IMG/VR virus record: IMGVR_UViG_2724679462_000002
Location: 79,741 to 143,740 of that record
Direction: 5' to 3' (one strand)
From: a virus
Taxonomy: Duplodnaviria > Caudoviricetes
Length of the DNA: 64,000 nt
Part shown: piece after piece, positions 1 through 64,000 of the stretch
How the letters are laid out: every line of letters starts with the position of its first letter
Numbering within the stretch: the first letter of the stretch is position 1
Translations under genes and position numbers: made by a program
The notes under the pieces: generated by a model
Databases searched by the model: none
What the model was told of the DNA's origin: nothing
Seen by the model: only the letters and a program-made list of their open reading frames with translations

Positions 1-2
1 GA

Positions 3-674
3 GAGGTCTCGGAACTGCTGACCACGCAGTTGACCAAGGTGCGGACCGTCGTCGTCAACTTCGACCAAGAGATCCACAAGCTCGTAAAACCGGGCAGCGT
101 TCTGGGCTCCGAGGATATTTTATGCGTCATCGAGGACGCCGTGACAGCGGGCAACCGTCTGTTCGACGAGGAGTCTCTTGACACGCTGCGTGTGCTCAGC
201 GAACAAACGCCCAAGGCGAAATCCGCGGGTGTCGTTGAGCGTATTGAGGTCTTCTACCACGGGGAGCTGGAGGACATGTCGCCTTCACTCCAGAAGCTCG
301 CGGCCACATCCGATGCGGCCATGATCAAGCGTTCGCGCTCCGTGGGTAAGAAAGGCTACACCGGCAGCGTCGACGAAAGCTTCCGCGTCGAAGGCACACC
401 GCTTCAGTTGGACACCGCAGCGATTCAAATCTACCTCACTGCGGACGTGCCGGCTGGCGTGGGTGACAAGGGCGTGTTCGGCAACCAGTTGAAAACGGTG
501 TTTGGTCAGGTGATGGAGCGTGAGCTGAGAACGGAGTCCGGACTGAAGGTCGATGCGATCTTTGGCGCGAAATCCGTTGCAGACCGGATCGTGTCGTCCC
601 CGGAACTCATCGCTACTACCACGACCTTGCTCGATGTGATCGGCCAGAAGGCCGTAGAACTCTACCGGTCGTAG
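3..674 (+). CDS. Virion RNA polymerase beta-like subunit, C-terminal part (5' end outside window; phiKZ gp178-like)
   Basis: Frame is open from the window start. Motifs GVGDKGVFGNQLKTV and VDAIFGAKSVADRI match the RpoB GDK...K / D.i.....v.sR region. Lies upstream of the head protease, as in phiKZ-like phages. Confidence 0.8.
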   Translation, partial: EVSELLTTQLTKVRTVVVNFDQEIHKLVKPGSVLGSEDILCVIEDAVTAGNRLFDEESLDTLRVLSEQTPKAKSAGVVERIEVFYHGELEDMSPSLQKLAATSDAAMIKRSRSVGKKGYTGSVDESFRVEGTPLQLDTAAIQIYLTADVPAGVGDKGVFGNQLKTVFGQVMERELRTESGLKVDAIFGAKSVADRIVSSPELIATTTTLLDVIGQKAVELYRS

Positions 675-681
675 ACCCCAC

Positions 682-717
682 GGACAAACGGCGGACCTTC
701 GGGTCTGCTGTTTGTTC
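682..717 (+). terminator. Stem-loop after the vRNAP beta gene
   Basis: GACAAACGGCGGACC-TTCG-GGTCTGCTGTTTGTT hairpin with a cUUCGg tetraloop. Confidence 0.55.
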
Positions 718-750
718 AAGATTTATTCAGTCCTGCTGATAGGAATTTTC

Positions 751-939
751 ATGAAATCCAGAGAATCTGAAAAGACGCTCGTGACGCTCGCGAATGCCAC
801 GACTCTCGTGCGCACCATCGTTCAGGGCGTCCTCGGCAACGACGCCGCAGACACCTTCGGGGGCGCGCCGCTCACAACGGATGTGATCAACCAAATCGCC
901 CAGGCCAAGTTTCAGGCTGCGGTGCAACCCTACCTGTAA
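751..939 (+). CDS. Small hypothetical protein
   Basis: ATG at 751 with AGGA upstream; phage-like codon usage. Confidence 0.65.
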   Translation: MKSRESEKTLVTLANATTLVRTIVQGVLGNDAADTFGGAPLTTDVINQIAQAKFQAAVQPYL

Positions 940-954
940 AAGGACGCGAAGACC

Positions 955-2388
955 ATGTTGAACGAGAAAGTCCTGATGGCTTCGCTGCCGTTGACTGAGC
1001 GACTGGACGCGCGCGGTCTCGCGCTGTATCCGGTTTCGGGTACGCCGCTTGACGCGCTGTGCTCCTCGACCCGCTCGGACTCGGCCCTTTTCATCGCTGC
1101 CAACGGCGACCCCCGTGCGCTCATCGGCAGCATCTGCACGATGGCCAACACGACCGACCCGATGATGCAGTGCTCCGAGCACGATGCTGTTCTCGACTCG
1201 ATCGCCGAAACTGCGATCGCTGCGGTGAAAGGTCACATCGCCTTCGCCCGTACCATCGTGGCACCGGCGATCAACGATCTGTACGCCCGCGTGAAAGCAT
1301 CGCTGGCGGAGGTCAATCAGTCGTCGCTGCTGGGCATGGAAGTCGAAGTGCTGCGCGAGCCGAAGCCGCTCGACAATGGCGCCCTGCAGAGCGCCGTGCG
1401 CAAATTCGACGGTCTGTCCTTCGACAGCCCCTCGCTCACGCTGCGCCTGCCGGATCTGTCGATGGATGAGATCCGTGAACTGATGCTCTCGGGCGGTGGT
1501 GGACTGGACGCCGACATCGCTGAATGGATGGCGGAAAAGGGAGATGACTTTTTCCGTTATGTCTGGGCGAGCCTCTTCCAGCAAACCTTCCCGCGTGACG
1601 GCGACCGCGTGCGTTCGTTCGGGGAATGGGTCACCGACCGCGCACAGGGCACGGACGTGGCACTGGCCGTCTTCCTGATCGCGCGCAAGCTGAGCGATGG
1701 CAAGCCGCTCGAAGGCACTGCAATGTCGCTCTCGAGCTATCAAGGCACGATCGTCGATTTCCGCAATCAGGCCGGCGCTGCACTCTGCCGTGCGCTGGAC
1801 AAGATCGAGCGCGCGAGCAAGTCGGGTCAGCTGGTGCGCGACGTGGTCGGTACGAAGACGGTGGTGTACGAACCGGTCTATCGACGCTTCCTCGAAGAAG
1901 GCGGCACGAACGAGATGCTCTTCGCGAACGCGCTCGGGATTCCGTTTGCGACCTCGATCGAAGCAATCATGGCTCAGCGCGAACAGCTCGCCAAGCGCTG
2001 GAACACGCATGCGTCGATCACCCGCACCGCGGAATCGAACAAGCGCTTCAACATCACCAAGGATCTGCTCGATCTGCATTTCCGTGCACAACTCGCGGAA
2101 GTGACCGATGGCGAAGAAGCGACCGCGAACAACCGCGAAACCGTGCTGCGTCTGTTCAAGGAATGCCTCGCCAAGCTGCGCGAGAGCGACCTGAACGATC
2201 TCTACAGTGCATGCCTGATCCTCGTGTGCCGTGCTCGCTTCTTCAAGACGGACGCTGAACGCATCCTCGTCGGCATCGAGCAAGCAAAGTGCGAGAACCC
2301 GGACATCTCCGTGCGTGAAGCGGCAGCAGCCAGTGTCCTGAACTACATCGCTTACTGGGTCGGCACGCAACTTAAGGTAGTCGGCTAA
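955..2388 (+). CDS. Hypothetical protein, probably virion/head-associated
   Basis: 477-aa ORF with AAGGA RBS, in an operon with the vRNAP subunit and protease. Confidence 0.75.
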   Translation: MLNEKVLMASLPLTERLDARGLALYPVSGTPLDALCSSTRSDSALFIAANGDPRALIGSICTMANTTDPMMQCSEHDAVLDSIAETAIAAVKGHIAFARTIVAPAINDLYARVKASLAEVNQSSLLGMEVEVLREPKPLDNGALQSAVRKFDGLSFDSPSLTLRLPDLSMDEIRELMLSGGGGLDADIAEWMAEKGDDFFRYVWASLFQQTFPRDGDRVRSFGEWVTDRAQGTDVALAVFLIARKLSDGKPLEGTAMSLSSYQGTIVDFRNQAGAALCRALDKIERASKSGQLVRDVVGTKTVVYEPVYRRFLEEGGTNEMLFANALGIPFATSIEAIMAQREQLAKRWNTHASITRTAESNKRFNITKDLLDLHFRAQLAEVTDGEEATANNRETVLRLFKECLAKLRESDLNDLYSACLILVCRARFFKTDAERILVGIEQAKCENPDISVREAAAASVLNYIAYWVGTQLKVVG

Positions 2389-2417
2389 GCGCGCATCTTT
2401 CTGTTTCTTGTGAGGAC

Positions 2418-3146
2418 GTGATGGATCCGAAAACTCTTATCAGAGACCCTGAACGGGTCAAAAGCGCTCTCCGGGAAACGGAAGAAGGTCAGCTCATCGC
2501 CAAGGAACCGGTGAAGATCTACATTCCAACCCGGTTCGCTGAGCGAGGACTGGCCTCGATCGGGATCGAGACGTACATCTACGGCATCTATGCAATGACT
2601 GTCGAAGACAGCTATTACGCGGTGTCGTTGGTGAACGCACTCATCCGGATCGAACCCACCTCGATGATGAAGATCATGATCGACGAGGACGAATACTTCG
2701 AGTTCGAATTCGAGAAGGGCGCGGTGATTACACCGACCCTTGATCTCGTGAAGACCGACACGCTTGTGTACAAAGTCTACAAGGAGATTATCGAAGGCGG
2801 CCATACGCCTTGGTACCTAGGCTACAACGAGATGGCCCGGATCTTCGACACGGCGCGCTACCACGCCGGGGCAAACGTGGGCGGCAACCACGAAGTCACT
2901 GAGTTGCTTGTCTCGATCATCGCGCGCAATCCAAAGAACCGCCATGAGTACTACCGCACGACGGTCAACGACATGCGGGAGCTCGAAACCAACAAGCCGG
3001 TCTTCATTCCGCTGCGCTCAGTCGAGTACGCAGCGAGCAACACCCTCAGCAAGCTCGCGGGCAGCTACTTCAGTCGCGGTGTCGTCAGTGCTCTGGTCTC
3101 CCCCTCTGAGCGCGTCGAGCGACTGGACCAGCTACTGACAAGTTGA
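2418..3146 (+). CDS. Putative virion RNAP small subunit (beta' extreme C-terminal fragment; phiKZ gp176-like)
   Basis: NVGGNHEVTELLVSIIAR ... FIPLRSVEYAASNTLSKLAGSYFSRGVVSAL resembles the RpoC C-terminal blocks (INDKHIEVIVRQM ... GITKASLATESFISAASFQ); directly upstream of the protease. Confidence 0.5.
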   Translation: MMDPKTLIRDPERVKSALRETEEGQLIAKEPVKIYIPTRFAERGLASIGIETYIYGIYAMTVEDSYYAVSLVNALIRIEPTSMMKIMIDEDEYFEFEFEKGAVITPTLDLVKTDTLVYKVYKEIIEGGHTPWYLGYNEMARIFDTARYHAGANVGGNHEVTELLVSIIARNPKNRHEYYRTTVNDMRELETNKPVFIPLRSVEYAASNTLSKLAGSYFSRGVVSALVSPSERVERLDQLLTS

Positions 3147-3180
3147 GCGGCAACCCTTTTCTTAGAACGAGAACCGCATC

Positions 3181-3939
3181 ATGGGTAACAACTACATCCG
3201 CTTCGGTTTCACGGCGCTCAACGGCACGAACAAGGCTGGCGATCTGCGACCGGACGAAGACGGCTACTACGAGGTGGTGCTGGGTGGGCTGGATGTGTAT
3301 AACTCCGCCGACCAGTTCTATCCGTACGAGCCCGCTAAGGAACTCTTCACCAGCTCCAGCCAGCTGATGCGACGCGTAGCCAACGGCGCGTTGCGCGGCG
3401 AATACGGGCATCCCAAGATGGTGCCGGGCCAGAGCTACGACTCGTACGCTCAGCGCATCCTGTCGATCTACGAAGGCGACGTGTCCCACCACATCAGGGA
3501 GATCACGCTGGACTTCGACCGCATCCGCGATCCGCAAGGCCGCAAGTGCATCGCGATCGTCGGTAAAGTTTGCCCGAGTGGTCCGAAGGGTGACGCGCTG
3601 CGTCGCTCGCTCGAGAACAAGAACGAGAACGTCTGCTTCTCGATCCGTGCCTTCACGCGCGACGATCAGGTCGGTCGCACGACGCACCGCGTGCTCAAGA
3701 ATATCGTGACGTGGGACTACGTGAACGAGCCGGGCATTGCGATCGCCAACAAGTTCAAGTCGCCGGCGCTCGAGGAGATCGCCGAATCGATGTTCTCGCG
3801 TCGCCATCTGGAAGGTGCGCAGCGGGCGTCCGCACAAGGTATCGCTCAAGAATCGGTTCGCCTCAACGTTCAAGAGCTGTTCCAAGCTTGCGGATGGGCG
3901 TCGGACAACGGTAACAAGCCCGCCTACCTGAACTGGTAA
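3181..3939 (+). CDS. Prohead/head maturation protease (phiKZ gp175-like, T4 gp21 family)
   Basis: LRGEYGHP (catalytic His), VSHHI, FSIRA (catalytic Ser) and TWDYVNEPG motifs. Confidence 0.85.
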   Translation: MGNNYIRFGFTALNGTNKAGDLRPDEDGYYEVVLGGLDVYNSADQFYPYEPAKELFTSSSQLMRRVANGALRGEYGHPKMVPGQSYDSYAQRILSIYEGDVSHHIREITLDFDRIRDPQGRKCIAIVGKVCPSGPKGDALRRSLENKNENVCFSIRAFTRDDQVGRTTHRVLKNIVTWDYVNEPGIAIANKFKSPALEEIAESMFSRRHLEGAQRASAQGIAQESVRLNVQELFQACGWASDNGNKPAYLNW

Positions 3940-4117
3940 GGAACTAACCGATGTGTCCCTGATGCGGAAGTTTCATGCTCGCGGAGCATGAGGGCGGCTG
4001 GTGGTGCTGCATGAACTGCGGCAACAACTGGAAGGAATAGTCGACGTACATACGCCAGCAGGGGTGACCTGCTGGCGCTTATGCCGTCTGCTTACCTGAT
4101 TGAAACCGAAAACAAAC

Positions 4118-4126
4118 ACATATCAC
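4118..4126 (+). promoter_or_regulatory. Phage promoter motif ACATATCAC
   Basis: One of six exact AyATATCAC copies, all intergenic and upstream of + strand genes. Confidence 0.65.
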
Positions 4127-4228
4127 TAACTTGAACCTGGAACCCCAGAGTTCTAAAGGAATCTGGGGAATTTTTACGTCGGTAACCCCTTGTTATGGCT
4201 AGAACCAAACCGGAAATCAATTAGCTCT

Positions 4229-4762
4229 ATGAACATGGAAAACCGCGATGAGATTCGCCTGCAATTCAAAGGCGAAGAGTATCTCGTGAAAACGCTCATT
4301 GGCCTGATGCGTCAGGCTCCCGTAATTGAAGTCAAACCCGAAGATCTGAATCCGATCGATCCGACAGGTGCCGACTCCCAGAATTTCGGTGTATGCTACG
4401 CGCCTGCTGCACCGGAGCTGCAATACGGGGAAATCGCCTTCTTCAAGCAGGAAGGCAAGTACACGGTTTTGCTTGGCAAGAGTTCCGTGCAGAAGGCGTT
4501 CGAGCAAGGCGCTGCTACCGTCAAGGGCCGCCTCATCTCCTCGCCAGGGCTGAAGAAGATTCGGATCATTACCAGCTCTCCCTCTGAAGTGGTTGTGCCA
4601 TCCACGCAACAGATCCGCAGTTCGGAGTATTTCCAGCGCGACAACAGCAACAGACCCTATCGGAGCGAACGCCCGCCTCGGGAAGGCGCGCGGCCGTACT
4701 CCAATCGTTACAACCCGAATTCAAACGGCGCCGGCACGCGGAGGGACTTTCACAAGTCGTAA
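4229..4762 (+). CDS. Hypothetical protein with R/N/P-rich C-terminal tail
   Basis: ORF downstream of the promoter motif; start codon uncertain. Confidence 0.65.
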   Translation: MNMENRDEIRLQFKGEEYLVKTLIGLMRQAPVIEVKPEDLNPIDPTGADSQNFGVCYAPAAPELQYGEIAFFKQEGKYTVLLGKSSVQKAFEQGAATVKGRLISSPGLKKIRIITSSPSEVVVPSTQQIRSSEYFQRDNSNRPYRSERPPREGARPYSNRYNPNSNGAGTRRDFHKS

Positions 4763-4856
4763 TGGCTCGCCGCCTGTAATTCGCCTCCTAAAACCATCGC
4801 CCCGATACCCGGGGCCATAAGCATTATCACAAACGTAAAATAAGGAATCTGTAATC

Positions 4857-5381
4857 ATGACCACGACCACCGACATCAAGTTCAAGCCGACCACGACGGA
4901 ACTGTCCGCCGAGATCAAGAAGGAAATGAAGCTCGACCCGAAGACCGGCGTCGGTACCGTGACGGAAAACTGGTACGTCGACAACCTCGGTCGCGCGGTG
5001 CCGGAAGACATCAAGGCGAAGTACCCGGGCATCGAGGCCGACGTGGTACCGATCATCAAGGGCGTGCAGGATCACAACACGATGGTCGCGGCCGCCGCGG
5101 GCCTCGCGTTCGGCCAGCTCTCCGAGCACGTGCTGAAGAGCAACAAGGAAATCGAGCGCACCACGCTCGACCTGCCGACGATCGGCAAGGACGGCTTCGA
5201 CTTCACGTACGACAAGACGCGCCAAGTTCCGGACCGCACGGCAGACGGCACGGTCGGCACGAAGACGGTTCACGGCTCGCTGCGCGTTGGCTATCGCACC
5301 TACGGCACGAAGAGCCGCGGCGAACTCATGAAGGTCAAGGAGCAGCTCGCGATCGACGCTGCGAAGGTGTTCGGCAGCTAA
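4857..5381 (+). CDS. Hypothetical protein, probably highly expressed
   Basis: TAAGGA RBS, strongly biased codons, followed by an intrinsic terminator. Confidence 0.8.
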   Translation: MTTTTDIKFKPTTTELSAEIKKEMKLDPKTGVGTVTENWYVDNLGRAVPEDIKAKYPGIEADVVPIIKGVQDHNTMVAAAAGLAFGQLSEHVLKSNKEIERTTLDLPTIGKDGFDFTYDKTRQVPDRTADGTVGTKTVHGSLRVGYRTYGTKSRGELMKVKEQLAIDAAKVFGS

Positions 5382-5412
5382 GCACTCTCAGCGGTATCGT
5401 TTCGAAGACGAG

Positions 5413-5446
5413 AAAACCCCTGCCTTCGGGCGGGGGTTTTTTATTT
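5413..5446 (+). terminator. Rho-independent terminator
   Basis: AAAACCCCTGCC-TTCG-GGCGGGGGTTTT followed by a T-rich run. Confidence 0.8.
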
Positions 5447-5474
5447 CCCCTTCTTTTGTTACTGCGAAGACGGC

Positions 5475-6692
5475 ATGACTGAACAGCAAGACAAGGCATA
5501 CGTCTACATCTTCCACAACCCTGAGACAGGCGATGTCAACGTAGGGAGTACAAAAGACGAAAAGTACCGCCAACGCAAACACCTTTCTGCGTTGAGAGGC
5601 GCTCGACACAGCAACTACAAATTTCAAAGATGCTACGCCAGGAAACCAAACTTCGAATTTGTGTCAATGGAAGTACCCGATCGGGATACCGCCCTCGCGC
5701 TCGAGCAATCGATCATTGACGAGTTTTACGGCTCACCATCCTTCTTGAACATTTCGAAAGACGCGGCTTACTGCAACGTGTGGCAGTCCCCTGCTTCAAT
5801 CGAACGAATGCGCAAGGCACTGACTGGGCGAAAACTATCTGCTGAACATATTGAGAAGTCGCGCCAAGGACTTCTTCGCCTCAACAGAAAGATGAGCGCG
5901 GAGCAGAAGGAACGCCTGCGGGAATGCTTCAAAGGCATTCCTTTGTCTGCAGCAACGAAAGCCAAGCTCTCTATAAGCGGCAAGGCTCGATTCGACGATC
6001 CGCTAGAACGGCTGAAAATCAGCGTAGGCCATCGCGGTAAGCTTCTAAGCGCGGAACATCGCGCGAAACTCAGTCTTGTTGCACGCGGTCGAAAAGACAC
6101 GGACGCGAAGAGGCTGAACATGCGACGCGGTAACGCATATCGATCAAAAAGCGTTCTAATCGACGGTACAACATACCGGACCTTAGCCGAAGCGGCGGAG
6201 GCACTCGGAGTGCACAAGACCACAATTACCAACCGTATCAAGGCCGGCCTGTACCAGGGGGCAGAACAACAGGATTCATCGATGCACCGCAAGATGACGA
6301 TCTGGACAATACAGCTGTCCAAGTGGCGATTAGCACGAGAACTCGGCATTCATCTCATCGACTGTACCGCTCGCTCGGGCATTTCCGCGTTTGCCCCACT
6401 CTTCGACGACGTCATGGCGTACAAGCGCGGCGTGCTCAGTGAGGAGCAATACACCAAACGTTACCTCGCACGGATGCGTCACTCGCGACGGGAACAATCC
6501 AAGGAATGGGAACGCGTCAAAACCCTGCCGGAAAGGATCGCCCTCGCGTGCTATTGCAAGGCCGGGGTCTTCTGCCATCGCCATCTCTTCCGAGACTTGC
6601 TCAGCGACTATCTCAAGGACGCCCAGTTCGAGGTGAAGTGCGCGGGCGAGCTCATCTCCTCGATCCCTCCACACGTAAAAGCAGAAGCATGA
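5475..6692 (+). CDS. GIY-YIG homing endonuclease (NUMOD3 repeats, HTH) fused in frame to a DUF488-like domain
   Basis: N-terminus YVY...NVGST...R..H...E...N; repeats such as KLSAEHIEK, KMSAEQKER, LSAATKAKLS; IDGTTYRTLAEAAEALG HTH; C-terminus IALACYC...FCHRHL typical of DUF488. Confidence 0.75.
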   Translation: MTEQQDKAYVYIFHNPETGDVNVGSTKDEKYRQRKHLSALRGARHSNYKFQRCYARKPNFEFVSMEVPDRDTALALEQSIIDEFYGSPSFLNISKDAAYCNVWQSPASIERMRKALTGRKLSAEHIEKSRQGLLRLNRKMSAEQKERLRECFKGIPLSAATKAKLSISGKARFDDPLERLKISVGHRGKLLSAEHRAKLSLVARGRKDTDAKRLNMRRGNAYRSKSVLIDGTTYRTLAEAAEALGVHKTTITNRIKAGLYQGAEQQDSSMHRKMTIWTIQLSKWRLARELGIHLIDCTARSGISAFAPLFDDVMAYKRGVLSEEQYTKRYLARMRHSRREQSKEWERVKTLPERIALACYCKAGVFCHRHLFRDLLSDYLKDAQFEVKCAGELISSIPPHVKAEA

Positions 6693-6964
6693 ATACGCTG
6701 GCAATCTTCGCAGGCTTCGCCCTCTTTCTTCCCTTCTATTTCTTAGTCGGGCTTTTCTGGCTCCGGTGCAATCCCGAAGTCGTTCGCATCATTCGGCGCA
6801 CGGCCGGGAGCGACCTGGTGTTCACCATTTCCTCGCTTGTCTTGGCGATCCTGTGGCCGGTCTGGTCAATCTACATCGGCATGGCGTACATTCGCGGTAT
6901 GCTGCGAATCATTCGTGAACAACGCGCGGTGAAGCACGATGAGTCACGTCCCGACGCCACTTGA
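6689..6964 (+). CDS. Small membrane protein (2 TM)
   Basis: ATGA overlap with the upstream stop; two hydrophobic segments. Confidence 0.65.
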   Translation: MNTLAIFAGFALFLPFYFLVGLFWLRCNPEVVRIIRRTAGSDLVFTISSLVLAILWPVWSIYIGMAYIRGMLRIIREQRAVKHDESRPDAT

Positions 6965-6991
6965 GCACGCTGACTTTTTTAAGGAGCGCAC

Positions 6992-7216
6992 ATGAACGGT
7001 TTCATTCTCATCCTCTCGGTCGTCTGGCAGTTTACGCAAGGCGGACCTACCGGCGGGGCGGCCGCCAACTACACGACCGCGACGTTTGCTGACGAGTCTG
7101 CGTGCAAGAAAGCCGGCGAAGCGGCACGGGCGATGGTCTATAGAGAGTTTGCACGCGGGGCCAAGACCCCTCATGTAAATTTCATTTGCGTTCCCCAAGT
7201 GAGCAAATCCGAATGA
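6992..7216 (+). CDS. Small hypothetical protein with hydrophobic N-terminus and two Cys
   Basis: TAAGGAG RBS. Confidence 0.7.
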   Translation: MNGFILILSVVWQFTQGGPTGGAAANYTTATFADESACKKAGEAARAMVYREFARGAKTPHVNFICVPQVSKSE

Positions 7217-7599
7217 CCATACGCGTGGAAGGACAAATCGTTCCGACGTTGCCCGGACAAACCGCCCTGCTCTTGAAGTTGGACACGCAGCGCGGGATGA
7301 CTGTCAACCAATCAGCTCTCCAGCGCGCACAAGGTCTACTGTCACGCCTGCCCGCTGTCATGATGAGCGGTGAAATCAGTCCGAACGTGGATGGATCGCT
7401 CGCGATGCAATGGGTGCGAAAAGACGACAAGCTCGATGTCGATTTGCGACTGAAGTGCTTGCCCTTCGGAGGCGTTCAATACGCGTACATCGTCGAGGGA
7501 TCGGATGGCGGTCAAGCTGGAGGCATCCTGAAGCCCCACCAGTCCGACGACGAGGTTATCTGGATCGTGAGACATGTCGTTGCGATGCTGACGCCTTAG
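7213..7599 (+). CDS. Hypothetical protein
   Basis: ATGA overlap; resembles the 38048..38521 product. Confidence 0.65.
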   Translation: MTIRVEGQIVPTLPGQTALLLKLDTQRGMTVNQSALQRAQGLLSRLPAVMMSGEISPNVDGSLAMQWVRKDDKLDVDLRLKCLPFGGVQYAYIVEGSDGGQAGGILKPHQSDDEVIWIVRHVVAMLTP

Positions 7600-7634
7600 C
7601 CCCGCCCGGCCAACCCCTACGCCGCCGAACTAAC

Positions 7635-7693
7635 GGCATAAAAGCCCAAGCCTCCTTGCGGGGGCTTGGGCCTTATGACGGTCCTTATTTTTT
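7635..7693. terminator. Bidirectional terminator between convergent genes (GGCATAA-type hairpin)
   Basis: GCCCAAGCCTCC-TTGC-GGGGGCTTGGGC stem flanked by GGCATAA/TTATGAC, with a downstream T run. Confidence 0.7.
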
Positions 7694-7717
7694 TGGCTGG
7701 AAACAGCCAAAATGACC

Positions 7718-8692
7718 TTAGGCGAGGATCGTGTCGCTCGGAACGGCCGAGACCGAGTCCTGAGCCGAGATCACCATATCCGCCGAGATGCTGATGCCGG
7801 TGCCGATCGCCGAGGTCGGGCTGACCTGGTTGACCGCGATCTGCGCGACTTCGTTCTGGTAGCCGGTCGTCGTTGCTGCGACGTTCGGATCGATCTGCTG
7901 AGCGAAGGCGTTCTCGGTGTACGGGTTCGCGTTTGCGATGCTGATCGACGTGAGCAGCTGCTGCGCGAATGCGTCGACGCCCAGTCCGTACTGGGCGATA
8001 CCCGCGTACGTGATGTTGAGGTCGAGCTTGTCGCCCTGCGCCGTGATGTCACGCGAGCCAACGATGTCGCCCGTCGAGAGGGGGAACATGTTCGTCACGA
8101 GCCACGACTTCACGACACGGGTGTGCGTCGGATCCGGTTCGATGAAGATCATCGTGGCCGAATACATGTCAGCCAGCATGTCAGGCGGCGGACCGTACGT
8201 CGAGCCCGAACCGAGCGTCGCAACGTTCGCGAACTTCGTGTCCGGGTCCATCAGCAGGTTCGTGATCCAGCCTTGGTGGAACATCGAGACGGGCATGCCG
8301 TACTTTTCGTTCCACGTGAACTGCGGCTGCGAACGTTCGCGTGTAACGTTCACGACGTCCTGCTGCATGTTCCCGCCACCGCCGACCGGCGTTTCTGCCG
8401 TTTCGACCGTGAGGTGTGCGTTCAGACCTTCGATGCGAATCGCGTGCAGCTCAACCAACGCCCGCAGCGTGCCGACCCAAACGTCCGGGTTGGGCAGATA
8501 CTGGAAGCCAAGCGGCGCTTCGATCAGCAAGCAGATCAGGTTCTTACGAATGTACTGCTGGTTGTTCACCCACTGCGTGTAGTTCGGGGTGAAGCCCATC
8601 TGACCGCCATACTGGAGGTCCACCATGGGGTTGTTGTGACCCTGCGCGAACGCTGTCGTGTTCTGCAGAATCGCGTTTGCGATACGACCCAT
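7718..8692 (-). CDS. Tail tube protein (phiKZ gp30-like)
   Basis: 324 aa, directly downstream of the sheath gene; WLVTNMFPLSTG motif typical of myovirus tube proteins; AGGAG RBS. Confidence 0.75.
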   Translation of the reverse strand: MGRIANAILQNTTAFAQGHNNPMVDLQYGGQMGFTPNYTQWVNNQQYIRKNLICLLIEAPLGFQYLPNPDVWVGTLRALVELHAIRIEGLNAHLTVETAETPVGGGGNMQQDVVNVTRERSQPQFTWNEKYGMPVSMFHQGWITNLLMDPDTKFANVATLGSGSTYGPPPDMLADMYSATMIFIEPDPTHTRVVKSWLVTNMFPLSTGDIVGSRDITAQGDKLDLNITYAGIAQYGLGVDAFAQQLLTSISIANANPYTENAFAQQIDPNVAATTTGYQNEVAQIAVNQVSPTSAIGTGISISADMVISAQDSVSAVPSDTILA

Positions 8693-8755
8693 GTTTCATT
8701 CTCCTGAAGGCCAGCCGGACCCACGCTCACGCGGAACCGGTCATGGCATGGGTGG

Positions 8756-10858
8756 TTAGTTGCTCGACGAGAGGGCGTCCAGGCGGTAACTCTGAATGGC
8801 CAAAGTCCCGACTGTCCTTAGGTTCGGCGCGTAGATTGCGATCACCAGCGTCCAGCTGTAGCCACGTTGCGCATCGGCGCCCGTGATGGTCGTCGTCGGG
8901 ACGATCGTGAAGCGGTTGTCGAAGATGCCCGACACGCGGTCCGTCACGTACTTGTTGATGTCCTTGATGAGCTGGGCGCTCGTGCGCTTCGTGTCACCGG
9001 AGAACGTACGACGAGCCTTGTCACCGATCTTCTCGAGCTGGCAAATCGCCATCGCGTTGAAGAACGAGTTCAGCACCGACGTGTCGTTGTCGTAGATCGT
9101 CTTCAGCGCCGGGAAGTAGGCCTTCCGACGCTCAAACGCCTCGACACCCACCATGCCGTTGGTCCAGTCGACGTTGCGGACCTTCGCCGGCCAGAACACG
9201 CAGTTCAGATCCGAGAACAGGTCGATTTCCGAACCCGGCGTCGTATCGAACGCGTTGCCCGACTTCCACTTGCCGTTGCTCGCGCCCATGTACCCCGCTG
9301 CCTTCGAGGCCAGTTCGATCGTGAGCGGAAGCGGCTTCGTGTACTGGCTGCCCGTGAGCGTGCCCGAGCCTGGTACGATCATGCCGCGCATGGTCGGCGT
9401 GCCGAAGTAATCCGATTCCGGGAACTGCTGGAGGTACGCCTTCAGCGCGATCGCCATGGACGACTCTTCTTCCGCGGTGAGCGGGGGCGAGAGGGTCGAG
9501 AACGTCGACAGGGCGACGAACGTGTCCTTGCGCTGCGAGATGAACTGCGCGATCGCCTTCTTCGCGGTCAGGGGGTAGCCCGAGTCCCAGAAGATCGATT
9601 CCGGTGCCAAGACCATGTCCTGAACCGGGTTCGTCAGATCCGAGTAGATCGACATGAAGTCCGACACGAGGCCTGCGAAGAGGGTGTCGTTCATCGTGCC
9701 GTCCGAACCGCCAGCGGCCCAGAGGGTCGTCGATTCGCCCAGGTAGGCTGCATCCGTGCCTTCGGAGTCGATCTGGAACGTCGAGTACGGAGCGCCCTGC
9801 GAGGACACGCCGCTCACGAAGTTGAAGAGCCACTCTTCGCCGTCAGCGCCGGTGAAGTCAGAGAACTGGTTGATCGCCGGAGTTTCCGCGGCATAGAACT
9901 CGCCGACCAGCTCCGCGACATTGCTGTCGTAGACGTGCAGCTTGCCGAACGTGCCGAAGATGTCAGCCACGCCGCTCGGGTCGTTCAGGCTCTGGTACGA
10001 CGAGATGAAGATGTCCTGGATCGAGATCTGGTTGTCCAGCGCCACGTTGATCGTGTTCGGCTTGAACGTCACTTCCAAGGACTGCGAGCCAGCGATCGAC
10101 GCTGCAACCTTGCCCGTCGCGTTGGACGCACTGCGCTGCACGCAGGCGACACGGAAAGGGTAGACGAGGTCGTCTTCGATGAAGTTCGGATTGGCCGGCG
10201 TGCTGGAGTTCACGGTCGGTGCCCAGAGACGCAGGCCACAGTTGTTGCCGTACTCGCCGAAGCTCGACACTTGCAGGTCGAGGATCGGGAAGCGGGTCGA
10301 GGTGGTCGACGTGCCAGACGTTTGGTCACCTGCCATCTGGGTCGCGGTGCCGAAGTCGCTTGCGCCGTTGGTGTAGCTGACTTCCGAGAGCACCCACTTT
10401 GCGACGAAGCCGGGCATCGTTGCGCCGTTGCCGGTTACGGCGACCTTCGCCCCGTTCGTGTCCGTCTTGAACGAGCCATCGGTGTTGCGTTCGTATTGCT
10501 GGATGTCCGTCGCCAGCACGTCCAGCCACAGACGCAGCGACGCCGGGGGATTCGCATCCGCCGGTTGCATCCGTCGCACCTGGATGGCGTTGCCTTGTCC
10601 GTTCACCGTGCTCGCGAGCACGGTTGCGTGGTTTGCCCACTTCTTGCGCAGATCGAAAGAGTCCGCGCCGTAGATGGTTTGCAGGTCCGCCCCGGACACC
10701 AGCTCGGTCGTCAATGGGCCCTTCTGCGTGTACAGCGGGATCAGCGGGAGGTGCTGCGGGATCTGCTCCGGCGTCGGTGTGACCTGCTGGGTACTCAGAT
10801 CCTGAGTGCCCTGCATGATGGTCATCGGAGCGCCATTGACAATCTGTGCCGTTGTCAT
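8756..10858 (-). CDS. Tail sheath protein (phiKZ gp29-like)
   Basis: 700 aa; N-terminal PQHLPLIPLYTQKGP, C-terminal FWDSGYPL...YFPALKTIYDNDTSVLNS; sheath-tube pair. Confidence 0.8.
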   Translation of the reverse strand: MTTAQIVNGAPMTIMQGTQDLSTQQVTPTPEQIPQHLPLIPLYTQKGPLTTELVSGADLQTIYGADSFDLRKKWANHATVLASTVNGQGNAIQVRRMQPADANPPASLRLWLDVLATDIQQYERNTDGSFKTDTNGAKVAVTGNGATMPGFVAKWVLSEVSYTNGASDFGTATQMAGDQTSGTSTTSTRFPILDLQVSSFGEYGNNCGLRLWAPTVNSSTPANPNFIEDDLVYPFRVACVQRSASNATGKVAASIAGSQSLEVTFKPNTINVALDNQISIQDIFISSYQSLNDPSGVADIFGTFGKLHVYDSNVAELVGEFYAAETPAINQFSDFTGADGEEWLFNFVSGVSSQGAPYSTFQIDSEGTDAAYLGESTTLWAAGGSDGTMNDTLFAGLVSDFMSIYSDLTNPVQDMVLAPESIFWDSGYPLTAKKAIAQFISQRKDTFVALSTFSTLSPPLTAEEESSMAIALKAYLQQFPESDYFGTPTMRGMIVPGSGTLTGSQYTKPLPLTIELASKAAGYMGASNGKWKSGNAFDTTPGSEIDLFSDLNCVFWPAKVRNVDWTNGMVGVEAFERRKAYFPALKTIYDNDTSVLNSFFNAMAICQLEKIGDKARRTFSGDTKRTSAQLIKDINKYVTDRVSGIFDNRFTIVPTTTITGADAQRGYSWTLVIAIYAPNLRTVGTLAIQSYRLDALSSSN

Positions 10859-11045
10859 GGTTGAGTTCCTGTCAATAATGGTATGGGTTCGAAGACGATG
10901 CGCCGCATCATATTAATTCCGACGTTTCGCACTACTTAGGTGTATGACCCCGGCACACAGACCCGGTGTGCAAGAAACGCACGAATTTCTTTAAGACATA
11001 GGATGCTGTCGGTGCCCCGACGGCATGACGCGACGAGGCTCTAAG

Positions 11046-11960
11046 ATGAAGCTCTTTTACACTGCATACGACACGACCGCGTGCAGCGGCTACGTGTTGG
11101 ACAAGCTCGAGGCGAGCCTCAAAGCGGCGGTGATTCACCTGCAATATCACCGTGACAACGGCTCGAACATCATCGAGATTCAAGGCAACGGATCGGTGGC
11201 GGCAGCCGTGCCCGAGTTCCAGCACCCCTTCATGCTCGAGTTCGATGGCGAGAAACTCATCTGCATCGACGCGCGCCCGTACGGCAGCTTCGATCGCCTG
11301 AAGGGAACATTCGTTGTTCGCAACACGATTGAGCATGCGCTGCTTCTACGTCGCGCTCAGCTGAACGATGTCTGGATCAACGAGGACTCGGCACTCTTGC
11401 GCGATGTCTCCCCGGTCGCGATGAACCTCTTCGCGAGCTGGGTGAGCGAGAACGTGGCACGGCGCTTTGCGCTGGACCCGAAGGAACAGCTCAACCTCGC
11501 TATCCTCGCGGCGTTCCATTACCAGTCGCTCTTCACCGACGCGTCGTTCCTCGACGACACGATGCGCATGAAGATGGCCACGCAGATCTCGCGCGGCATG
11601 CGCTGCTCAGCGGAAGACGTGCTCTCGGTGCTCGACGACCAATCGCGTCCCTGCCACAGCATTGCTGACTTCTGCTCGTTCGCCGCCGGCGCGACCGGAA
11701 GCGTGCGCCTGCAAGCCTTCAATCCGGGCGTGCTGGTGAGCATCATCAAGGGAACGTGGTTCGGCGTCGGCGCAGCAGAAATGCTGGCTGTGGCGCTCGA
11801 GCATCCGCCCACCTGGCTAGCTCTTCTGATGGCCGCGCACGTGGAGCGCACCTACAAGAATTCGGGCCTCGCCAAGCTCGTCGAGCGTCAGGCGCACAAG
11901 GAGCCGAACAAGCAGTTCCTGCGCGCTGTGCTCAACCTCACGCAACTGGCAACCGCCTAA
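11046..11960 (+). CDS. Hypothetical virion structural protein
   Basis: Divergent from the sheath gene; first gene of the structural/terminase operon. Confidence 0.65.
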   Translation: MKLFYTAYDTTACSGYVLDKLEASLKAAVIHLQYHRDNGSNIIEIQGNGSVAAAVPEFQHPFMLEFDGEKLICIDARPYGSFDRLKGTFVVRNTIEHALLLRRAQLNDVWINEDSALLRDVSPVAMNLFASWVSENVARRFALDPKEQLNLAILAAFHYQSLFTDASFLDDTMRMKMATQISRGMRCSAEDVLSVLDDQSRPCHSIADFCSFAAGATGSVRLQAFNPGVLVSIIKGTWFGVGAAEMLAVALEHPPTWLALLMAAHVERTYKNSGLAKLVERQAHKEPNKQFLRAVLNLTQLATA

Positions 11961-12027
11961 TTCCTCTCAAGACTCAAGACTCCTGGGGTGCTGTATGGCC
12001 CCAGGAGTATTCGCCATTGGGTGACTC

Positions 12028-14640
12028 ATGTTTGATTACCTCGTCGATAACGCACTGAAAAATATCTGGTGCGCGCCGGCGCAAGACCGGCAGGACATCT
12101 TCCAGCTGGCGAGATTGACGCCCGATGGTGGTGCGATGAACACGGTTCAGGTCGGCTGGAGACAGTACGATCTCCCTTCCAAGGGCGTGTACTTCCACGT
12201 GTACCAGATCGGTCAGATCAGCCCGCACATGGTCGGGCTGCTTTCTTCGGCGACGTCATGGACCACGTTCTCGACGGCCATGAACGCGAACAATCTGATC
12301 GCGGATCTATACACGAACGAGGGCTTGCAGATGCCTCGGTTCCAGTCGTACTTCATGGTCACGAAGAATAAGAACCTCATCGTGGCAGTCCAGTTCGAAT
12401 CGCCCATCGCGGTCAACCTGGACACGGACGCACTTTTTCTCCGTCTGTACAGCAACGCGTTCTTTCAAAGTCCGCGTGCAACGCTCGGTGCGACCAAGAA
12501 CTACATCGAGACGGCGGGTGTCGTGCCTGCCTTCAAGAGCGACATCCTGAACATTCAGAACAAGATTGCGGCGCTCGCGACGAAACCCGGCGCAGTGTAT
12601 GCGTTCATCAACGGCTACAAGGTCGATCAGGTGAACGTGCTGACCGCCCAGATCGGGGATGTTATCGAGTACCTCTACGACAGCTCGGTCTACAAGGTCG
12701 TCGACTTTCCGTTTCTGAATCTGCCCACGTTCAGCAGCACCCTCGATAGCAAGTTCAAGTATCTGCTGCACTACAACGGCACGAGCGACAACACGATCGA
12801 CTTCCAGGACGACGTGGACGTGTGGATCTATTACACGTTCCCGAGCGGCTTCACCAAGGGTCTCTACTACCATCACAACCGTCCGGACGCCCTGCGTAAC
12901 GTCACGCATCGCGACTACTCGATGCCGACCGCGTATGTGGCCGGGTTCGTGGCAGATCAGGATGATTGGGTAGCGGCGGCCAAGGTCACGATCCGTCTGC
13001 ACATCCGTCAAGCGGGGTTCGCGCGACCGCTCGCCTACGAAAGCAATCGCATCATGGAGCTTTACAAGCTTCCGGACGCGGGCATCGTAAGCGCCATGGC
13101 TGGCGCCAACTCGACGCTCGAAAATTGGCAGGCCGCCACGCTCGAAGCATCGTCGTATGCGCAGGTGATGGGCGCACAGCCGGCGACGAAGGTCACGCGA
13201 CAACTGGTCGAAGACGCGTATGGCTATAACGCGACCAGTCAGCTCGTCGGAAACAGCCCGCTCATTCCGACCAAGCAATCCGGTCAGTTGATCGTCACGC
13301 TGCCCTACAACCTGCAAAGTAACTCATCCGCGTGGGAATACGACAGCGAAGGCACGCTGCTCGGTTTCTATAACCATGCGAGCGGTGGCGTCTACACCTG
13401 TCAGAACAGCACCTGCGCCCTTGTCGAGATGTACGCCGGTACGGCAGGCCAGCAGTTGGACGACACGTACGGGATGACGACGCAGACGCTCAACCCTGCG
13501 CTCGACTACCGCATGTACACGTGCCCGGTCGATCAGATCACCGGCAAGCCGACCTATGCCTGGGAAGACGTGACGGGCAGCAGCCAGTACTCGATCGTGG
13601 GCACGACGCTCACATGGGCGATCGATCCAACGAAGGTCTACACCTGCGTGCGAAGCAACAAGGTGATGCTCGCCTACACGCTCTACATCCAGCCGCAGGA
13701 AGGCTACCTGCCGATTCAGATCCAGCAGGAAGGCATTCGGAACTATGTGTTGCAGCTCTTCGCGATGCAGATTCCCATGGGGCAACTCGATGTGTTCGTG
13801 AATGGCCGGACGATGATCGACGAGCTCGACTTCGTGATGCAGTTTCCGACGATCATGATCAACAACGTGACGGCGCTCGACTTCCCGCAAGACAAACAGC
13901 AGCAGATCACGATTCGTTGGAGCGGATTCTGCAATCGCGATCTGACGCCGCGCAGCTATCGTGAAACGGGCTGGGTGCAGTACGGTCTGCTCTCGAACAA
14001 CAACCGCTACAACATCCGGGACGACGACGTTACCCGGATCGTCATGGGCGGGGGTGTCTATCCGAAGTCCGCACTCAAGTTCGCGGAGAGCTCGGCGGAT
14101 GTGCTGGGACCGCAATCCATCAACGGACAGCCTTACCAGATTCAGAAGGTGGTGGTGCCAATGTTGGGCGTGACCACCGAGGACACGTACGTGTATCTCG
14201 AGAAGGCAATGGCGATCGACAAGGCCGTCGAAGATTACATGACCTTGTACTACCCGCTGCCCCAAGCGAGTGGTCCCGACACGATCACGGAGTTGTATCC
14301 GGTCTTCAGTCCGTTCTCCTGCAAGATCATCTACGACCTTGTGCTCGGCATCATCGACGAAGCACCGTTCAGGCAGTTTTACAACGACGCGTATGTGAAG
14401 CAGGTGTGCGCGCCGTACGAGTACTTGCTGGCGTACGACCCGACGCAAACGGCGAACCGCCCAGACCCGAACTTCGTCACGATCCGCCCGCACAACCTGA
14501 CGGTCACGATCTCGCTCGACCTGTACGCCTACAACTTCCTGAATCACGTTATCCGCATCTACCTGAACGGTCTGGTGCAGTTGAACAACTTCGTCTCGAT
14601 CGCCAGCATCAGCAGCGCCAGCGCGATCAGCAGCAGCTAA
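12028..14640 (+). CDS. Large virion structural protein (phiKZ gp27-like position, probably baseplate/tail)
   Basis: 870-aa ORF between the sheath and terminase genes. Confidence 0.65.
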   Translation: MFDYLVDNALKNIWCAPAQDRQDIFQLARLTPDGGAMNTVQVGWRQYDLPSKGVYFHVYQIGQISPHMVGLLSSATSWTTFSTAMNANNLIADLYTNEGLQMPRFQSYFMVTKNKNLIVAVQFESPIAVNLDTDALFLRLYSNAFFQSPRATLGATKNYIETAGVVPAFKSDILNIQNKIAALATKPGAVYAFINGYKVDQVNVLTAQIGDVIEYLYDSSVYKVVDFPFLNLPTFSSTLDSKFKYLLHYNGTSDNTIDFQDDVDVWIYYTFPSGFTKGLYYHHNRPDALRNVTHRDYSMPTAYVAGFVADQDDWVAAAKVTIRLHIRQAGFARPLAYESNRIMELYKLPDAGIVSAMAGANSTLENWQAATLEASSYAQVMGAQPATKVTRQLVEDAYGYNATSQLVGNSPLIPTKQSGQLIVTLPYNLQSNSSAWEYDSEGTLLGFYNHASGGVYTCQNSTCALVEMYAGTAGQQLDDTYGMTTQTLNPALDYRMYTCPVDQITGKPTYAWEDVTGSSQYSIVGTTLTWAIDPTKVYTCVRSNKVMLAYTLYIQPQEGYLPIQIQQEGIRNYVLQLFAMQIPMGQLDVFVNGRTMIDELDFVMQFPTIMINNVTALDFPQDKQQQITIRWSGFCNRDLTPRSYRETGWVQYGLLSNNNRYNIRDDDVTRIVMGGGVYPKSALKFAESSADVLGPQSINGQPYQIQKVVVPMLGVTTEDTYVYLEKAMAIDKAVEDYMTLYYPLPQASGPDTITELYPVFSPFSCKIIYDLVLGIIDEAPFRQFYNDAYVKQVCAPYEYLLAYDPTQTANRPDPNFVTIRPHNLTVTISLDLYAYNFLNHVIRIYLNGLVQLNNFVSIASISSASAISSS

Positions 14641-14664
14641 TTCTTTCCCTCTTTGGAGTCGTCA

Positions 14665-16356
14665 ATGGCTGACGCAGTCAATCTGCCGACCGGCACCGAC
14701 GGGGGCGTCCCGATCTACAACCCAAATGGGCTGTGGCAGATCTGGGCGCTTCAGTCCGTCTTTCAGGGCCAGTCCGGCAGTAACATGTACATCCCGAAGG
14801 TCAACGACTACGTCTGCGACTACACCACGAACGACTGGTATCGGGTGGCGGTGGTCGATCCGGTGACCTACATCCCGACCCTGGTCGCGCTCACCACGGC
14901 GCCCAATGCCGTGATGACCTCCGGCGATCTGCTTCAGGGTGTGGGGCCGGGCACACAGGCCGATACTTACCGCGTCTATCTGGATACGAGCGTGATCCCG
15001 TACTCGCTCGCGGTCGACGCGCGTCTGTGGTTCCCGGGCGACGAAGCAGCGTTTGTGAAGATCTTCACAGGCGCGGACTTCTCGAACAACAACAACTGCA
15101 TCTCGGCGAATTACGATCAGTCCGGCAAGTTGCTCAATCAGGCGATTCCGACCACGCCGAAGACCGTCACGTTCCCGGACGGCTCGTCTGGCACGGTGAT
15201 GACGGTCCCTGTCTGCTACACCAACGTGCAAGTCGCTGATGGCACGCCGGTGACGGCCGTGGCGTACTCGAGCTCGGGCATGGTCGTCTCGAAGCGACAG
15301 CTGCTGGTCGAAAACACCTCGTTCATCCGTCTGGCGGATACGGGCGTGAAGTATGTGACGGGCATCCAGCTGCTCTCGCCGTTCCTCTCGACGTCTGATC
15401 CGACGCTCATCCAGTTCCCGGTCAACGTGCTGCTCTCGGGCCTGAACCTCATGGGTGTGGTGCAGTACAGCGACGGCTCGTCGGCAACGCTGCCGGTGGA
15501 TGGCACGAAGTTCCAGATCTTCGGTTTCGACAGCTTCGTTTCGACGGTCGTGGGCGAGAAGTTCGACCTGGTGCTCAAGTACAACCTGTCTTCGGACGAG
15601 GCGGTCTATGGCGCGAACTCGGTCAACAACGCCAAGTTCATCACGTCCAAGTACAGCGCTGTCACGATCAACGAAGACGGCGACTACACGCTGAAGCTCT
15701 TCGCGTTCCCGGTGTGGATCGACGCGGTGAGCGGCTACCGCCTGCAGTGGTACCTGTACGAACTCGATCGCAGCAACTGGTGGAATGTCACGAGTCTGGT
15801 TACCTTCTCGCCGGCCTCGCCCGCATTCCAACCGCTGGGCTACGGTATCCAGCAGAACATCGAAGGTCAGGTTCAGCTGAACAAGGTCGATCCGGGCTTC
15901 ACGAACTACCTGTTCACGGCGACCGTAGCGATCACGCTTCTGGCACCGGGCACACAGTCGTCGCCGTGGGAAGTCCAGTTCGAGCCGGGTCAGCAACCGC
16001 CGTTCGGTCCGGGCAACTTCGCCGCGACCACGATGTTGGCGGCGAACAACTACACCCTCAACCTGACCAGCGGTTACGCGTCCCAGGCGGATTGGCTGCA
16101 AGCGTTTTACTACAACGCGCTGCCATTGACCGATCTCGCCCAGGAAGCAAGCGTGCCGGTGCCGACGCACTTTGCGATTCAGATGCCCGACGGCAGCTCG
16201 CCGATCGTCTGTCTGCTCTCGCAGTGGAACTCGACGCAGACCTCCACGACGCCGATCGCCGATCGCAGCACGTTGTTCATCACGTTCTTCCTGCGCACCA
16301 GCACAAACGACCTTCAGCTCTCCATCGCGGGTATCCCCGTTCAACAGACCAACTGA
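14665..16356 (+). CDS. Virion structural protein (beta-rich; phiKZ gp26-like position)
   Basis: GGAG RBS before ATG 14665; T/S/V-rich composition; immediately upstream of terminase. Confidence 0.65.
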   Translation: MADAVNLPTGTDGGVPIYNPNGLWQIWALQSVFQGQSGSNMYIPKVNDYVCDYTTNDWYRVAVVDPVTYIPTLVALTTAPNAVMTSGDLLQGVGPGTQADTYRVYLDTSVIPYSLAVDARLWFPGDEAAFVKIFTGADFSNNNNCISANYDQSGKLLNQAIPTTPKTVTFPDGSSGTVMTVPVCYTNVQVADGTPVTAVAYSSSGMVVSKRQLLVENTSFIRLADTGVKYVTGIQLLSPFLSTSDPTLIQFPVNVLLSGLNLMGVVQYSDGSSATLPVDGTKFQIFGFDSFVSTVVGEKFDLVLKYNLSSDEAVYGANSVNNAKFITSKYSAVTINEDGDYTLKLFAFPVWIDAVSGYRLQWYLYELDRSNWWNVTSLVTFSPASPAFQPLGYGIQQNIEGQVQLNKVDPGFTNYLFTATVAITLLAPGTQSSPWEVQFEPGQQPPFGPGNFAATTMLAANNYTLNLTSGYASQADWLQAFYYNALPLTDLAQEASVPVPTHFAIQMPDGSSPIVCLLSQWNSTQTSTTPIADRSTLFITFFLRTSTNDLQLSIAGIPVQQTN

Positions 16357-16436
16357 TCAATCTGTCGTCTGTCCCGCCTTCCCCCGCTGGGGAGGACGGG
16401 GTGGACGGCGTGTTGTTTGGTTCATTGAGAAAGAAA

Positions 16437-18683
16437 ATGATTCTGTTCCTTGAAGATTGGTATCGCTATCCGAACGCCATCATCGATACCAAGACGAGCA
16501 ATCAAAGCTACGTCCGTCTCGCCTCGGTTTATCGAAAAATGGGCGTGAAGAACAACGCCTTCTGTCTGGCACTCATCAATCCTGCGCTCCAGGGTCTCGA
16601 CCCGTTCGCGCCCGATCTTACGATCGAGGAAATGGCCGCGGTCGCTGTTGAAGTCAAGAACAACCCGTGGTACTTCATGCGCGAAATCGCGCGCGTCCCG
16701 CCGATCGGTGGCGGTGGTTCGACACCGTTCGAAGGCAACCGGGGCAACGTAGCGCTGTTCTGGTGCTTCTTCAACCACGTCATGACGTTCCTGATTCAGA
16801 TCCGTCAGACGGGTAAGTCGCTCTCGACCGACTTGTTGATGACGCTGCTGATGAATTTCCGCTGCGAGAACACGGAAATCAACTTGTTGACAAAGGACGA
16901 AACCCTCCGCAAGACCAACATCGACCGACTGAAGAAGTGCATTGACGAGCTGCCGCCGTATCTGATCCAGCGTAACCCGAAGGTTGATACGAACAACACC
17001 GAGGCGATCACGATCAACTCGATGGGCAACATCTACAAGACGCACGTGCCGCAGGCGTCTGAGAAAGGCGCCTACAAGCTGGGTCGCGGCCTCACCTCGC
17101 CGATCATGCACATCGACGAATCGCCCTTCCAGCCTAACGTCCAGATTGCAGTCGGTTCGGCACTGGCTGCAACCGGTGCGGCAGTCGATAAGGTCAAGGC
17201 CAATGGTGGCGACTACGGGACCATCTTCACCACGACGGCTGGGAAGATCGACGATAAGGACGGTGCTTTCATTTACGGATTGCTTCAAGCGGCTGCGATT
17301 TGGACGGAGAAGTTCTACGACGCGAAGAACCAGCAAGAGCTGGAGGACATGGTTCGTAAAGCATCGCGTGGCGAGAGGGGTGGCGTCTATCGGGTGAATA
17401 TCACGCTGAATCACCGCCAGTTGGGCAAGACCGATGAATGGCTGCGTGAAAAGCTCGAAGCGTCGACCGCGAGCGGGGATGACGCGAACCGAGACTACTT
17501 CAACATGTGGACGGCGGGCTCGCTGACCAACCCGCTGCCGATCGCGATCCTCAAGGCGATCACAAACAGCGTGCAGGATGTGAAGCACACGGAGATCAGC
17601 CCGCAAGGCTACGTCACCCGCTGGTACATCGAGGAAGAAGAGATCGAGCAACGGATGGCCGAGGGTCGCTTTGTGATGGGTATGGACACCTCCGAAGCTT
17701 CGGGCGGTGACGACATCTCGCTCTACCTCCAGGACATCGAGACGTTGGAAACGATCGCGGCCGGAACGTACAACGAAACCAACCTCATCACCTTCTGCGA
17801 ATGGCTGTGCAGCTGGTTCGCCCGCTTCTCGACCTTCACGGCGAACATTGAGCGCCGCAGTACGGGCGCGACCGTGCTCGACTACTTGTTGCTGATGTTG
17901 CCCGCGATGGGAATCGATCCGTTCGAACGTCTCTTCAACAAGGTGGTGCAGGACTACGACGAGATGCCGGACCGCTTCAAGGAGATCCAGGTTCCGATGG
18001 GTCGTCGCCCCGCGGACATCTACGTGCGGTACAAGAAGATGTTCGGCTTCACAACTTCGGGCGGCATGGGTGCAACGTCACGCGCCCTGCTCTACTCCGA
18101 ATCGCTTCAACTCGCAGCGAAACGCGGCTGCACTGTCGTCCACGATAAGACGCTGATTGAGCAGATTACCTCGCTGGTGTCGAAGAACGGTCGTATCGAT
18201 CACCCGGCAGGCGGGCACGACGACATGGTCATCGGCTGGCTGCTGAGCAACTGGCTGCTGACGAAAGGCAAGATGCTTTCGTTCTACGGCATTGACCAGC
18301 GTCGTATCGGTGCAGCGTTGGGCGGCGCAACCGAGGAACAGGTCATCGATCGTCAGACGCGTCAAGAGCAACAGCAGATACGCGAGCAGATCGAGACCGT
18401 CTACGAGCAACTGTCGAAGGAGTCGAACGAGTGGATCTCGCAGCGTCTCGAACATCAGCTCCGTATGCTCGACCGCAAGTTGGTGTTGGAACAGGGCGAG
18501 ATCTTCAGTTTGGATACGCTCCTCAACAACGCTCGCGAGAAGAAGCGCGAGCGCATGCGAGAAGGTGCGTCGAACAGGCGGAACATGCCGCAGTCCTATA
18601 ACAACATGCACGGGCATTTCAGCGATCGACCACCCACCATGTCGATGAATGCGTACGAGCGGAGATTCCTCCGGGCGGCATAA
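16437..18683 (+). CDS. terL: Terminase large subunit
   Basis: NPWYFMRE, Walker A IRQTGKS, Walker B HIDE, coupling motif TTTAG, nuclease GMDTSEA and GHDDMVI; true start ATG 16437. Confidence 0.9.
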   Translation: MILFLEDWYRYPNAIIDTKTSNQSYVRLASVYRKMGVKNNAFCLALINPALQGLDPFAPDLTIEEMAAVAVEVKNNPWYFMREIARVPPIGGGGSTPFEGNRGNVALFWCFFNHVMTFLIQIRQTGKSLSTDLLMTLLMNFRCENTEINLLTKDETLRKTNIDRLKKCIDELPPYLIQRNPKVDTNNTEAITINSMGNIYKTHVPQASEKGAYKLGRGLTSPIMHIDESPFQPNVQIAVGSALAATGAAVDKVKANGGDYGTIFTTTAGKIDDKDGAFIYGLLQAAAIWTEKFYDAKNQQELEDMVRKASRGERGGVYRVNITLNHRQLGKTDEWLREKLEASTASGDDANRDYFNMWTAGSLTNPLPIAILKAITNSVQDVKHTEISPQGYVTRWYIEEEEIEQRMAEGRFVMGMDTSEASGGDDISLYLQDIETLETIAAGTYNETNLITFCEWLCSWFARFSTFTANIERRSTGATVLDYLLLMLPAMGIDPFERLFNKVVQDYDEMPDRFKEIQVPMGRRPADIYVRYKKMFGFTTSGGMGATSRALLYSESLQLAAKRGCTVVHDKTLIEQITSLVSKNGRIDHPAGGHDDMVIGWLLSNWLLTKGKMLSFYGIDQRRIGAALGGATEEQVIDRQTRQEQQQIREQIETVYEQLSKESNEWISQRLEHQLRMLDRKLVLEQGEIFSLDTLLNNAREKKRERMREGASNRRNMPQSYNNMHGHFSDRPPTMSMNAYERRFLRAA

Positions 18684-18684
18684 A

Positions 18685-18728
18685 GGCATAATTGCCAGAG
18701 CGGATCAATCCGCTCTGGCAATTATGAT
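18685..18728. terminator. Long perfect hairpin after terL
   Basis: CATAATTGCCAGAGCGGAT-CA-ATCCGCTCTGGCAATTATG. Confidence 0.7.
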
Positions 18729-18794
18729 GTTTTGCCGTCTATACTCGTGATTGATTCGTGGACGTTCTTGAATACCTACGCAAGAGGTGAAGAG

Positions 18795-19823
18795 ATGGCT
18801 GTCCTAGAAATGACTCGAGATCCGGAATGGTTGTTAATGTCCTCTGAGGAAAAGATGGAGGCCAGTCTTTCAGAGGCGCTTCAGTTTTTTTACACAATCG
18901 ACGAGCTGCCCATTACAACTCCAAAAGTTAAAAATTATTTAGTTTTCTTATCGGATTCGCCAATCGAGGAGCCGTCCGACTACGAGTATGGAATCGCTTG
19001 CGTACTAGCACTCCACTTTCCGAACTTTCTACTTCGCGGAATTAGCTCAAATTCAGATCGCGAGAGGTTGGCCGAAATACGAGAAAGAATCCTTTATCCC
19101 TTCTTAGAACACCTGTACGACGCGGAGGCAATTACCAGCACGCTTGCTGAATACGTAGGTGCCAATTTCGGAGACGTAAGAGCTCAAATTGGAGTTACGC
19201 AATTCAGTTACGACTCGTTAAGCGCACTGGTGAAGGGGATATTTGAAGACACCAATTTTAAAATTTTTAGGGCCTCGCTACAAGCAGCAATGGCCTTGAA
19301 GCCGGAAAGCAATAAACATGAGCGAGATTTCGGTGGTCTAGAGGAAATTCTTCTCGAGCGAATTGGGAACCGTGCTGAAGGTTCCCAGAATTATCCGGAA
19401 TACCTCGGAAAGTTGAGACGCGCCGAATACCTCGTCGAACGAAGTTATTCCAATCTAACATTGCGGATGGCTTTACATTTTCGTGGACACGAAGGTTTTT
19501 CCGGCGCCGTGTTAGGAGGGCTCGGATTGCTCCTTCTTATCTTGAACCAAATAACCGGAGCGTCTTTTGGTCTTATCCCGAGCGCTTACGCTCAATCCGG
19601 TGCTCCGCCAAATAAAGTCGGCTTTACGCCGCCCTTAGGTATTCCTCCATCGTTTTGGGTTTGGATGGTCGTAGGCTTCTACGCGTTTCTGCTTTCGGTT
19701 CTGATTGTCTTTTTGTGGAAGGGCTATCTGGCAACACCGAAAAGCGAGAAAGCAGCAAGCTTCATCGATCGGTTCGGGACGCTTGCACTCGGCGTCTTTC
19801 TAGGCAAAGTAACTGGAGCATGA
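18795..19823 (+). CDS. AT-rich accessory membrane protein (C-terminal TM segments)
   Basis: GAGGTG RBS before ATG 18795; atypical codons (TTA, ATA, AGA); three hydrophobic segments near the C-terminus. Confidence 0.65.
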   Translation: MAVLEMTRDPEWLLMSSEEKMEASLSEALQFFYTIDELPITTPKVKNYLVFLSDSPIEEPSDYEYGIACVLALHFPNFLLRGISSNSDRERLAEIRERILYPFLEHLYDAEAITSTLAEYVGANFGDVRAQIGVTQFSYDSLSALVKGIFEDTNFKIFRASLQAAMALKPESNKHERDFGGLEEILLERIGNRAEGSQNYPEYLGKLRRAEYLVERSYSNLTLRMALHFRGHEGFSGAVLGGLGLLLLILNQITGASFGLIPSAYAQSGAPPNKVGFTPPLGIPPSFWVWMVVGFYAFLLSVLIVFLWKGYLATPKSEKAASFIDRFGTLALGVFLGKVTGA

Positions 19824-19870
19824 AGGGCATAAGGGCCAGCGCGGAGTAATCCGCCCTGTCCTCTATGACA

Positions 19871-20293
19871 TTACCGATCGAAGATCAGTCCGCTCGTGCT
19901 GCGCCGATCAAGTCGGCTGATGAGCACGTCAAGGTAGGCTTCAATCGCCCCCTGCTTCTGTATAATCTCGTTTGCCCACGTGTACGGACGCGGAATATCC
20001 GCGGTGAAGTTTCCCGCAATCATCCGAAGACGCTCTGGGGCCTCGGGTGGCACCAGCGTATAGACGTGGTAGCTCGCCATCAGGCGCGACGGCATATAGA
20101 AGCGCTCATACCTGCGCTCGTAGTACGTCGCCTCGACACAGATGCTGAGATCGTATCCTTGTACCGTGTGAATGGAAAGGCTGCTCACCTCTCCCTTCGT
20201 TGACTCTTGCACCCAGCTCGGGCCCTGCAATCGTGCAATTCCCCGTTGCACCATTGCCCGGCCCCATTCCCAGAAATCAACTAGCAGTGCCAT
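19871..20293 (-). CDS. Hypothetical protein
   Basis: 140-aa ORF co-oriented with 20328..21587. Confidence 0.55.
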   Translation of the reverse strand: MALLVDFWEWGRAMVQRGIARLQGPSWVQESTKGEVSSLSIHTVQGYDLSICVEATYYERRYERFYMPSRLMASYHVYTLVPPEAPERLRMIAGNFTADIPRPYTWANEIIQKQGAIEAYLDVLISRLDRRSTSGLIFDR

Positions 20294-20327
20294 AAGGGCG
20301 ATCCTGAGAAGACAAAGAAAACAGCAC

Positions 20328-21587
20328 CTACTTGTTGGTGTAGTGCTGCATGGTCATCGTTCGAATGACCAGGTACAACAGGACCGACGTCCGGACCGAT
20401 GCAATGACACTCTCATTGCGATTGCCCGTCGCCTGCTTCACGCACCACTCCGCTTTCTGTCGAAGGGAGAAGAGCGCAGGGTCGATACTGCGCGAGGACG
20501 TGTAGACGCCTTTCAGTCGCGCAAGCAGTGTCGGCAGATCCACATGGTTGCGCACCATCGTACGTTCTTCGGCCAGATAGTCGAAGCTGTGGATCAGCAC
20601 CTCGTTTAGCAGCTCCTCGATCTTGCCGGCGCCCGACTGGCGATAGTTGTCCGAGAGCCACGTGAGCGTCTCGCGGAAGAGTCGCGGCGGCGTCGTATGC
20701 ATCAACTTCTCGATCACGCCCATCAGCTCTTCGCGCATGAATGAAGCTTTGTCCGTGATGAGCGAATGCAGGTACCGCGTGTAGGCAAGCAGGTTCTTGT
20801 TTCGGTCCTTCAAGAACACTTCGCCGTCGTACTCCATGAGCGAGGACGTGGACTGGATCTTGATGCCCTGGTGGTGGACCTGCAGGAACACGTCGTAGAT
20901 ATTCTTCAACATGTCCCGAATGCGACCCTGCGTGTCGTTGAGCAGGTAGATCACCTCCAGATCGTTGTTCATCTTGGAGATCGCATTGAAGTGCAGGCCT
21001 TCGGGCGAGATCAGATCTTCTGTTCGCTGCTCGAGCACGCGGTTCCAGCTCCCGAGCTGCTTGATCGCGTACTTGCCGGAGAGCGCAGCATACGTCGCTT
21101 CGGCGGTGGCACGATCCGCCGGATACCGGAAGTGACGATAGAGACGCGAGGTCAGGAATTTGTACTGCAGCACGAGACCGACATCCACCATCGCGTCGTG
21201 CTTCTGCTGCGGATTCAGCTTGGGCGAGTTATACAGCGCATGCATGAGCCACGCGCACGACAAGTTCATCGTGTCGCTCGACACATTGAACGTCGGATTT
21301 ACCGTCGGCAAGGCGAGCAGACTTTCGGACAGACCATTCTGGTCCGCCTTCAAAATTTCATCGAACCACTGATCGCGGTCCGCGTCGGTGAACCGCACCA
21401 CTTCCACACCCAGCAGGTTGCCGCCGAAGAACTTGATGTGGTCTTCGTTCTTGTGCGCGAACGAGGTTCTGTAGATCGCGAGCTTCTTCGCGAATGCGGC
21501 ATCGAAAACCAGGCCACCGCAGGCCTCGGTGAAGACGCCCTGAATAGTCCCAGGCATGGTCGCTTCCTCAAGTATTGGCTCGGACAT
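20328..21587 (-). CDS. Hypothetical protein (likely conserved jumbo phage core gene)
   Basis: 419-aa ORF with phage-typical codon usage; start may be the downstream ATG after GAGGAAG. Confidence 0.75.
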   Translation of the reverse strand: MSEPILEEATMPGTIQGVFTEACGGLVFDAAFAKKLAIYRTSFAHKNEDHIKFFGGNLLGVEVVRFTDADRDQWFDEILKADQNGLSESLLALPTVNPTFNVSSDTMNLSCAWLMHALYNSPKLNPQQKHDAMVDVGLVLQYKFLTSRLYRHFRYPADRATAEATYAALSGKYAIKQLGSWNRVLEQRTEDLISPEGLHFNAISKMNNDLEVIYLLNDTQGRIRDMLKNIYDVFLQVHHQGIKIQSTSSLMEYDGEVFLKDRNKNLLAYTRYLHSLITDKASFMREELMGVIEKLMHTTPPRLFRETLTWLSDNYRQSGAGKIEELLNEVLIHSFDYLAEERTMVRNHVDLPTLLARLKGVYTSSRSIDPALFSLRQKAEWCVKQATGNRNESVIASVRTSVLLYLVIRTMTMQHYTNK

Positions 21588-21743
21588 AAAGCGTCCGGAT
21601 CACAAGATTGGCGCCGGCATAAAGCGCGGCAGGTCTCCCCGCCGCGCGACGCGATTACCAGAGCCACCACGGCGTCATCATCAGCTCCATCTGGGAGCGG
21701 ACCATGATTGATTGCAGCATGTAAAACTGGACCGGGAAGACCA

Positions 21744-22298
21744 TCACGCACCCCGCTTCTTTGCGACCCACGCGGCAGCGAACGCCTCGAGGCTCGGATA
21801 CACCTTCACGCCGTATGCTTCAGCGAGCGCTTCCAGCGCCTTGCCGAGATACTCGATACGTTCCGTCGGCACGCCGCTATCGTCGCCGTTGACGGAGGGA
21901 TTGGTGGCATCCATCACGAGCACAAATTCCGCTTCGTCGAGGTCACGATCAGCGAGATCCTTGCTGACCTCGACGATGTTTTCCGGCTTCACGTCGCTCG
22001 CCGCGACACCGTACACCACGGTCGAATTGCCGTCAGACGGCGTCGCGGCGCCGGCCATCTCGACATCGTTCACGAGTTGTGCGATTGCCAGCGCGTCATT
22101 GGCTTGCGATTCCGTCGCCACACCGCCTTCCGGCGGATCGTTGGATGTGGGACGCGCGTAAGCCTGAGCGAGTGCTTGTGAGAAGACTTCCGAGAGCGGA
22201 CCTTTCAGTTCCAGCATCTCTTTATCCGACGCGCCTTGCGCCGGGGTCTCTTGTTGGCCGACGAATTCGCCTTCCAGCGCAGCTTTGAGCAGGGACAT
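21744..22298 (-). CDS. Acidic hypothetical protein, possibly a head protein
   Basis: GGAGGAA RBS before MSLLKAALE; ALE/ATE motifs resemble phiKZ-type protease cleavage sites. Confidence 0.65.
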   Translation of the reverse strand: MSLLKAALEGEFVGQQETPAQGASDKEMLELKGPLSEVFSQALAQAYARPTSNDPPEGGVATESQANDALAIAQLVNDVEMAGAATPSDGNSTVVYGVAASDVKPENIVEVSKDLADRDLDEAEFVLVMDATNPSVNGDDSGVPTERIEYLGKALEALAEAYGVKVYPSLEAFAAAWVAKKRGA

Positions 22299-22676
22299 AG
22301 TTCCTCCGGGGATATTCGGACGAGCGCAGACCAACTGCACTCAAACACAGGATTAGCGTGCGCCGCCGCTCCGACCGCCGCCCCGCCGCGCCCCGGCCGC
22401 CCTTTTGGAGGTTTTGCTTTTTAGTCGTTATCCTTTCGTTGATTCTGTTCTCGTTGTTGTTCTGTGTTGTCTGTCTATGCCTTCTTTCGATGCAACATCT
22501 TAGAAACTAAAAGTTGGTCAAACTTGACTCATTGAGGCTTCCGCAGAGAAGCCTCTTAAATACATACGACCGACGGAATAAAAAAATACCGTTCTATCTG
22601 CATTCTTTGCATCGAAAGTCACACACAACAACACCAAGAAAAAGTGACCTTCAATATATAAAAAATGAATGGGTTT

Positions 22677-22776
22677 GGGGGAGGGGGGCCGTCGATCCAA
22701 GGAGAGGGGACGAAGGTCCCCTCTCCTCTATCTATTGCAGGAAAAAACCCCGCTTTTTCTGGGGGGAGGGGGGCCG
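22677..22776 (+). repeat. 15-bp G-rich direct repeat GGGGGAGGGGGGCCG flanking a hairpin
   Basis: Copies at 22677-22691 and 22762-22776; hairpin GGAGAGGGGAC-GAAG-GTCCCCTCTCC at 22701-22726. Confidence 0.75.
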
Positions 22777-22895
22777 AAAGTCCGGCCGGCCGCAGGCTGG
22801 CTCTTATGCCGGTGTGCGGGGAAGAAATACTGAGAAACCGTAGGGTATGCGACATCAGCACATTTCTAAACCACAGTAACAAGGACAACACCAAC

Positions 22896-23471
22896 ATGGC
22901 CACCAAGAGCATCACGAAGAAAGCAGACGTCACGAAGGCACCGGCAGTCAAGGCCGCAATCGCTCCGGTGAAGGCACCTGCGAAGAAGGCTGCCGCAAAG
23001 TCGGTCAAGCCCACCGCTCCCGCGAAGGTCGCTGACGCAGCAACGGCCACGGCGCCGAAGGCGATCAATCCCAGCGTCGCGGTCAAGAAGCTGCCCGCTA
23101 AGGAAGCAGTCGTCGCAAAGCCCGCTGTAAAGAAGGCCGCCGCGACGAAGCCGGCTGCGAAGAAGTCGCTCGCCCAGAAGAAGGCTGAAGCGAACTCCGC
23201 GTTCAAGAACCTCGTCTCGAAGCCGGCCGAAACGTCGGCGGTCGCATCTGCGCCGTCGCTCGGCAAGGAACTCGGCCGGACATTGCGAGAACTGCGCAAG
23301 AAGGCCGGACTGACGCAATCGCAACTGGCCGCGAAAACCACGCTCAGCCCTTCTTCGATTTCCGAGGTTGAGCTCGGCCGCCAGTCACTGACGATCGATC
23401 GTCTGCACGAACTCCTGAACGCGCTGGGCTTCAACGTGAAGTTCGATTTGGTCCCGAAGACCGGCTATTGA
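22896..23471 (+). CDS. Histone H1-like (K/A/P-rich) protein fused to a C-terminal XRE-family HTH
   Basis: AAGGA RBS; KAPAKKAAAK-type repeats followed by LRELRKKAGLTQSQLAAKTTLSPSSISEVELG. Confidence 0.85.
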   Translation: MATKSITKKADVTKAPAVKAAIAPVKAPAKKAAAKSVKPTAPAKVADAATATAPKAINPSVAVKKLPAKEAVVAKPAVKKAAATKPAAKKSLAQKKAEANSAFKNLVSKPAETSAVASAPSLGKELGRTLRELRKKAGLTQSQLAAKTTLSPSSISEVELGRQSLTIDRLHELLNALGFNVKFDLVPKTGY

Positions 23472-23487
23472 ACGGACCGAACGAAAC

Positions 23488-24135
23488 ATGAAAAACGCAC
23501 ACAGCCTGCTGTTCCATGGCTACAGCTTCCCGCTGGAAGATCGTCCGTTTCTGAAGGCGATCGCCTACGACCACATGGGCGACAAAGCGGGACAGAAGTT
23601 CCTGGCGGAATGGCGCGAGACGCTACGCATCCTGTCGTCGCACCCGGGCTTCTCGGCGACCTACGGTGTGCACGTGTTGCCGAACGAGAACGGTGGCCTG
23701 CTTCCCGAGGTCCACGAGCACGTCGCGCTGCTGGGCGATGAAGCCATGCCGTTCGCGACGCTGCACATGACGACCCAAGGTATCGGCGATCATGCGTATT
23801 ACCATAGCGTCTCCTACGCTATTCAGGAACTCGAGGCGGTCCTGAAAGCCATGAACAGCGCTGTCTTCGAAGGCGAGTACCAGCTGGGCACTGGCCAGAA
23901 TGGGGAAAGGCGAACGCTCCAGTTCGCTACGCTCTTCTACGAACTGCGTCGCACCTTGCTTGCTCACTCCCATGCGGTTAAGGTCACCTGGACACCCGGG
24001 GTCAATGGCACCATCGATCTGTTCGTCGAGCCGAGCCTCCGCGACATATGTCCCCGTAGCGGTGTGGTCTTCACCTTCGTGTTGCCGGAGGAGTTCAACC
24101 GCGCCGTGCGGCAGATGAGCGAAGCTGCCGCGTAA
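23488..24135 (+). CDS. Hypothetical protein
   Basis: 215-aa ORF downstream of the H1-HTH gene. Confidence 0.7.
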   Translation: MKNAHSLLFHGYSFPLEDRPFLKAIAYDHMGDKAGQKFLAEWRETLRILSSHPGFSATYGVHVLPNENGGLLPEVHEHVALLGDEAMPFATLHMTTQGIGDHAYYHSVSYAIQELEAVLKAMNSAVFEGEYQLGTGQNGERRTLQFATLFYELRRTLLAHSHAVKVTWTPGVNGTIDLFVEPSLRDICPRSGVVFTFVLPEEFNRAVRQMSEAAA

Positions 24136-24182
24136 TTGACTTAGCGTCATGAGGGCCCGGGATTTCCCGGGCCTCTATGCTG

Positions 24183-24986
24183 TCAGCGATTGCCGCCGAT
24201 CATAAGTCTAAGATACCTAGAGTAACTCTCCGGGTCGTTCATGAACGCGACTTTCCTCCAACGAGTGGTCAAGTGGGTCTGGTACAGCTCTTCGGCGTCG
24301 GCATAGCCGTCGATAATCTCCTTGATTCGACCGAGCGTCTGCCCACCACGCAATTCGCCCATATCCAGTTGGACGACGTAGGTGTTGTAGATGTAGGACT
24401 TGACCGCGAATTCCACCAACTTCACGAACGACAGATAGCTGCGCAACTGAATGTTGTTCAAGTTCTCGTCATTCGCCACAGTGCAGCGCAGATACGCATT
24501 GGCCGGCATCGTCATCACATCGCGAACGAGCACGACGTTCTCACCGATCAGTTCGAGCCGAGCCGTAGACGTTTGGGGAATCATCCCCATCGCATCCATT
24601 ACGGCCTGACCTGCTTGCAACATCATGTTGTTCTGGCCGTTCGCTGCAATACCTGCTGCCGAGACACGCGAGGGATCCGCGAAGGAGATATTGAGCACGG
24701 ACATGATCGTCCGACCGTTGGTCATCCTCTTCGGGATGCGGTAGACCGATTCGTAGATGCTGCCACCGCTCTCGCACAATCCGTCGAGGCAAATCCAGAT
24801 CTCAGTGCCACCAACCAGGTTGCAATCGATCAGCACGCGCGGTCGCATGACCAGGTTCATGATCTGATCGTCGATGCTCTTCGGCGTGTCGCGCCAACGT
24901 TCGACACGTTGAACGAAAACGGTGTGCAAGACCTCGGGCGGGATGCGGAACTTGATGTCTGCGAGGGCCTTGGTAATGGGATTCAT
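24183..24986 (-). CDS. Hypothetical protein, probably virion structural
   Basis: 267-aa ORF divergent from phuZ. Confidence 0.7.
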   Translation of the reverse strand: MNPITKALADIKFRIPPEVLHTVFVQRVERWRDTPKSIDDQIMNLVMRPRVLIDCNLVGGTEIWICLDGLCESGGSIYESVYRIPKRMTNGRTIMSVLNISFADPSRVSAAGIAANGQNNMMLQAGQAVMDAMGMIPQTSTARLELIGENVVLVRDVMTMPANAYLRCTVANDENLNNIQLRSYLSFVKLVEFAVKSYIYNTYVVQLDMGELRGGQTLGRIKEIIDGYADAEELYQTHLTTRWRKVAFMNDPESYSRYLRLMIGGNR

Positions 24987-25026
24987 GGGGGGATCTCCCG
25001 GGACTCAACCCAATAGAAAAATGGCG

Positions 25027-25035
25027 ATATATCAC
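25027..25035 (+). promoter_or_regulatory. Phage promoter motif ATATATCAC upstream of phuZ
   Basis: Exact copy of the recurrent motif. Confidence 0.65.
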
Positions 25036-25154
25036 TTTACTGGAGCTGTGACGTACACAGCATTCGCCGAGTGCTATTTAGGTCGCAGTTATTTTTTATC
25101 CCCGTCAGGCTTGTTATGACCAACCACAAGTCACAACCCCAAGGAACACCAACC

Positions 25155-26162
25155 ATGACTACGCATGAACGTGAACGCGGCCGTGTACGCCTTTACGCCT
25201 GTGGCGGCGCAGGCGTGAACGTAGGTCACAAAGTCGATCGCGTCGCGCAGAGCAACGACGAAGCGTTCGCCCAGCTCGACGTCGTATACATCGACACGTC
25301 GAAGTCGAACCTGCACTCCGACATCAAGGCAGAAAGCGTCTACCTGATCGACGGCCTCGACGGCTCCGGTCAAGTGCGTCGTGAAAATCACGGCGCCATC
25401 AGCGAGCGCGTGCGCGACATCCTGCAGACGTTCAAGCCGGTCGATCTCAACATCGTCCTTTCGTCGGCCGGTGGCGGTTCCGGATCAGTGATCGCACCTT
25501 CGATCGTTTCGGAACTCCTCGCGAAGGACTATCCGACGATCGTCATCTGTGTCGGCGATGACAGCACGAAGAAGTACAGCGAGAACACACTGAACACGCT
25601 GAAGTCCTACGACCAGATCGCGTCGACCGTACGTCAGCAGCCGGTCATCATGTCGTACCTGCAGAACAGCGCGGACATGACGCGCCCCGTCGTCGATCAG
25701 CGCGTGCAGCATCTCGTAGCCGCACTGTGCCTGCTCTTCTCGCGCCGCAACCGGGAGCTGGACTCGAAGGATCTGTACAACTGGCTGCACTACCAGAAGG
25801 TCACTTCGTACAAGCCGGCGCTCACCGCGCTCACGCTCATCGAAGACCTGAACGCCACCAGCCTCAGCAAGATCGGCAACCTCATCAGCATCGCGACGCT
25901 CACGATGCCTGACGTCGATCCGAGCCTGTCGCTGCGTCCGGAAGTGCAGTACGTCGGCTACATCGAGGGCGACACCGCCTCCGACAAGCTCAACATGCTG
26001 GCACCGTTCCACTACGTCACCTCCGACGGCGTCTTCGCGGAAGTCGCCGCCGGACTGAACACCGTGCTCCGCGAGCTCGAAGAGCAGACCGCCGCACGTC
26101 TGAACAAGGCAGGCATTTCGACCAGTGCTGATCAGGCTACCGATACCGGCCTGGTGTTGTAA
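25155..26162 (+). CDS. phuZ: PhuZ tubulin/FtsZ-like spindle protein
   Basis: YACGGAGVNVG, IDTS, DGSG, tubulin signature SAGGGSGS, ELDSKD and C-terminal DTGLVL; AAGGA RBS. Confidence 0.92.
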   Translation: MTTHERERGRVRLYACGGAGVNVGHKVDRVAQSNDEAFAQLDVVYIDTSKSNLHSDIKAESVYLIDGLDGSGQVRRENHGAISERVRDILQTFKPVDLNIVLSSAGGGSGSVIAPSIVSELLAKDYPTIVICVGDDSTKKYSENTLNTLKSYDQIASTVRQQPVIMSYLQNSADMTRPVVDQRVQHLVAALCLLFSRRNRELDSKDLYNWLHYQKVTSYKPALTALTLIEDLNATSLSKIGNLISIATLTMPDVDPSLSLRPEVQYVGYIEGDTASDKLNMLAPFHYVTSDGVFAEVAAGLNTVLRELEEQTAARLNKAGISTSADQATDTGLVL

Positions 26163-26800
26163 CTGGTGGCGGGATCTGATGCGCGGGCTGTGCTTAACCC
26201 CCGCGTGCCGGATTCTGATCAAACGCGGATACTCGTCAAAGACGGCGCATGACGTGCACATGCGCTCGTTCGTCCCCAAGCTAACTGCACACCCTAAAGA
26301 GCCGGATACCGCGGTCAAATGGAGGCCGTATGGACCCCACGCTCTGGCGGGTTTTGCCTGGGACATGACGAGTCCGCTCGCCAGATTTCTCACCTGACAT
26401 CGAACAAACAAGAAGCTTCTTTATCAGGAAGCTGGTCATCGCGAAGTGTGCTGACACGAGACTTGAGTTCAGCCACCCGAGGCATCGGGCTGGTCCCGAG
26501 AGGGAGCAATTGTTTCGAATGAGGTCCAAGGCACTGTCGCATCGATCGAGGTTCAGTGAGAACCAATCTACCGATCGTCCCGCAGGATCCGATTGCTCGG
26601 AGGACGGGATGATCCCAACCAGCCTGCGAAGGCAGGTTTGGAATGCGTTCGCGCTGAGCGCATTCCAAATCAACATCAACAGTTACGGACGACGGCGAGC
26701 CGGTATGCGCGATACCGGGCCAGACGAGCACGCCTAACCGGTTTGGGCATAGCAGCAGTCTGAAAAGGGCCGGGGGTGAAAAGTCCCCACGTCGTCCACC
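26163..26800 (+). ncRNA. Putative large structured non-coding RNA (element A)
   Basis: No credible ORF. Dense stems including 26231-26238/26366-26373, 26245-26251/26259-26265, 26637-26650/26656-26669 and 26687-26694/26790-26797. G-U pairs fit the + strand. Confidence 0.6.
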
Positions 26801-26816
26801 CGATCTAGGAGAAAGC

Positions 26817-27071
26817 ATGAGCGATAAACAGCAAATCGAAGAACGCGTTAAAGCCATCGTATCGGCTCAGCTTCAGGTCCCCGTCACGGACATCAGGAAC
26901 GAGGACACGATCGTCGCAGTCCTCGGTGCTGACTCGCTCGATGAAGTCGAGATGCTGATGGCAATCGAGGACGACTTCGGTTTGGACATCCTCGACGAGG
27001 ACGCGGAAAGCTTCAAGACCGTTCAGAGCATCATCGACTACGTCAAAGGCAAAGTTCCGGCCACGGTCTGA
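26817..27071 (+). CDS. acpP: Acyl carrier protein
   Basis: 84 aa, acidic; LGADSLDEVEMLMAIEDDFG (phosphopantetheine Ser in DSL) and TVQSIIDYV; AGGAG RBS. Confidence 0.9.
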   Translation: MSDKQQIEERVKAIVSAQLQVPVTDIRNEDTIVAVLGADSLDEVEMLMAIEDDFGLDILDEDAESFKTVQSIIDYVKGKVPATV

Positions 27072-27079
27072 TTTTTCTT

Positions 27080-27840
27080 AACCGGCGCGCGCCGCTTGCG
27101 GGAACTTGGCTCCCGCGCTGCGGTGCTCTTTTGTTGGGCGTCGGCGCGCAAACGGCGCGCCCTGCCCGTTGGGCGTGATGGTGAGCTAACACAATGTGAG
27201 GCCCGCGTTTGAACGTCACGCCCGCGCTACCTTGGCGCCGGTAGTCGCAGGGTTGAATTCAGTGCAACAAACTTAGGCTGCAGTAGTTTAGGTCTCGATC
27301 AATCCAAGTGATTGACTTCGATCAGATCGCCTGGGGAGGTGATGTGAGGAAGGCGCTCATACCTGATTTCAATCCTGCGTTTGTCCCAGTCTCCGTCACT
27401 CGCTACGCGCTGGTTGGCGCTGGCCGCGAGCGGGGCCCATTCCGAGACTGGATTCCATCAACATCCGCAAAACAACCGAAGAGGTCCGCCATGAAGTAGG
27501 TTAGCTCACGCTCCCATTTCCAGTCCGATTGACTGAAGCCATCCATCAAGTGACCCTCTAGTGAGTGGTAAGACATTCCGCATTCAGTCTGGAACATATA
27601 GCGTCCACCTACGCGGCTGCGCGGGCCTGGCACGAGCATCGACTCGAGCCAACAAGGCAGCGCGCAGGCTAGTGCTGGCCTAATTGCTGATCCACTGTTT
27701 GCACGACGTCGTGATGGTCTCCCAACTGCTCAGCGGGATAAAACAAAGAGCGTCTGTCTCCGTACTGCTCAGCCGGACACAGCAGAGCTACGGGCCAATT
27801 CCCCAGGATCGCATTACGCGAGGAGGGAGTTGGCCCTAAT
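27080..27840 (+). ncRNA. Putative large structured non-coding RNA (element B) with long-range pairings
   Basis: Stems 27171-27180/27214-27223, 27247-27257/27368-27378, 27386-27393/27444-27451 and 27792-27803/27825-27836; loop segments complementary to 27500-27509 and 27620-27628. Confidence 0.65.
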
Positions 27841-28012
27841 TGCCTTTTATGCCGTCAATTCAGCCAGCCAGTGAAACAAACGGAACCCGTGTAAAATCCC
27901 GGCCTGTTTGTTTTCCAGAATGCCTCTAAAAACGCTCAGAAACGCTTCTGACGGGCTCGTGCTGGGAAGTTTATATCTCCACGTCAAATCGTGTAGAGAC
28001 CAGGAGCCAGAA

Positions 28013-28393
28013 GTGTTTCGACAAGCCACTCTCATTCAGGACATCCGCGAGTTTTTCGCGATTATCCAACCGCCGTTGCTGGAAATATTCGAGCAAGACA
28101 ACGTCTGCTTCTCGGGAGCATCAATCGAGGACACGGTGGAATGGATCATCGCGCAGCAGATCGAGAACTGCTACGGCCTGTCCGTTCAAGGACACACCCG
28201 CGAGCGCTCGGTCTACAGCGCACTTCACGATCAAGTTGCGAATGCCTTGCCGTATCCCATCTCGTTGCCGGTTCGACAGTTAATAAAGGTGCCGTTGATT
28301 TACGACGACCAGTCCGTGAGCATCGATCTTCGAGGCACGGATTTGTACGTCTTCTATTACATCGACACCGCCCTCCTTTTCACTAGGCCATGA
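28013..28393 (+). CDS. Hypothetical protein (paralog array member)
   Basis: GTG start 28013 after AGGAG; C-terminal RGTDLYVF motif. Confidence 0.6.
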   Translation: MFRQATLIQDIREFFAIIQPPLLEIFEQDNVCFSGASIEDTVEWIIAQQIENCYGLSVQGHTRERSVYSALHDQVANALPYPISLPVRQLIKVPLIYDDQSVSIDLRGTDLYVFYYIDTALLFTRP

Positions 28394-29019
28394 ACTACCC
28401 GATTATTCAAACACTCAGGCTGGACCCGTTCCCCATCGCTTCGATGATTGAAGCGGTCGTCGGCGACTACCTGGTGAAGCCCGCCCCGGGTATCTATGCG
28501 AAGGGGAAGTTCGACCCGGTGATGCATCCGAGCGGCGTCTACTATCAGCAGGGTAGAAACGAACGAGGCGACATCGGTAACTTTGTTGTCCGGACAATCG
28601 CCGACATACAGCGCGGTACTGAGGTCAGAGACCTGGACGGCAATGTGGTCGTGACGCCCGGGCAAATCCCAATGCTCTCCAACGATCCGACTCTGCCGAC
28701 CCGCGGCATGGCGATCATTGAACGCCTCCTCATCGATACGCTTTCGATCTACGGCGACCAGCGCAAGCGGAGCGCTCGACAAGATGACTTCGCCCAGGTC
28801 GCTGCCGTCATCCACCCTGACTATCGCTCGGACCCCGAGATTGCCAATCAGATTCTGGGTATGGCAAGCCCCATTCGTGGGCAGGTGCGGGACTTCGCAG
28901 GCGAGAACCGCTGGGTCATCCACTTTCTGCACAGGGAAGGCTTCGGCTTAATGGTCGAGAAAAGCATCGATTTTCGAATCGCTGACTGGCACCGAATGAA
29001 AGGATGTGCGTATGACTAG
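28390..29019 (+). CDS. Hypothetical protein
   Basis: ATGA overlap; 209 aa. Confidence 0.7.
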   Translation: MNYPIIQTLRLDPFPIASMIEAVVGDYLVKPAPGIYAKGKFDPVMHPSGVYYQQGRNERGDIGNFVVRTIADIQRGTEVRDLDGNVVVTPGQIPMLSNDPTLPTRGMAIIERLLIDTLSIYGDQRKRSARQDDFAQVAAVIHPDYRSDPEIANQILGMASPIRGQVRDFAGENRWVIHFLHREGFGLMVEKSIDFRIADWHRMKGCAYD

Positions 29020-29464
29020 AGTGCCAGTGCTCGGGCAGCCGCTCTCGCACTTCGTGCGGCAGCCCAAACGCCATACGTGGATTGGCATGAGCCACGTGGT
29101 GAGCCTGCTGCGCTTGAGGATTCGCGATTACTGGGCCCAACACCGACGCGTGCAGTACGGCGTTCTCGCCGAGCCGCCTCGCCTGATGGACATCAACATC
29201 TGCCCGTTCTTCGATGCGCTCGTACAAGAAATCTTTGGCGGGCATGACGGGGACGTGCGGAATATGGGACAGCTCGTTCAAAGCGAGGCTGAGCTGAAGA
29301 AATTAGGGATCGATGAACGCACCGCTCACGAATTCGCCGAGGAAGCGTTCTCCGCATTCGTCGAGACGGTCGGGCAAACCATGCCGGAGGTCTCTTTCCA
29401 GAACCGAGAGGGCCTCGCGTTCGCGATGACCGAATACGACTTGCTCGTCACCCGCCCGTACTAG
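29006..29464 (+). CDS. Hypothetical protein (paralog array member); start uncertain
   Basis: C-terminal TEYDLLVTRPY. Confidence 0.6.
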   Translation: MRMTRVPVLGQPLSHFVRQPKRHTWIGMSHVVSLLRLRIRDYWAQHRRVQYGVLAEPPRLMDINICPFFDALVQEIFGGHDGDVRNMGQLVQSEAELKKLGIDERTAHEFAEEAFSAFVETVGQTMPEVSFQNREGLAFAMTEYDLLVTRPY

Positions 29465-29486
29465 GGGGTGGCAAGGGGTATAATCC

Positions 29487-29957
29487 ATGAAACCAATAGT
29501 CCTCGATACGCGCTCGCTGATCCGGGATTTCCAAGAATACGCGCCGTTCTTCGAGTTCTACGATTCCGGCCTGAAGGACCTGGTCCGGGAAGCCATTCTC
29601 ACCCGCTCCTTCAACAGTCCGTACACGACGAACTACCACCACGGCCATCGCTACGCTCGCGGTCTCGCGGCGAAGGTAATGGAAGACTTCGAGTACGCGG
29701 TCGATCGTCATCACGATCTGTACGGGAAACAAAGTCTGCGTGACATTCTGAATCAGGATCGCGCCCTGTTCAATCTCGGCGTGATTCGCTTTGTCGCGGA
29801 AGAGATGGAACAGGCAGCCGATATATTGCTTCAGCAGCACCTGCGCACCAAACTGTTCGAGATCGCACAGGACAGTTGCGGCGAGCAGATGCGCCCGCGG
29901 TGGATCGGTTCCGATCTGCTGGTCTTCATTCGCTTTCTGACCTCACGGGAGTGTTGA
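29487..29957 (+). CDS. Hypothetical protein (paralog array member)
   Basis: N-terminal IVLDTRSL, C-terminal IGSDLLVF. Confidence 0.7.
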   Translation: MKPIVLDTRSLIRDFQEYAPFFEFYDSGLKDLVREAILTRSFNSPYTTNYHHGHRYARGLAAKVMEDFEYAVDRHHDLYGKQSLRDILNQDRALFNLGVIRFVAEEMEQAADILLQQHLRTKLFEIAQDSCGEQMRPRWIGSDLLVFIRFLTSREC

Positions 29958-29959
29958 CC

Positions 29960-30373
29960 ATGTACTTCCGCGCGACTCGGAAGCCGCAGACGCTTGTACT
30001 GGATTCGCCGCCTGAGCTTCGGATTCTCCGGGCTTGGGTGGCGAATCCTTCTATGCCGACTGTTGACATCGACTGGCTGTATTCGCAAATCTTCGATGCG
30101 ATCGGAAACTATCAGGAAAATATTTGGAAGCAGGAACTGTATGGAGTAGCTGACCGGATGGCCTTCAGCGACATGCTTTACGGTCACAACGACATGTCGC
30201 AGATGGAGCGGGACGATCTGGCGCTGAAGATCATTAGCGCTGGCCAAGCCACTGCCGATTACCTGTTTCGTATGCGAGCGTATGAGAGTGACGGTTACTT
30301 CCCGTACGCGTTTTCTGAGTTCAGATCCGACGGTCTGTTGGTCTTTCTCGCTCGCCAGCGAACGGCGAGCTGA
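29960..30373 (+). CDS. Hypothetical protein (paralog array member)
   Basis: ATG 29960 after GGGAG; LVLDSPPEL ... RSDGLLVF. Confidence 0.7.
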   Translation: MYFRATRKPQTLVLDSPPELRILRAWVANPSMPTVDIDWLYSQIFDAIGNYQENIWKQELYGVADRMAFSDMLYGHNDMSQMERDDLALKIISAGQATADYLFRMRAYESDGYFPYAFSEFRSDGLLVFLARQRTAS

Positions 30374-30393
30374 TTTCATACACGACGAAAAAT

Positions 30394-30924
30394 ATGGGCT
30401 ATTCATTTTTCAGACCGCGCCACGAGCCGGACAGCGTGATTCTGGAGACACGCATGCTGTTGGGACCGCTCTTCAGGCGGCTGCCCCATCTCAAGGAAGA
30501 TACCGACGAGTTCATCGGTCGGGTCCTCGACTGTCTCGCATTCGAGAAGGAAGCGCAGGATCAACTGAGCCTCATGTGCGCGGAGCTCGTCGACGACTTG
30601 CTGCATATGCCGTTGCCCGAGAGTGGTCCCAAGCTTCGGTTGGGTCGCTTTGACCCCGAAGAGGAGCGTCAGGAGCGTATCGATATCGTCACGCGCCACT
30701 CGAACGAGATGTACAAGTTCGGTCAGGACCTGCTCGAGCAGCTGCAAGCCCTCCGACTGTATCGCGGCGGCTACCTGCACTATCAGTTCGGCGAGCTGGT
30801 CGGCCATGACATGCTGATGCACCGCCTGATGGTGCCGAAGCTCACGACCAAGATTCCCATCGACTATCTGACCGACGAAGACCTCTGGGAACGCAGCCAG
30901 GTGCACCGGAGGGGTCGTCGATAA
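30394..30924 (+). CDS. Hypothetical protein (paralog array member)
   Basis: VILETRML ... YQFGELVGHDMLM. Confidence 0.7.
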   Translation: MGYSFFRPRHEPDSVILETRMLLGPLFRRLPHLKEDTDEFIGRVLDCLAFEKEAQDQLSLMCAELVDDLLHMPLPESGPKLRLGRFDPEEERQERIDIVTRHSNEMYKFGQDLLEQLQALRLYRGGYLHYQFGELVGHDMLMHRLMVPKLTTKIPIDYLTDEDLWERSQVHRRGRR

Positions 30925-30938
30925 ACAAGGAGCCCAGC

Positions 30939-31346
30939 GTGCCGGAGCATGATCGAGAAGTCAACTTCTCAAAACGGATGGTTATCCCGGTCGCTGACCT
31001 CATCACGCAATACCGTCGAGACTTGACCGGTCTCACGATCACGCCCTTCGGGTTCGAAGAACTCGTGAGGCAATGTATCGACATCTACATGGGCTGGGAG
31101 GGAGACGAAAGCCAGCTGGCCGAGCTCCCGCAAATTCATCGTATAGAGATCCCAGAGTTGAGAGGGGAGGATTATCAGGCAGTGTATGAGAAGGTGACGC
31201 GTGCCACTCAAACATTCGCCTGTGAATTGTTTGGCCGGTTGTCGCAGGCTGGCGTATTCCTCAACAGGAACACGTTCGGCAACATCAACTATGCGTTCGA
31301 TCGCTTCCTCGGCAACGACATCGTCCTCTTTCACTTTCCTTATTAG
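30939..31346 (+). CDS. Hypothetical protein (paralog array member)
   Basis: AAGGAG RBS; YAFDRFLGNDIVLF. Confidence 0.7.
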   Translation: MPEHDREVNFSKRMVIPVADLITQYRRDLTGLTITPFGFEELVRQCIDIYMGWEGDESQLAELPQIHRIEIPELRGEDYQAVYEKVTRATQTFACELFGRLSQAGVFLNRNTFGNINYAFDRFLGNDIVLFHFPY

Positions 31347-31367
31347 CGATTCAATCGGTGAGCGCCC

Positions 31368-31784
31368 ATGTCGTACAACTATCAGATCGGTCAGGTCATC
31401 AGCTTCGACGTCTACCCCACTCCCATTCTGGGCAACAGCTTCGAGTATGTGACGGTCCTCGCCGTCATGGACCAGTCCACCGCTAACGGCATCATCGATA
31501 CGGTGGCCAACCACATCAAGATGTATCCGTACTTGAAGCCGCAAGGAACGCCCAACGACCCGGCTCAGTACAACTACATCAAGGTGCGCACGCAGTCGGG
31601 TGCGATCACGGCGCTCGGGATGCCGTGGATCAACGAAAGCACGATCAAGGTCTGGACCTCACAGACGATCACCGCTGTCATCAGCGGCGTCACCGCGAGT
31701 GACATTCAAGCTGTCCAGAACGCGCTCATTAGCAACGGCTTCCCGAACATCTCCGTCACTGTCTCGGCAATGCCGGGTTCTTGA
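31368..31784 (+). CDS. Hypothetical protein, probably virion-associated (SH3-like N-terminus)
   Basis: 138 aa starting YQIGQVISFDVYP; position just before the DNA polymerase gene. Confidence 0.7.
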   Translation: MSYNYQIGQVISFDVYPTPILGNSFEYVTVLAVMDQSTANGIIDTVANHIKMYPYLKPQGTPNDPAQYNYIKVRTQSGAITALGMPWINESTIKVWTSQTITAVISGVTASDIQAVQNALISNGFPNISVTVSAMPGS

Positions 31785-32088
31785 TCGGTATATTGTGACA
31801 GAGTGCGGGAAACGCACCGTCGCCAAGGGGGAAAGTGGTGAAGTAGTTTCGGGGGTAGTACCGCGAGAACCATAGCACGTTGATTGCAATTTCCTTTGTT
31901 TGCCTCTTCCCTCGGGAAGAGGCTTATTCCCCGCAAAGATGTTTTTTTTTGCCTACCCCTCGTCAAACGAACTCGCGGCCCAGCTCCAGGGATTGGCGCA
32001 ATCACGATTTACCTCGACCTTCAACGCGCCATGCAGGGTGGGGACGTTATCCATATCGGACACCCTCCCCGCCCACACGACCAACTGC

Positions 32089-32745
32089 TCATTTGGTGAT
32101 CGTCGTGTAGCTGCTCCTGGTGTTACCTAAGTGCGCGCTGAAGTTTTGAATGTCTATGCCGAAGCTTGGCGTTGAAACGCTAAACGTTCCTGTTGCTGGG
32201 ACGCCGGCTTCGTCGAGGCTGATTTTCTGAGTGAAGCCCTGATAGCGAGTAGTTTGCTTAGTGTCCGTTTCGAAGGGCGTCCCAGCAGCGGTCAGTGCCA
32301 TCTGAATTGTAACGAAGTCACTTCCATCGACTGAAGGAATCTGACCAGATGCAGTCGCTGACTTTGGAGGTCTGCTTCCACCGCCGTCCTTGAACGAAAA
32401 TTGCACGTCGCCTGCGTATAGTGCGTAAGAATAGGCTTGCGTACAGTCATCCCACCAGGACATGTAAACTTCCGCAAACGCGAGGGAGGTTACGGGGGTG
32501 CCGCTGCCTTTTGAATGCGTAGCATTTGCGGTAACGGATATAAATACCGTTCCGTCCGTCCGACAGGTAGCGCTGAAGAACCCCAACCCGCTTGCTGCCG
32601 CTCCGGTTGACTTAATGGTTAATACCTCCGCAGCCTGGCCCGATGCAAACATGCTCGAAGCTGCAATAAACGCGATAGCCGCAAGGGCCTTGCTGATCAC
32701 CGTGCGACCGTAGTGAAATTGTTGGATGAGGCGACGCATGCTCAT
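32089..32745 (-). CDS. Accessory exported beta-rich protein with signal peptide
   Basis: GAGGGG RBS; ALAAIAFIAASSMFASGQA-A signal-like sequence; S/T/G-rich; atypical codon usage. Confidence 0.6.
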   Translation of the reverse strand: MSMRRLIQQFHYGRTVISKALAAIAFIAASSMFASGQAAEVLTIKSTGAAASGLGFFSATCRTDGTVFISVTANATHSKGSGTPVTSLAFAEVYMSWWDDCTQAYSYALYAGDVQFSFKDGGGSRPPKSATASGQIPSVDGSDFVTIQMALTAAGTPFETDTKQTTRYQGFTQKISLDEAGVPATGTFSVSTPSFGIDIQNFSAHLGNTRSSYTTITK

Positions 32746-33409
32746 TTTGACCCCTCTATCAGATAGAGTCGCTCGCTGCTGTAGTAACGAAGGTTGCTCA
32801 GGGAAAAGGAATGAACTGCTTGCAGCGACTTTCTCCTCTTTAAGGAGATACAGCGAAAGCGTTAGTGGCACTTATTATCAGCATACGGCAGGTGGACCAA
32901 ATTTCCGCGCCCGTAAGTCTAACTATAGCAATCCGGAAGGAAAATGAAAGTCTAATATTGCCGTGAAGCGGCACGGACGGATCCGGTTTCGTTTCAACGA
33001 GGAAGCCAAAACACGCACGCTCAGGTCACCCAGGCGATCACGCTTATGAGAAGCTCTTTCACTAGCGCGCTCGACGTCGAACTTACCTACCGATTTACTG
33101 ACGAGCCTTCCTCGGTAGAAAAAATACCGCGCGGGCTCATGATTTGACTGGAAGTGATGCGCCAGTTCAACTCGTGTAATGACGTTCCTAATGCGCGAGC
33201 ATGCGGGTGGTAAAAAGGGCATGACAGTGTCCGGTTAGCCTGCTGAGCGGCCTTGGCCGATAGCGGGAACTCTGATGGGGATCGGAGGGGTGTCAACGGA
33301 GACGATTCGTAGCCGGTGGGTCTCGCGGCCGTCGCGCCTTTACTTCCTTGGAGGAAGCGACGGCCGCACCAAGAGACACACCTGGGCTCGTCATCTTCGG
33401 CTTTGCTCT

Positions 33410-33443
33410 GGGAAGAGGCCTTCGGGTCTCTTCCCTTTTTTTT
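33410..33443 (+). terminator. Rho-independent terminator
   Basis: GGGAAGAGGCC-TTCG-GGTCTCTTCCC followed by T8. Confidence 0.8.
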
Positions 33444-33511
33444 GCCGTCTTCCCGGATCGAGCGTTTTTTATTGCGCGAATCAATCCTGTACGAGAAAGA
33501 AAGGAATTCCC

Positions 33512-35680
33512 ATGTCCACCTTCGACAATCCCTTTGTATTGCCGGCTTCGAAGTACGTCAGAGACATTGATGTCATGCGCCACTACGTCGATCAAAGCGT
33601 CGAGTACCTGTCGGCGATGACCGGCGCTCCCCGCGAACAGTGCTTGGCGTTCGTGAAGAATAACCTGCGACCAGACGGCAAGTTCCCGTTCAAGGACCCG
33701 GCCGTGCTGTATCTGCGCCGCAACGAGCACGGCGACCGTGAACAGGTAGAAGGCACGCTCGGCGGCTACCTCTCTGAGTCGATCAAGGAACGTCAGCTCA
33801 TTGCGCCCACGCTCACAACCTACTACCACCCGGCAGTCAAGAAGTCGCTGCTGGCGGGTTTCATTGACGCGAACGTCAAGCGCCGCGGCGTGGCAAAGAA
33901 AGCCATGTTCCAGGCACGCATGGACGGCAATTCCATCCTTGCGATTCTGAAAGACAACGAGCAGACGAACATGAAGCTCTCGAACAACGCATGTTCGGGC
34001 GCCCACGTCAGCGCATCTACCCCGCTCTTCAACAAGACCGCACACTCGACCCTGACCTCCAACTGCAGGTCGACCGCGGGCTATGGTTCAGCGAACAACG
34101 AAAAGTTTCTGAACGGCAACCGGCACTACTGGTCGCCGGACATCGTCAAGAACAACATCGTCTCGATTGTCACCAACACGGACTACGACTCGATCCTGCT
34201 CGCAATGAACGAGTTCGGGATTCGTCACCCGAGCGTCGAAGAGACGATGGAGTGCATTCGCTACTCGACGCAGCTGTATTTCCGCGACGAAGCAGCACAC
34301 CGTCTGATTGAGCAGTACGTCAGCAAGCTCACGGACATCCAGCGCAGCGCGTTCGTCTACACCGGCGATCTGTACCACCTGATGAAGTTCAACCGGGAGA
34401 TCGTCTACAAGTTCGTGCACGAGCTGTCGTCCCGTATCGGTGAGGCCCATCCTGATCCGGACAGCATCATCAAGAACGCGCACGAAGATCACATCGCCCT
34501 CGCCTCGCAACTGTGTCCGAGAGAGATGAAAGGCAAGAAGGTGAAGGACGTGGCGGGGACGGACGCGTATGGAATTCTGGCGTCAACCGTGGCACACATC
34601 GGCCAGGTGATCACGGAGTACAAGAACCTGATCAAGGCGTTCTGGGTGACGAAGAACGTTCCGGCTTCCCTCGCCCACTTCCCGGAAAGCATCCGTCGTT
34701 CGGCGCTGATGGGTGACACGGACTCGACCATCTTCACGGTGCAGGACTGGGTCCTCTGGTACAACGACGGTCGCCTTGGCTATGACGATCGGTCGTCCGG
34801 CGTGGCAGCTACGATGATCTTCCTGGCGGCGCAGACCATCACGCACGTGCTCGCGCGTATGTCCGCCAACTTCGGCATCGAAGAAAGCCGGATCTTCCAG
34901 GTGGCGATGAAGAACGAATACAAGTTCGACGTGTTCGTTCCGACGCAGGTGGCGAAACACTACTACGCCTCGATCGGCTGTCAGGAAGGCAACCTGTATA
35001 AAGCGCAAGAGCCCGAGATCAAGGGTGTGCACCTGAAGTCGTCGGATGCCCCGCCTGCCGTGATGGCAAAGGCGAAAGCCATGATGATTCGGATCATGGA
35101 CACCGTAATGGCCGAAAAAGGCGTGTCGCTCAAGGAAGTCATGGGCGAGATTGCCGCCCTGGAACATGACATCCGGACGTCGATTCTGGAGCGCTCGAGC
35201 TACGAGTACTTTCGCATGGGTCAGATCAAACCGGCTGCGTCCTACACGCTTGGACCAGAGCAAAGCAATTTCGCGCACTACACCTTCTGGAACCATACAT
35301 TCGGCCACAAGTACGGCGAAGTGCAGGAACCACCCTACAACTCGGTCAAGATATCTGTCGATCTGAAGTCGCCCGTGAAGATCAAGGCGTGGCTCGACAA
35401 GATGGACGATCGAGATCTCGCTTCGAGGTTGCAAAGCTGGTTTCTCAAGACCGGGAAGAAGGCGATCAGTACGTTCCACGTACCGGAACAGATCATCCAG
35501 TCCAAGGGCATTCCAAAGGAGATCAAGAGCGAGATCGCGATTCGGAAACTCATCACGGATACCGTCGCAGTGTTCTATCTACTCTTGGAGAGCCTTGGCG
35601 TCTATATGCAGAACAAGCAGATGACGCGCTTGGTCAGTGACCACATGGCTGCTCCAGTGAAAGATCTGGAAGCAGCATAG
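33512..35680 (+). CDS. Family B DNA polymerase, polymerase subunit (phiKZ gp50-like)
   Basis: Motif B K..NNACSG, motif C MGDTDSTIF, KHYYA and EIKGVHLKSS; AAGGA RBS before ATG 33512. Confidence 0.85.
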   Translation: MSTFDNPFVLPASKYVRDIDVMRHYVDQSVEYLSAMTGAPREQCLAFVKNNLRPDGKFPFKDPAVLYLRRNEHGDREQVEGTLGGYLSESIKERQLIAPTLTTYYHPAVKKSLLAGFIDANVKRRGVAKKAMFQARMDGNSILAILKDNEQTNMKLSNNACSGAHVSASTPLFNKTAHSTLTSNCRSTAGYGSANNEKFLNGNRHYWSPDIVKNNIVSIVTNTDYDSILLAMNEFGIRHPSVEETMECIRYSTQLYFRDEAAHRLIEQYVSKLTDIQRSAFVYTGDLYHLMKFNREIVYKFVHELSSRIGEAHPDPDSIIKNAHEDHIALASQLCPREMKGKKVKDVAGTDAYGILASTVAHIGQVITEYKNLIKAFWVTKNVPASLAHFPESIRRSALMGDTDSTIFTVQDWVLWYNDGRLGYDDRSSGVAATMIFLAAQTITHVLARMSANFGIEESRIFQVAMKNEYKFDVFVPTQVAKHYYASIGCQEGNLYKAQEPEIKGVHLKSSDAPPAVMAKAKAMMIRIMDTVMAEKGVSLKEVMGEIAALEHDIRTSILERSSYEYFRMGQIKPAASYTLGPEQSNFAHYTFWNHTFGHKYGEVQEPPYNSVKISVDLKSPVKIKAWLDKMDDRDLASRLQSWFLKTGKKAISTFHVPEQIIQSKGIPKEIKSEIAIRKLITDTVAVFYLLLESLGVYMQNKQMTRLVSDHMAAPVKDLEAA

Positions 35681-35746
35681 CGCCGAGTATCGACCAACAA
35701 CATTGCCCGCCCTTGCGCGGGCATTCTTATTTGCTCGAGGTTAGAG

Positions 35747-35932
35747 ATGCCGACATGGCTCTGGGGTGTCTTGATTTGGTTTGCGCTGCTGGCGCTATTC
35801 GTGGCGCGTTGGGACTGGAGTCGTGCGTCGAATCCGGCCGATGCGACGAGCGAGCCGGATTCCCGAATCGACGAATCGGATATGAATGGGCTGCTCGCCA
35901 AGGCGACCGTCGCGGCAACTGGCATCGAATAG
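35747..35932 (+). CDS. Small membrane protein
   Basis: GAGG RBS; N-terminal TM segment WLWGVLIWFALLALFV. Confidence 0.55.
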   Translation: MPTWLWGVLIWFALLALFVARWDWSRASNPADATSEPDSRIDESDMNGLLAKATVAATGIE

Positions 35933-36120
35933 GAGCAGTCGTGAGGTGGTTCGGATTTTCCGACTGGCAGATGAAATGCATACGCTGCCCCAAGATCACG
36001 CCGAAGACTCAGCCCTTGTGGTGCGCTGTCAGCAGAAGGAGCAAATGCGCCTCGCGCGCGGCCGCAAGTAGACGTCATAAAGCGTGCCCCGAAGGACAGG
36101 CCCTAAGGAGCATTTAAACA

Positions 36121-36312
36121 ATGAAACGCCAGAGTGCAATCATGACCCATGCGATCGAAACTGATATGGCACACCTCGTCGAGTTCATGGGCAACCATCC
36201 GCTGGAAACGAAGGCCGTGCGTACCGAAGCGTGGCAGCAACTCCTCGTCTATGTGCCACGCGAAGAATTCCAGGTCCATATGGACAAGATCAAAGAGAAG
36301 GAGTCTTCGTGA
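36121..36312 (+). CDS. Small hypothetical protein
   Basis: TAAGGAG RBS. Confidence 0.65.
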   Translation: MKRQSAIMTHAIETDMAHLVEFMGNHPLETKAVRTEAWQQLLVYVPREEFQVHMDKIKEKESS

Positions 36313-36716
36313 GCACGATCAAAACAGCGTACACGATGCGTGACCACGCGCCCTGGGAAGATCGACCGTTCGACACGGACGTACTGCCGGGAGGCTGGGC
36401 GGAAACTATCATTGCCCTCATCGAACGTGGACCGGTTGGCGATGGCGACATTCCAAGCAAGGTCGCTCGCGATGAGCTGATGTCGCGCGGCTTCGCTGCG
36501 AGGGTGATCGTGAACCAGAAGGAAGCAGGGAACGTCGCCACGTACGCTGGCCGCGAACTCTACAAGCAGTTGGTTGACGCACCCTCACTCGCGGAGGCGA
36601 TTGCAAAGCGGCAGGCGAATTTGAACTTCCTCAACGATCTGTGGAAGTCGCAGCAACCGCCGGAATGCGGGTCCTGTGGCTACACCGCAGAGCCGGATTG
36701 TTCGACGTGTTCTTGA
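36309..36716 (+). CDS. Hypothetical protein with C-terminal CxxC...CxxC
   Basis: GTGA overlap and AAGGAG RBS; 3' end overlaps the convergent gene. Confidence 0.6.
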   Translation: MSTIKTAYTMRDHAPWEDRPFDTDVLPGGWAETIIALIERGPVGDGDIPSKVARDELMSRGFAARVIVNQKEAGNVATYAGRELYKQLVDAPSLAEAIAKRQANLNFLNDLWKSQQPPECGSCGYTAEPDCSTCS

Positions 36717-37843
36717 GATCTTGAAGGTGGGATACTGGGAAGTTGAGCGCGAGGGCTTGCCTTGCGTTCGATTTCCCGTATCTCCTCTATGACGTCTTGT
36801 TGCACCAGCGGATCCATTACGCCTTCGAACAGACGCTCCTGCGACCAGCCTAGGAACGTCCTGTTGATTAGGTTGAGGTCTGCCTGATTCCGCGTCTCTG
36901 GCGTGTCCTTTGCCATCGTCAGCACAAAGTCCAGCGCGGGAAGCCGAGAGATTGCAAGACCCCACATCCCCTGCCGAGTCGGCGCCATGTCAGGCACATG
37001 CATCGCCTGCTCCATGTTTTCCTTGACGACCGCCGGCACGCTCTGCAGCACGCCCACGAAATTCTTGCCCGTCTTGGTCAGATTCTCGAGAACGATGCCA
37101 TAGCAGCTGTCGACCTTGCTCGTGTAGTCGATGAGCGCAAACGGATGGCGCTTGATCGACTGCCCTACTTCTTCGCCCGATCGCAGTTTGAGAACGCGAT
37201 TGAAGAGCGCCTGGTCTATGTGACTGAAGATCATATTCGGCAGCACGTACATGTGCACGAACATCATCGTCGACTTTTCGCCATCCAGTCCGCCTGTGAT
37301 GCGGTCCTGATCTCGCCGAAACGCGCGGTACTGAACCATCAGCATTGGGATGTTGATCGCAATGACGACGATCCCCGTCTCAGTGCCAGTGAGATGGCCA
37401 TTGGGCAGGTTCAGGTAGAGGTCGCTTCTCGGGTGCCGAAGCACTCGCACCGGCGTAACGTTCCGCCAGTCCCGATCGGCTCGGTCGAAGTCAAACGGCT
37501 CGGTATGCGCAACGACAATCTCATCATGTCCTGGCCCGTAGAAGTCTCCGTCGAACAGCCTTCCTGGATTGATGGACGAAGTCATTTTTAACGCCGTCGC
37601 GCGATTTAATGAAACGGCATCGACGTTCGCGTAGTAGCGCTCGAGGTTGTGCGACAGCGGCACGTTCACCGTTTGGATGAGCTTCACGAGGATGTGATTG
37701 CCCTTCACGGCCATCGGAGCGTTCCGGTAATAGCTAATCACCTGCGCAATGTTGCGGGTGAGCCCCTCCCGAACATACGGCCATAAGGGGGGTACTTGGA
37801 TGCCTTGGAGCGCCCGAGGCACCAGATTGAAAAGCGTGTGCAT
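36680..37843 (-). CDS. Hypothetical protein (likely conserved core gene)
   Basis: 387-aa ORF with phage-typical codon usage. Confidence 0.75.
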   Translation of the reverse strand: MHTLFNLVPRALQGIQVPPLWPYVREGLTRNIAQVISYYRNAPMAVKGNHILVKLIQTVNVPLSHNLERYYANVDAVSLNRATALKMTSSINPGRLFDGDFYGPGHDEIVVAHTEPFDFDRADRDWRNVTPVRVLRHPRSDLYLNLPNGHLTGTETGIVVIAINIPMLMVQYRAFRRDQDRITGGLDGEKSTMMFVHMYVLPNMIFSHIDQALFNRVLKLRSGEEVGQSIKRHPFALIDYTSKVDSCYGIVLENLTKTGKNFVGVLQSVPAVVKENMEQAMHVPDMAPTRQGMWGLAISRLPALDFVLTMAKDTPETRNQADLNLINRTFLGWSQERLFEGVMDPLVQQDVIEEIREIERKASPRAQLPSIPPSRSQEHVEQSGSAV

Positions 37844-37892
37844 AGCGCCGCATCCAGTTGGAGATTTGAAGGTTCATAAAATTGAGACCGCC

Positions 37893-38051
37893 ATGTTCGA
37901 GTCAGAAGAGATGAAAGAGCTTCGTCGGAAGCAGCACGAGGACGACACACCGGAACACGAAGCTGGCCCCGAAGAACCCGTGATAACGGGATCGCGTTAC
38001 AAGCGCGGCCGTCGCTGGTGGGAACGGTCGAAGTGGGAGCGCAAACGGTGA
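37893..38051 (+). CDS. Small charged hypothetical protein
   Basis: MFESEEMKELRRK...; GTGA overlap with the next gene. Confidence 0.5.
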   Translation: MFESEEMKELRRKQHEDDTPEHEAGPEEPVITGSRYKRGRRWWERSKWERKR

Positions 38052-38521
38052 AGACACTCGACTCGACGATCTTGCAGGTTCTCGCCTACGGCAGGCTGAA
38101 GCCGGGTTGGAACACGTCCGAAAGTCTTCCACCGACACCGCACGCCGTGCTGCTTGCGTGCGAATTCCTGCGCACGATTCCCGAGGGCTTACCACTGCCG
38201 GGAACGATGCTGCATGACAACGGTGACCTCGGCTTCTATTGGTACGCAAACCAGCGCTGCTATGTTGACCTGGAGATTGACTCGCAGAACGATCAGTTCT
38301 CTTTCTTCGCGGTAAAGAAGGCCGAAGGCGAAGAGCCACGCGAAGAGACCTACCTTCCGGTGCGCACGATCGCACACTTCACGATCCCCTTCTACATCGA
38401 CCACTACAGCGCAATACGAGACGAATATGCGACGCACGCAGCAACGGTCCAGCCTAGCAGCGCTGACGCTGCTAACGGCGGCAGCAAATGCCAACGGAAC
38501 GACGCTTTACCGGTCGGATGA
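38048..38521 (+). CDS. Hypothetical protein
   Basis: LKPGWNTSESLPPT...NGDLGFYW; related to 7213..7599. Confidence 0.65.
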   Translation: MKTLDSTILQVLAYGRLKPGWNTSESLPPTPHAVLLACEFLRTIPEGLPLPGTMLHDNGDLGFYWYANQRCYVDLEIDSQNDQFSFFAVKKAEGEEPREETYLPVRTIAHFTIPFYIDHYSAIRDEYATHAATVQPSSADAANGGSKCQRNDALPVG

Positions 38522-38640
38522 CACGTACACCGACATGAACGGCAGGGACGGCTCCGGCCAGTTGCTCCCCCCCCCCCACCGACGTATACCAATCGCGCCG
38601 AACGGCGCGGGCAGGGTGGAGTGTCTAACAGGCGAGGGAC

Positions 38641-39186
38641 ATGGTGGAACCGAAAATGATCATCGTCACGTCACCGCACCAACACGAGTTCCTCGATAGA
38701 TGGTTGCGTGGCTTCATCGAATCGCCACGATTCGCATGGGTGTCAATGGAAGTCGGCTTCGACGAGATGCAGCGTCGGAGGCGTGACAGCATGCCCCCGG
38801 CGCTAACTGGCAGCACTGGTGAGACCGTCTTCAGCTTCAATTCCTCGGCCGTACAAATAACTGGGCGGGCCACGTTCAACGACGCGCTTCGGAATCTCTG
38901 TGCTCGCAAGAAAATACTAATTAATAAGGACGGGCACTGTCTCGTTTCTCGGTTACTCATCGATTCCGAAAAACCGGAAGCTAAAGCGGCTCTATTTCTG
39001 GAATTGCCGAAACCGTGCGACCGTTATTCCTACCCGCTTTACTTGGCAGAGCTCAGACGCGACATTCGATGGGGCATCTTTGGCGACATGTCGGAGCATC
39101 AGTGGGAAGTGGCGCTCGCCAGGGAGGAGATCGTCATCTCGTCGAGCGGGGCGTTCGTAACAGTAAACGCGACTTTTCGCAGGTAA
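38641..39186 (+). CDS. Hypothetical protein
   Basis: 181-aa ORF with GAGGG upstream. Confidence 0.55.
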   Translation: MVEPKMIIVTSPHQHEFLDRWLRGFIESPRFAWVSMEVGFDEMQRRRRDSMPPALTGSTGETVFSFNSSAVQITGRATFNDALRNLCARKKILINKDGHCLVSRLLIDSEKPEAKAALFLELPKPCDRYSYPLYLAELRRDIRWGIFGDMSEHQWEVALAREEIVISSSGAFVTVNATFRR

Positions 39187-39987
39187 GTCCTACCTGAATC
39201 TGTAACTTTTCTGACTCCCGCGAAATTCGAGTCAAAACTTGTTCGGCGTCGGACCGACCGGTGACGACTTAGGGTTTTGTAAGAAATCGCGCGCCCGAGC
39301 GAAGAGAATTTGCACGTTGACCGTGCGTCCACGGCAGCGCAAAACATAGACACGTTCCACCCATGTCAATAGGTTTTTCCGAACGTACGTGCTTTACAAC
39401 ACGGAACACGCGAAAAAAATACCTACTGAAAGGATTTCCGCCTGGACGCTCAGCATTTAAGCGTCTGCAGAACTAGATAAGGGCCACATCGGAAAGCTAC
39501 CTTACAACTAGATTCTTTAGAGTCAAATTTTGCAAGAAATTATTTTGATTTGATGACACAGGTTTACCGACGAAAGGAGTAAAGTGCGCGCCTCTTCACC
39601 GGATATCACGTTAACCCTTAGGTAAGTTTGACCGACCGTCGGACGTCTTCAAGTTCCGACGCAGCCAACAAAACCCGCTCTTCCGCACGACCAGAACGAC
39701 TACTCGCTCGACCTCTACGCACCGCCCGAAATAACTTCAAACATAACCAGCCCATACAAGCGCTCTGTTATCGCAATCGCAATCGACATTAACTTAGTAA
39801 AAAATTACGCCGCTCGGTATATGTTGTAGGAGAAGATCTAACCATCTGACCCATCGACCACAGTCGCAAGACTCGGTCGACCGGCAACCCCGTAATCCCC
39901 GTTGATAGTTTCTCTCCTCATTGAGGAGTGCTTAGACACGTCCGTATCAAAGCCTTTCGGCGACGCTGATTCTAAATAGTTTCAGGC

Positions 39988-39996
39988 ACATATCAC
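39988..39996 (+). promoter_or_regulatory. Phage promoter motif ACATATCAC upstream of chimallin
   Basis: Context CATATCACCACCCTGAC is shared with the copy at 50022. Confidence 0.7.
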
Positions 39997-40071
39997 CACC
40001 CTGACACTAGACAGAAAAGATTAGTGTTCGCGCGATCATTAACCTGATTTAGAGAAGAAAAGGAAACAACC

Positions 40072-42039
40072 ATGGCAGTCAACCACACTGGCAACAAGCA
40101 AGGCGCAGCAGCAGAAACCTCGATGGCCGCAGCATTCAGCCGCCAGCAAGACCAACCTGCGCAACAGCCGCAGCAGCAAGCCGCTGCGAGCGCCGCACAG
40201 CGGCCGATTCAGCGCACCCGTCTGTCGGATATCGGCAGCCTCTCGCGCGCGGCAATGGGCCGCAACCCGCAGAGCGAAGTCATCACGAAGCTCAGCAAGG
40301 CGCTCGAAGTAGCGTTCGCTGGCATCGACAAGAGCTACGAAGTCACGCTCATCCCGATCGACTACAACAACACGAAGTCGCTGGTCAAGTCGGTCATCGT
40401 CGTCGCCATGCGCGATCTGGTGAACAAGGAAACGGGCGTGGCGTGCCACACCCTCATCCTGGAAGGCTCGAGCGAGCCGCTGCAGGTCGGCTACCAGATG
40501 ATCAACAACCAGAACGTCGAAATTCTGCGTGTGAGTGGCGACTACAACAACAAGACGCTGTCGGACGAAGTCCTGAGCGCCGTGGCGCGCACGTTCGCCG
40601 GCATGCCGATCTGGCCGGTGGATGCATGCGTGGTGCCGCGCGACTTCAACGTCGAAGACCCGACGCTGGTTCACGAGCTGGCAGCGAATGCTGCGACGGC
40701 TTGCCAGACCGAACTCGAAGTTCGTCAGCCGGGCGGCTTCCAAGACGTGGACCTCGGCACCGTCGAGCATGAGAACTCGCTGACCGTTCAGCCGACGTTC
40801 GGCAACGGTCAGTCGCGTGACATGGTCGGCGCGCCGGTTCGCTCCGACATCGTCATCGACTTCCGCGCAGGCGGCCAGGAAATCCCGGGTCAGCAAGGCG
40901 AGACGCAACGCGTGAAGCAAATCTCGCGCATCAGCGGCTACATGGACCTCTTGTGGGCGCCGACCGAGCAGCAGACGCAACGTTTCGATCCGTGGGTTCA
41001 GCAAACGGCTCAGGCGTCGTCGCCCGACGAGTTCAAGCGTTACCGCCCGCGTTTCGTGATGACCGATCTCGAGTCGGTGCAGCTACTCACGATCCCGGCG
41101 CAACTCCTGGCGCTCGTGACGGCATTCACGCTGGCTGAGAACAACGCATGGGTCGAAGCATTCCGTCCGGCTCCGATGAACAACAGCGCGGAAGTGGACT
41201 GGAAGGACATCGGTGCGATCGGCATCGAAGCCAACTTCGAGAAGAACCAGAATGGCTTCGGTTCGCGCGTGGACACGAAGTCGGACGCGTTCCAGCGTGT
41301 TCAAGGTCAGGCAGGCGATCACCTCCTGCGTCTGGTCGGTTCGGTCATCACGCCGAAGCTGCTCCTCTCGCTGGACGTGCCCGAGTGCGGTCCGCAGACC
41401 TGGTTCAACGGCATCTTCGCAGCAGCCGCTGAGCTGAACGGCAACAACTGGCAGAAGGCGAATGAAATCATCATCCGTGCAGCGAACGTGCTCACGCATG
41501 GCAACTTCAGCCGCTACTTCCAGGCCGGCGCGCGTGTGGCGTCCGACGAATTCAACCGCATCCACCTGGGTTGGTACGTCGACCGTCATGGCGTGAAGCG
41601 CGATCTGCGCGATGTCGATTACCTGGCCGTGCTCAACATGGTCGGCGATCGCGATCCGGAAGTCGCACGCGAATGGTCGGACTCGTTCGCTCGCACCAAC
41701 CTGGATCTGCAAGTCCGTCTGGCGAAGCGCAAGCAGATCATCGAAGGCGTCCTCGGCAAGAACAATGTCGAGTTCACCGGCTTCGCACGCCGCGTGACCT
41801 TCGAACCGGCGTTCATCGTCGCGCTGCTCAACGCGTGCAAGGACACGGGCCTCTCGGTTCGCACCATTGCACCGATGACCGATCTGAACCAGTACGAGCG
41901 CGCGGTCAACCCGTACGCGATGTCGGCTGGTCTGGACACGTCTTCGCTGAACGGTTCGGTGTTCAACCGCGGCTTTGGGCATCAGCAGCAACAGCAGCAT
42001 GGCGCCCGCGCTGGCTTCAGCCGCTGGTCCCAGCAGTAA
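40072..42039 (+). CDS. chmA: Chimallin, major nuclear shell protein (phiKZ gp54-like)
   Basis: 655 aa, very biased codons, AAGGA RBS, own promoter and terminator, Q-rich flexible termini. Immediately upstream of nvRNAP beta' N, the conserved chimallin position. Call rests on synteny and size. Confidence 0.75.
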   Translation: MAVNHTGNKQGAAAETSMAAAFSRQQDQPAQQPQQQAAASAAQRPIQRTRLSDIGSLSRAAMGRNPQSEVITKLSKALEVAFAGIDKSYEVTLIPIDYNNTKSLVKSVIVVAMRDLVNKETGVACHTLILEGSSEPLQVGYQMINNQNVEILRVSGDYNNKTLSDEVLSAVARTFAGMPIWPVDACVVPRDFNVEDPTLVHELAANAATACQTELEVRQPGGFQDVDLGTVEHENSLTVQPTFGNGQSRDMVGAPVRSDIVIDFRAGGQEIPGQQGETQRVKQISRISGYMDLLWAPTEQQTQRFDPWVQQTAQASSPDEFKRYRPRFVMTDLESVQLLTIPAQLLALVTAFTLAENNAWVEAFRPAPMNNSAEVDWKDIGAIGIEANFEKNQNGFGSRVDTKSDAFQRVQGQAGDHLLRLVGSVITPKLLLSLDVPECGPQTWFNGIFAAAAELNGNNWQKANEIIIRAANVLTHGNFSRYFQAGARVASDEFNRIHLGWYVDRHGVKRDLRDVDYLAVLNMVGDRDPEVAREWSDSFARTNLDLQVRLAKRKQIIEGVLGKNNVEFTGFARRVTFEPAFIVALLNACKDTGLSVRTIAPMTDLNQYERAVNPYAMSAGLDTSSLNGSVFNRGFGHQQQQQHGARAGFSRWSQQ

Positions 42040-42081
42040 GCAGTAGCGTCTGCGCCTCGCTCACGCGGGGTGCAGTTGAGC

Positions 42082-42127
42082 GGAGGGGGCGAAAGCCCTC
42101 TCCCCTCCTTTTATGCCGTTTTTTTTT
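42082..42127 (+). terminator. Terminator after chmA
   Basis: GGAGGGGGC-GAAA-GCCCTCTCC hairpin, then TTATGCC and a T run. Confidence 0.7.
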
Positions 42128-42173
42128 GGTTCATGGACGCGGATCGACCACCGCGCGCAATAAGAGAAAGAAG

Positions 42174-42296
42174 ATGAATGCTTGGTTGTTGTTTGGTGCA
42201 GCTTGGTTGGTGTTGGCAGTTTCGCTTGCGTGGCTTCTTCGCGGCACCTCCTCGAACATCGCGCTGCCCGAGGAGGAAAGGTCGGTGCAGACGTAA
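42174..42296 (+). CDS. 40-aa single-TM membrane peptide
   Basis: MNAWLLFGAAWLVLAVSLAWLL; purine-rich leader. Confidence 0.5.
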   Translation: MNAWLLFGAAWLVLAVSLAWLLRGTSSNIALPEEERSVQT

Positions 42297-42345
42297 GCAC
42301 CGCGTGTGACGCCGGTTTCCTAGACGGTTGAAACGAAACTTGGCG

Positions 42346-42354
42346 ATATATCAC
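42346..42354 (+). promoter_or_regulatory. Phage promoter motif ATATATCAC
   Basis: TGGCGATATATCACT is identical to the copy upstream of phuZ. Confidence 0.65.
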
Positions 42355-42461
42355 TACCGCGAATAGATTGCAGGGCGATTTTTATTTCCCCAGGCAATCG
42401 TAAGAAGCACCGCAGCAAAACGATCCCCAATCAAGCAGTTGCACCAAGCAAGGAGAACACG

Positions 42462-43988
42462 GTGGGCGTATTCCTCCAACTCGTGAACCAAGACGAAGTG
42501 TTCAATCACTTCTCGTCGAAGGAACCGATCATCATCAACGACCTCTCGGACACGTCCGAAGAGGAAAAAGAACACATCTACAACCTGATCTTCACGAAGT
42601 ACGATCTGATCAACTCGGATCTGCTCTCGAACATCCCCGCATGCGACTGCGGCAACACGGTCGGCGTCGACAAGCTCGGCGACGGGAAGTACATCAAGGC
42701 TGTCGTGTGTCCGGACTGCCACACCGAGGTGACAGCACCGCATCAGCGCGATCTCGAGCCCTTGATCTGGCTGCGTGCACCGAACGGCGTTACCGCGCTG
42801 ATCAATCCGACGGTCTGGACGATGATCGCAGAGCGCTTCGAGAAGAGCAACTTCGACGTGATGCGCTGGATCGTGGACGTGAATTACAAGCCGGCTGTGA
42901 AGGAGCCGCCTGTGATGGAGTACATCCGCAAGTCAAACATCCCGCGCGGCTACAACCATTTCGTCGAGAACTTTGATCAGATCATGGACTTCATGTTCAA
43001 TCTGAAGTTCTACAGCAAGAAAAAGCTCGCCCCGCTTAAGCAGCTGCTGCAGGAACAGCGCGATTGCGTCTTCTCGAAATACATGCCGCTGCCGAACCGT
43101 TCGCTGCTCGTGCTCGAAGACACGAACCACGGCTCTTACACGGACGCGACCGCACCTGTTGCTGTGGATGCGATCCTGATGATGGTCGGCATTGACGCGC
43201 CGCTCTCTGTCCACTCCGAGCGAGTGAAGGAGAACCGCACGATCAAGATGATCATCCAGACGGCGCAGTATTACGACGAGACGATGCGCACGGTGTTGGC
43301 GAAGAAGGAAGGCATCTTCCGTAAGCACGTGTACGGCACGCGAGCCCACTTCAGCTTCCGCGCAGTGATCAGCTCGCTCACGGATCGCCACGACTACGAC
43401 GAAGTCCACATTCCGTGGGGAATCGGGATCGCGGTGTTCGAACTGCATCTGAAGAACCGCATGATGCGCCAAGGCATGACGCCGTCCGAAGCGGATGCGT
43501 ACCTGTTGGACCATGCAGCGAAGTACTGCCCGATGCTGGACCAGATGTTCCGCGACTTCATCGAGCGTTCGCCGTACAAGGGCGTACCGATCGTGCTGCA
43601 ACGCAATCCGTCGCTGGCGCGTTCGTCGGCACAGGCCATGTTCATCACGAAGGTGAAGAACGAGCCCGCGATCCCGACGATCTCGATGAGCATTCTGTCG
43701 GTGGTCGGCTTCAACGCGGACTTTGACGGCGACCAGCTCAACGCGACGCTGTCGCTCGACTTCGTGACGGCCGAGGAGCTGTATCGACTGGCACCGCATC
43801 AGAGCGTGTTCGACATGAACGCGCCGCGTACGGTGTCGCGCAATCTGTCGATGCCGAAGACCGTGATCGCGACGATCAGCAACTGGATCCACTGGGACGA
43901 ACCGGAGCAAGCCGACCCGGAAGTCTTGCGTCGTATGGCAGCCATTCCCGAAGCCGCTCCGGTGGAACCGGTTTCGGCCGTTCATTAA
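42462..43988 (+). CDS. rpoC: Non-virion RNA polymerase beta' N-terminal subunit (phiKZ gp55-like)
   Basis: Zn finger CDC...CPDC, KEGIFRKHVYGTR, QRNPSL and catalytic FNADFDGD. Confidence 0.9.
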   Translation: MGVFLQLVNQDEVFNHFSSKEPIIINDLSDTSEEEKEHIYNLIFTKYDLINSDLLSNIPACDCGNTVGVDKLGDGKYIKAVVCPDCHTEVTAPHQRDLEPLIWLRAPNGVTALINPTVWTMIAERFEKSNFDVMRWIVDVNYKPAVKEPPVMEYIRKSNIPRGYNHFVENFDQIMDFMFNLKFYSKKKLAPLKQLLQEQRDCVFSKYMPLPNRSLLVLEDTNHGSYTDATAPVAVDAILMMVGIDAPLSVHSERVKENRTIKMIIQTAQYYDETMRTVLAKKEGIFRKHVYGTRAHFSFRAVISSLTDRHDYDEVHIPWGIGIAVFELHLKNRMMRQGMTPSEADAYLLDHAAKYCPMLDQMFRDFIERSPYKGVPIVLQRNPSLARSSAQAMFITKVKNEPAIPTISMSILSVVGFNADFDGDQLNATLSLDFVTAEELYRLAPHQSVFDMNAPRTVSRNLSMPKTVIATISNWIHWDEPEQADPEVLRRMAAIPEAAPVEPVSAVH

Positions 43989-44001
43989 CGCGAGGTGAGA
44001 A

Positions 44002-44622
44002 ATGGTAATGGTCGTTCAGGGTAATACCCAGACGTTCAACAGTCTCGTGTATGGCGCTCAAAAACACCCGGGCACCCTCGCGTTTCTGGAGAACCAGGTC
44101 CAGCAGTTCAGTGGAGCACTGACCGAGTTCGGTCAGGCATTCTTCAACTCGGCGAAGCATCTCTACGACAGCTTCAACAGTTCGGAAGCGATCCGCATTG
44201 CGCGGGCAGCGACGCGCAAATTCGACAGCCTCTTCATGAGCGACAAGATCCAGACCATCTGGGATCTGGGCAGGCTGCAACATGCCCCGCTCACGATGCA
44301 GCGCTGGATCATGGCGCAGGAAGATGTGCGTACGCTCTATCACCAGCAGCGTTGCGATGGCTATTCGCAGACGTATTGCGACGTCGAGCCGGGTCGTCGT
44401 GGTGTTGAGCAGTACGACTGGCGCCGCATTCATCACGGCGTGGTGCAGGACACGGAAGACGGTGGCTGGGTCGTTCACCACTATCTCGACGAGATTCACG
44501 AAGGCGATCGCGAACTGGAGTTTGAGGAGAAGGCAGACGTCCTCAACACCCACGACGTGATCCGCGCGTATGTCGAGATGGGTCAGGACGATCCGACCTC
44601 GAAGTGGAACGAAAGGCTCTAA
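44002..44622 (+). CDS. Conserved hypothetical protein
   Basis: GAGGTG RBS; 206 aa. Confidence 0.75.
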   Translation: MVMVVQGNTQTFNSLVYGAQKHPGTLAFLENQVQQFSGALTEFGQAFFNSAKHLYDSFNSSEAIRIARAATRKFDSLFMSDKIQTIWDLGRLQHAPLTMQRWIMAQEDVRTLYHQQRCDGYSQTYCDVEPGRRGVEQYDWRRIHHGVVQDTEDGGWVVHHYLDEIHEGDRELEFEEKADVLNTHDVIRAYVEMGQDDPTSKWNERL

Positions 44623-44744
44623 GAAACGACGCCCGGGAGATGAAGGTCTTCCGGGTCTCCTTTCGTATTCCTTTCTTTTTTGCTTGGTCGAACGGTATCG
44701 ATCGGCAGATTTTATGTCTCCCTTAGATACTGTGAGTCCCAATC

Positions 44745-45179
44745 ATGCCAACTCCCGTGCCGTCTCTGTCTACTGCTGGCTGGGTCGTATCCCCGCAGCA
44801 GAAAGCCGACTTGTTGATGGCGCACATCTACGAGTCGATGAACAACCAGACGTACATGTACCCCGGCAACATCACCAGCATTCAGTATGTGATCGAGAAG
44901 CACGCTGGTGACATCCCCGGCACGTGTCAGGCGATTCAGGTCGCGATGGAAACGTACCTGCAGCGCTACTACGACGACGCGACCGTCCAAGTCGCGAGCG
45001 ACAACAGCGACGGGACCAGTCTCGTGACGCTGATGGTTTACGCGCAGGTCACCGAGGACGGAGTGACGTACCCGTATTCGGGACTCATCCAGGCAAGTAA
45101 TTCCAAGTTCATCAAAGCCGTGAATTTGAACAACACCGGAAAGTCGGTAGCGGCCAACGTCATCCAACAAGCATCATGA
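44745..45179 (+). CDS. Hypothetical protein, possibly T4 gp25-like baseplate/sheath initiator
   Basis: Size and helix-strand pattern IQVAMETYLQRYYDDATVQV; weak evidence. Confidence 0.45.
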   Translation: MPTPVPSLSTAGWVVSPQQKADLLMAHIYESMNNQTYMYPGNITSIQYVIEKHAGDIPGTCQAIQVAMETYLQRYYDDATVQVASDNSDGTSLVTLMVYAQVTEDGVTYPYSGLIQASNSKFIKAVNLNNTGKSVAANVIQQAS

Positions 45180-45778
45180 TTTCCGACATCAAACCCATCA
45201 CGCCTCCGGGCCCCGCGTTCGAAGAAGTGCCCACGCCGAATAAGACGCCGGGCTGGTTGGAAAGCCTATTTCGCCAGATCAACAAATCGATCCTCGACGT
45301 CGTGCATTTCGCGCAACACGAATATCTCGACTACCGCAAGCTTCCGCATGCCCTGAAGACTAGTGAAGTCCTGACCAAGCCGCAACTGCAGCAGGACCGT
45401 ACGATCATCGTTCAGACGGTGTTCCCGATCGCGACGGAGAACTGTTTCGTGGTTGTCTACACACCGGTCTTCGAAAATGGCGAAGACGCGATGCTGGGTC
45501 AGCAGCCCGACGACGTCGCGGTCGTCGACTTCAAGCTCTTCTGTTATCAGGAGCGCGGCCGCTTCGTCTACGAGAACGTCCCGCAAACCCCAACGCCCCC
45601 CGTTGCTGCGGAACTCAAGCGCCAGGCGCATGCACTGGGATTGCGCAACATGCAGTTCCTGTACTTCACCGTGCTCACGCCGAACGTGGTCGAGGCCTTC
45701 GACGATCCGAACGGCTACAGCAAGCCGCAAGCGAAAGTCACCGAAGTCTCTGACGGTCCGACGCCCGCAGCCGACTAA
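45176..45778 (+). CDS. Hypothetical protein
   Basis: ATGA overlap; 200 aa. Confidence 0.7.
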   Translation: MISDIKPITPPGPAFEEVPTPNKTPGWLESLFRQINKSILDVVHFAQHEYLDYRKLPHALKTSEVLTKPQLQQDRTIIVQTVFPIATENCFVVVYTPVFENGEDAMLGQQPDDVAVVDFKLFCYQERGRFVYENVPQTPTPPVAAELKRQAHALGLRNMQFLYFTVLTPNVVEAFDDPNGYSKPQAKVTEVSDGPTPAAD

Positions 45779-45789
45779 GGAGTCTGCGT

Positions 45790-46419
45790 ATGAACCAGCC
45801 CGCGAACAAGTTTCAAGCAGCACGCGCTCGTGTAACGTACGGACGCGAAGAGGGCCAGTCGAACTTCATCAATACGATCGCGGCGAGTCTCAACGCCATC
45901 GCTTCGGAAGATGTCGCGCGCCTGCCGGAGGATCTCTTCTCGAAAGTCTTCCTGCCGCTTCTCGCCGGCGACGCGGAACTCCCGCACAAAGTCACGGTTG
46001 CCGACTGGATCTCGATTGCTGGCACGCCGTACAAGTCCGTCGACGTGTTTGAACCGGCGACCGACAAGGTGCTTTTCCGGGTGCCACCCCTGTTTGACTA
46101 TCAGGGTGTGAACCCGGTCCGCGACCCAGCGGACCGGCGGCTAACGCCGATTCAGGATGTCGTCAAGCTGGCGGATCAGTACTCCCACCTGCACCCGATG
46201 GCGGGCGTGAATTATTTGCGCAACGTTTTGGGTCAGCGCGCGACGCTCATGAACACGAGCGACAAGCTCCGCAAACACGCTGCCGCGTGGAACGAGATCC
46301 TGACGCGGTACGGTCGCCCTCCTCTCTTCGCAGCGGAACAAGCACCGGCCGCTGCTCCCGCGCAAGCGTCGGGAACGGCACCCACACAGGGAGAAGAGCC
46401 CGAGTATGAGGACTTCTGA
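45790..46419 (+). CDS. Hypothetical protein
   Basis: TAAGGAG RBS; 209 aa. Confidence 0.75.
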   Translation: MNQPANKFQAARARVTYGREEGQSNFINTIAASLNAIASEDVARLPEDLFSKVFLPLLAGDAELPHKVTVADWISIAGTPYKSVDVFEPATDKVLFRVPPLFDYQGVNPVRDPADRRLTPIQDVVKLADQYSHLHPMAGVNYLRNVLGQRATLMNTSDKLRKHAAAWNEILTRYGRPPLFAAEQAPAAAPAQASGTAPTQGEEPEYEDF

Positions 46420-47524
46420 CCTCAAAGTTGCCACCGTCAGTGATATTCATCTCGGCGCTAAGCGCACACCGACGCGTGACATCATCAAGAACTTGAAGGC
46501 CGCCTTCCCGGATAACGAGGAGACGGCCGAACTCGACATGATCTGCCTCGTAGGGGACGTGTTCGATACGTTGTTGTCGTTGAATGACGAAGATTTGGTA
46601 GAGATCGATTTCTGGATCGCTCACCTGCTGCGCCTGTGCAAAAAGCACGACATCGTGCTCTACGTCCTCGAGGGGACGCCGAGTCACGACTGGCGCCAGT
46701 CGGAGCGGTTCGTCTCTATCAATGAGATCGCAGGCATTGGCGCTAATCTCAAATATGTTAAAGACATTTCCGTCGAGTACGAACCCTCCCTGGACATCTG
46801 GGTTGGGTTCGTACCCGACGAGAGTGCGCCGACAACAGACCAAACTCTTAGCCAAATCTACGACCTGCTCCGAGCCAAAGGACTCGAACAGGTAGATCTG
46901 ATGTTCATGCACGGGCAATTCGAATATCAGCTCCCGCCCCACGTCAAAGCACAGAAGCATGACTCGGAAGCGTATCTCCGGATCACGCGCATGGGCGTCT
47001 TCATCGGACACGTCCATATCCAGTCGACCTACAAGTGGATCTACGCCCAAGGTTCCTTCGATCGTCTCGGTCACGGTGAAGAAGAGCCGAAGGGACATTT
47101 CCGCGCGACCTTCCATCCGAACGGCGATCGCGATGTCGTGTTCGTCGAGAACGCTGGTGCCCGCAAATTCATCACGGTGTACTGCATGCACATGTCGGTC
47201 GAGGACTCGCTGCTCGAAATCGAGCGCCGCGTGAAGCACCTGCCCGATAACTCGGCGGTCCGTTTGGAGGCGAACTACGACCATCCGCTGTTCGCGGACA
47301 TGGATGCGCTAATGCGGATCTATCCGCAGTTCGTCTGGAGCAAGAACCCGAAAGACGCGGACGAAGTGGAGGAGCCCGCGCTTGAAGAGGGAACGGTGGA
47401 GTTCGTGCCTATCACGATCACACGCGAAAACATTGTCGAGCTACTCTCCGAGCGCCTGCAATCCATGGGCGTCTCGGCGGACATGATCGCCATTGCACAA
47501 ACAAAAATCGATGAGGTGAGGTGA
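46406..47524 (+). CDS. sbcD: SbcD/Mre11-like metallophosphoesterase nuclease
   Basis: SDIHLG, GDVFD, GTPSHD, MHG, GHVH and GSFDRL motifs. Confidence 0.85.
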   Translation: MRTSDLKVATVSDIHLGAKRTPTRDIIKNLKAAFPDNEETAELDMICLVGDVFDTLLSLNDEDLVEIDFWIAHLLRLCKKHDIVLYVLEGTPSHDWRQSERFVSINEIAGIGANLKYVKDISVEYEPSLDIWVGFVPDESAPTTDQTLSQIYDLLRAKGLEQVDLMFMHGQFEYQLPPHVKAQKHDSEAYLRITRMGVFIGHVHIQSTYKWIYAQGSFDRLGHGEEEPKGHFRATFHPNGDRDVVFVENAGARKFITVYCMHMSVEDSLLEIERRVKHLPDNSAVRLEANYDHPLFADMDALMRIYPQFVWSKNPKDADEVEEPALEEGTVEFVPITITRENIVELLSERLQSMGVSADMIAIAQTKIDEVR

Positions 47525-47528
47525 TGGA

Positions 47529-48392
47529 ATGCAGCTGACGAATGCAGGCATTGCCGAGCGTGCTGTTGGTCAGTATCCCCTCTCCGTCGCCACGTCGCTG
47601 GCGATTGAGAGTGCCAACGGAATTCACCCGGAAATCCCGGTGGACTCTCCGCCTATCCTCAAGTACGAGGAGCTGTGGGTCAACGGTAAAACCTTGTTCC
47701 GCAACTTCATTGGTGCGCTCGACAAGGTTACGGCCGGAAGCGTGATACCGGAAGAGATCGCGGCAAACCTTGACGACGAGATGGAGCAGATCAGCCAGAT
47801 CGTCGCCGAGAGCAGCAGTGGTCGCTGCAAGGTCGTGTTCTACGTGAACAACATGACGAATCTCGTCCCGCGCTATCGCTACGCCACCCTGCGTAAGGAC
47901 AACACCCCTAAGCAGATGGAGTACTCGGCCATTCTGAAGAAGACGCTCGCGCTCATGCTGGCTGAAAACAAGACGCGGCCCTTTCCGATCCTGACTTTCG
48001 ATCGTCTGCTCAGCCCACTTCAAGAAGTCACGCCGAAGCTTCTGCTGTTGACGCACGTCGCGTACGACCTGCTCTCGGCTAAAAACTTTCGCAGCGTCAC
48101 GCTGCTGGAATCGCATACGGGACGACTTAAAGACAAAGCGCTCTGGTACACGAAGTACACCAATGGGCGCGACCTGATCATGCTGCCGTTTCGCGAAGAC
48201 CTCATGCAGGTCTTTGGCGATAACGAAACGTTCGTTCCGATGCCGATCAAAGTTCGAAAGGAGGTTATCGAGATTGCCAACCGTTTTCACTGGACGAGCG
48301 TTACAACCACCGACAAGGTGCGCTTGGGACTCGAGTTCATCCAGGATCCCTTCACGCGGGAGACTTTGAAGAACATCGTTACCGGTCAATAG
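47529..48392 (+). CDS. Conserved hypothetical protein
   Basis: GAGGTG RBS; 287 aa, within the nvRNAP block. Confidence 0.75.
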   Translation: MQLTNAGIAERAVGQYPLSVATSLAIESANGIHPEIPVDSPPILKYEELWVNGKTLFRNFIGALDKVTAGSVIPEEIAANLDDEMEQISQIVAESSSGRCKVVFYVNNMTNLVPRYRYATLRKDNTPKQMEYSAILKKTLALMLAENKTRPFPILTFDRLLSPLQEVTPKLLLLTHVAYDLLSAKNFRSVTLLESHTGRLKDKALWYTKYTNGRDLIMLPFREDLMQVFGDNETFVPMPIKVRKEVIEIANRFHWTSVTTTDKVRLGLEFIQDPFTRETLKNIVTGQ

Positions 48393-48490
48393 GTGCGGGG
48401 AACACGATTCGACTGGGGATTTTTTATTCATCGTGGGTATCGTTTGTCACCCCTTGACAAGCATGCTTAGAACATCGGATTACAAAGAAA

Positions 48491-49234
48491 ATGAGCGACT
48501 TCCGCAAAGAACGAAAGAAGATTGCATTTGACAACCGCAAGCTGCATCTCTCGACGCCCTGCCCCACGGCCAAGGGCAAGTGGTCGAGCCTGCAGGTCAA
48601 CCTCTTCTCGAACAATCCCCGCATCACGGTCTACACGAACGATCCGGACGACCAGGGCGAATCGAAGCAGTACGGCAAGATCTCCGCGAACCTCGACGCG
48701 CAAGTGTTCATGGTGTTCCTCGGCGCACTGACGAAGATCATCGACGGTCCCGCTGGCCAGGAAGAAAAGGTGAAGATCGAAAACAAGAACTTCATCTTCC
48801 CGGGCGGCAAGCGCAGCGAATCGCCGGTCGTGCAGTCGGAACTGCACTTCGGCAAGGACGCGGAAGGTGTCGTGTGGGTTTCGGTGACCGCGCGTGATCG
48901 GCCCCGCATCAAGTTCCCGTTCGGTAAGAGCGACTTCCACACGCTGTTCCACAAGACCGGCGAGCAGTACAGCAACGGCGAGCAGTCGGCGCTTTTCGCT
49001 CGCGGCTGGATCCGTCTCATGGAAAACATGATGGCGCATTTGCTGGTGACGGAGTGGGTCGAGCCGGAGAAGAAGGACAACGGTGGCGGTAACCGTGGCG
49101 GCGGCGGTGGCTTCAACCGCAACAACAGCGGTGGCGGCAACCGTGGCAATAGCTACGGCGGTGGCGGTGGTGGCAGTGGCGGCGGTGGTGGCGGCGGTTC
49201 GACTGAAGAAGTGTCGGACGACATTCCCTGGTAA
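48491..49234 (+). CDS. chmC: ChmC-like nucleic-acid-binding protein with G/N-rich tail
   Basis: Beta-rich core plus GGGNRGGG low-complexity tail ending DDIPW; located just before the sigma-like nvRNAP subunit. Confidence 0.6.
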   Translation: MSDFRKERKKIAFDNRKLHLSTPCPTAKGKWSSLQVNLFSNNPRITVYTNDPDDQGESKQYGKISANLDAQVFMVFLGALTKIIDGPAGQEEKVKIENKNFIFPGGKRSESPVVQSELHFGKDAEGVVWVSVTARDRPRIKFPFGKSDFHTLFHKTGEQYSNGEQSALFARGWIRLMENMMAHLLVTEWVEPEKKDNGGGNRGGGGGFNRNNSGGGNRGNSYGGGGGGSGGGGGGGSTEEVSDDIPW

Positions 49235-49270
49235 GCGGGTTTAAGGCAGTTGAAATGCTGAGTTAGTTGA

Positions 49271-49308
49271 GGAACCGGTCAGGCTTGTGGGGCTTGACCG
49301 GTTCTTTG
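49271..49308 (+). terminator. Stem-loop terminator
   Basis: GAACCGGTCAGGCT...GGCTTGACCGGTTC followed by TTT. Confidence 0.6.
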
Positions 49309-49356
49309 ACCCCAGACCGCATTGAACGAAGTGTCAACGATATACAACCCCGATAA

Positions 49357-50007
49357 ATGGCATCAAAAAGGGGGCGCGAGATGAATTTGGAAGAAGCTGC
49401 TTTGATTGTGAAATCCGGAGGACTTGACGAGCGTGATACGGCGTCGTGGTTAAGGAAATACCGAGGACACAGATCAAGCGCACGGCAGCGCGGGATGACC
49501 TCTGCACTGACGTTTGATCAGTACGTTAAAAAAGTCGTCGAGGCGCGGATCGTTCAGCCGAGTCAAATCGGCGGAAAGCAAGGCCGCTCTGTACTGGGAA
49601 GAGAAGGTGACGTAGGTCCTTATACGGAACGCAGCTGTCGCTTCATCACTCTGGAGCAAAACGTCGCTGAAGCCAAAGCAAATGGCCGATACGTTGAACG
49701 GAACGAGATTCTCTCTCGGAAGACCTCCGAGAGGATGACGGGGTTGACAAAGGACAACTCAGACCAAGTCCGGCGAATGTCCGAAACGAAAACAGGCCGA
49801 ACAAAGCTTAACGACCCTGCCAGAGCTTCCCAGGCAGACAAGTTAGCGCGGAATTTCGAGCTGATCGACCCGAGCGGCATTCGGCACACCGGTCGGAACG
49901 TGAAGGACTTTTGCATCGCAAACCGCTTGAACGCCTTCGCTATCTACGACGTCTTCGCAGGAAGACGGAAACACCACAGGGGCTGGACCGGTCGTTACAT
50001 CGATTGA
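49357..50007 (+). CDS. Putative free-standing homing endonuclease (HNH-like domain plus NUMOD-type repeats)
   Basis: ARQRGM..LTFDQY...GREGDVGPY...CRFIT..QN pattern; repeats SERMTGLTKDN / SETKTGRTKLN; C-terminal GRRKHHRGW; atypical codons. Confidence 0.55.
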   Translation: MASKRGREMNLEEAALIVKSGGLDERDTASWLRKYRGHRSSARQRGMTSALTFDQYVKKVVEARIVQPSQIGGKQGRSVLGREGDVGPYTERSCRFITLEQNVAEAKANGRYVERNEILSRKTSERMTGLTKDNSDQVRRMSETKTGRTKLNDPARASQADKLARNFELIDPSGIRHTGRNVKDFCIANRLNAFAIYDVFAGRRKHHRGWTGRYID

Positions 50008-50021
50008 GAAATGTTTCGGTG

Positions 50022-50030
50022 ATATATCAC
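50022..50030 (+). promoter_or_regulatory. Phage promoter motif ATATATCAC
   Basis: Exact motif upstream of the sigma-like gene. Confidence 0.65.
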
Positions 50031-50051
50031 CACCCTGACAGCTTGTAGTTA

Positions 50052-51635
50052 ATGTTCCTAAGGAGATCAGTTTTGGAACTGCAAATCAGCAAAATCGGTC
50101 TGGTCGACAACAGTCGGACCGAGGTGACGCTTACGCATCAGGGACAGAGTATTGAATGGAATATTTCCGAATTCAAAAACATAATTAAGGACCTCGAATA
50201 CGACATCTTCGAGCAGATCAACGCGTTCTGGGAACATCTGCCGATGGAGCGGCAGAACGAGATTTTTTCGATCTACCGTCAGATCAAGGAAGTGTTTGGG
50301 ATGTACTACGGCACGAACCAGCTGACCCTTTTTCTGTACGGAATGGTGGCCAAGCTTTACCAGCTGCACGAGCTCGAAGACGTCAAGCACTGGATCGACT
50401 TTCACGCGAACATCTACCACCCGGCGGATCTGAAAGAGCATTTCGTCATGCACGAGATGCCGGGCACGCGTGAAGGCACGTATCTCCGTGAAGACTACGG
50501 CTGGCTTATCGCAATCTCTGTCGCGCTGCGCGTGATTTTCCCGATCTGGGGCGAATTCATCGCGATGGTGAAGGAAGAGTGCGGGACCAATTGGAAAGAG
50601 TTTCACGCGTATCAGTTGCTCTCGCAAACTCGCATGGCGCAATCGGCCCACATGGAGCGACTGCGCACGTACGTGGAATCCATGATTCCGAGCGATCCGA
50701 AGAAGATGGACGTGGCCAATAGCGCGCACATTTTCAAGGGCATCAGTGTCGAAGACTTTCCCGCGTTGATCATGGGTCAGGTGCTTGTTCGCAAGCTCGC
50801 CTTTGGCGACGTGCGCGGTGTCGATCCGAACTCGCATCTGGTGAGCCGGATCTTCAACTTCATCAAGTACAAGACGCGAGGCGGTTCCGATAGCGGTTTC
50901 AGCGGAATCGTGAAGGAAAAGAAAGTCGAGGGCCAGAACCAAGACACCGAAAACCAGCAGTCGAAGTTGGAAAGCTGCAAGGTCAAGCTGCCGGTCGCGG
51001 AAGGCAAGATCGCGCCTATCCGGATGTACGCTCGCGACATGCGTCACATCGCACAGCAGATCGCGCCGGACATGCCGCCGGAGCTTCTGGAGATGTCGCT
51101 CGAGTCCGTGAAGGCGCTCGAGAACGAGATCCACTGTAAGCCGCAGACGCTTCTCGTGATGTTCGCGCTGAAGAGTCGTCGGCAGTTGCAGCCGCGTGGT
51201 ATCCATCACCTGAAGATCTCCTCCAAGCTTCAGGCCATCGCCGCTGCGCAAGCCATTTATTGGCACAAGGGCTATCCCGAGCTCGCCGGCCTCGTGAGTG
51301 CAATCGCACGATCGAACGAGGACGTAATGCACCTGACGAGTACCGATTCGAAAGCGAAAATCCCCTCGCCGATGATCGACCAGCTCTCAGCGCTGTACAA
51401 GCATCCCCGTCGTCAACCCGGTAAGCAGAAAGCCCCGCGACTCCCGACTTCGGCCGAAGTTGCGATCGATCTCATTTCCAAGCAGTTAAGCGAGCACGAC
51501 TGGCGCCTCACGCTGCCCGCCGAGTGGGTTGGACAACTCACTGGCAATCAGCACGACCGCTTCTACGCCGTGCCCGGCAACATCAAAATTAAACTGGCGC
51601 AACTGTCCATTGCGCTGGCATCAAGGAGTTTCTAA
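50052..51635 (+). CDS. nvRNAP promoter-specificity (sigma-like) subunit (phiKZ gp68-like)
   Basis: About 520 aa, helical, at the conserved position in the nvRNAP block; start may be TTG after AAGGAG. Confidence 0.6.
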   Translation: MFLRRSVLELQISKIGLVDNSRTEVTLTHQGQSIEWNISEFKNIIKDLEYDIFEQINAFWEHLPMERQNEIFSIYRQIKEVFGMYYGTNQLTLFLYGMVAKLYQLHELEDVKHWIDFHANIYHPADLKEHFVMHEMPGTREGTYLREDYGWLIAISVALRVIFPIWGEFIAMVKEECGTNWKEFHAYQLLSQTRMAQSAHMERLRTYVESMIPSDPKKMDVANSAHIFKGISVEDFPALIMGQVLVRKLAFGDVRGVDPNSHLVSRIFNFIKYKTRGGSDSGFSGIVKEKKVEGQNQDTENQQSKLESCKVKLPVAEGKIAPIRMYARDMRHIAQQIAPDMPPELLEMSLESVKALENEIHCKPQTLLVMFALKSRRQLQPRGIHHLKISSKLQAIAAAQAIYWHKGYPELAGLVSAIARSNEDVMHLTSTDSKAKIPSPMIDQLSALYKHPRRQPGKQKAPRLPTSAEVAIDLISKQLSEHDWRLTLPAEWVGQLTGNQHDRFYAVPGNIKIKLAQLSIALASRSF

Positions 51636-51637
51636 TA

Positions 51638-53149
51638 ATGAATCAAGCCGCCCGCATGCACGTCAAACGCCTGTTCCTGATGGAAACCGGCACCTATAAC
51701 ACGCAGTATCGTCGGCCCTACGAGACCAACCTTCAGGGACACACGCTCAACCAGCTCAGCGAAGCGCTGGCCGGCACGCAGAAGTACACGCCGTCTCTGC
51801 TGGCAGGTGTAGCGAACCAGGTTATCGCGCCGTCGGCCACCGCGGAACAAGCAGCCGGCATCGTAAATGGCTGGGGCGAGCGCCGCATGCGGTTCATGAT
51901 GGAAGTGGAAAACCGCTACATGGCGGGCGGTACGTCCACCAGCATCATCTTGGGCTACACGAACTATCCCGGCGTGATCTTCCATTCGAATCACATCGAT
52001 CCGAAGATGGAATTCTTCGTGAACTCTGTTGTGACCGTTCGCACGACACTCGAGCACACGCCGTTCGGCAACCAGACCTACACCAACGTCGCAGAGAATG
52101 CGCACGTGCTCGTCGACCCGGCATACATCGACGCTTACACCCCCAACCGGACTCACCGCATGCGTCCGGAGGATGTGTACGCCACGATGTCACTGAACCA
52201 TCTGCAAGGTCTCGGCGATGTGGTCGACTGCCGCACGGTGTTGTCGGGAACGCCGGTCGCGTCGCGTCGTGGCAATAACCTCGCAGCGGACTACGCAGCG
52301 AACTTGCTCGACAACTACAAGAAGGCGACGGTCGATAACGCATTCGGCGTGCAGCAGGAAACGGATGTGCTGGAAACAGCCCGTGGTTACGCGCAGGAAC
52401 AGCCGATCGGTTACAACTCGTTCTTCCAGGCAATGACTAAGTTCCGCGACGGCGTCGTCTCGAACTTCTTCACCTGGAACGATCTGCAGCGTCTTGATCC
52501 GAACGTCGACAACGTGACGGTCGTGGCGGCGCTCGGCCAGACGAACCACGCGGCGCCAGCGCTGGGTGAGGCGCACATCGCGGGGTCGGGCATGTCGCAA
52601 GACTGGGGCGGCTCTGATCGTCTCACGCAAGTGGCGACGATTCTCAGTCAGGCAGTTCCGGCACTGATGATGGAGCTCACGCTCACGCAGCTGGCGTTCA
52701 CGACGACCAACCGTCGGGTCCTGTCCAATTCCATGCCAATGAGCATGCCGATGGATGCTGCAACTTCGCCGGTCAGCACCGCCATCGCCAACGCCGAGGG
52801 CTTCAGCTCGAACGACCTCGGACCTTACTTGCAGCACTTCATTGTGAAGCTCGAACACATGGTCCTGAACGACATCTCGTTCAAGAACGCGGTCGACTTC
52901 CACATCGAAATGCGTGCCGACCTGTTGGGCGAGACGTGGATCAAGCTTGCGCTCGACGGCGGTCCTCCGATCACCTACGTGACGCCGAGCTTCGCGGATG
53001 CCTTGATGGTGCCCGTCATCACGAACAACGAAAACCTGAACCTGCAACTCTCGCGCGACTTCGAGCAGGTGTTCCATCACCTGAACGACCACACCGGCAT
53101 GCCGGGCACGTCAGAAGGACTCGCCACGCCGCAGTTCGGTCTTATCTAA
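51638..53149 (+). CDS. picA: Nuclear protein import factor PicA/Imp1-like (phiKZ gp69-like)
   Basis: 503 aa, directly downstream of the gp68-like gene; call by synteny. Confidence 0.55.
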   Translation: MNQAARMHVKRLFLMETGTYNTQYRRPYETNLQGHTLNQLSEALAGTQKYTPSLLAGVANQVIAPSATAEQAAGIVNGWGERRMRFMMEVENRYMAGGTSTSIILGYTNYPGVIFHSNHIDPKMEFFVNSVVTVRTTLEHTPFGNQTYTNVAENAHVLVDPAYIDAYTPNRTHRMRPEDVYATMSLNHLQGLGDVVDCRTVLSGTPVASRRGNNLAADYAANLLDNYKKATVDNAFGVQQETDVLETARGYAQEQPIGYNSFFQAMTKFRDGVVSNFFTWNDLQRLDPNVDNVTVVAALGQTNHAAPALGEAHIAGSGMSQDWGGSDRLTQVATILSQAVPALMMELTLTQLAFTTTNRRVLSNSMPMSMPMDAATSPVSTAIANAEGFSSNDLGPYLQHFIVKLEHMVLNDISFKNAVDFHIEMRADLLGETWIKLALDGGPPITYVTPSFADALMVPVITNNENLNLQLSRDFEQVFHHLNDHTGMPGTSEGLATPQFGLI

Positions 53150-53185
53150 CAAGGAACGGGTTCGGCAACGGACCCTAGAGAAAAC

Positions 53186-54688
53186 ATGACAACTCCCAAT
53201 CTGATCGAGCTGTACAAGTGGCTCATGCAGACCGCGAACCTGGTCGTCACGAGCGACAACCTGGTTTCCGGAAAGCTCATGAATCAGACGATGCCGGTGC
53301 TGATCAAGGGCAAGCGCCTCGCACTGCCGTCGCCTGAACATCTCGCGAATCCGGACAAGAGCCAGATCGTGCTGTTCCATCCGCTCGCGGAATCGATCAC
53401 GCGTGGCGAATCGGAAGTGCTGGAGAAGTTCCGTTCGATGCTGATGGTGCGCTTCAACCTGGTCGCGGCCGAACTGATGCTCCAGCTCCTTTCGATCGCG
53501 ATCTCGACCGATTTGCACGCGCAACTCGCCCCGGATCAGTCCGAGTTCCTGTCGAAGGTCAAGAACGCCGACGACAAGACCTACGACCTGTTCAAGAAGG
53601 TGCTGGCTGCGATGCCGTCGGATCAGACTGCGCGTCGCATCATCACGATCTTCCTGAAGAAGACCGGTTCGGTCGGTGGAAAGCGCCACAAGCGCGTTGG
53701 TGTCGTGACGTTCCCGCTGTATCAGGAACTGAAGAAGGATGGGAACGACATCTACGGCATCAAGTGTCGGGTGAAGGACAAGGAAACGTTGATCGCGTTG
53801 ATGGAATTCATGTTCCCTCAGATCGACGTGGAAGGATCGTATCACCGCGGCTCGGACTCGGACGTGGCTCCGAACCTGGATGCGCTGATGCAGGCATCGC
53901 TGGCCGTCATCGCACCGCTCAACGATCTCACGAGTACGTTCGAGAACCAGCTCGGCGACGAAACCAATCCGGCGACCGATCTCGCGATCAACTGCGAGTG
54001 GGAACGCACCTTCGACAACCTCGGCGTGATGCTGTCGGAAATCCGTAAGGTTCCGATGCAGGCTGGCAATGAAGGGTCGTCCGGTGAACCGCCGGTTGTG
54101 GCCCAACCTGCAACTACCGCAATGCCCGCGTCGTATCCGCAACCGACGGCACCTGTCGCACCGGCTCCGATCGTGCAAGCGGCGCCGGTTCCGGTCGTGG
54201 TACCTGCACCTGTTGCAGTACCGAGCGCTTCGCCGGTTTCGGGAGCTCGTCAGCCGCTTGACGGGTTCCTTGCGCAACGTGAAGCAGAGCGCGCGATGCA
54301 GCAGCAGCACCAGGAAGCGTGGATGACCGCAACGCACCGCCAGCAACCGCCTGTTCAGCCGCACCGTCAACCGGTCTACCAGCAGCCGACGGTGACGAAC
54401 GGCTATTACCCGCAAGCACCGGCACCGCAGCAACAACCGCCGCATCTCGTGCACACGGGCCGTGGACTGGACTTTAACTCGGTCCTGGCGACAAATCCCT
54501 CGGTCGTGTATGCGACCGGTGGCTATCCGACTCCTCAGCAGCAAGCACCGATGCAGCAGCAAGGTTCGCGCTGGGCAAATCAGCAGAGCCAACCGATGTA
54601 TCCGCAACAGCAACCGATGTATCCGCAGCAGGGGTATCAGCAGCCGCAGGGTGGTTATTACCCGCCCGCGAATGGTCGTTTGGTCTAA
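53186..54688 (+). CDS. Conserved hypothetical protein with long P/Q/Y-rich C-terminal tail (phiKZ gp70-like position)
   Basis: Globular N-terminal region of about 290 aa followed by a low-complexity tail. Confidence 0.7.
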   Translation: MTTPNLIELYKWLMQTANLVVTSDNLVSGKLMNQTMPVLIKGKRLALPSPEHLANPDKSQIVLFHPLAESITRGESEVLEKFRSMLMVRFNLVAAELMLQLLSIAISTDLHAQLAPDQSEFLSKVKNADDKTYDLFKKVLAAMPSDQTARRIITIFLKKTGSVGGKRHKRVGVVTFPLYQELKKDGNDIYGIKCRVKDKETLIALMEFMFPQIDVEGSYHRGSDSDVAPNLDALMQASLAVIAPLNDLTSTFENQLGDETNPATDLAINCEWERTFDNLGVMLSEIRKVPMQAGNEGSSGEPPVVAQPATTAMPASYPQPTAPVAPAPIVQAAPVPVVVPAPVAVPSASPVSGARQPLDGFLAQREAERAMQQQHQEAWMTATHRQQPPVQPHRQPVYQQPTVTNGYYPQAPAPQQQPPHLVHTGRGLDFNSVLATNPSVVYATGGYPTPQQQAPMQQQGSRWANQQSQPMYPQQQPMYPQQGYQQPQGGYYPPANGRLV

Positions 54689-54700
54689 ATCAGGTCTGAC

Positions 54701-54754
54701 GGCATAAGCCGGAGAAGAGAGCTCACGCCCTCTTCTCCGACCCTGTCTTTTTTT
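54701..54754. terminator. Terminator between convergent genes
   Basis: GGCATAA, then CGGAGAAGAG...CTCTTCTCCG stem, then a T run. Confidence 0.65.
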
Positions 54755-54757
54755 GCG

Positions 54758-55126
54758 TTACGACGTCAAGACATTACTGGTCATGTAGGCGGAACGCAGT
54801 TGTTCGAGGACAACGCTTGACGGAATAAGTAGTCGCGTGACGCCGGTGCCGAACTCCGTTGGAGACGAAAAGTTGTTCATCCGCATCGTCACCCAATGAA
54901 ATTGCGGCTGCAGGTTCACCACCTGCAAGAACCCAAAAAGATCCTGATCGTTTTCCCAGGCAGCCTGAGGGCTCACGGACATGAGCTGCGTCGACTGATG
55001 TTGCCGCAGGTACGTCATGTGGTCCTCGAGCACCTGGCGAAAGCCGTCCGTGTAATAGACGGAAGGACCAGGATCAAACATGAGGGCGTTAATGGCGTTG
55101 CCGGATGTGCTGGAAGTTGAGGCCAT
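54758..55126 (-). CDS. Small protein, possible LysM/T4 gp53-like baseplate component
   Basis: LFGFLQ...FHWVTMRMNNFSSP resembles the W.i...N...P motif of tail-X/gp53 proteins. Confidence 0.45.
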   Translation of the reverse strand: MASTSSTSGNAINALMFDPGPSVYYTDGFRQVLEDHMTYLRQHQSTQLMSVSPQAAWENDQDLFGFLQVVNLQPQFHWVTMRMNNFSSPTEFGTGVTRLLIPSSVVLEQLRSAYMTSNVLTS

Positions 55127-55158
55127 TGTTAGAAATCCGTCTCAAAAGAATCACGGTT

Positions 55159-55167
55159 ACATATCAC
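55159..55167 (+). promoter_or_regulatory. Phage promoter motif ACATATCAC
   Basis: Exact motif upstream of the nvRNAP beta gene. Confidence 0.65.
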
Positions 55168-55247
55168 TACTCTGAAGCGGCGCAGCTGCTTTGGTCACAG
55201 TGAAAACACACTGATAACAAATTCAAGCATCTTCACAAGGAATACGC

Positions 55248-57497
55248 ATGATGGACACCGCCAGTCTGACTGCGAGCGTCGCCCCCATGACATCCGCGCT
55301 TCGTCGCTCGGGTGTACTACTGGAAGAACCGAATGAGCTCGACCCGGAGCTCATGAACGTTTGCGGGTTGAATCCCTGGGACGGCCATAACTCGGCAGCC
55401 CGCAAACAAATGTTTTCGTCTCACGTCGGACAGTGCCTCGTGATCAAGGGATCGACCGAACGTCGCTGCCAATCGGGTACGGAACGCGAGTTCGGGAAGT
55501 ACACGTTTTCGGCCAAGGTTCCGGTCGACTGCGAAGTGATCAAGGTGATCGATCGCTACCGCGAAACGTTCGGCCAAGACACTGTGCTCAAGCGCCGTCA
55601 GGACAATCCGCACAGCGTGATCATCTACGAGAACGTCCATACGAAGGAGATCGGCTGCATCAACCTTACGACGCACACGTCGTATCACTCGTACCTCGGG
55701 TTTCGCAACGCGATCAAGCCCGCGCTCTCCGACATTCGCGTCGGTAGTTATCTGAAGGAAGGCACGATCCTCACGGATTCTCCCTCGGTGACGGACACCG
55801 GCGGCTACAAGTACGGACGCGAGTGCAACATCGCGTACATGAGCCATCCGGTCACCTCTGAGGACGGCATCATGATCAGTGCGGAGGTGCTCAAAGAATT
55901 CGGCTTCAAGAAGTACGAGACGCGTGTCGTCGAGTTCGGCAGCAAGGCCTATCCGCTCAATCTCTACGGCGACGAGGGCAATTTCAAGGCGTTCCCTGAC
56001 ATCGGCGAATTCGTTCGCGAGGACGGCGTGCTGATGGCGCTGCGTCCACATGACAAGGATCCGAAGAGCTTCGACCGTGAGCTGGCGATTGTCGAGCAAG
56101 GCACGTACGATCTGATGGAGATCGACCACGTCTTTGACAAGATGATCTACGCAGACGGAGCTGGCGGTCGCGTCATCGACGTTCGTGTTCAGCACGACAC
56201 GCGTGCGAACCACTCGCCGACGCCGATGGGCATGGATGCTCAGGCTGATCGCTACGACCGTGCACGCCGTCAGTTCTACTCGGACATCGTCTACGAATGG
56301 CGACGCCTCGAGCGTGAGCGCAAGGAATCGCTGCGTCTCACCCCAGAGTTCCATCGACTCGTGGTCGAAGCGCTGTTTGTAGTGCAGGAGTCGAAGGAGC
56401 GCATCTACCCGCTTTATCGCAAGGCTCCGCTGGATGACTGGCGCATCGAGTTCACGATCGAGTACGACGTCACGCCGACGATCGGTTTCAAGCTCACCGA
56501 CACGCACGGCGGTAAGGGCGTGATTTGTAACGTCGTGCCGGCCGACCACATGCCCGTCGACGCGGACGGCAACCGCGCTGACATCGTGATGGACCCGAAC
56601 TCGACCGTGTCACGGATGAATCTCGGCCGCAAGTACGAGATCTACATCAACGCGCACTCACGGGATGTGGCCAAGCAGATTCGTGCCTGGTTCGGCATCG
56701 GTGAGAACGACCGTCAAACGCTGTCGAAAGTGCAGGAGATCGAGGCGAGCAACAAGCCGGTGTTCGATCACGCGTGGAACTACTTGATGGGCTACTACGA
56801 AATCGTCGCGCCTGTCATGCACTCGTGGTTCGAAGGCGGTGCGTACCTCAAGACGCGCGCCGAGCACTTGGCCGAAGTGGTTCGCAACGGCATCTACCTG
56901 CATCTGCCGACGAACAATCCCCGTGAGTCGAGCGACATCGTTCGGATGCTCGAAGCCAGCTATCCGTCGACCTACGGACCGGTAACTTACGTCGGCAACT
57001 CCGGCCGCCGCGTAACAACCAAGGTTCCGGTTCGGATTGGCAGCGTGTACATCATCCTGCTGGAAAAGATCGCGGACGATTGGACAGCCGTGTCATCGGG
57101 CAAGACGCAGCATTACGGCGTTCTGTCTCAGGTGACCAATGCCGACAAGTACGCCCTGCCCTACCGTGCGCAGTCGATTCGTGCATGGGGCGAGGCAGAG
57201 AAGCGGATCTTGGCGTCGTATGTTGGCCCGCGTGCGTCGGCGGAAGTCATGGACCGCAACAACAACCCGCAAACGCACGAGATGGTCTGCAACGCGATCC
57301 TCGACGCAGAGGAACCGACCAACATGTACAACGCAGTCGATCGTTCGGTCATTCCGTACGGCAACTCGCGTCCCCTGCAATTGGTCAAGCACATCCTCGC
57401 ATGTGCAGGCGTCCAGTTCGTCTACCGACCCTACTCGCCCTCCTGGAAAGGGCGCAGTGGAAACATGGCACAACAGCAAGCAGCACTCACTCATTGA
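55248..57497 (+). CDS. rpoB: Non-virion RNA polymerase beta C-terminal subunit (phiKZ gp71-73-like, uninterrupted)
   Basis: NSAARKQMFSSH, SEDGIMIS, GFKLTDTHGGKGVI, DIVMDPNSTVSRMNLG and RAWGEAE. Confidence 0.9.
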   Translation: MMDTASLTASVAPMTSALRRSGVLLEEPNELDPELMNVCGLNPWDGHNSAARKQMFSSHVGQCLVIKGSTERRCQSGTEREFGKYTFSAKVPVDCEVIKVIDRYRETFGQDTVLKRRQDNPHSVIIYENVHTKEIGCINLTTHTSYHSYLGFRNAIKPALSDIRVGSYLKEGTILTDSPSVTDTGGYKYGRECNIAYMSHPVTSEDGIMISAEVLKEFGFKKYETRVVEFGSKAYPLNLYGDEGNFKAFPDIGEFVREDGVLMALRPHDKDPKSFDRELAIVEQGTYDLMEIDHVFDKMIYADGAGGRVIDVRVQHDTRANHSPTPMGMDAQADRYDRARRQFYSDIVYEWRRLERERKESLRLTPEFHRLVVEALFVVQESKERIYPLYRKAPLDDWRIEFTIEYDVTPTIGFKLTDTHGGKGVICNVVPADHMPVDADGNRADIVMDPNSTVSRMNLGRKYEIYINAHSRDVAKQIRAWFGIGENDRQTLSKVQEIEASNKPVFDHAWNYLMGYYEIVAPVMHSWFEGGAYLKTRAEHLAEVVRNGIYLHLPTNNPRESSDIVRMLEASYPSTYGPVTYVGNSGRRVTTKVPVRIGSVYIILLEKIADDWTAVSSGKTQHYGVLSQVTNADKYALPYRAQSIRAWGEAEKRILASYVGPRASAEVMDRNNNPQTHEMVCNAILDAEEPTNMYNAVDRSVIPYGNSRPLQLVKHILACAGVQFVYRPYSPSWKGRSGNMAQQQAALTH

Positions 57498-57549
57498 AGA
57501 TCGACGTCCGGCCAGCTCATCGGCCAGGACGGCTTAACAAGGAAGACAA

Positions 57550-59577
57550 ATGAGACGCATCAGCGCGCGAACTCTGTTGGGCATGAGCACCGAATATCTT
57601 TGGACTGCTCTGCACGGCGATTTCATCTGTGTGTTCGATGACGGGGAAATTCAGACTAATCATCGGGAAGTTCTCTACAGCAGTTATGCGTGGGATCTCC
57701 TGCGCGACTATCCGCAGACGCCGATCCGGACGAAGCATCACGTCCGTGCCGTGCTCGGCGACAAGCGCCTCGGTTCGAACACGCACCTCGACTTGATCGC
57801 GAGCGTGGTCTGGGATGTGTACGACGTCTACGTGGGCGGCTACGCAGAAGACGGAACATGCGTTCCCCGTGCCGACGCGACCGTCACGCTCGACATGCTG
57901 GCCAAGCGGACATACGAGATCACGAACGAGATGTACAACGAACTCTCGTATCGACTCGAAGAATACGTGGTGTCGCTCGACATCACCGACTTCATCGACG
58001 TGCTCGACCATCCCAAGATCATCGAGGCGAAGAAGCCACTCTTCTCGGTGCCGCTGGACAAGGTGACCGACAAGATGCTCGAGGACAGCTACCAGGCGGT
58101 CGGTGCGGTCATCAAGGGCGGCGTCGAACTGAAGAAGAATCCGCTGGCGCTTGCAGCGCGTGCGGGCACGGTGAAGTTCGATCAGTTGCTGCAGTGCGTG
58201 TCCGCCCGCGGCCGCGTCACCGAGATCGACTCCAACGTCTTCGAGCTGCCGATTCTGCGCAGCTATACCGAAGGCTATCGCAACTTCCGCGACTCGCTCG
58301 TGGAATCGCGTTCTGCTGCGAAGTCGCTTATCTTCTCGAAGGCGCCGTTGCAGCAGGCCGAGTACTTCTCGCGCCGTCTTCAGCTGATGTCGATGAACGT
58401 GCAGCATCTGCACAAGGGCGACTGTGGATCGACGAAGTACGTGAAGTGGCCGATGCGCAAGTCCGATCTCGGACGCCTCGCCGGCAAGTTCTACCTGGAC
58501 GAAAAGGAGAACAAGCTCAAGATCATTCGGAAGAAGGACGACCACCTGATCGGCAAGACGGTTCGGCTGCGCTCGGTGATGCGGTGCGCGCATCCGGATC
58601 CGGTCGGCGTGTGTTCGACGTGCTTTGGTGAACTCGCCAACTCGGTGCCGGACTTCACGAACATCGGTCACATGTGCTGCATGTTGCTCACCGAGAAGTC
58701 GTCGCAATCGGTGCTGTCGGTCAAGCACTTGGACAGCTCGGCGTCGATCGAGGCGATCGTCCTGCGAGATGCGGACAAGCTGTACCTGAAGGTCGGAACG
58801 GACGACAACTCGTATCTCATGGCGGATCGGCTAAAGGACCTACCGGTGAAGCTCGTGATCGCGGCAGAGTCCGCGCCGAATCTGAACGACGTGAACGAGA
58901 TCGACGACCCCGACAACCTCAATATCGCGCGCTTCTCGGAGCTCGAGTACGTGGGGCTGCTGGTCGGCGAGTATGGAAAGGCGGAAGGTGTCGACATCCT
59001 GACGGCAGTGAGCGGTCGGAAGGCTTCGATGACGCATTCGCTCTTGCATCACATCCGTCGCGTCGGCTGGGATCTCGATACGGATACCGGCAACTACGTC
59101 ATCGATATGAGGGATTGGGACTGGTCGCTGCCGATTCTGGCACTGCCCCTCAAGCACTTCAACATGTCGGACCACTCGCGTGACATCGCGAAGATGTTGG
59201 AGTCGAGCGTCAAGATGATGCAAGACCGGGACAAGAACGTCAGGCCGGATGACGCCCTGATCGAACTGTACGACCTGGTCAACAGCAAGCTTGACGTGAA
59301 CCTCACGGTGCTTGATGTCGTTCTCTACGAAGCGATGATTGTTTCGGCGGAGGACGGCGACTACAGCTTGCCGAAGCCGTGGACTGATGAAGGTCTTGGC
59401 GTGATGTCGCTTTCGATGTTGTCTCGATCGCTGTCGGCGACGATGGCCTTCGAGGATCACCGCGAAGCCATCACCGATCCGATCAGCTTCATCAGTACCA
59501 ACCGGATGGATCACCCGTTTGACGTCGCGCTCTGTCCGCGCGAGGTCTTCGAACATCTGGAGCGTGTCGGCGCATAA
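57550..59577 (+). CDS. rpoC: Non-virion RNA polymerase beta' C-terminal subunit (phiKZ gp74-like)
   Basis: Bridge helix EYFSRRL, DCGS, RSVMRC...GVCSTCFG Zn site, trigger loop EKSSQSVLSVKH. Confidence 0.88.
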   Translation: MRRISARTLLGMSTEYLWTALHGDFICVFDDGEIQTNHREVLYSSYAWDLLRDYPQTPIRTKHHVRAVLGDKRLGSNTHLDLIASVVWDVYDVYVGGYAEDGTCVPRADATVTLDMLAKRTYEITNEMYNELSYRLEEYVVSLDITDFIDVLDHPKIIEAKKPLFSVPLDKVTDKMLEDSYQAVGAVIKGGVELKKNPLALAARAGTVKFDQLLQCVSARGRVTEIDSNVFELPILRSYTEGYRNFRDSLVESRSAAKSLIFSKAPLQQAEYFSRRLQLMSMNVQHLHKGDCGSTKYVKWPMRKSDLGRLAGKFYLDEKENKLKIIRKKDDHLIGKTVRLRSVMRCAHPDPVGVCSTCFGELANSVPDFTNIGHMCCMLLTEKSSQSVLSVKHLDSSASIEAIVLRDADKLYLKVGTDDNSYLMADRLKDLPVKLVIAAESAPNLNDVNEIDDPDNLNIARFSELEYVGLLVGEYGKAEGVDILTAVSGRKASMTHSLLHHIRRVGWDLDTDTGNYVIDMRDWDWSLPILALPLKHFNMSDHSRDIAKMLESSVKMMQDRDKNVRPDDALIELYDLVNSKLDVNLTVLDVVLYEAMIVSAEDGDYSLPKPWTDEGLGVMSLSMLSRSLSATMAFEDHREAITDPISFISTNRMDHPFDVALCPREVFEHLERVGA

Positions 59578-59643
59578 GCATCGTAGTGCGGGGGATCGCA
59601 ACCGTCCGCGCAATCCCCTTCCTCCGTTCTATGCAGGTTGATT

Positions 59644-61170
59644 ATGGCTGAGCTTCTGATTCGTCTTCATTCGCATCACTTCGTTGTTAGCAGGGTGACG
59701 CCGCGCGCCATGCCCGCGGTGATCGGGTTCACCCGCCAATTCGTGCAGCCGCTTCGCACCAAGCCGAGTCCTTACTCGAAAAAGCCGCCGCCGAAGCCGG
59801 CCGTGTACGCGGCACATTGTGGTGATACCGGGGAGTATCGCTATCACATCAACGTCTTTAAAAAGTTTGAGGAGCATCTCGGTTTCCACAATCTCAAAGG
59901 GTCGCTGATCGAAGTCGAGCGTCCGGAACTTCCGGTTGTCCGCGAGGTGGAGCTTCCCATTTTTGAGAGGTGGGATCTGCGCGACTATCAGGATGAGGGC
60001 GTGGATTACGTGGTAAAACCCGATGGTTCGGTCTCGAAGTTGATCGAGTTCCAGACCGGTAAGGGCAAGGGCGTGACGTCGCTCTTCGCAGTATCGAAGA
60101 TGGGCCTCGCACCGGTCATCATCGTGAAACCCATGTATCTTGAGAAGTGGGTTGAAGAAATCCGCGACGTCTATGACATCGCGATCGAAGACCTGATGGT
60201 TATTCGCGGGAGCGAACACCTGATGGCGCTGCTTGAGATGGCAGTCGCTGGCGAGCTGGCGAGCAAGATCGTTTTGATCAGTAACAAGACGATTCAGAAC
60301 TGGCTCAAGCTGTACGAGCGCTATGGCGATCAGACGCTGGAGATGGGCTACGCGTGCCGCCCTTCCGAGTTGATGCAGACGCTGCGCTCGGGATTTCGCT
60401 TGATCGATGAAGTGCACCAGGACTTCCATCTGAACTTCAAGCTCGATCTCTACACGCACTGTCACCGTTCGCTTTCCCTGTCGGCAACCCTCGACAAGGA
60501 AGACGCGTTCATCAACCGCATGTACGAGATCGCGTATCCGACCCCCCACCGTCACAAGGGTCCGGCGTACGACCGATACACGAACGCAACAGCCCTCTTC
60601 TATCGGATCCAGCGGCCCGAGAGGATTCGTTGCAGGGAGAACGGTAACTACTCGAACCATGTGTACGAGAAGTACCTGATGAATAACCCGCAGGTCTGCT
60701 CGAGCTACCTGCATCTGATCGATCAGGTGTTGAGGGCGAAGTATCTCAGGAACTATCAGCCCACCGAGAAGGCAGTCATCTTCTGCGCGTCGATCGAGTT
60801 CTGCACGCTCGTGACGGAATTCATGCGCAAGCAGTATCCGCACATGGACGTGCGGCGATACGTTGAGGATGACCCGTTCGAGAACTGTATCGATGCGGAT
60901 ATTCGCGTGACGACGCCTCAGTCGGCGGGCACGGCAGTCGACATTCCGAATCTGACCACGAACATCATGTCTGTGGCGATCTCCAGTCAGCAGTCGATCC
61001 TGCAGATCTTCGGCCGTACGCGAAAGCTGAAGTCCGAGAAAACGCCTGAGTGCGTTTCGTTGTACTGCTCGGACGTCGATAAGCATGTGGAGTATCAGGG
61101 CAAGAATCAAGAATTGCTTCGGAATCGCGCCCTGAACTACTCGACAGTTTTCATTCCCAATGCATTGTGA
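59644..61170 (+). CDS. Superfamily 2 DExH helicase (phiKZ gp75-like)
   Basis: LRDYQ, QTGKGKG, DEVH, SAT, GTAVDIPNL and QIFGRTR motifs. Confidence 0.88.
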   Translation: MAELLIRLHSHHFVVSRVTPRAMPAVIGFTRQFVQPLRTKPSPYSKKPPPKPAVYAAHCGDTGEYRYHINVFKKFEEHLGFHNLKGSLIEVERPELPVVREVELPIFERWDLRDYQDEGVDYVVKPDGSVSKLIEFQTGKGKGVTSLFAVSKMGLAPVIIVKPMYLEKWVEEIRDVYDIAIEDLMVIRGSEHLMALLEMAVAGELASKIVLISNKTIQNWLKLYERYGDQTLEMGYACRPSELMQTLRSGFRLIDEVHQDFHLNFKLDLYTHCHRSLSLSATLDKEDAFINRMYEIAYPTPHRHKGPAYDRYTNATALFYRIQRPERIRCRENGNYSNHVYEKYLMNNPQVCSSYLHLIDQVLRAKYLRNYQPTEKAVIFCASIEFCTLVTEFMRKQYPHMDVRRYVEDDPFENCIDADIRVTTPQSAGTAVDIPNLTTNIMSVAISSQQSILQIFGRTRKLKSEKTPECVSLYCSDVDKHVEYQGKNQELLRNRALNYSTVFIPNAL

Positions 61171-61337
61171 AGCAAGGAGGTTTCATCAAGGATAGGTAGA
61201 AACAAAACAAGGATCGGCAACAACAAAAAACAATAAAGGACCATACGGGGATCGGGTCGCTCGCACCCGGTCGGTAGTAGCTTTTCTTTACGAGTATCCC
61301 TTGAACAGCAGCTGAAAAACAAAACAATAAACGAGGA

Positions 61338-61787
61338 ATGTCAAGCATGAATCGCGTTGTCATTAACCGCATCACCCCCGTCGGGACCGCTATCGTGGAA
61401 ATGTTGTATCTCATGTTCCAACATCAGGGGTCCCCCCGTGGCAACACGCATATCACTCAACACACCGAGCGAAACATGCGGGTCACGCGCTTAAAGATGT
61501 TCGTCGAGAAGCATCCGGGCGGCCGCCACTTCGGCTGCCGCAATGCCTGGATCTGCGAGACGGATCGCAATGTGTTCAGTGTCTATTTGACGGACTATGA
61601 GCAAACGACCGATCTCTTCAAGGACCACCAGTGCCTCGAAGATGGACTCGAATTCCTGACCGGATACGAGTACGAGTTGTCGGAACTGTATCAAGCCTGC
61701 CAGGACATCCAGAATTTCCTGGTCGAAGAAAAGCTGCCGATGCGCGGTACCCACCGCGTACCGGAGCTCGTGCAAAAGGCGGCATAA
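61338..61787 (+). CDS. Hypothetical protein (alternative start ATG 61476)
   Basis: ORF with GAGG upstream; promoter-like GCATATCAC at 61448-61456 precedes the internal ATG. Confidence 0.55.
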   Translation: MSSMNRVVINRITPVGTAIVEMLYLMFQHQGSPRGNTHITQHTERNMRVTRLKMFVEKHPGGRHFGCRNAWICETDRNVFSVYLTDYEQTTDLFKDHQCLEDGLEFLTGYEYELSELYQACQDIQNFLVEEKLPMRGTHRVPELVQKAA

Positions 61788-61948
61788 CGCCGTGGTTGTC
61801 GCTGCCAGGGGGAAACCTCTGGCAGTTATGCCGTCTCTCTTTTTTTGCCGATCCTAAAAGGTTTCAGACCTATATGACGTCCCTGAACCACATGGAGTAT
61901 CTAAATGCTCCTGTGACGAATCTAACCATTCCTTCAGGGTCGTCAATC

Positions 61949-62290
61949 ATGAACCAAGAGAACAAGAACGTGTTGAAACACATCAAGCTTCATGGCGCAG
62001 AAATCGGCCATGTCTATAACTGCCAGTACGGCAACCCGGGCGAGCACACCTACGAAGAAAACATGCCTTCCGAAGTTCTGGATATAAAGAAGGACTCCTT
62101 CGGGCGGCCGGTCATGCTCGTCCGTAACCTCGCCAACAAAAGACACGTCGGCGTGGCGACGTTGGCTGACGATGGGATTCACGGTGCGGTTTATTGCACG
62201 CGCTCGAGGATCATCGGCCGTAAGATAAAGGGCGTGATGGACATCGACTGCCTCGCTGACGCTAAGCGATCGCTGGACTGGAATGCCTGA
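61949..62290 (+). CDS. Hypothetical protein
   Basis: ATG 61949, downstream of a terminator and a promoter-like TATATGAC. Confidence 0.55.
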   Translation: MNQENKNVLKHIKLHGAEIGHVYNCQYGNPGEHTYEENMPSEVLDIKKDSFGRPVMLVRNLANKRHVGVATLADDGIHGAVYCTRSRIIGRKIKGVMDIDCLADAKRSLDWNA

Positions 62291-62336
62291 TTATTATCAT
62301 TGAACCAAGTTTCTACGACTTAGCGAGGACAGCACA

Positions 62337-62825
62337 ATGCACAAGAGATCCCCTGAACAAATCGACGCTACCGCTGAAGCACTTCGCTCGGAGCTTGCCG
62401 CAAAGATCGAAAAGTACGGCTACACGCAACTCGTCATCTTCCCCACGGAGGACGATCCCGACGTCGTGAAGTTCATGTACACCATCGGCCTGACCAAGAA
62501 GGGCTTGCCCGAAATTCTGGTCTCCGGGAACGTGACCAATCAGGGCGCGATGGACATGATCGCCAGTGTCGTAAGCGAACTCGAGCGCAACAACGGTCAA
62601 ATTAAGCTGGGCGTCCGTGACGACCTCTTCAGCGTCCGTGTCGATCTGCGTGATGTCACCAGCCCGGTCGCCCGCGATGAGTACGCCTGCCAAGCCGTCA
62701 CGATGTATGGCGAGCACGTGCGCGTCCTTCAGGTGGTGTGGGCTGACCTCAATAATGTCCTGCCTAACGAGGAAGGCTACGACTCGGCTAAGTGCGTGCA
62801 GGAGCTTTTACCGATGATCCACTAG
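62337..62825 (+). CDS. DUF4262-family protein
   Basis: FMYTIGLTKKGLPEILVSG ... VLQVVWAD..NVLP.EEG pattern. Confidence 0.75.
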   Translation: MHKRSPEQIDATAEALRSELAAKIEKYGYTQLVIFPTEDDPDVVKFMYTIGLTKKGLPEILVSGNVTNQGAMDMIASVVSELERNNGQIKLGVRDDLFSVRVDLRDVTSPVARDEYACQAVTMYGEHVRVLQVVWADLNNVLPNEEGYDSAKCVQELLPMIH

Positions 62826-62891
62826 AACGCGTCCGGTGGATCAGTCATTAGTAGCATTTGCGAGTACGGCTCAACCTGAGAGAGTAAAATC

Positions 62892-63212
62892 ATGCGTGAA
62901 AAGCGGTTCAGCGCTACACAGCGCACCGTGTTGAACATGCTGCTTCTGGATCCACCGACCTGCGCGGCTGAGATCAAAGCAGCTGCTGAGTATCTGTCGG
63001 TACTCACGGATTACATCAAGGAACAAACCGAAGTCTACAAACGTGTCTGGTCTGAGAAAGATCTCTCACTCGTCGAGGATCTGTCGGAGTCGTTGATCTC
63101 AACGGCATCGCAAAGCTCCAAGCGAGATCAGCGCGACCTTCTCTTTACCACGACACAGCTCGCATTCATCCATCCGTCTCTCGTTGCCTGCATGGGCGAT
63201 GAAATCAAATAA
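62892..63212 (+). CDS. Hypothetical protein
   Basis: 106-aa ORF. Confidence 0.55.
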   Translation: MREKRFSATQRTVLNMLLLDPPTCAAEIKAAAEYLSVLTDYIKEQTEVYKRVWSEKDLSLVEDLSESLISTASQSSKRDQRDLLFTTTQLAFIHPSLVACMGDEIK

Positions 63213-63224
63213 GGTACAGGTAAC

Positions 63225-63755
63225 ATGGGCCATTCTTCATTTGGCGAGGACAGCCTCGCCGCAAACCAACGCGCCTTCGTTGAACTCCGCGATTGTCTCG
63301 CTGAAAAGACGACGGACGTGAAAGGTGTCGTACTCGTGCCATCCGTTTCAGTCGCTCGTATCGATAACGTGAAAGCGACAGCCAAGCAGATTCTGTTGGT
63401 CGCCAGTTACTTGAAACTCAAGGTCTGGTCCGGTCTCATGGCCTGTTGCTTGATCAACGGTGTGCTGCCCGTCGAAGGTAGTCTCGATCTGGTGGATGAA
63501 CTCACCACGTTCGACGGCCGTAAGATCTCCATCGGCAGCACGGCCGCTCATCGCATCCGTAGCGATCTGCGCGAGTGGCGGACGTCCGAACGCAACGTCG
63601 GACTGATCGACCCTATCTCCTTCTTCGCGTGGTGCGAAGAGGAGGACATCGATACCAACTACGTGCGGCTCTTCCGCGAAGTCGCGGGGTGTGGCACCGG
63701 CAAGATGATCGGCATCCTTCCGCTCGCGGAGGTTGTTCGATATAGCTTCAACTGA
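63225..63755 (+). CDS. Hypothetical protein
   Basis: 176-aa ORF followed by a terminator. Confidence 0.6.
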   Translation: MGHSSFGEDSLAANQRAFVELRDCLAEKTTDVKGVVLVPSVSVARIDNVKATAKQILLVASYLKLKVWSGLMACCLINGVLPVEGSLDLVDELTTFDGRKISIGSTAAHRIRSDLREWRTSERNVGLIDPISFFAWCEEEDIDTNYVRLFREVAGCGTGKMIGILPLAEVVRYSFN

Positions 63756-63776
63756 TCCCCTCCCCTCTTCCGTCAC

Positions 63777-63810
63777 AACGGCCTGGTTTTTCCCAGGCCG
63801 TTTTTTTTTT
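63777..63810 (+). terminator. Rho-independent terminator
   Basis: AACGGCCTGG-TTTTTC-CCAGGCCGTT followed by a long T run. Confidence 0.8.
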
Positions 63811-64000
63811 GCTTTCTTGTCTAAAGATTTCCTCCACTCCGCCGATAATTCGTTTCGGAATCGGCGGCCTCCGACTGCTGTCTTCCCTGCCACTCTGGGC
63901 AAACGTTTTCAAATAGAAAGGAACTCAAGAGTGCCGAGTTCGGCACAGTCTTGGGGTTATGTGGCCAGTCGGAACATCTCGAAGGTGTCAGGGTCCTGCC

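What the first reader, a model, noticed from the sequence alone, without database searches (positions are those of the whole stretch)
26163..27860. Candidate new system: phage acyl carrier protein gene sandwiched between two large structured RNAs, downstream of phuZ
Seen: in an otherwise tightly packed genome, about 650 nt before and about 780 nt after acpP have no credible ORF. Both tracts are almost entirely made of nested complementary stems, with G-U pairs consistent with + strand RNA. I see no terminator between phuZ and acpP. The unit ends in a strong hairpin (27792-27836) plus TTATGCC. Inference: a single transcript from the phuZ promoter could yield RNA-A, ACP and RNA-B as a module, for example a ribonucleoprotein, an RNA-guided/acyl-related activity, or decoys against host defence. 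I do not recognise either RNA as tRNA, tmRNA, RNase P or a group I/II intron.
Basis: partly seen in the sequence, partly recalled or inferred. Interest (0 to 1): 0.88.

Follow-up and report, generated by a model that had tools for sequence, protein, structure and literature searches.

The report
New large folded RNAs flanking phage ACP
A giant phage carries two large, intricately folded non-coding RNAs and a small tRNA-shaped RNA around its acyl-carrier-protein gene; related phages keep them, no catalogued RNA family matches them, and their job is unknown.

Summary
Between phuZ and the next gene, only the ACP gene (26817-27071) looks coding. Both flanks fold far better than shuffles (z -4.6 and -4.05; coding controls +0.4 and +0.55).

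Seven related phage loci (PhuZ 56-85% identical) have the same layout: phuZ, RNA-A, ACP, RNA-B. In the three closest genomes the tracts are 80-87% identical, against 49-73% at four-fold sites of flanking genes.

Covariation supports both folds:
- RNA-A core: 22 of 46 pairs changed on both sides.
- RNA-B: 49 of 95 pairs.
- 0 of 500 shuffles reached either covariation score.
- G-U outnumbers A-C cells 47:12 and 104:19, which points to the + strand.

Both RNAs share a CAGGAUC-hairpin-GAGG module. Tract A ends in a separate 114-nt tRNA-like element that also occurs in three unrelated phage contigs.

Nothing matched in Rfam 15 or in 50,697 GenBank phage records.

Transcription is barely evidenced, and function is inferred only.

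One oddity is unexplained. A frame overlapping RNA-A stays open in all six lineages, but shows no protein-level constraint.

This scan noted the RNA-B family before on other DNA (e1-5322505).

Verdict: these are real, undescribed structured RNAs. The module idea is partly supported.

The parts
25092..25118 (+). Promoter-like motif before phuZ: a T-run, about 13-18 nt of spacer, then TATG.
   Evidence: The T-run and TATG are invariant in the alignment of 8 of 8 loci. Only 3 such sites occur in the 64-kb window. The promoter role is inferred.
25155..26162 (+). phuZ (phage tubulin). It is complete and has its own stop codon.
   Evidence: PHROG 4733, E 7.5e-89. Pfam Tubulin 6e-08 and TubZ_C_2 1e-05. 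The C-terminal tail and stop are conserved in 8 loci.
26125..26397 (+). Open frame 'f1'. It overlaps the phuZ end and the RNA-A core. Its status is unresolved.
   Evidence: It stays open for 75-89 codons past the phuZ stop in 6 of 6 lineages (shuffle p 0.016-0.079 each). Anchor offsets stay in frame up to the P4 helix. Against coding: only 13.5% of differing codons are synonymous and mean BLOSUM is -0.50, versus 38% and +2.1 in phuZ. Codon usage is not gene-like. It has no Pfam or PHROG family.
26231..26470 (+). RNA-A core. Helices P1 (26231-26237 with 26367-26373), P2, P3, P4 (26309-26333), P5 (26344-26351 with 26377-26384; crosses P1, giving a pseudoknot) and P6 (26415-26432). An invariant 13-nt strand lies at 26458-26470.
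   Evidence: An nhmmer profile hits 8 distinct loci at E 2e-35 to 5e-82. 90.2% of cells are paired versus 79.8% in shuffles. 22 of 46 pairs changed on both sides versus 11.3. 0 of 500 shuffles reached these values.
26508..26671 (+). RNA-A 3' half: hairpin 26550-26564, CAGGAUC-hairpin-GAGG module 26579-26608, and long hairpin 26635-26671.
   Evidence: Alignable in 8 of 8 loci. The module is also hit by the RNA-B 3'-domain model in RNA-A of L043 (E 0.0026), L086 and L034. It contains the strongest local folding (z -3.8 and -5.7).
26687..26801 (+). tRNA-like element: a 7-bp closing stem, three arms, and a 3' tail ACC(A/C). It ends 16 nt before the ACP start codon.
   Evidence: Six sequences carry it: the window, L032, L033, L010, L106 and L109. 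97.7% of cells are paired and 6 of 30 pairs changed on both sides. Model R1 finds one copy in each of 5 genomes or records. ARAGORN does not call it a tRNA, and Rfam gives nothing at E up to 10.
26817..27071 (+). Acyl carrier protein gene.
   Evidence: PF00550, E 1.5e-10. phrog_5934, E 1.1e-20. It has positive codon log-odds. It is 68% nt identical to the host acpP on contig C500.
27082..27836 (+). RNA-B, a multi-domain RNA. The first domain is closed by 27082-27088 pairing with 27235-27241. The conserved 3' domain is 27699-27836.
   Evidence: The 8-sequence alignment A11 has 95 predicted pairs. 88.9% of cells are paired versus 75.9% in shuffles. 49 pairs changed on both sides versus 27.8. 0 of 500 shuffles reached these values. 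Model R2 scores 71-131 bits in 8 of 8 loci.
27792..27836 (+). Terminal hairpin of RNA-B, carrying the CAGGAUC-hairpin-GAGG internal-loop module.
   Evidence: The outer and inner stems covary: 6 of 8 and 3 of 4 pairs changed on both sides (helices 14 and 15). The loop motif is invariant in 8 of 8. The hairpin is kept even where a tRNA gene rather than TTATGCC follows.
27847..27856 (+). TTATGCCGTC, the phage's genome-wide punctuation motif that follows hairpins.
   Evidence: 26 TTATGCC sites on contig C275, most directly after a GC-rich hairpin. Enriched in the window: 5 sites versus 0.75 expected. Conserved after RNA-B in 5 of 8 loci.

Best explanation
The stretch from the phuZ stop to 27856 holds an ACP gene set between three non-coding RNA elements on the + strand.
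- RNA-A (about 26215-26680) is a multi-helix RNA with a pseudoknotted core.
- A self-contained 114-nt tRNA-like element lies at 26687-26801.
- RNA-B (about 27080-27836) is a multi-domain RNA of roughly 760 nt.

Shown here:
- All three are under purifying selection.
- Their folds are kept by compensatory changes.
- They belong to no catalogued RNA family.
- RNA-A and RNA-B share one module: a hairpin with a CAGGAUC / GAGG internal loop.

Inferred:
- They are made on one transcript that starts at the conserved T-run/TATG motif before phuZ and ends at the RNA-B terminal hairpin and TTATGCC motif.
- The transcript is then cut into stable folded RNAs, for example at the tRNA-like element. In relatives the cut would fall at the tRNA genes that follow RNA-B.
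- These RNAs act as structured RNAs in their own right, not as simple untranslated spacers. A likely role is as a scaffold for a common protein that recognises the shared module.
- Whether ACP is that partner is open.
For: Non-coding status: codon log-odds are at or below about 0 in all six frames. ORFs in the tracts match no family. tblastn of neighbouring relatives' ORFs against the tracts gives E of 0.5 or more, so there is no pseudogene remnant.

Folding: z is -4.60 and -4.05, against +0.40 and +0.55 for coding controls.

Conservation: the same layout occurs in 7 further loci with PhuZ 56-85% identical. In the three closest genomes, tract identity is 80-87% against 49-73% at four-fold sites of flanking genes.

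Covariation:
- RNA-A core: 22 of 46 pairs, score 0.408 versus 0.223 in shuffles (0 of 500 reached it), slid controls 0.06-0.15.
- RNA-B: 49 of 95 pairs, score 0.425 versus 0.217 (0 of 500), slid controls 0.05-0.12.
- tRNA-like element: 6 of 30 pairs, 97.7% of cells paired.

Strand: G-U versus A-C cells are 47:12 and 104:19.

Shared module.

No internal punctuation. Conserved promoter-like motif before phuZ.

Co-occurrence: RNA-A, ACP and RNA-B are all present in 8 of 8 loci. All are absent in L031 and L037, which keep the phosphatase-like gene that lies between RNA-A and ACP in relatives.

tRNA link: tRNA arrays of 6-8 genes follow RNA-B in 3 of 8 loci. In L036 the array starts 9 nt after the hairpin.

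Expression: one metatranscriptome contig of a relative spans 26544-26976.
Against: - No direct evidence of transcript ends, stability or processing. The single RNA-library contig has depth about 2 and could be DNA carry-over.
- The eight sequences come from only about six lineages. The shuffle control ignores relatedness, so it overstates significance. Only the slid controls keep relatedness.
- The structures were derived from the same alignments on which they were then counted.
- An open frame overlaps the RNA-A core in every lineage. Part of RNA-A may therefore be translated.
- No convincing base-pairing between RNA-A and RNA-B was found, so 'one machine' is not supported at the RNA-RNA level.
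- The link to ACP rests on few, related genomes. The PhuZ tree does not exclude a single gain.
- FLC9 and L042 have strongly folding gaps after phuZ without ACP.
Confidence: 0.6

Rival explanations
1. The RNAs are cis-acting untranslated regions of the ACP operon. RNA-A plus the tRNA-like element would form a very long structured leader that controls ACP translation or protects the mRNA. RNA-B would be a 3' trailer that stabilises it and ends transcription.
For: - Both RNAs always flank the ACP operon: 8 of 8 loci.
- The tRNA-like element ends 16 nt before the ACP start. In L106 and L010 it also sits just upstream of a + strand gene.
- The metatranscriptome contig joins the RNA-A 3' part to ACP.
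- RNA-B ends in a hairpin at a punctuation site.
Against: - At 500-900 nt, with pseudoknot, multi-domain folds and long invariant unpaired strands, they are far larger than any leader or trailer I know of (recalled).
- In 5 of 8 loci another gene lies between RNA-A and ACP.
- The genes downstream of the tRNA-like element are unrelated to each other, so it is not a metabolite-specific switch.
- RNA-B's hairpin is kept where tRNAs, not a terminator motif, follow it.
Confidence: 0.22
2. Part of tract A is protein-coding or at least translated. The frame 26125-26397 would be a small overlapping gene, or a translated leader whose peptide sequence does not matter. The RNA fold would then sit on top of it, as in a dual-function RNA.
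For: - The frame is open for 75-89 codons after the phuZ stop in 6 of 6 lineages, while the other two frames stop within 0-47 codons. Per-lineage shuffle p is 0.016-0.079.
- Length differences between conserved anchors are multiples of 3 up to the P4 helix: about five events.
- 10 of 18 differences among the three closest genomes in 26181-26225 fall on codon position 3.
Against: - No protein-level constraint. 105 of 778 differing codons (13.5%) are synonymous and mean BLOSUM is -0.50. This resembles the off-frames of phuZ (17% and 5%), not its true frame (38%, +2.1).
- Over the whole frame, variable columns are spread 14, 9 and 15 across codon positions 1, 2 and 3.
- Codon log-odds run from +5 down to -35 per 100 codons, against +20 to +50 in real genes.
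- No conserved start codon and no family.
- The lineages share conserved blocks, so the p-values are not independent.
Confidence: 0.12
3. Ordinary intergenic spacer: neutral DNA carrying a few terminator or attenuator hairpins, or the decayed remains of genes.
For: - Local 200-nt folding is unremarkable over much of both tracts.
Against: - The tracts are 80-87% identical where neutral sites are 49-73%.
- Homology is detectable down to PhuZ 56% identity.
- Covariation is heavy.
- No protein similarity to any neighbouring relatives' ORF.
Confidence: 0.03
4. A DNA-level element (replication origin, packaging site, or centromere for the PhuZ spindle), or a self-splicing intron or mobile element that carries ACP.
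For: - The position next to a tubulin-family segregation gene.
- The whole block is present or absent as a unit.
Against: - G-U pairs (47 and 104 cells) far outnumber A-C (12 and 19). This fits RNA on one strand, not DNA cruciforms.
- No iterated repeats were seen in the alignments.
- No Rfam intron model matches at E up to 10.
- phuZ and the next gene are complete on their own, so there are no exons to join.
- No reverse transcriptase, endonuclease or integrase ORF lies in the block.
Confidence: 0.03

Closest known systems
GOLLD and ROOL RNAs: large 'ornate' bacterial and phage non-coding RNAs of unknown function. I saw the cryo-EM preprint 10.1101/2024.12.08.627333 and PMC5737381 only as search listings and abstract starts.
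   Same: - Several hundred nucleotides long, with multi-domain, covariation-supported folds.
- Carried by phages.
- Function unknown.
- In 3 of 8 loci RNA-B lies just upstream of a tRNA array. GOLLD and ROOL are reported to sit near tRNAs (recalled, not checked here).
   Different: - No sequence or structure match to either Rfam model, even at E up to 10.
- Two different large RNAs share a module and flank a protein gene (ACP).
- The host range is nucleus-forming jumbo phages linked to Paraburkholderia-type hosts.
- Oligomeric cage formation is untested.
Phage T4 tRNA region with its co-transcribed stable RNAs, species 1 and 2 (recalled; also named in scan note e1-5405440).
   Same: Small tRNA-shaped stable RNAs and tRNAs are made from a common transcript in a phage RNA-gene region and released by tRNA-processing enzymes. 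This is the model I infer for the 114-nt element and for RNA-B followed by tRNAs.
   Different: - Processing is not shown here.
- The window's phage contig has no tRNA at all.
- The element has a 32-nt structured insert in place of an anticodon loop and fails tRNA detectors.
tRNA-like structures in mRNAs and viral RNAs (reviewed in works cited by PMC10690425; I read passages only).
   Same: A four-way junction with a 7-bp closing stem and a 3' ACC(A/C) tail. In 4 of 6 sequences the tail reads ACCA. It sits directly upstream of a gene.
   Different: No evidence of RNase P cleavage, CCA addition or aminoacylation. The T-loop and D-loop consensus are not met, and no tRNA model hits it.
OLE RNA and other large RNAs that work as ribonucleoproteins (recalled).
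   Same: A large conserved RNA genetically linked to a small protein gene. Invariant internal-loop motifs of the kind proteins bind.
   Different: No homology. ACP is not known to bind RNA. The linkage rests on 8 related loci.

Membership tests
GOLLD RNA (Rfam) | A match to the curated covariance model | tested here: not met
   cmscan of the whole window at gathering scores gave 0 matches. At E up to 10 on 26000-28100 there were only two unrelated weak hits: sX5 at 21.3 bits against a gathering score of 50, and sR30 at 11.9 bits against 38.
ROOL RNA (Rfam) | A match to the curated covariance model | tested here: not met
   Same searches.
GOLLD/ROOL-like 'ornate large RNA' as a kind, not a family | Longer than 400 nt, many conserved helices with covariation, non-coding, of phage or bacterial origin | tested here: met
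   RNA-A is about 520 nt without the tRNA-like element and RNA-B is about 760 nt. Covariation. Non-coding status.
GOLLD/ROOL-like 'ornate large RNA' as a kind | Neighbourhood of tRNA genes (a recalled feature) | tested here: inconclusive
   The window's contig has no tRNA. In relatives, 3 of 8 loci have a 6-8 tRNA array after RNA-B.
tRNA (for 26687-26801) | Detected by ARAGORN or the Rfam tRNA model; canonical D, anticodon and T arms | tested here: not met
   ARAGORN finds 0 genes in the window. Rfam gives 0 hits at E up to 10 on 26670-26830. The anticodon-like arm holds a 32-nt insert.
tRNA-like structure (for 26687-26801) | A four-way junction closed by an acceptor-like stem, followed by an NCCA-like tail | tested here: met
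   A 7-bp closing stem, three arms and an invariant ACC. ACCA occurs in 4 of 6 sequences and ACCC in 2 of 6. 97.7% of cells are paired.
Group I / group II self-splicing intron | A match to intron core models; interrupts a gene whose exons join into one frame | tested here: not met
   No Rfam hit. phuZ ends with its conserved C-terminal tail and stop in 8 of 8 loci. The next gene has its own start.
Riboswitch or known cis-regulatory leader | A match to a known aptamer family; a consistent class of downstream gene | tested here: not met
   No Rfam hit. The gene downstream of RNA-A is either ACP or a phosphatase-like ORF. Downstream of the tRNA-like element lie ACP, a ParA-like gene, or an unknown gene.
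Intrinsic (rho-independent) terminator (for 27792-27836) | A GC-rich hairpin directly followed by a U-run | tested here: not met
   The consensus scan lists no + strand site in 24900-28500. The hairpin is followed by TAATTGCC and then TTTTATGCC. It is conserved as part of RNA-B where tRNAs follow.
Acyl carrier protein (PF00550) for 26817-27071 | A Pfam PP-binding match above the gathering score | tested here: met
   41.6 bits against a cut-off of 20.8, E 1.5e-10. phrog_5934, E 1.1e-20.
PhuZ phage tubulin for 25155-26162 | A PHROG or Pfam tubulin match | tested here: met
   phrog_4733, E 7.5e-89. PF00091 scores 33.6 bits against a cut-off of 33.

The most novel reading that the evidence does not exclude
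RNA-A, the tRNA-like element, ACP and RNA-B would form one ribonucleoprotein device of nucleus-forming phages. The two large RNAs, through their shared CAGGAUC/GAGG module, would scaffold or cage the carrier protein. The tRNA-like ACCA end would take part in an RNA-linked acyl or aminoacyl transfer to or from ACP's phosphopantetheine arm. That would be a direct link between tRNA-type and carrier-protein-type chemistry. A milder version of the idea is that these RNAs are a new class of self-assembling RNA cages, like GOLLD and ROOL.
Probability: 0.1. Interest if true: 0.92.

Novelty: new variant of a known kind. Interest (0 to 1): 0.72.

Why it matters
Large, highly structured non-coding RNAs are rare. 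Most (GOLLD, ROOL, OLE, raiA) still lack a known function, so each new class is a fresh chance to learn what such RNAs do.

What is found here:
- Two new ones, of about 520 and 760 nt, plus a new tRNA-shaped element.
- They sit in nucleus-forming jumbo phages, where RNA has to leave a protein shell and is the molecule most exposed to host defences.
- They lie beside the spindle gene phuZ, and in eight related loci they accompany a phage acyl carrier protein of unknown role.

What makes them testable:
- A motif shared by both RNAs points to a common binding partner that could be fished out.
- Related sequences occur in several soil and rhizosphere metagenomes that I laid, so deeper covariation analysis is possible at once.

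If the link to ACP is real, it would be an unprecedented pairing of carrier-protein chemistry with structured RNA. If it is not, these remain well-supported new RNA families that current catalogues lack.

Tried and rejected
Known RNA families: the Rfam searches found nothing usable.

Cultured phages:
- blastn 'distant' with the window's 1851 nt hit 2 of 50,697 records, in the ACP part only.
- RNA-B of L036, RNA-A of L086 and the tRNA-like element each gave no match.

Host genomes:
- The tract DNA was searched in the window's own assembly and in 400 genomes of the host family.
- Every listed match other than self lies in query positions 673-890, the ACP gene. 78 matches were not listed, and one genome (G120) was not scored.
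- G217 is marked unpublished.

Other searches that added little:
- The first metagenome scan, using the downstream 157-aa protein, found no relative.
- The genome-contig scan for a 23-mer found nothing.
- The second metagenome scan gave mostly distant PhuZ loci; only L086 carried the RNAs.
- Two of the 7 viral hits to the degenerate RNA-A pattern (L101, L103) and four of the 9 hits to the 17-mer (L107, L108, L110, L111) were chance matches.

Pairing between RNA-A and RNA-B: a scan of all column pairs found only short candidates rich in G-U or mismatches, which I judge to be chance.

Homology of the FLC9 and L042 gaps to RNA-A or RNA-B: none by MAFFT, nhmmer --max with 8-sequence profiles, or blastn. 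Model R2 found nothing in the FLC9, RTH11, L031, L042 and L037 records. The tool warns that an empty answer shows little.

RNAalifold paired the P1 5' strand with the invariant 13-nt strand. I rejected this in favour of P1 with 26367-26373, because L043 compensates there and mismatches in the alifold pairing.

A regex anchor test for frame in RNA-B mis-hit and was discarded (second part).

Sequencing runs:
They are not used as evidence of habitat or expression.
- X24 covers only 26492-27009. The lack of cover elsewhere means nothing.

Literature:
- Four searches found no paper on RNAs beside phuZ or ACP in jumbo phages.
- PMC10690425 predicts 8,495 candidate structured RNAs in IMG/VR v3. I read passages only.
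- The third RNA model, the structure-prediction tools, the complex tool and the atlas were not used.


Full report
**What is at the site.** The window is the last 64 kb of a 143.7-kb contig with 57.7% GC. The contig sits in a 9.4-Mb, 629-contig assembly. The contig is a nucleus-forming-type jumbo phage.
- The gene at 25155-26162 is PhuZ (PHROG 4733, E 7.5e-89).
- The ORF at 26817-27071 is an acyl carrier protein (PF00550, E 1.5e-10; phrog_5934, E 1.1e-20).
- The nearest cultured phage PhuZ is only 42% identical (Burkholderia phage FLC9; 196 records matched).
- That leaves 654 nt between phuZ and ACP and about 790 nt between ACP and the next gene.

**The tracts are not coding and match nothing known.**
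- A codon log-odds model trained on 58 long ORFs of the contig is clearly positive in phuZ, ACP and the downstream genes. It is at or below about 0 in all six frames through both tracts.
- The six longest ORFs inside the tracts have no Pfam or PHROG family.
- Proteins from neighbouring genes of relatives leave no tblastn trace in the tracts (E 0.5 or more).
- Rfam 15 gives no hit at gathering scores over the whole window. It gives only two irrelevant weak hits at E up to 10 over 26000-28100, and none over 26670-26830.
- ARAGORN finds no tRNA or tmRNA in the window or on the whole contig.

**Folding.**
- The two tracts fold with z = -4.60 and -4.05 against dinucleotide shuffles. 0 of 20 shuffles did as well.
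- Coding stretches of the same lengths give +0.40 and +0.55.
- The minus strands give -2.4 and -2.9.
- In 200-nt windows only some parts stand out, chiefly 26500-26800. Energy alone would therefore be modest evidence.

**Relatives.** PhuZ-guided scans of IMG/VR, GTDB genomes and metagenomes, followed by blastn, tblastn and nhmmer, gave seven further loci with the same order: phuZ, RNA-A, ACP operon, RNA-B.
- The loci are L032 (PhuZ 85%), L033 (79%), L034 (72%), L030 (66%, a contig in a Paraburkholderia assembly), L036 (61%), L043 (56%) and L086 (56%).
- In the three closest genomes, RNA-A is 82-87% and RNA-B 80-84% identical. That is as high as the coding genes. Four-fold degenerate sites of the three flanking genes are only 49-73% identical.
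- Both tracts are therefore under purifying selection at the nucleotide level.
- Only one copy exists in the window's assembly.
- No copy turned up in 400 genomes of the host family beyond acpP hits, or in 50,697 GenBank phage records.

**Structure and strand.**
- For the RNA-A core (alignment A9, 8 sequences) I took the RNAalifold helices. I replaced one by P1 (26231-26237 with 26367-26373), which L043 and L034 compensate. P1 crosses P5, so the core is pseudoknotted.
- On that structure 90.2% of cells pair (shuffles 79.8%). 22 of 46 pairs have changes on both sides (shuffles 11.3). The covariation score is 0.408 (shuffles 0.223; 0 of 500 reach it; slid controls 0.06-0.15).
- For RNA-B (A11, 95 RNAalifold pairs in 16 helices) the figures are 88.9% against 75.9%, 49 against 27.8 pairs, and 0.425 against 0.217 (0 of 500; slid 0.05-0.12).
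- G-U cells outnumber A-C cells 47:12 and 104:19, so the RNA is the + strand.
- Limits: there are about six lineages, the structures were derived from the alignments they were counted on, and the shuffle control ignores relatedness.

**Anatomy.**
- RNA-A has a core at 26231-26470 with helices P1-P6 and an invariant 13-nt strand at 26458-26470.
- Its 3' half (26508-26671) has a small hairpin, a hairpin with a CAGGAUC / GAGG internal loop (26579-26608) and a long hairpin (26635-26671). This half is alignable in 8 of 8 loci.
- RNA-B starts at a T-rich stretch after the ACP stop.
- It has a first domain closed by 27082-27088 pairing with 27235-27241, several covarying long-range helices, and a strongly conserved 3' domain (27699-27836).
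- The terminal hairpin of that domain (27792-27836) carries the same CAGGAUC / GAGG loop.
- A covariance model of the RNA-B 3' domain finds the eight RNA-B copies (71-131 bits). It also finds, weakly, the corresponding part of RNA-A in L043 (E 0.0026), L086 and L034 (11 matches in 61 sources, 636 kb). The two RNAs thus share a module.
- I found no credible pairing between RNA-A and RNA-B.

**The tRNA-like element.**
- The last 114 nt of tract A (26687-26801) occur only in the three closest genomes among the eight loci. They also occur in three other phage contigs with quite different neighbours.
- L010 is an 83-kb record where the element lies between a ligase-like and a ParA-like gene. L106 is 245 kb and L109 is 159 kb.
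- The six copies keep a four-way junction with a 7-bp closing stem followed by ACC(A/C). 97.7% of cells are paired and 6 of 30 pairs changed on both sides.
- Model R1 finds exactly one copy in each of five genomes or records.
- The element is therefore an independent, portable motif. A first-stage note (e1-6253927) had pointed to its cloverleaf shape.

**Boundaries.**
- The hairpin-TTATGCC(GTC) motif that closes the unit is the phage's general punctuation. There are 26 TTATGCC sites on the contig, mostly right after a GC-rich hairpin and some as two-sided palindromes. The window has 5 TTTATGCC sites against 0.75 expected.
- None lies on the + strand between 22804 and 27847.
- Upstream of phuZ, all 8 loci share a T-run, a spacer and TATG (25092-25118). 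Only 3 such sites exist in the window, and none inside the unit.
- The consensus scan sees no + strand terminator in 24900-28500.
- This fits one transcription unit from phuZ to 27856, but it is inference.

**Linkage to ACP and to tRNAs.**
- In 5 of 8 loci a 156-210-aa histidine-phosphatase-like ORF lies between RNA-A and ACP. L030 has the phosphatase-ACP pair twice (compare scan note e1-6204104).
- L031 and L037 belong to the same well-supported PhuZ clade (98/99). They keep that phosphatase-like gene but lack ACP, RNA-A and RNA-B.
- The best tree needs two changes of the character, but a single gain is not excluded.
- In L036, L043 and L086 an array of 6-8 tRNA genes follows RNA-B. In L036 it starts 9 nt after the hairpin.
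- The gaps after phuZ in the more distant FLC9 (770 nt) and L042 (834 nt) have no detectable homology to RNA-A or RNA-B. They fold with z = -7.06 and -3.42 and end in the same T-run/TATGCC motif, without any ACP.
- A structured RNA after phuZ may thus be older and wider than the ACP association.

**Expression.**
- Of 24 runs that share words with the stretch, I laid four.
- Three soil or rhizosphere DNA metagenomes hold relatives across the region.
- The one metatranscriptome (X24) has a 505-nt contig of depth about 2. It matches 26544-26976 with 20 differences and no gap, running from the RNA-A 3' half through the tRNA-like element into ACP.
- This is weak evidence for transcription, because DNA can be present in such libraries.

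**An unexplained frame.**
- The frame 26125-26397 overlaps the phuZ end and the RNA-A core. It is open for 75-89 codons past the phuZ stop in all six lineages, while the other frames stop within 0-47 codons.
- Distances between conserved anchors differ by multiples of three up to helix P4.
- Yet differing codons are synonymous in only 105 of 778 cases, with mean BLOSUM -0.50. The real phuZ frame shows 252 of 659 and +2.1.
- Codon usage is not gene-like, and there is no conserved start codon.
- I cannot explain this. Translation that does not depend on the peptide sequence is one possibility.

**Reading.**
- That these are real, selected, + strand structured RNAs of undescribed families is well supported.
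- How they work is inferred. They are large, pseudoknotted and multi-domain, with long invariant unpaired strands. RNA-B persists in front of either a gene or tRNAs, and RNA-A persists in front of either ACP or the phosphatase-like gene.
- I therefore favour stable, processed RNAs that act as folded molecules, probably bound by a common factor at the shared module, over plain leader and trailer functions.
- The cis-regulatory reading remains a serious rival.
- Spacer, pseudogene, DNA-element and intron readings are disfavoured by the data above.

**Novelty.**
- The closest known kind is the ornate large RNAs of bacteria and phages (GOLLD, ROOL). Membership in those families was tested and not met.
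- Four literature searches found no description.
- A catalogue of candidate phage RNAs (PMC10690425, passages read) may list parts of these elements in supplements that I could not open.
- This scan had already reported the RNA-B family from another genome (e1-5322505), with the same link to a second RNA and ACP.
- The scan had also dismissed a leader before a related phosphatase-ACP operon as an ordinary spacer (e1-6204105). My covariation data on RNA-A, which include that type of locus (L030), argue against that dismissal.

Noticed in passing
contig-wide; in the window at 4079, 22804, 27847, 42111 and 61826 (+) and 7641, 18683/18691, 19832, 21622, 54707 and 61787 (-): A GC-rich hairpin directly followed by TTATGCC(GTC) recurs 26 times on the 143.7-kb contig. 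Some copies are perfect two-sided palindromes (GACGGCATAA-hairpin-TTATGCCGTC). It looks like this phage clade's terminator and/or TATG-type promoter punctuation. It also ends the phuZ-downstream gaps of FLC9 and L042.
   Followed up: partly
window 26125-26397 (+): A frame overlapping the phuZ end and the RNA-A core stays open and in register in all six lineages, yet shows no protein-level constraint. It is unexplained.
   Followed up: yes
L001:5994-6763 (Burkholderia phage FLC9) and L042:5994-6827: The ORF-free gaps right after phuZ in these more distant phages fold with z = -7.06 and -3.42. They have no detectable homology to RNA-A or RNA-B and no ACP. They may be positional analogues, or homologues diverged beyond recognition.
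   Followed up: partly
L010:293-411, L106:5540-5655, L109:104-219 (-): The 114-nt tRNA-like element is a portable motif. It also occurs, once per record, in an 83-kb, a 245-kb and a 159-kb phage contig. In L010 and L106, the two contexts I examined, it lies just upstream of genes unrelated to ACP.
   Followed up: yes
L034:6456-7070, L030:6487-7116 and 7385-7879, L036:6574-7041, L043:6677-7144, L086:2400-2867, L031:6462-6953, L037:6429-6950: A histidine-phosphatase-like ORF family accompanies ACP in relatives; L086 has an RHAEK motif, and there is a weak His_Phos_1 hit for L030. The family is doubled in L030. It persists in L031 and L037 without ACP and is missing from the window's lineage.
   Followed up: partly
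L036:8915-8992 and L086:5161-5240: ARAGORN reports tRNA-like genes with four-base anticodons (cgaa, gcca) inside the tRNA arrays that follow RNA-B in relatives. They are possible frameshift-suppressor-type or aberrant tRNAs.
   Followed up: no
window 25092-25118, 4171-4197 (+) and 22586-22563 (-): A second, rarer promoter-like motif: a T-run, then A, then 8-18 nt, then TATG. It is invariant before phuZ in 8 of 8 related loci, and only three copies occur in 64 kb.
   Followed up: partly
whole assembly (G000): A 143.7-kb jumbo-phage contig (GC 57.7%) lies in a bacterial assembly of 9.4 Mb (mean GC about 61% over 255 contigs above 5 kb). Two related phage genomes are likewise found as about 285-kb contigs inside Paraburkholderia assemblies. 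This suggests carrier-state or pseudolysogenic cultures.
   Followed up: no

Follow-up and report, generated by a model that had tools for sequence, protein, structure and literature searches.

Element B, a candidate large structured RNA behind the acyl carrier protein gene of chimallivirus-like jumbo phages

Introduction

In chimalliviruses, transcription takes place inside a protein shell and translation outside it, and to our knowledge little has been described of how these phages handle their RNA. Bacterial extragenic palindromes of the REP/BIME type are repeated and imperfect, combine a conserved base with a variable top and lie outside genes, frequently where two genes converge. Among the giant ornate RNAs known from bacteria and phages are GOLLD and ROOL, for which the accessible part of a preprint describes multimers resolved by cryo-EM (bioRxiv 10.1101/2024.12.08.627333). 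For the phages phiKZ and 201phi2-1, terminator hairpins of conserved sequence are reported in the accessible part of a transcriptome study (PMC11512511), and for phiKZ the late-promoter consensus TATG is given in the accessible part of another (PMC4666361). In a search of the full-text literature, large structured RNAs were not found to be described for nucleus-forming jumbo phages. Here we analyze element B (27080-27857, + strand, approximately 780 nt), which is located directly behind an acyl carrier protein (ACP) gene in the window, the whole 64-kb stretch of DNA that was analyzed.

Results

Genomes and gene neighbourhood

The contig from which the window derives encodes marks of nucleus-forming phages, detected by PHROG search: chimallin (3.5e-101), PhuZ (8.7e-89), split RNAP beta subunits and DNA polymerase. 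Judged by these predicted proteins, it is a chimallivirus-like (nucleus-forming jumbo) phage. The predicted rightward unit consists of PhuZ, a 90-aa ORF, a first structured block (26398-26816), ACP and element B, so that the small ACP gene is flanked by structured blocks on both sides. ACP is full length (PP-binding 1-67 of 67) and has its own stop codon. The element was found in five genomes, the window phage, L005, L006, L007 and L008, three of which are 82-88% alike. In 5/5 it lies directly 3' of an ACP gene, as determined by tblastn of ACP in L005-L008, and the more distant relatives L019 and L020 lack both the element and ACP. Full-length comparisons were made with the window, L005 and L006, and L007 and L008 were used for comparison of the core. 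Coordinates are collected in Table 1.

A longer start for the downstream gene in the ORF list (27908) was rejected since the homologues all start at 28013; the longer form has no match in Pfam or PHROG. A recurrent promoter motif ahead of this gene was not found, and a scan for sigma-70 promoters and generic terminators gave nothing relevant on the + strand. Spurious ORFs are present in the region of element B.

Table 1. Features of element B and its surroundings (window positions)
Feature	Position	Strand	Description
ACP gene	26817..27071	+	84 aa; Pfam PP-binding 1.5e-10; PHROG acyl carrier protein 1.1e-20
Domain 1	27081..27242	+	closed by ACCGGCGC/GCGCCGGT (27081-88/27235-42); from alifold and pair counts
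Domain 1, contents		+	hairpin 27091-27124; variable hairpin 27135-27168; hairpin 27170-27224 with 33-nt loop
Loop segments (5' arms of candidate pairings)	27181..27207	+	GTGAGCTAAC (27181-90), AGGCCCGCG (27199-207)
Domain 2	27246..27379	+	closed by CGCAGGGTTGAA/TTCAATCCTGCG; three inner hairpins
Domain 3	27386..27451	+	hairpin CCAGTCTC/GAGACTGG with inner stem
Variable linker	27452..27499	+	66-69% identity, window vs relatives
Domain 4	27500..27701	+	most conserved part, 91-92% identity
Domain 4, contents		+	hairpin GACTGAA/TTCAGTC (27531-37/27583-89); TAGCTCAC, the 3' arm of candidate pairing 1
Domain 4, contents (continued)		+	conserved unpaired motif ACATAT...GTCCAC (27594-27608); long irregular hairpin 27612-27674
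Domain 5	27705..27857	+	common to all five genomes; 5-sequence alifold
P1	27705-18 with 27842-56	+	GACG.CGUGA.GGU with GCC..UUAUG.CGUC
P2	27720-27738	+	conserved loop AACUGCUCAGC
P3	27745-27790	+	variable region; missing in L007
P4	27792-27803/27825-27836	+	conserved loop CCAGGAUCGCAUUACGCGAGGA
Tail	27846-57	+	TTTATGCCGTCA
Spacer and leader	27858..28012	+	poorly conserved spacer (27863-27919, 49-56% identity), then nearly invariant leader (~27965-28012, with AGGAG)
Downstream gene	28013..28393	+	126 aa, GTG start; start set by 5 homologues, all beginning M[FHY]RQA

Conservation and coding potential

Element B is 86-88% identical to its counterparts in two related phages, whereas the ACP gene reaches 73-84% and the spacer behind the element 49-56%; in the stretch 27525-27862 the identity between the window and these relatives reaches 91-92%. 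Variable columns are spread over the codon phases as 52/51/43 in element B vs 21/16/45 in ACP, indels are mostly of 1-2 nt, and none of the 12 ORFs of at least 25 aa is open and in frame in both relatives. Compared with its counterparts in L007 and L008, the element has no protein-level similarity beyond the DNA match, and loops and unpaired motifs are conserved across the five genomes. Taken together, these data show that element B codes for no protein and is under stronger constraint than its neighbours. A pseudogene was also considered and rejected: proteins of 205-210 aa from L007 and L008 gave no tblastn match in window positions 26000-28000.

Fold of element B

In the alifold structure of the three full-length sequences 13 pairs are changed on both sides, vs 6.3±1.7 in shuffles (0/500), and controls with slid partners for the same structure gave 0-1 such pairs. 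The alifold energy is -284 kcal/mol for the + strand vs -261 for the minus strand, and P1, in which G-U pairs become A-U or G-C by a change on one side, gives further evidence on the strand. Folding of the single sequence is also stronger than expected (MFE z = -2.6, + strand; the minus strand is as good, z = -3.0), and the 885-nt gap before chimallin, used as control, is not unusually folded (z = -0.19). The comparative data show a predicted + strand fold of five domains with compensatory changes.

The preliminary description had taken the region for a large, ornate structured RNA rather than chance GC-rich hairpins. Its conservation above that of the flanking coding sequence, the lack of a coding signal, the preference for the + strand and the compensatory changes above controls (found in numerous helices, among them those of the hairpin domain and stem 27247-57/27368-78) are features of structured ncRNAs in general and bear this reading out. 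All complementary segments described there were recovered at the positions given, including the stems 27247-27257/27368-27378 (with one G-U), 27386-27393/27444-27451 and 27531-27537/27583-27589. The closing helix 27125-27135/27742-27751, which requires a bulged T, fails in the comparison: it is only 67-71% paired and is deleted in L005.

Domain 1 shows an A:U to U:A change at 27103/27111 and one-sided G-U changes in 27170-80/27214-24; the L007 counterpart of its closing helix is TCGGCGCGCGC/GCGCGCGCCGA. In domain 2, both partners are changed in two pairs of the closing stem, where L005 also has a matched T/A insertion, and in two further pairs of the inner hairpin 27316-27352. The outer 8 bp of domain 3 are invariant, and its inner stem contains two pairs changed on both sides. 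In a soil-metagenome contig 75 other letters stand in place of the linker (joint 27435>27502). Most of domain 4 is too conserved for a covariation test because three of the only five genomes are so closely alike. Its irregular hairpin changes T27618:A27666 to C:G and, in L005, G27630:C27649 to A:U; L007 and L008 have hairpins of unrelated sequence at the two domain 4 hairpin sites.

The 3' core and the palindromic module

Domain 5 is the core common to all genomes with the element: among the five sequences 9/31 pairs are changed on both sides vs 3.8±1.4 (0/500), and the covariance model R1 scores 88-181 bits in the four relatives and matches once in G000, with no second copy there. None of the P1 pairs shows a two-sided change, and 3/55 of its cells are unpaired; P1 would be unable to form if transcription stops in the U-run before TATGCCGTC. 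L008 keeps this conserved 3' core and lacks domains 1-3, giving a length of only ~570 nt, and the 5' parts of L007 and L008 differ greatly.

The sequence TTATGCCGT occurs 52 times in the 143.7-kb contig (at most 1 mismatch) and belongs to the only 8-mer family enriched in intergenic DNA. According to a crude longest-ORF tiling, 29 copies lie outside ORFs; 16 of them follow a same-strand gene end, often between convergent genes, and no more than 5 are flanked by a downstream gene alone. About ten copies form a full palindrome (ACGGCATAA-hairpin-TTATGCCGT), and none of the module copies is located between ACP and element B. In element B the upper stem of the module is replaced by ~130 nt with two or three extra hairpins, and a further 620 nt of conserved structure lie upstream. 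The comparison shows domain 5 to be an enlarged copy of the phage's own palindromic, terminator-like hairpin module. P4, a candidate terminator, has 12 bp followed by UAAUUGCCUUUUAUG and belongs to a family found mainly after gene ends; it was passed over in the generic terminator scan, its loop being longer than 8 nt. Since the TATG in the tail matches the phiKZ late-promoter consensus as given in the accessible part of PMC4666361, the module could serve as a promoter of the downstream gene, in addition to or in place of a role at the transcript end. Such a role would be at most additional, because the module is also found at convergent gene ends that have no same-strand downstream gene.

Long-range pairings

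The hairpin 27171-27180/27214-27223 is present (10 bp including one G-U, 33-nt loop), and two segments of its loop, GTGAGCTAAC (27181-27190) and AGGCCCGCG (27199-27207), are exact reverse complements of 27500-27509 and 27620-27628, respectively, as had been noticed before. The interpretation of this arrangement as a double pseudoknot or switch is unsupported as it was put forward, since it is not rarer than chance and L008 has no loop-bearing 5' part. In dinucleotide-preserving shuffles of 27072-27870 (n = 2000), at least two long-range perfect complements of at least 9 nt occurred in 475/2000, and two such helices with arms within 35 nt in 195/2000. The headline double complement is not shown to be more than chance.

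The complementarity is retained in three genomes; L008 lacks the domain, and L007 has a different hairpin loop with no matching complement. Across the three alignable sequences the pairs never vary in 9/10 positions of pairing 1 and 9/9 of pairing 2 (paired cells 29/30 and 26/26). The arms are thus invariant and therefore speak neither for nor against both pairings. Furthermore, the 3' arm of pairing 2 overlaps the local irregular hairpin 27612-27674, which has compensatory changes. When L007 and L008 were searched with RNAduplex for a comparable pairing between loop and distal segment, scores did not exceed those of shuffles. Because L008 keeps the 3' core without the loop-bearing 5' part, the pseudoknots are not a core feature of the family.

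Search for relatives

No Rfam family, GOLLD, ROOL and OLE included, reached the gathering score in the 64-kb window, and no relevant match was found at E<=10 in 26700-28300 or at E<=5 in the loci of the four relatives and FLC9. The suggestion of a ribozyme or a known family of ornate RNAs finds no Rfam counterpart, and the same applies to group I/II introns; the intron reading was rejected as ACP is full length with its own stop and the downstream gene has its own conserved start. R1 had no match in the FLC9, LucasX and RSF1 records or in the L020 contig; a 20-bit match in the L019 contig was rejected, being inside ORFs on the other strand. The 770-nt gap of FLC9 shows no homology to element B beyond the TTTATGCCGT motif. 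The strict domain 5 pattern was found 0 times in metagenome contigs, and its only match in genome contigs was an identical copy of L008; a 19-nt word of domain 4 had one match, in an unrelated contig of 44% GC, which was discarded. Blastn detected nothing at E<=0.1 among INPHARED phages and only GC-rich scraps of 20-28 nt in 40 related bacterial genomes. Soil and rhizosphere contigs from four runs contain fragments only; among the differences listed, variants mostly repeat L005/L006 and add no new information on the pseudoknot arms. No RNA sequencing run containing the stretch was found. The known spread comprises the five genomes plus these soil and rhizosphere fragments. Element B is thus a candidate for a hitherto undescribed RNA family.

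Discussion

The reading we favour, with a confidence somewhat above even, is that element B represents a new kind of large structured RNA, located as a long non-coding segment at the 3' end of the rightward PhuZ-ACP transcription unit in a nucleus-forming jumbo phage. It would be co-transcribed with ACP and end at or near 27857, and the folded RNA would itself be the functional product, a stable RNA platform. The conserved loops (AACUGCUCAGC, CCAGGAUCG..CGCGAG) and the unpaired motif ACAUAU..GUCCAC may bind protein or another RNA, and domain 5 might protect and define the 3' end. In the lineage of the window, pairing 27181-90/27500-09 may tie domain 1 to domain 4, although it is no part of the conserved core; pairing 27199-207/27620-28 is probably absent in the ground state.

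In a tentative variant, nucleus-forming jumbo phages of Burkholderiaceae-type hosts would release an ornate RNA of ~0.8 kb from the PhuZ-ACP transcript by cleavage or termination, and this RNA would act in trans as RNA machine or scaffold with pairing 27181-90/27500-09 as a real tertiary contact. Examples would be an RNP in which a phage protein takes part (perhaps ACP or one of the neighbours), self-assembly resembling that of ROOL/GOLLD, or a part in traffic between phage nucleus and cytoplasm. We regard cis-acting control as similarly doubtful. Here a long leader or attenuator would choose between a stop at the P4 hairpin with its U-rich tail and read-through into 28013 onward, switching by means of pairings that exclude one another: P1, which could sequester UUUAUGCCGUC, TAGCUC with either GAGCUA copy, and GACUG with either CAGUC. 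Several alternative pairings are indeed present, domain 5 unites a U-rich tract and a strong hairpin with the motif that marks gene ends in this genome, and the tail-complementary GACGUCGUGAUGG is kept in 5/5 genomes while G-U pairs are replaced by A-U or G-C; in addition, the accessible part of PMC11512511 has the authors of the 201phi2-1 transcriptome suspecting antitermination in chimalliviruses. However, known attenuators and riboswitches are several times shorter than 780 nt, the core is still kept in the shortened L008, the next gene is preceded by 60-100 nt of unconserved spacer and a separately conserved leader, and no cis-regulatory Rfam family matches.

Rather improbable is a model built on the loop itself, in which both long-range helices form, simultaneously or alternating, perhaps in a ribozyme or self-assembling RNA. 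Besides the exact complements kept in three genomes, the conservation of pairing 1 (96.7% vs 92.6% for the nested alternative TAGCUC/GAGCUA at 27785-90) and the energy of the loop/downstream duplex (-31.1 vs -24.8±2.8 for a shuffled target) favour it, but the unvarying arms show no covariation, the chance rate is 10-24%, one 3' arm is buried in a hairpin backed by compensatory change, the L007 hairpin loop differs, and no ribozyme or ornate-RNA model matches. An element acting as DNA is highly improbable. An origin of replication, a site for packaging or a series of palindromes bound by protein, PhuZ-related like the centromeres of plasmid TubZ systems, would suit the position two genes downstream of the tubulin PhuZ, the many GC-rich palindromes and the derivation of the last domain from a repeated palindromic DNA module; yet pairing is strand-asymmetric, with G-U pairs favouring the + strand by 23 kcal/mol, compensatory changes keep RNA-type pairs including G-U, iterated direct repeats are absent save one 32-nt pair at 78%, the cumulative GC skew has no turn near 27 kb, and relatives with PhuZ (LucasX, RSF1, L019, L020) lack the element. 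That the region is the remnant of a gene, or an accumulation of selfish palindromic repeats that folds by accident, is scarcely credible: it would account for the spurious ORFs, the repeat-family tail and the very different 5' parts of L007 and L008, but not for a single-copy element that has no protein-level similarity, exceeds the flanking genes in conservation and the adjacent spacer by a wide margin, and keeps unpaired motifs and loops invariant in five genomes.

As a large structured RNA, element B would offer a concrete object for RNA-based functions in chimalliviruses, 0.8 kb long and better conserved than the surrounding genes, and the genome-wide palindromic module with its enlarged form would help to locate the boundaries of transcription units in a clade of uncultured phages. 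Like the terminator hairpins of phiKZ and 201phi2-1, as far as the accessible part of PMC11512511 describes them, the element ends in a genome-wide conserved hairpin family at gene ends, partly bidirectional; the motif ACGGCATAA...TTATGCCGT was obtained from a scan of this contig, and the likeness is one of description. A likeness to the phiKZ late promoter, as given in the accessible part of PMC4666361, is seen in the TATG included in the conserved tail. The module may also be likened to REP/BIME, being a repeated, imperfect and intergenic palindrome with a conserved base and a variable top; unlike them it is phage-borne, and element B as a whole is single-copy. Compared with GOLLD and ROOL as the accessible part of bioRxiv 10.1101/2024.12.08.627333 presents them, element B matches neither of their Rfam models nor any other at E<=10, has no neighbouring tRNA genes, lies behind a protein gene within an operon, and is known from five chimallivirus-like genomes only. 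With GOLLD and ROOL it shares a length of several hundred nt, a multi-domain architecture, conserved loops, a phage-borne location and its non-coding nature, and it would be one more family among the few giant RNAs known from bacteria and phages.

Locus and relatives of element B

The window is part of the 143,740-bp contig C275, which was binned in a 9.4-Mb bacterial assembly. Its gene content is that of a nucleus-forming jumbo phage, with chimallin, the tubulin PhuZ, a DNA polymerase, a terminase and RNA-polymerase beta split into several pieces. The nearest named phage is Burkholderia phage FLC9 (PhuZ identity 42%). PhuZ is followed by a 90-aa ORF, an ORF-free block, the acyl carrier protein (ACP) gene, element B and a gene of unknown function (see table). 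Each of the five related loci has the 90-aa ORF, at lengths of 90-103 aa, and its DNA is partly near-invariant. Alignment of five homologues places the start of the downstream gene at the GTG at 28013 and not at 27908 as in the ORF list; therefore the non-coding stretch is 27072-28012. Positions 27965-28012, almost invariant at the DNA level and holding AGGAG, are likely the leader or ribosome-binding region of this gene.

The ORF-free block, probably the element A of the preliminary description, is conserved too (84-88%), and its plus strand gives the better fold (-135.6 vs -115.8 on the minus strand); both-sided changes affect 6 of the 119 pairs, so that the ACP gene is flanked by two structured RNA blocks. 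In the related contigs L007 and L008 its place is taken by ~205-aa protein genes of unknown family, each then followed by an ACP gene; one copy of this ~165-210-aa protein has a sub-threshold His_Phos_1 match (E 0.0016). Elsewhere among the phage genes, ORF 5475-6692 matches homing-endonuclease PHROGs (phrog_314, 9.2e-29), and an 885-nt ORF-poor gap (39187-40071; AT-richer, 50% GC), possibly a promoter region, lies directly upstream of chimallin.

Four IMG/VR contigs carrying element B (L005 to L008) were retrieved with PhuZ and the downstream protein as queries; L008 is identical to the 286-kb contig L014 of a Paraburkholderia sp. assembly. Soil, rhizosphere and root metagenome runs hold contig fragments at at least 80% identity. 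Neither the ACP gene nor element B was found in the more distant relatives L019 and L020 (downstream protein 42-43% identical), and no comparable gap after PhuZ in LucasX and RSF1. Nothing similar was detected in INPHARED phages or in 40 genomes related to the host assembly, and no further element B elsewhere in that assembly.

Coordinates of element B, its domains and associated features
Feature	Position	Strand	Remarks
PhuZ	25071-26162		tubulin; 8.7e-89
90-aa ORF	26125-26397		overlaps PhuZ end; no Pfam family
ORF-free block	26398-26816		420 nt, between 90-aa ORF and ACP
ACP gene	26817-27071		84 aa
Domain 1	27081-27242	+	closed by ACCGGCGC/GCGCCGGT; holds hairpin of the preliminary description
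Domain 2	27246-27379	+	multi-hairpin unit
Domain 3	27386-27451	+	hairpin unit
Variable linker	27452-27499	+
Domain 4	27500-27701	+	most conserved part; hairpin, unpaired motif, irregular hairpin
Domain 5	27705-27857	+	alignable in all five genomes
Downstream gene	28013-28393		126 aa; GTG start; M[FHY]RQA... in homologues
Chimallin	40072-42039		PHROG 'nuclear shell protein', 3.5e-101
End-module sites	4078, 7631, 18673, 21612, 24174, 27846, 33439, 36070, 42110, 54697, 61779-61836		in window
Unknown protein gene (~165-210 aa), then ACP gene	L008 6502-8162; L007 6459-7327		pair present twice in tandem in L008

Element B is non-coding and strongly constrained

Identity of element B across the window, L005 and L006 is 86-88% (91-92% over 27525-27862), compared with 73-84% for the ACP coding sequence and 82-84% for the downstream ORF. 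The internal linker is 66-69% identical between the window and its relatives, and the spacer 27863-27919 49-56% among the same three sequences. Variable columns are spread over the three phases as 52/51/43, without the codon periodicity of the two genes (21/16/45 and 32/16/65), and most indels are of 1-2 nt. Of the 12 ORFs of at least 25 aa in the window copy, none keeps its frame without stops in both relatives, the ORFs of the counterparts in L007 and L008 do not match the window's element B at the protein level, and no Pfam match was found for the two longest ORFs of the region (63 and 78 aa). Element B is thus a non-coding sequence under strong constraint.

Covariation shows a plus-strand RNA fold

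The single-sequence fold beats shuffles on both strands (z = -2.6 on plus, -3.0 on minus; 20 shuffles per strand). The consensus of three sequences favours the plus strand by 23 kcal/mol (-284 vs -261). Of 236 pairs in this plus-strand consensus, 13 are changed on both sides and still paired, a number reached by none of 500 shuffles (6.3±1.7); sliding the partners left 0-1 such changes. Both-sided changes are the informative part here, since the consensus structure was derived from the same sequences and the percentage paired is biased. The gap upstream of chimallin, used as a control, is not unusually folded (z = -0.19). By these comparative measures element B is shown to have a plus-strand, multi-domain fold.

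Compensatory changes occur in the hairpin 27097-27117 (A:U to U:A), in the stem 27246-57/27368-79 (two substitutions and a matched T/A insertion), within 27316-27352 and 27399-27434, and at T27618:A27666 (to C:G) and G27630:C27649 (to A:U). The variants at 27618 and 27666 each occur in contigs of two soil runs, X2 and X3, at similar depth. L007 has an equivalent domain 1 closing helix with a swapped end pair. Domain 4 contains the hairpin GACTGAA/TTCAGTC, followed by the unpaired conserved motif ACATAT...GTCCAC (27594-27608) and a long irregular hairpin (27612-27674); at both hairpin positions L007 and L008 have sequence-unrelated hairpins flanking the same motifs.

Domain 5 is closed by the stem P1, which encloses hairpin P2 (loop AACUGCUCAGC), a variable P3 that L007 lacks, and the 12-bp hairpin P4 (loop CCAGGAUCGCAUUACGCGAGGA). 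Over five sequences, 9 of its 31 pairs are changed on both sides, seven of them in P4 (shuffles 3.8±1.4, 0/500); P1 has one-sided changes only (G-U to A-U or G-C) and 3 of 55 cells unpaired. A covariance model of domain 5 scores 88-181 bits in the four relatives and finds a single copy across the whole assembly. A 32-nt direct repeat (78%; 27717-27748 and 27756-27787) doubles the ACTGCTCAGC motif, with only one copy in L007. Because L008 has only ~570 nt between ACP and tail, without domains 1-3, and the longer 5' part of L007 is mostly unalignable to the window, the alignments place the family core in the 3' half.

Long-range pairing of the domain 1 loop

All complementarities listed in the preliminary description are present at the positions stated there. 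Its central proposal was a hairpin (27171-80/27214-23, including one G-U) whose loop forms two long-range pairings, and the two loop segments are indeed exact reverse complements of 27500-09 (pairing 1) and 27620-28 (pairing 2). More than chance is at work in the fold of the region as a whole, as the both-sided changes indicate, but this is not evident for the loop with two complements taken alone. In 2000 dinucleotide-preserving shuffles of 27072-27870, long-range perfect complements of at least 9 nt averaged 0.92 each, at least two were present in 475, and in 195 these had arms within 35 nt, so the arrangement by itself is not remarkable.

In the three-sequence alignment 29 of 30 cells of pairing 1 (27181-90/27500-09) are paired; L005 and L006 have a 1-nt bulge there, and L006 a single mismatch as well. 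For pairing 2 (27199-207/27620-28) all 26 cells are paired. Of the 19 pairs, 18 never vary and speak neither for nor against the two pairings. The domain carrying their loop is absent from L008, and the equivalent hairpin of L007 has a different 9-nt loop, for which no complement was found. The 3' arm of pairing 2 overlaps base and middle of the hairpin 27612-27674, which is supported by compensatory changes and has its structural equivalent in both L007 and L008; the two are mutually incompatible in full, and we regard pairing 2 as unlikely to form. Pairing 1 competes with a nested 6-bp pairing of TAGCUC with GAGCUA (27785-90); this alternative is slightly less well kept (92.6% vs 96.7% of cells), so that pairing 1 may form, though this is somewhat less likely than not. 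The proposed closing helix (27125-35/27742-51), which needs a bulge, is rejected, as it is deleted in L005 and 67-71% paired.

A tentative contact, partly read by eye from alignments, may join UGAGUGGU (27562-69) to ACUGCUCA in the P2 loop (27725-32) or the repeat (27764-71). L006 turns U-G into C-G (alignment columns 532/739), UGAGUA in L007 would make G-U into A-U, and L008 has CGACUCA in the P2 loop, with UGAGUCG shortly before domain 5.

The 3' end belongs to a genome-wide hairpin module

With up to 2 mismatches allowed, 15 sites of the window match the tail TTTATGCCGTCA of 27846-57 (expected 3.8; 0/100 shuffles reached 15), and most lie directly 3' of a GC-rich hairpin. The whole contig contains about ten full palindromes ACGGCATAA-[GC hairpin]-TTATGCCGT, long stems with the conserved flanks as their base. 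This module, with base (A/G)CGGCATAA ... TTATGCCG(T/C) around a variable GC-rich hairpin, lies mostly at gene ends and between convergent genes, and is the sole 8-mer family enriched in intergenic DNA; C275 has ~25 more sites. On a crude longest-ORF gene map, 23 of 52 motif sites (whole contig, up to 1 mismatch) lie within ORFs and 16 follow a same-strand gene end, ten of these without a same-strand gene downstream and typically between convergent genes; five have a downstream gene only and eight neither. Judged by its placement, the module behaves as a signal for transcript ends, in many cases on both strands.

In element B a degenerate arm of the ACGGCATAA type, GACGTCGTGATGG, makes up the 5' strand of P1, so domain 5 looks like a module whose upper stem is replaced by ~130 nt of extra hairpins. 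Since the end-module is absent between ORF 24177, PhuZ, ACP and 27792, the simplest reading would be one rightward transcript of the PhuZ-ACP region, ending in domain 5.

Possible role and comparison with known systems

Across five genomes, sequence comparison shows element B linked to ACP and ending in an elaborated gene-end hairpin, with conserved loops and a conserved unpaired motif. We propose that it is transcribed together with ACP and that it functions as the folded RNA itself, a stable platform whose conserved loops would bind protein or RNA, while domain 5 would define and protect the 3' end. In the main rival reading element B would act in cis and control read-through into the downstream genes. 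A role at the DNA level, as an origin or centromere, is unlikely, given the strand-asymmetric pairing, the lack of iterons and no turn in cumulative GC skew. An intron would lack exons to join, as ACP is complete.

The likeness to ribozymes or large ornate ncRNAs suggested in the preliminary description found no counterpart in Rfam: no family matched at gathering score in the window, at E<=10 in the region or at E<=5 in the relatives, which disfavours GOLLD, ROOL, OLE, introns, riboswitches and known ribozymes. No tRNA genes were found in the window. Full-text literature on non-coding RNA of jumbo or nucleus-forming phages and Chimalliviridae, and on ornate RNAs in phages, returned no such element, though the search may have overlooked a passing reference to long structured UTRs of related phages.

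FLC9 has its own 770-nt unannotated gap after PhuZ (L015 5994-6763), without detectable homology to element B. This gap ends in a hairpin and TTTTTTTATGCCGTT, and against mononucleotide shuffles, a rough control, its fold is far better (z about -5). Terminator hairpins of conserved sequence are reported for phiKZ and 201phi2-1 in PMC11512511; by description the module, as a conserved-sequence hairpin, resembles them. In PMC4666361 the phiKZ late-promoter core is TATG, with the start at G; the element B tail and module contain the same TATG, and the tail may have an additional promoter role.
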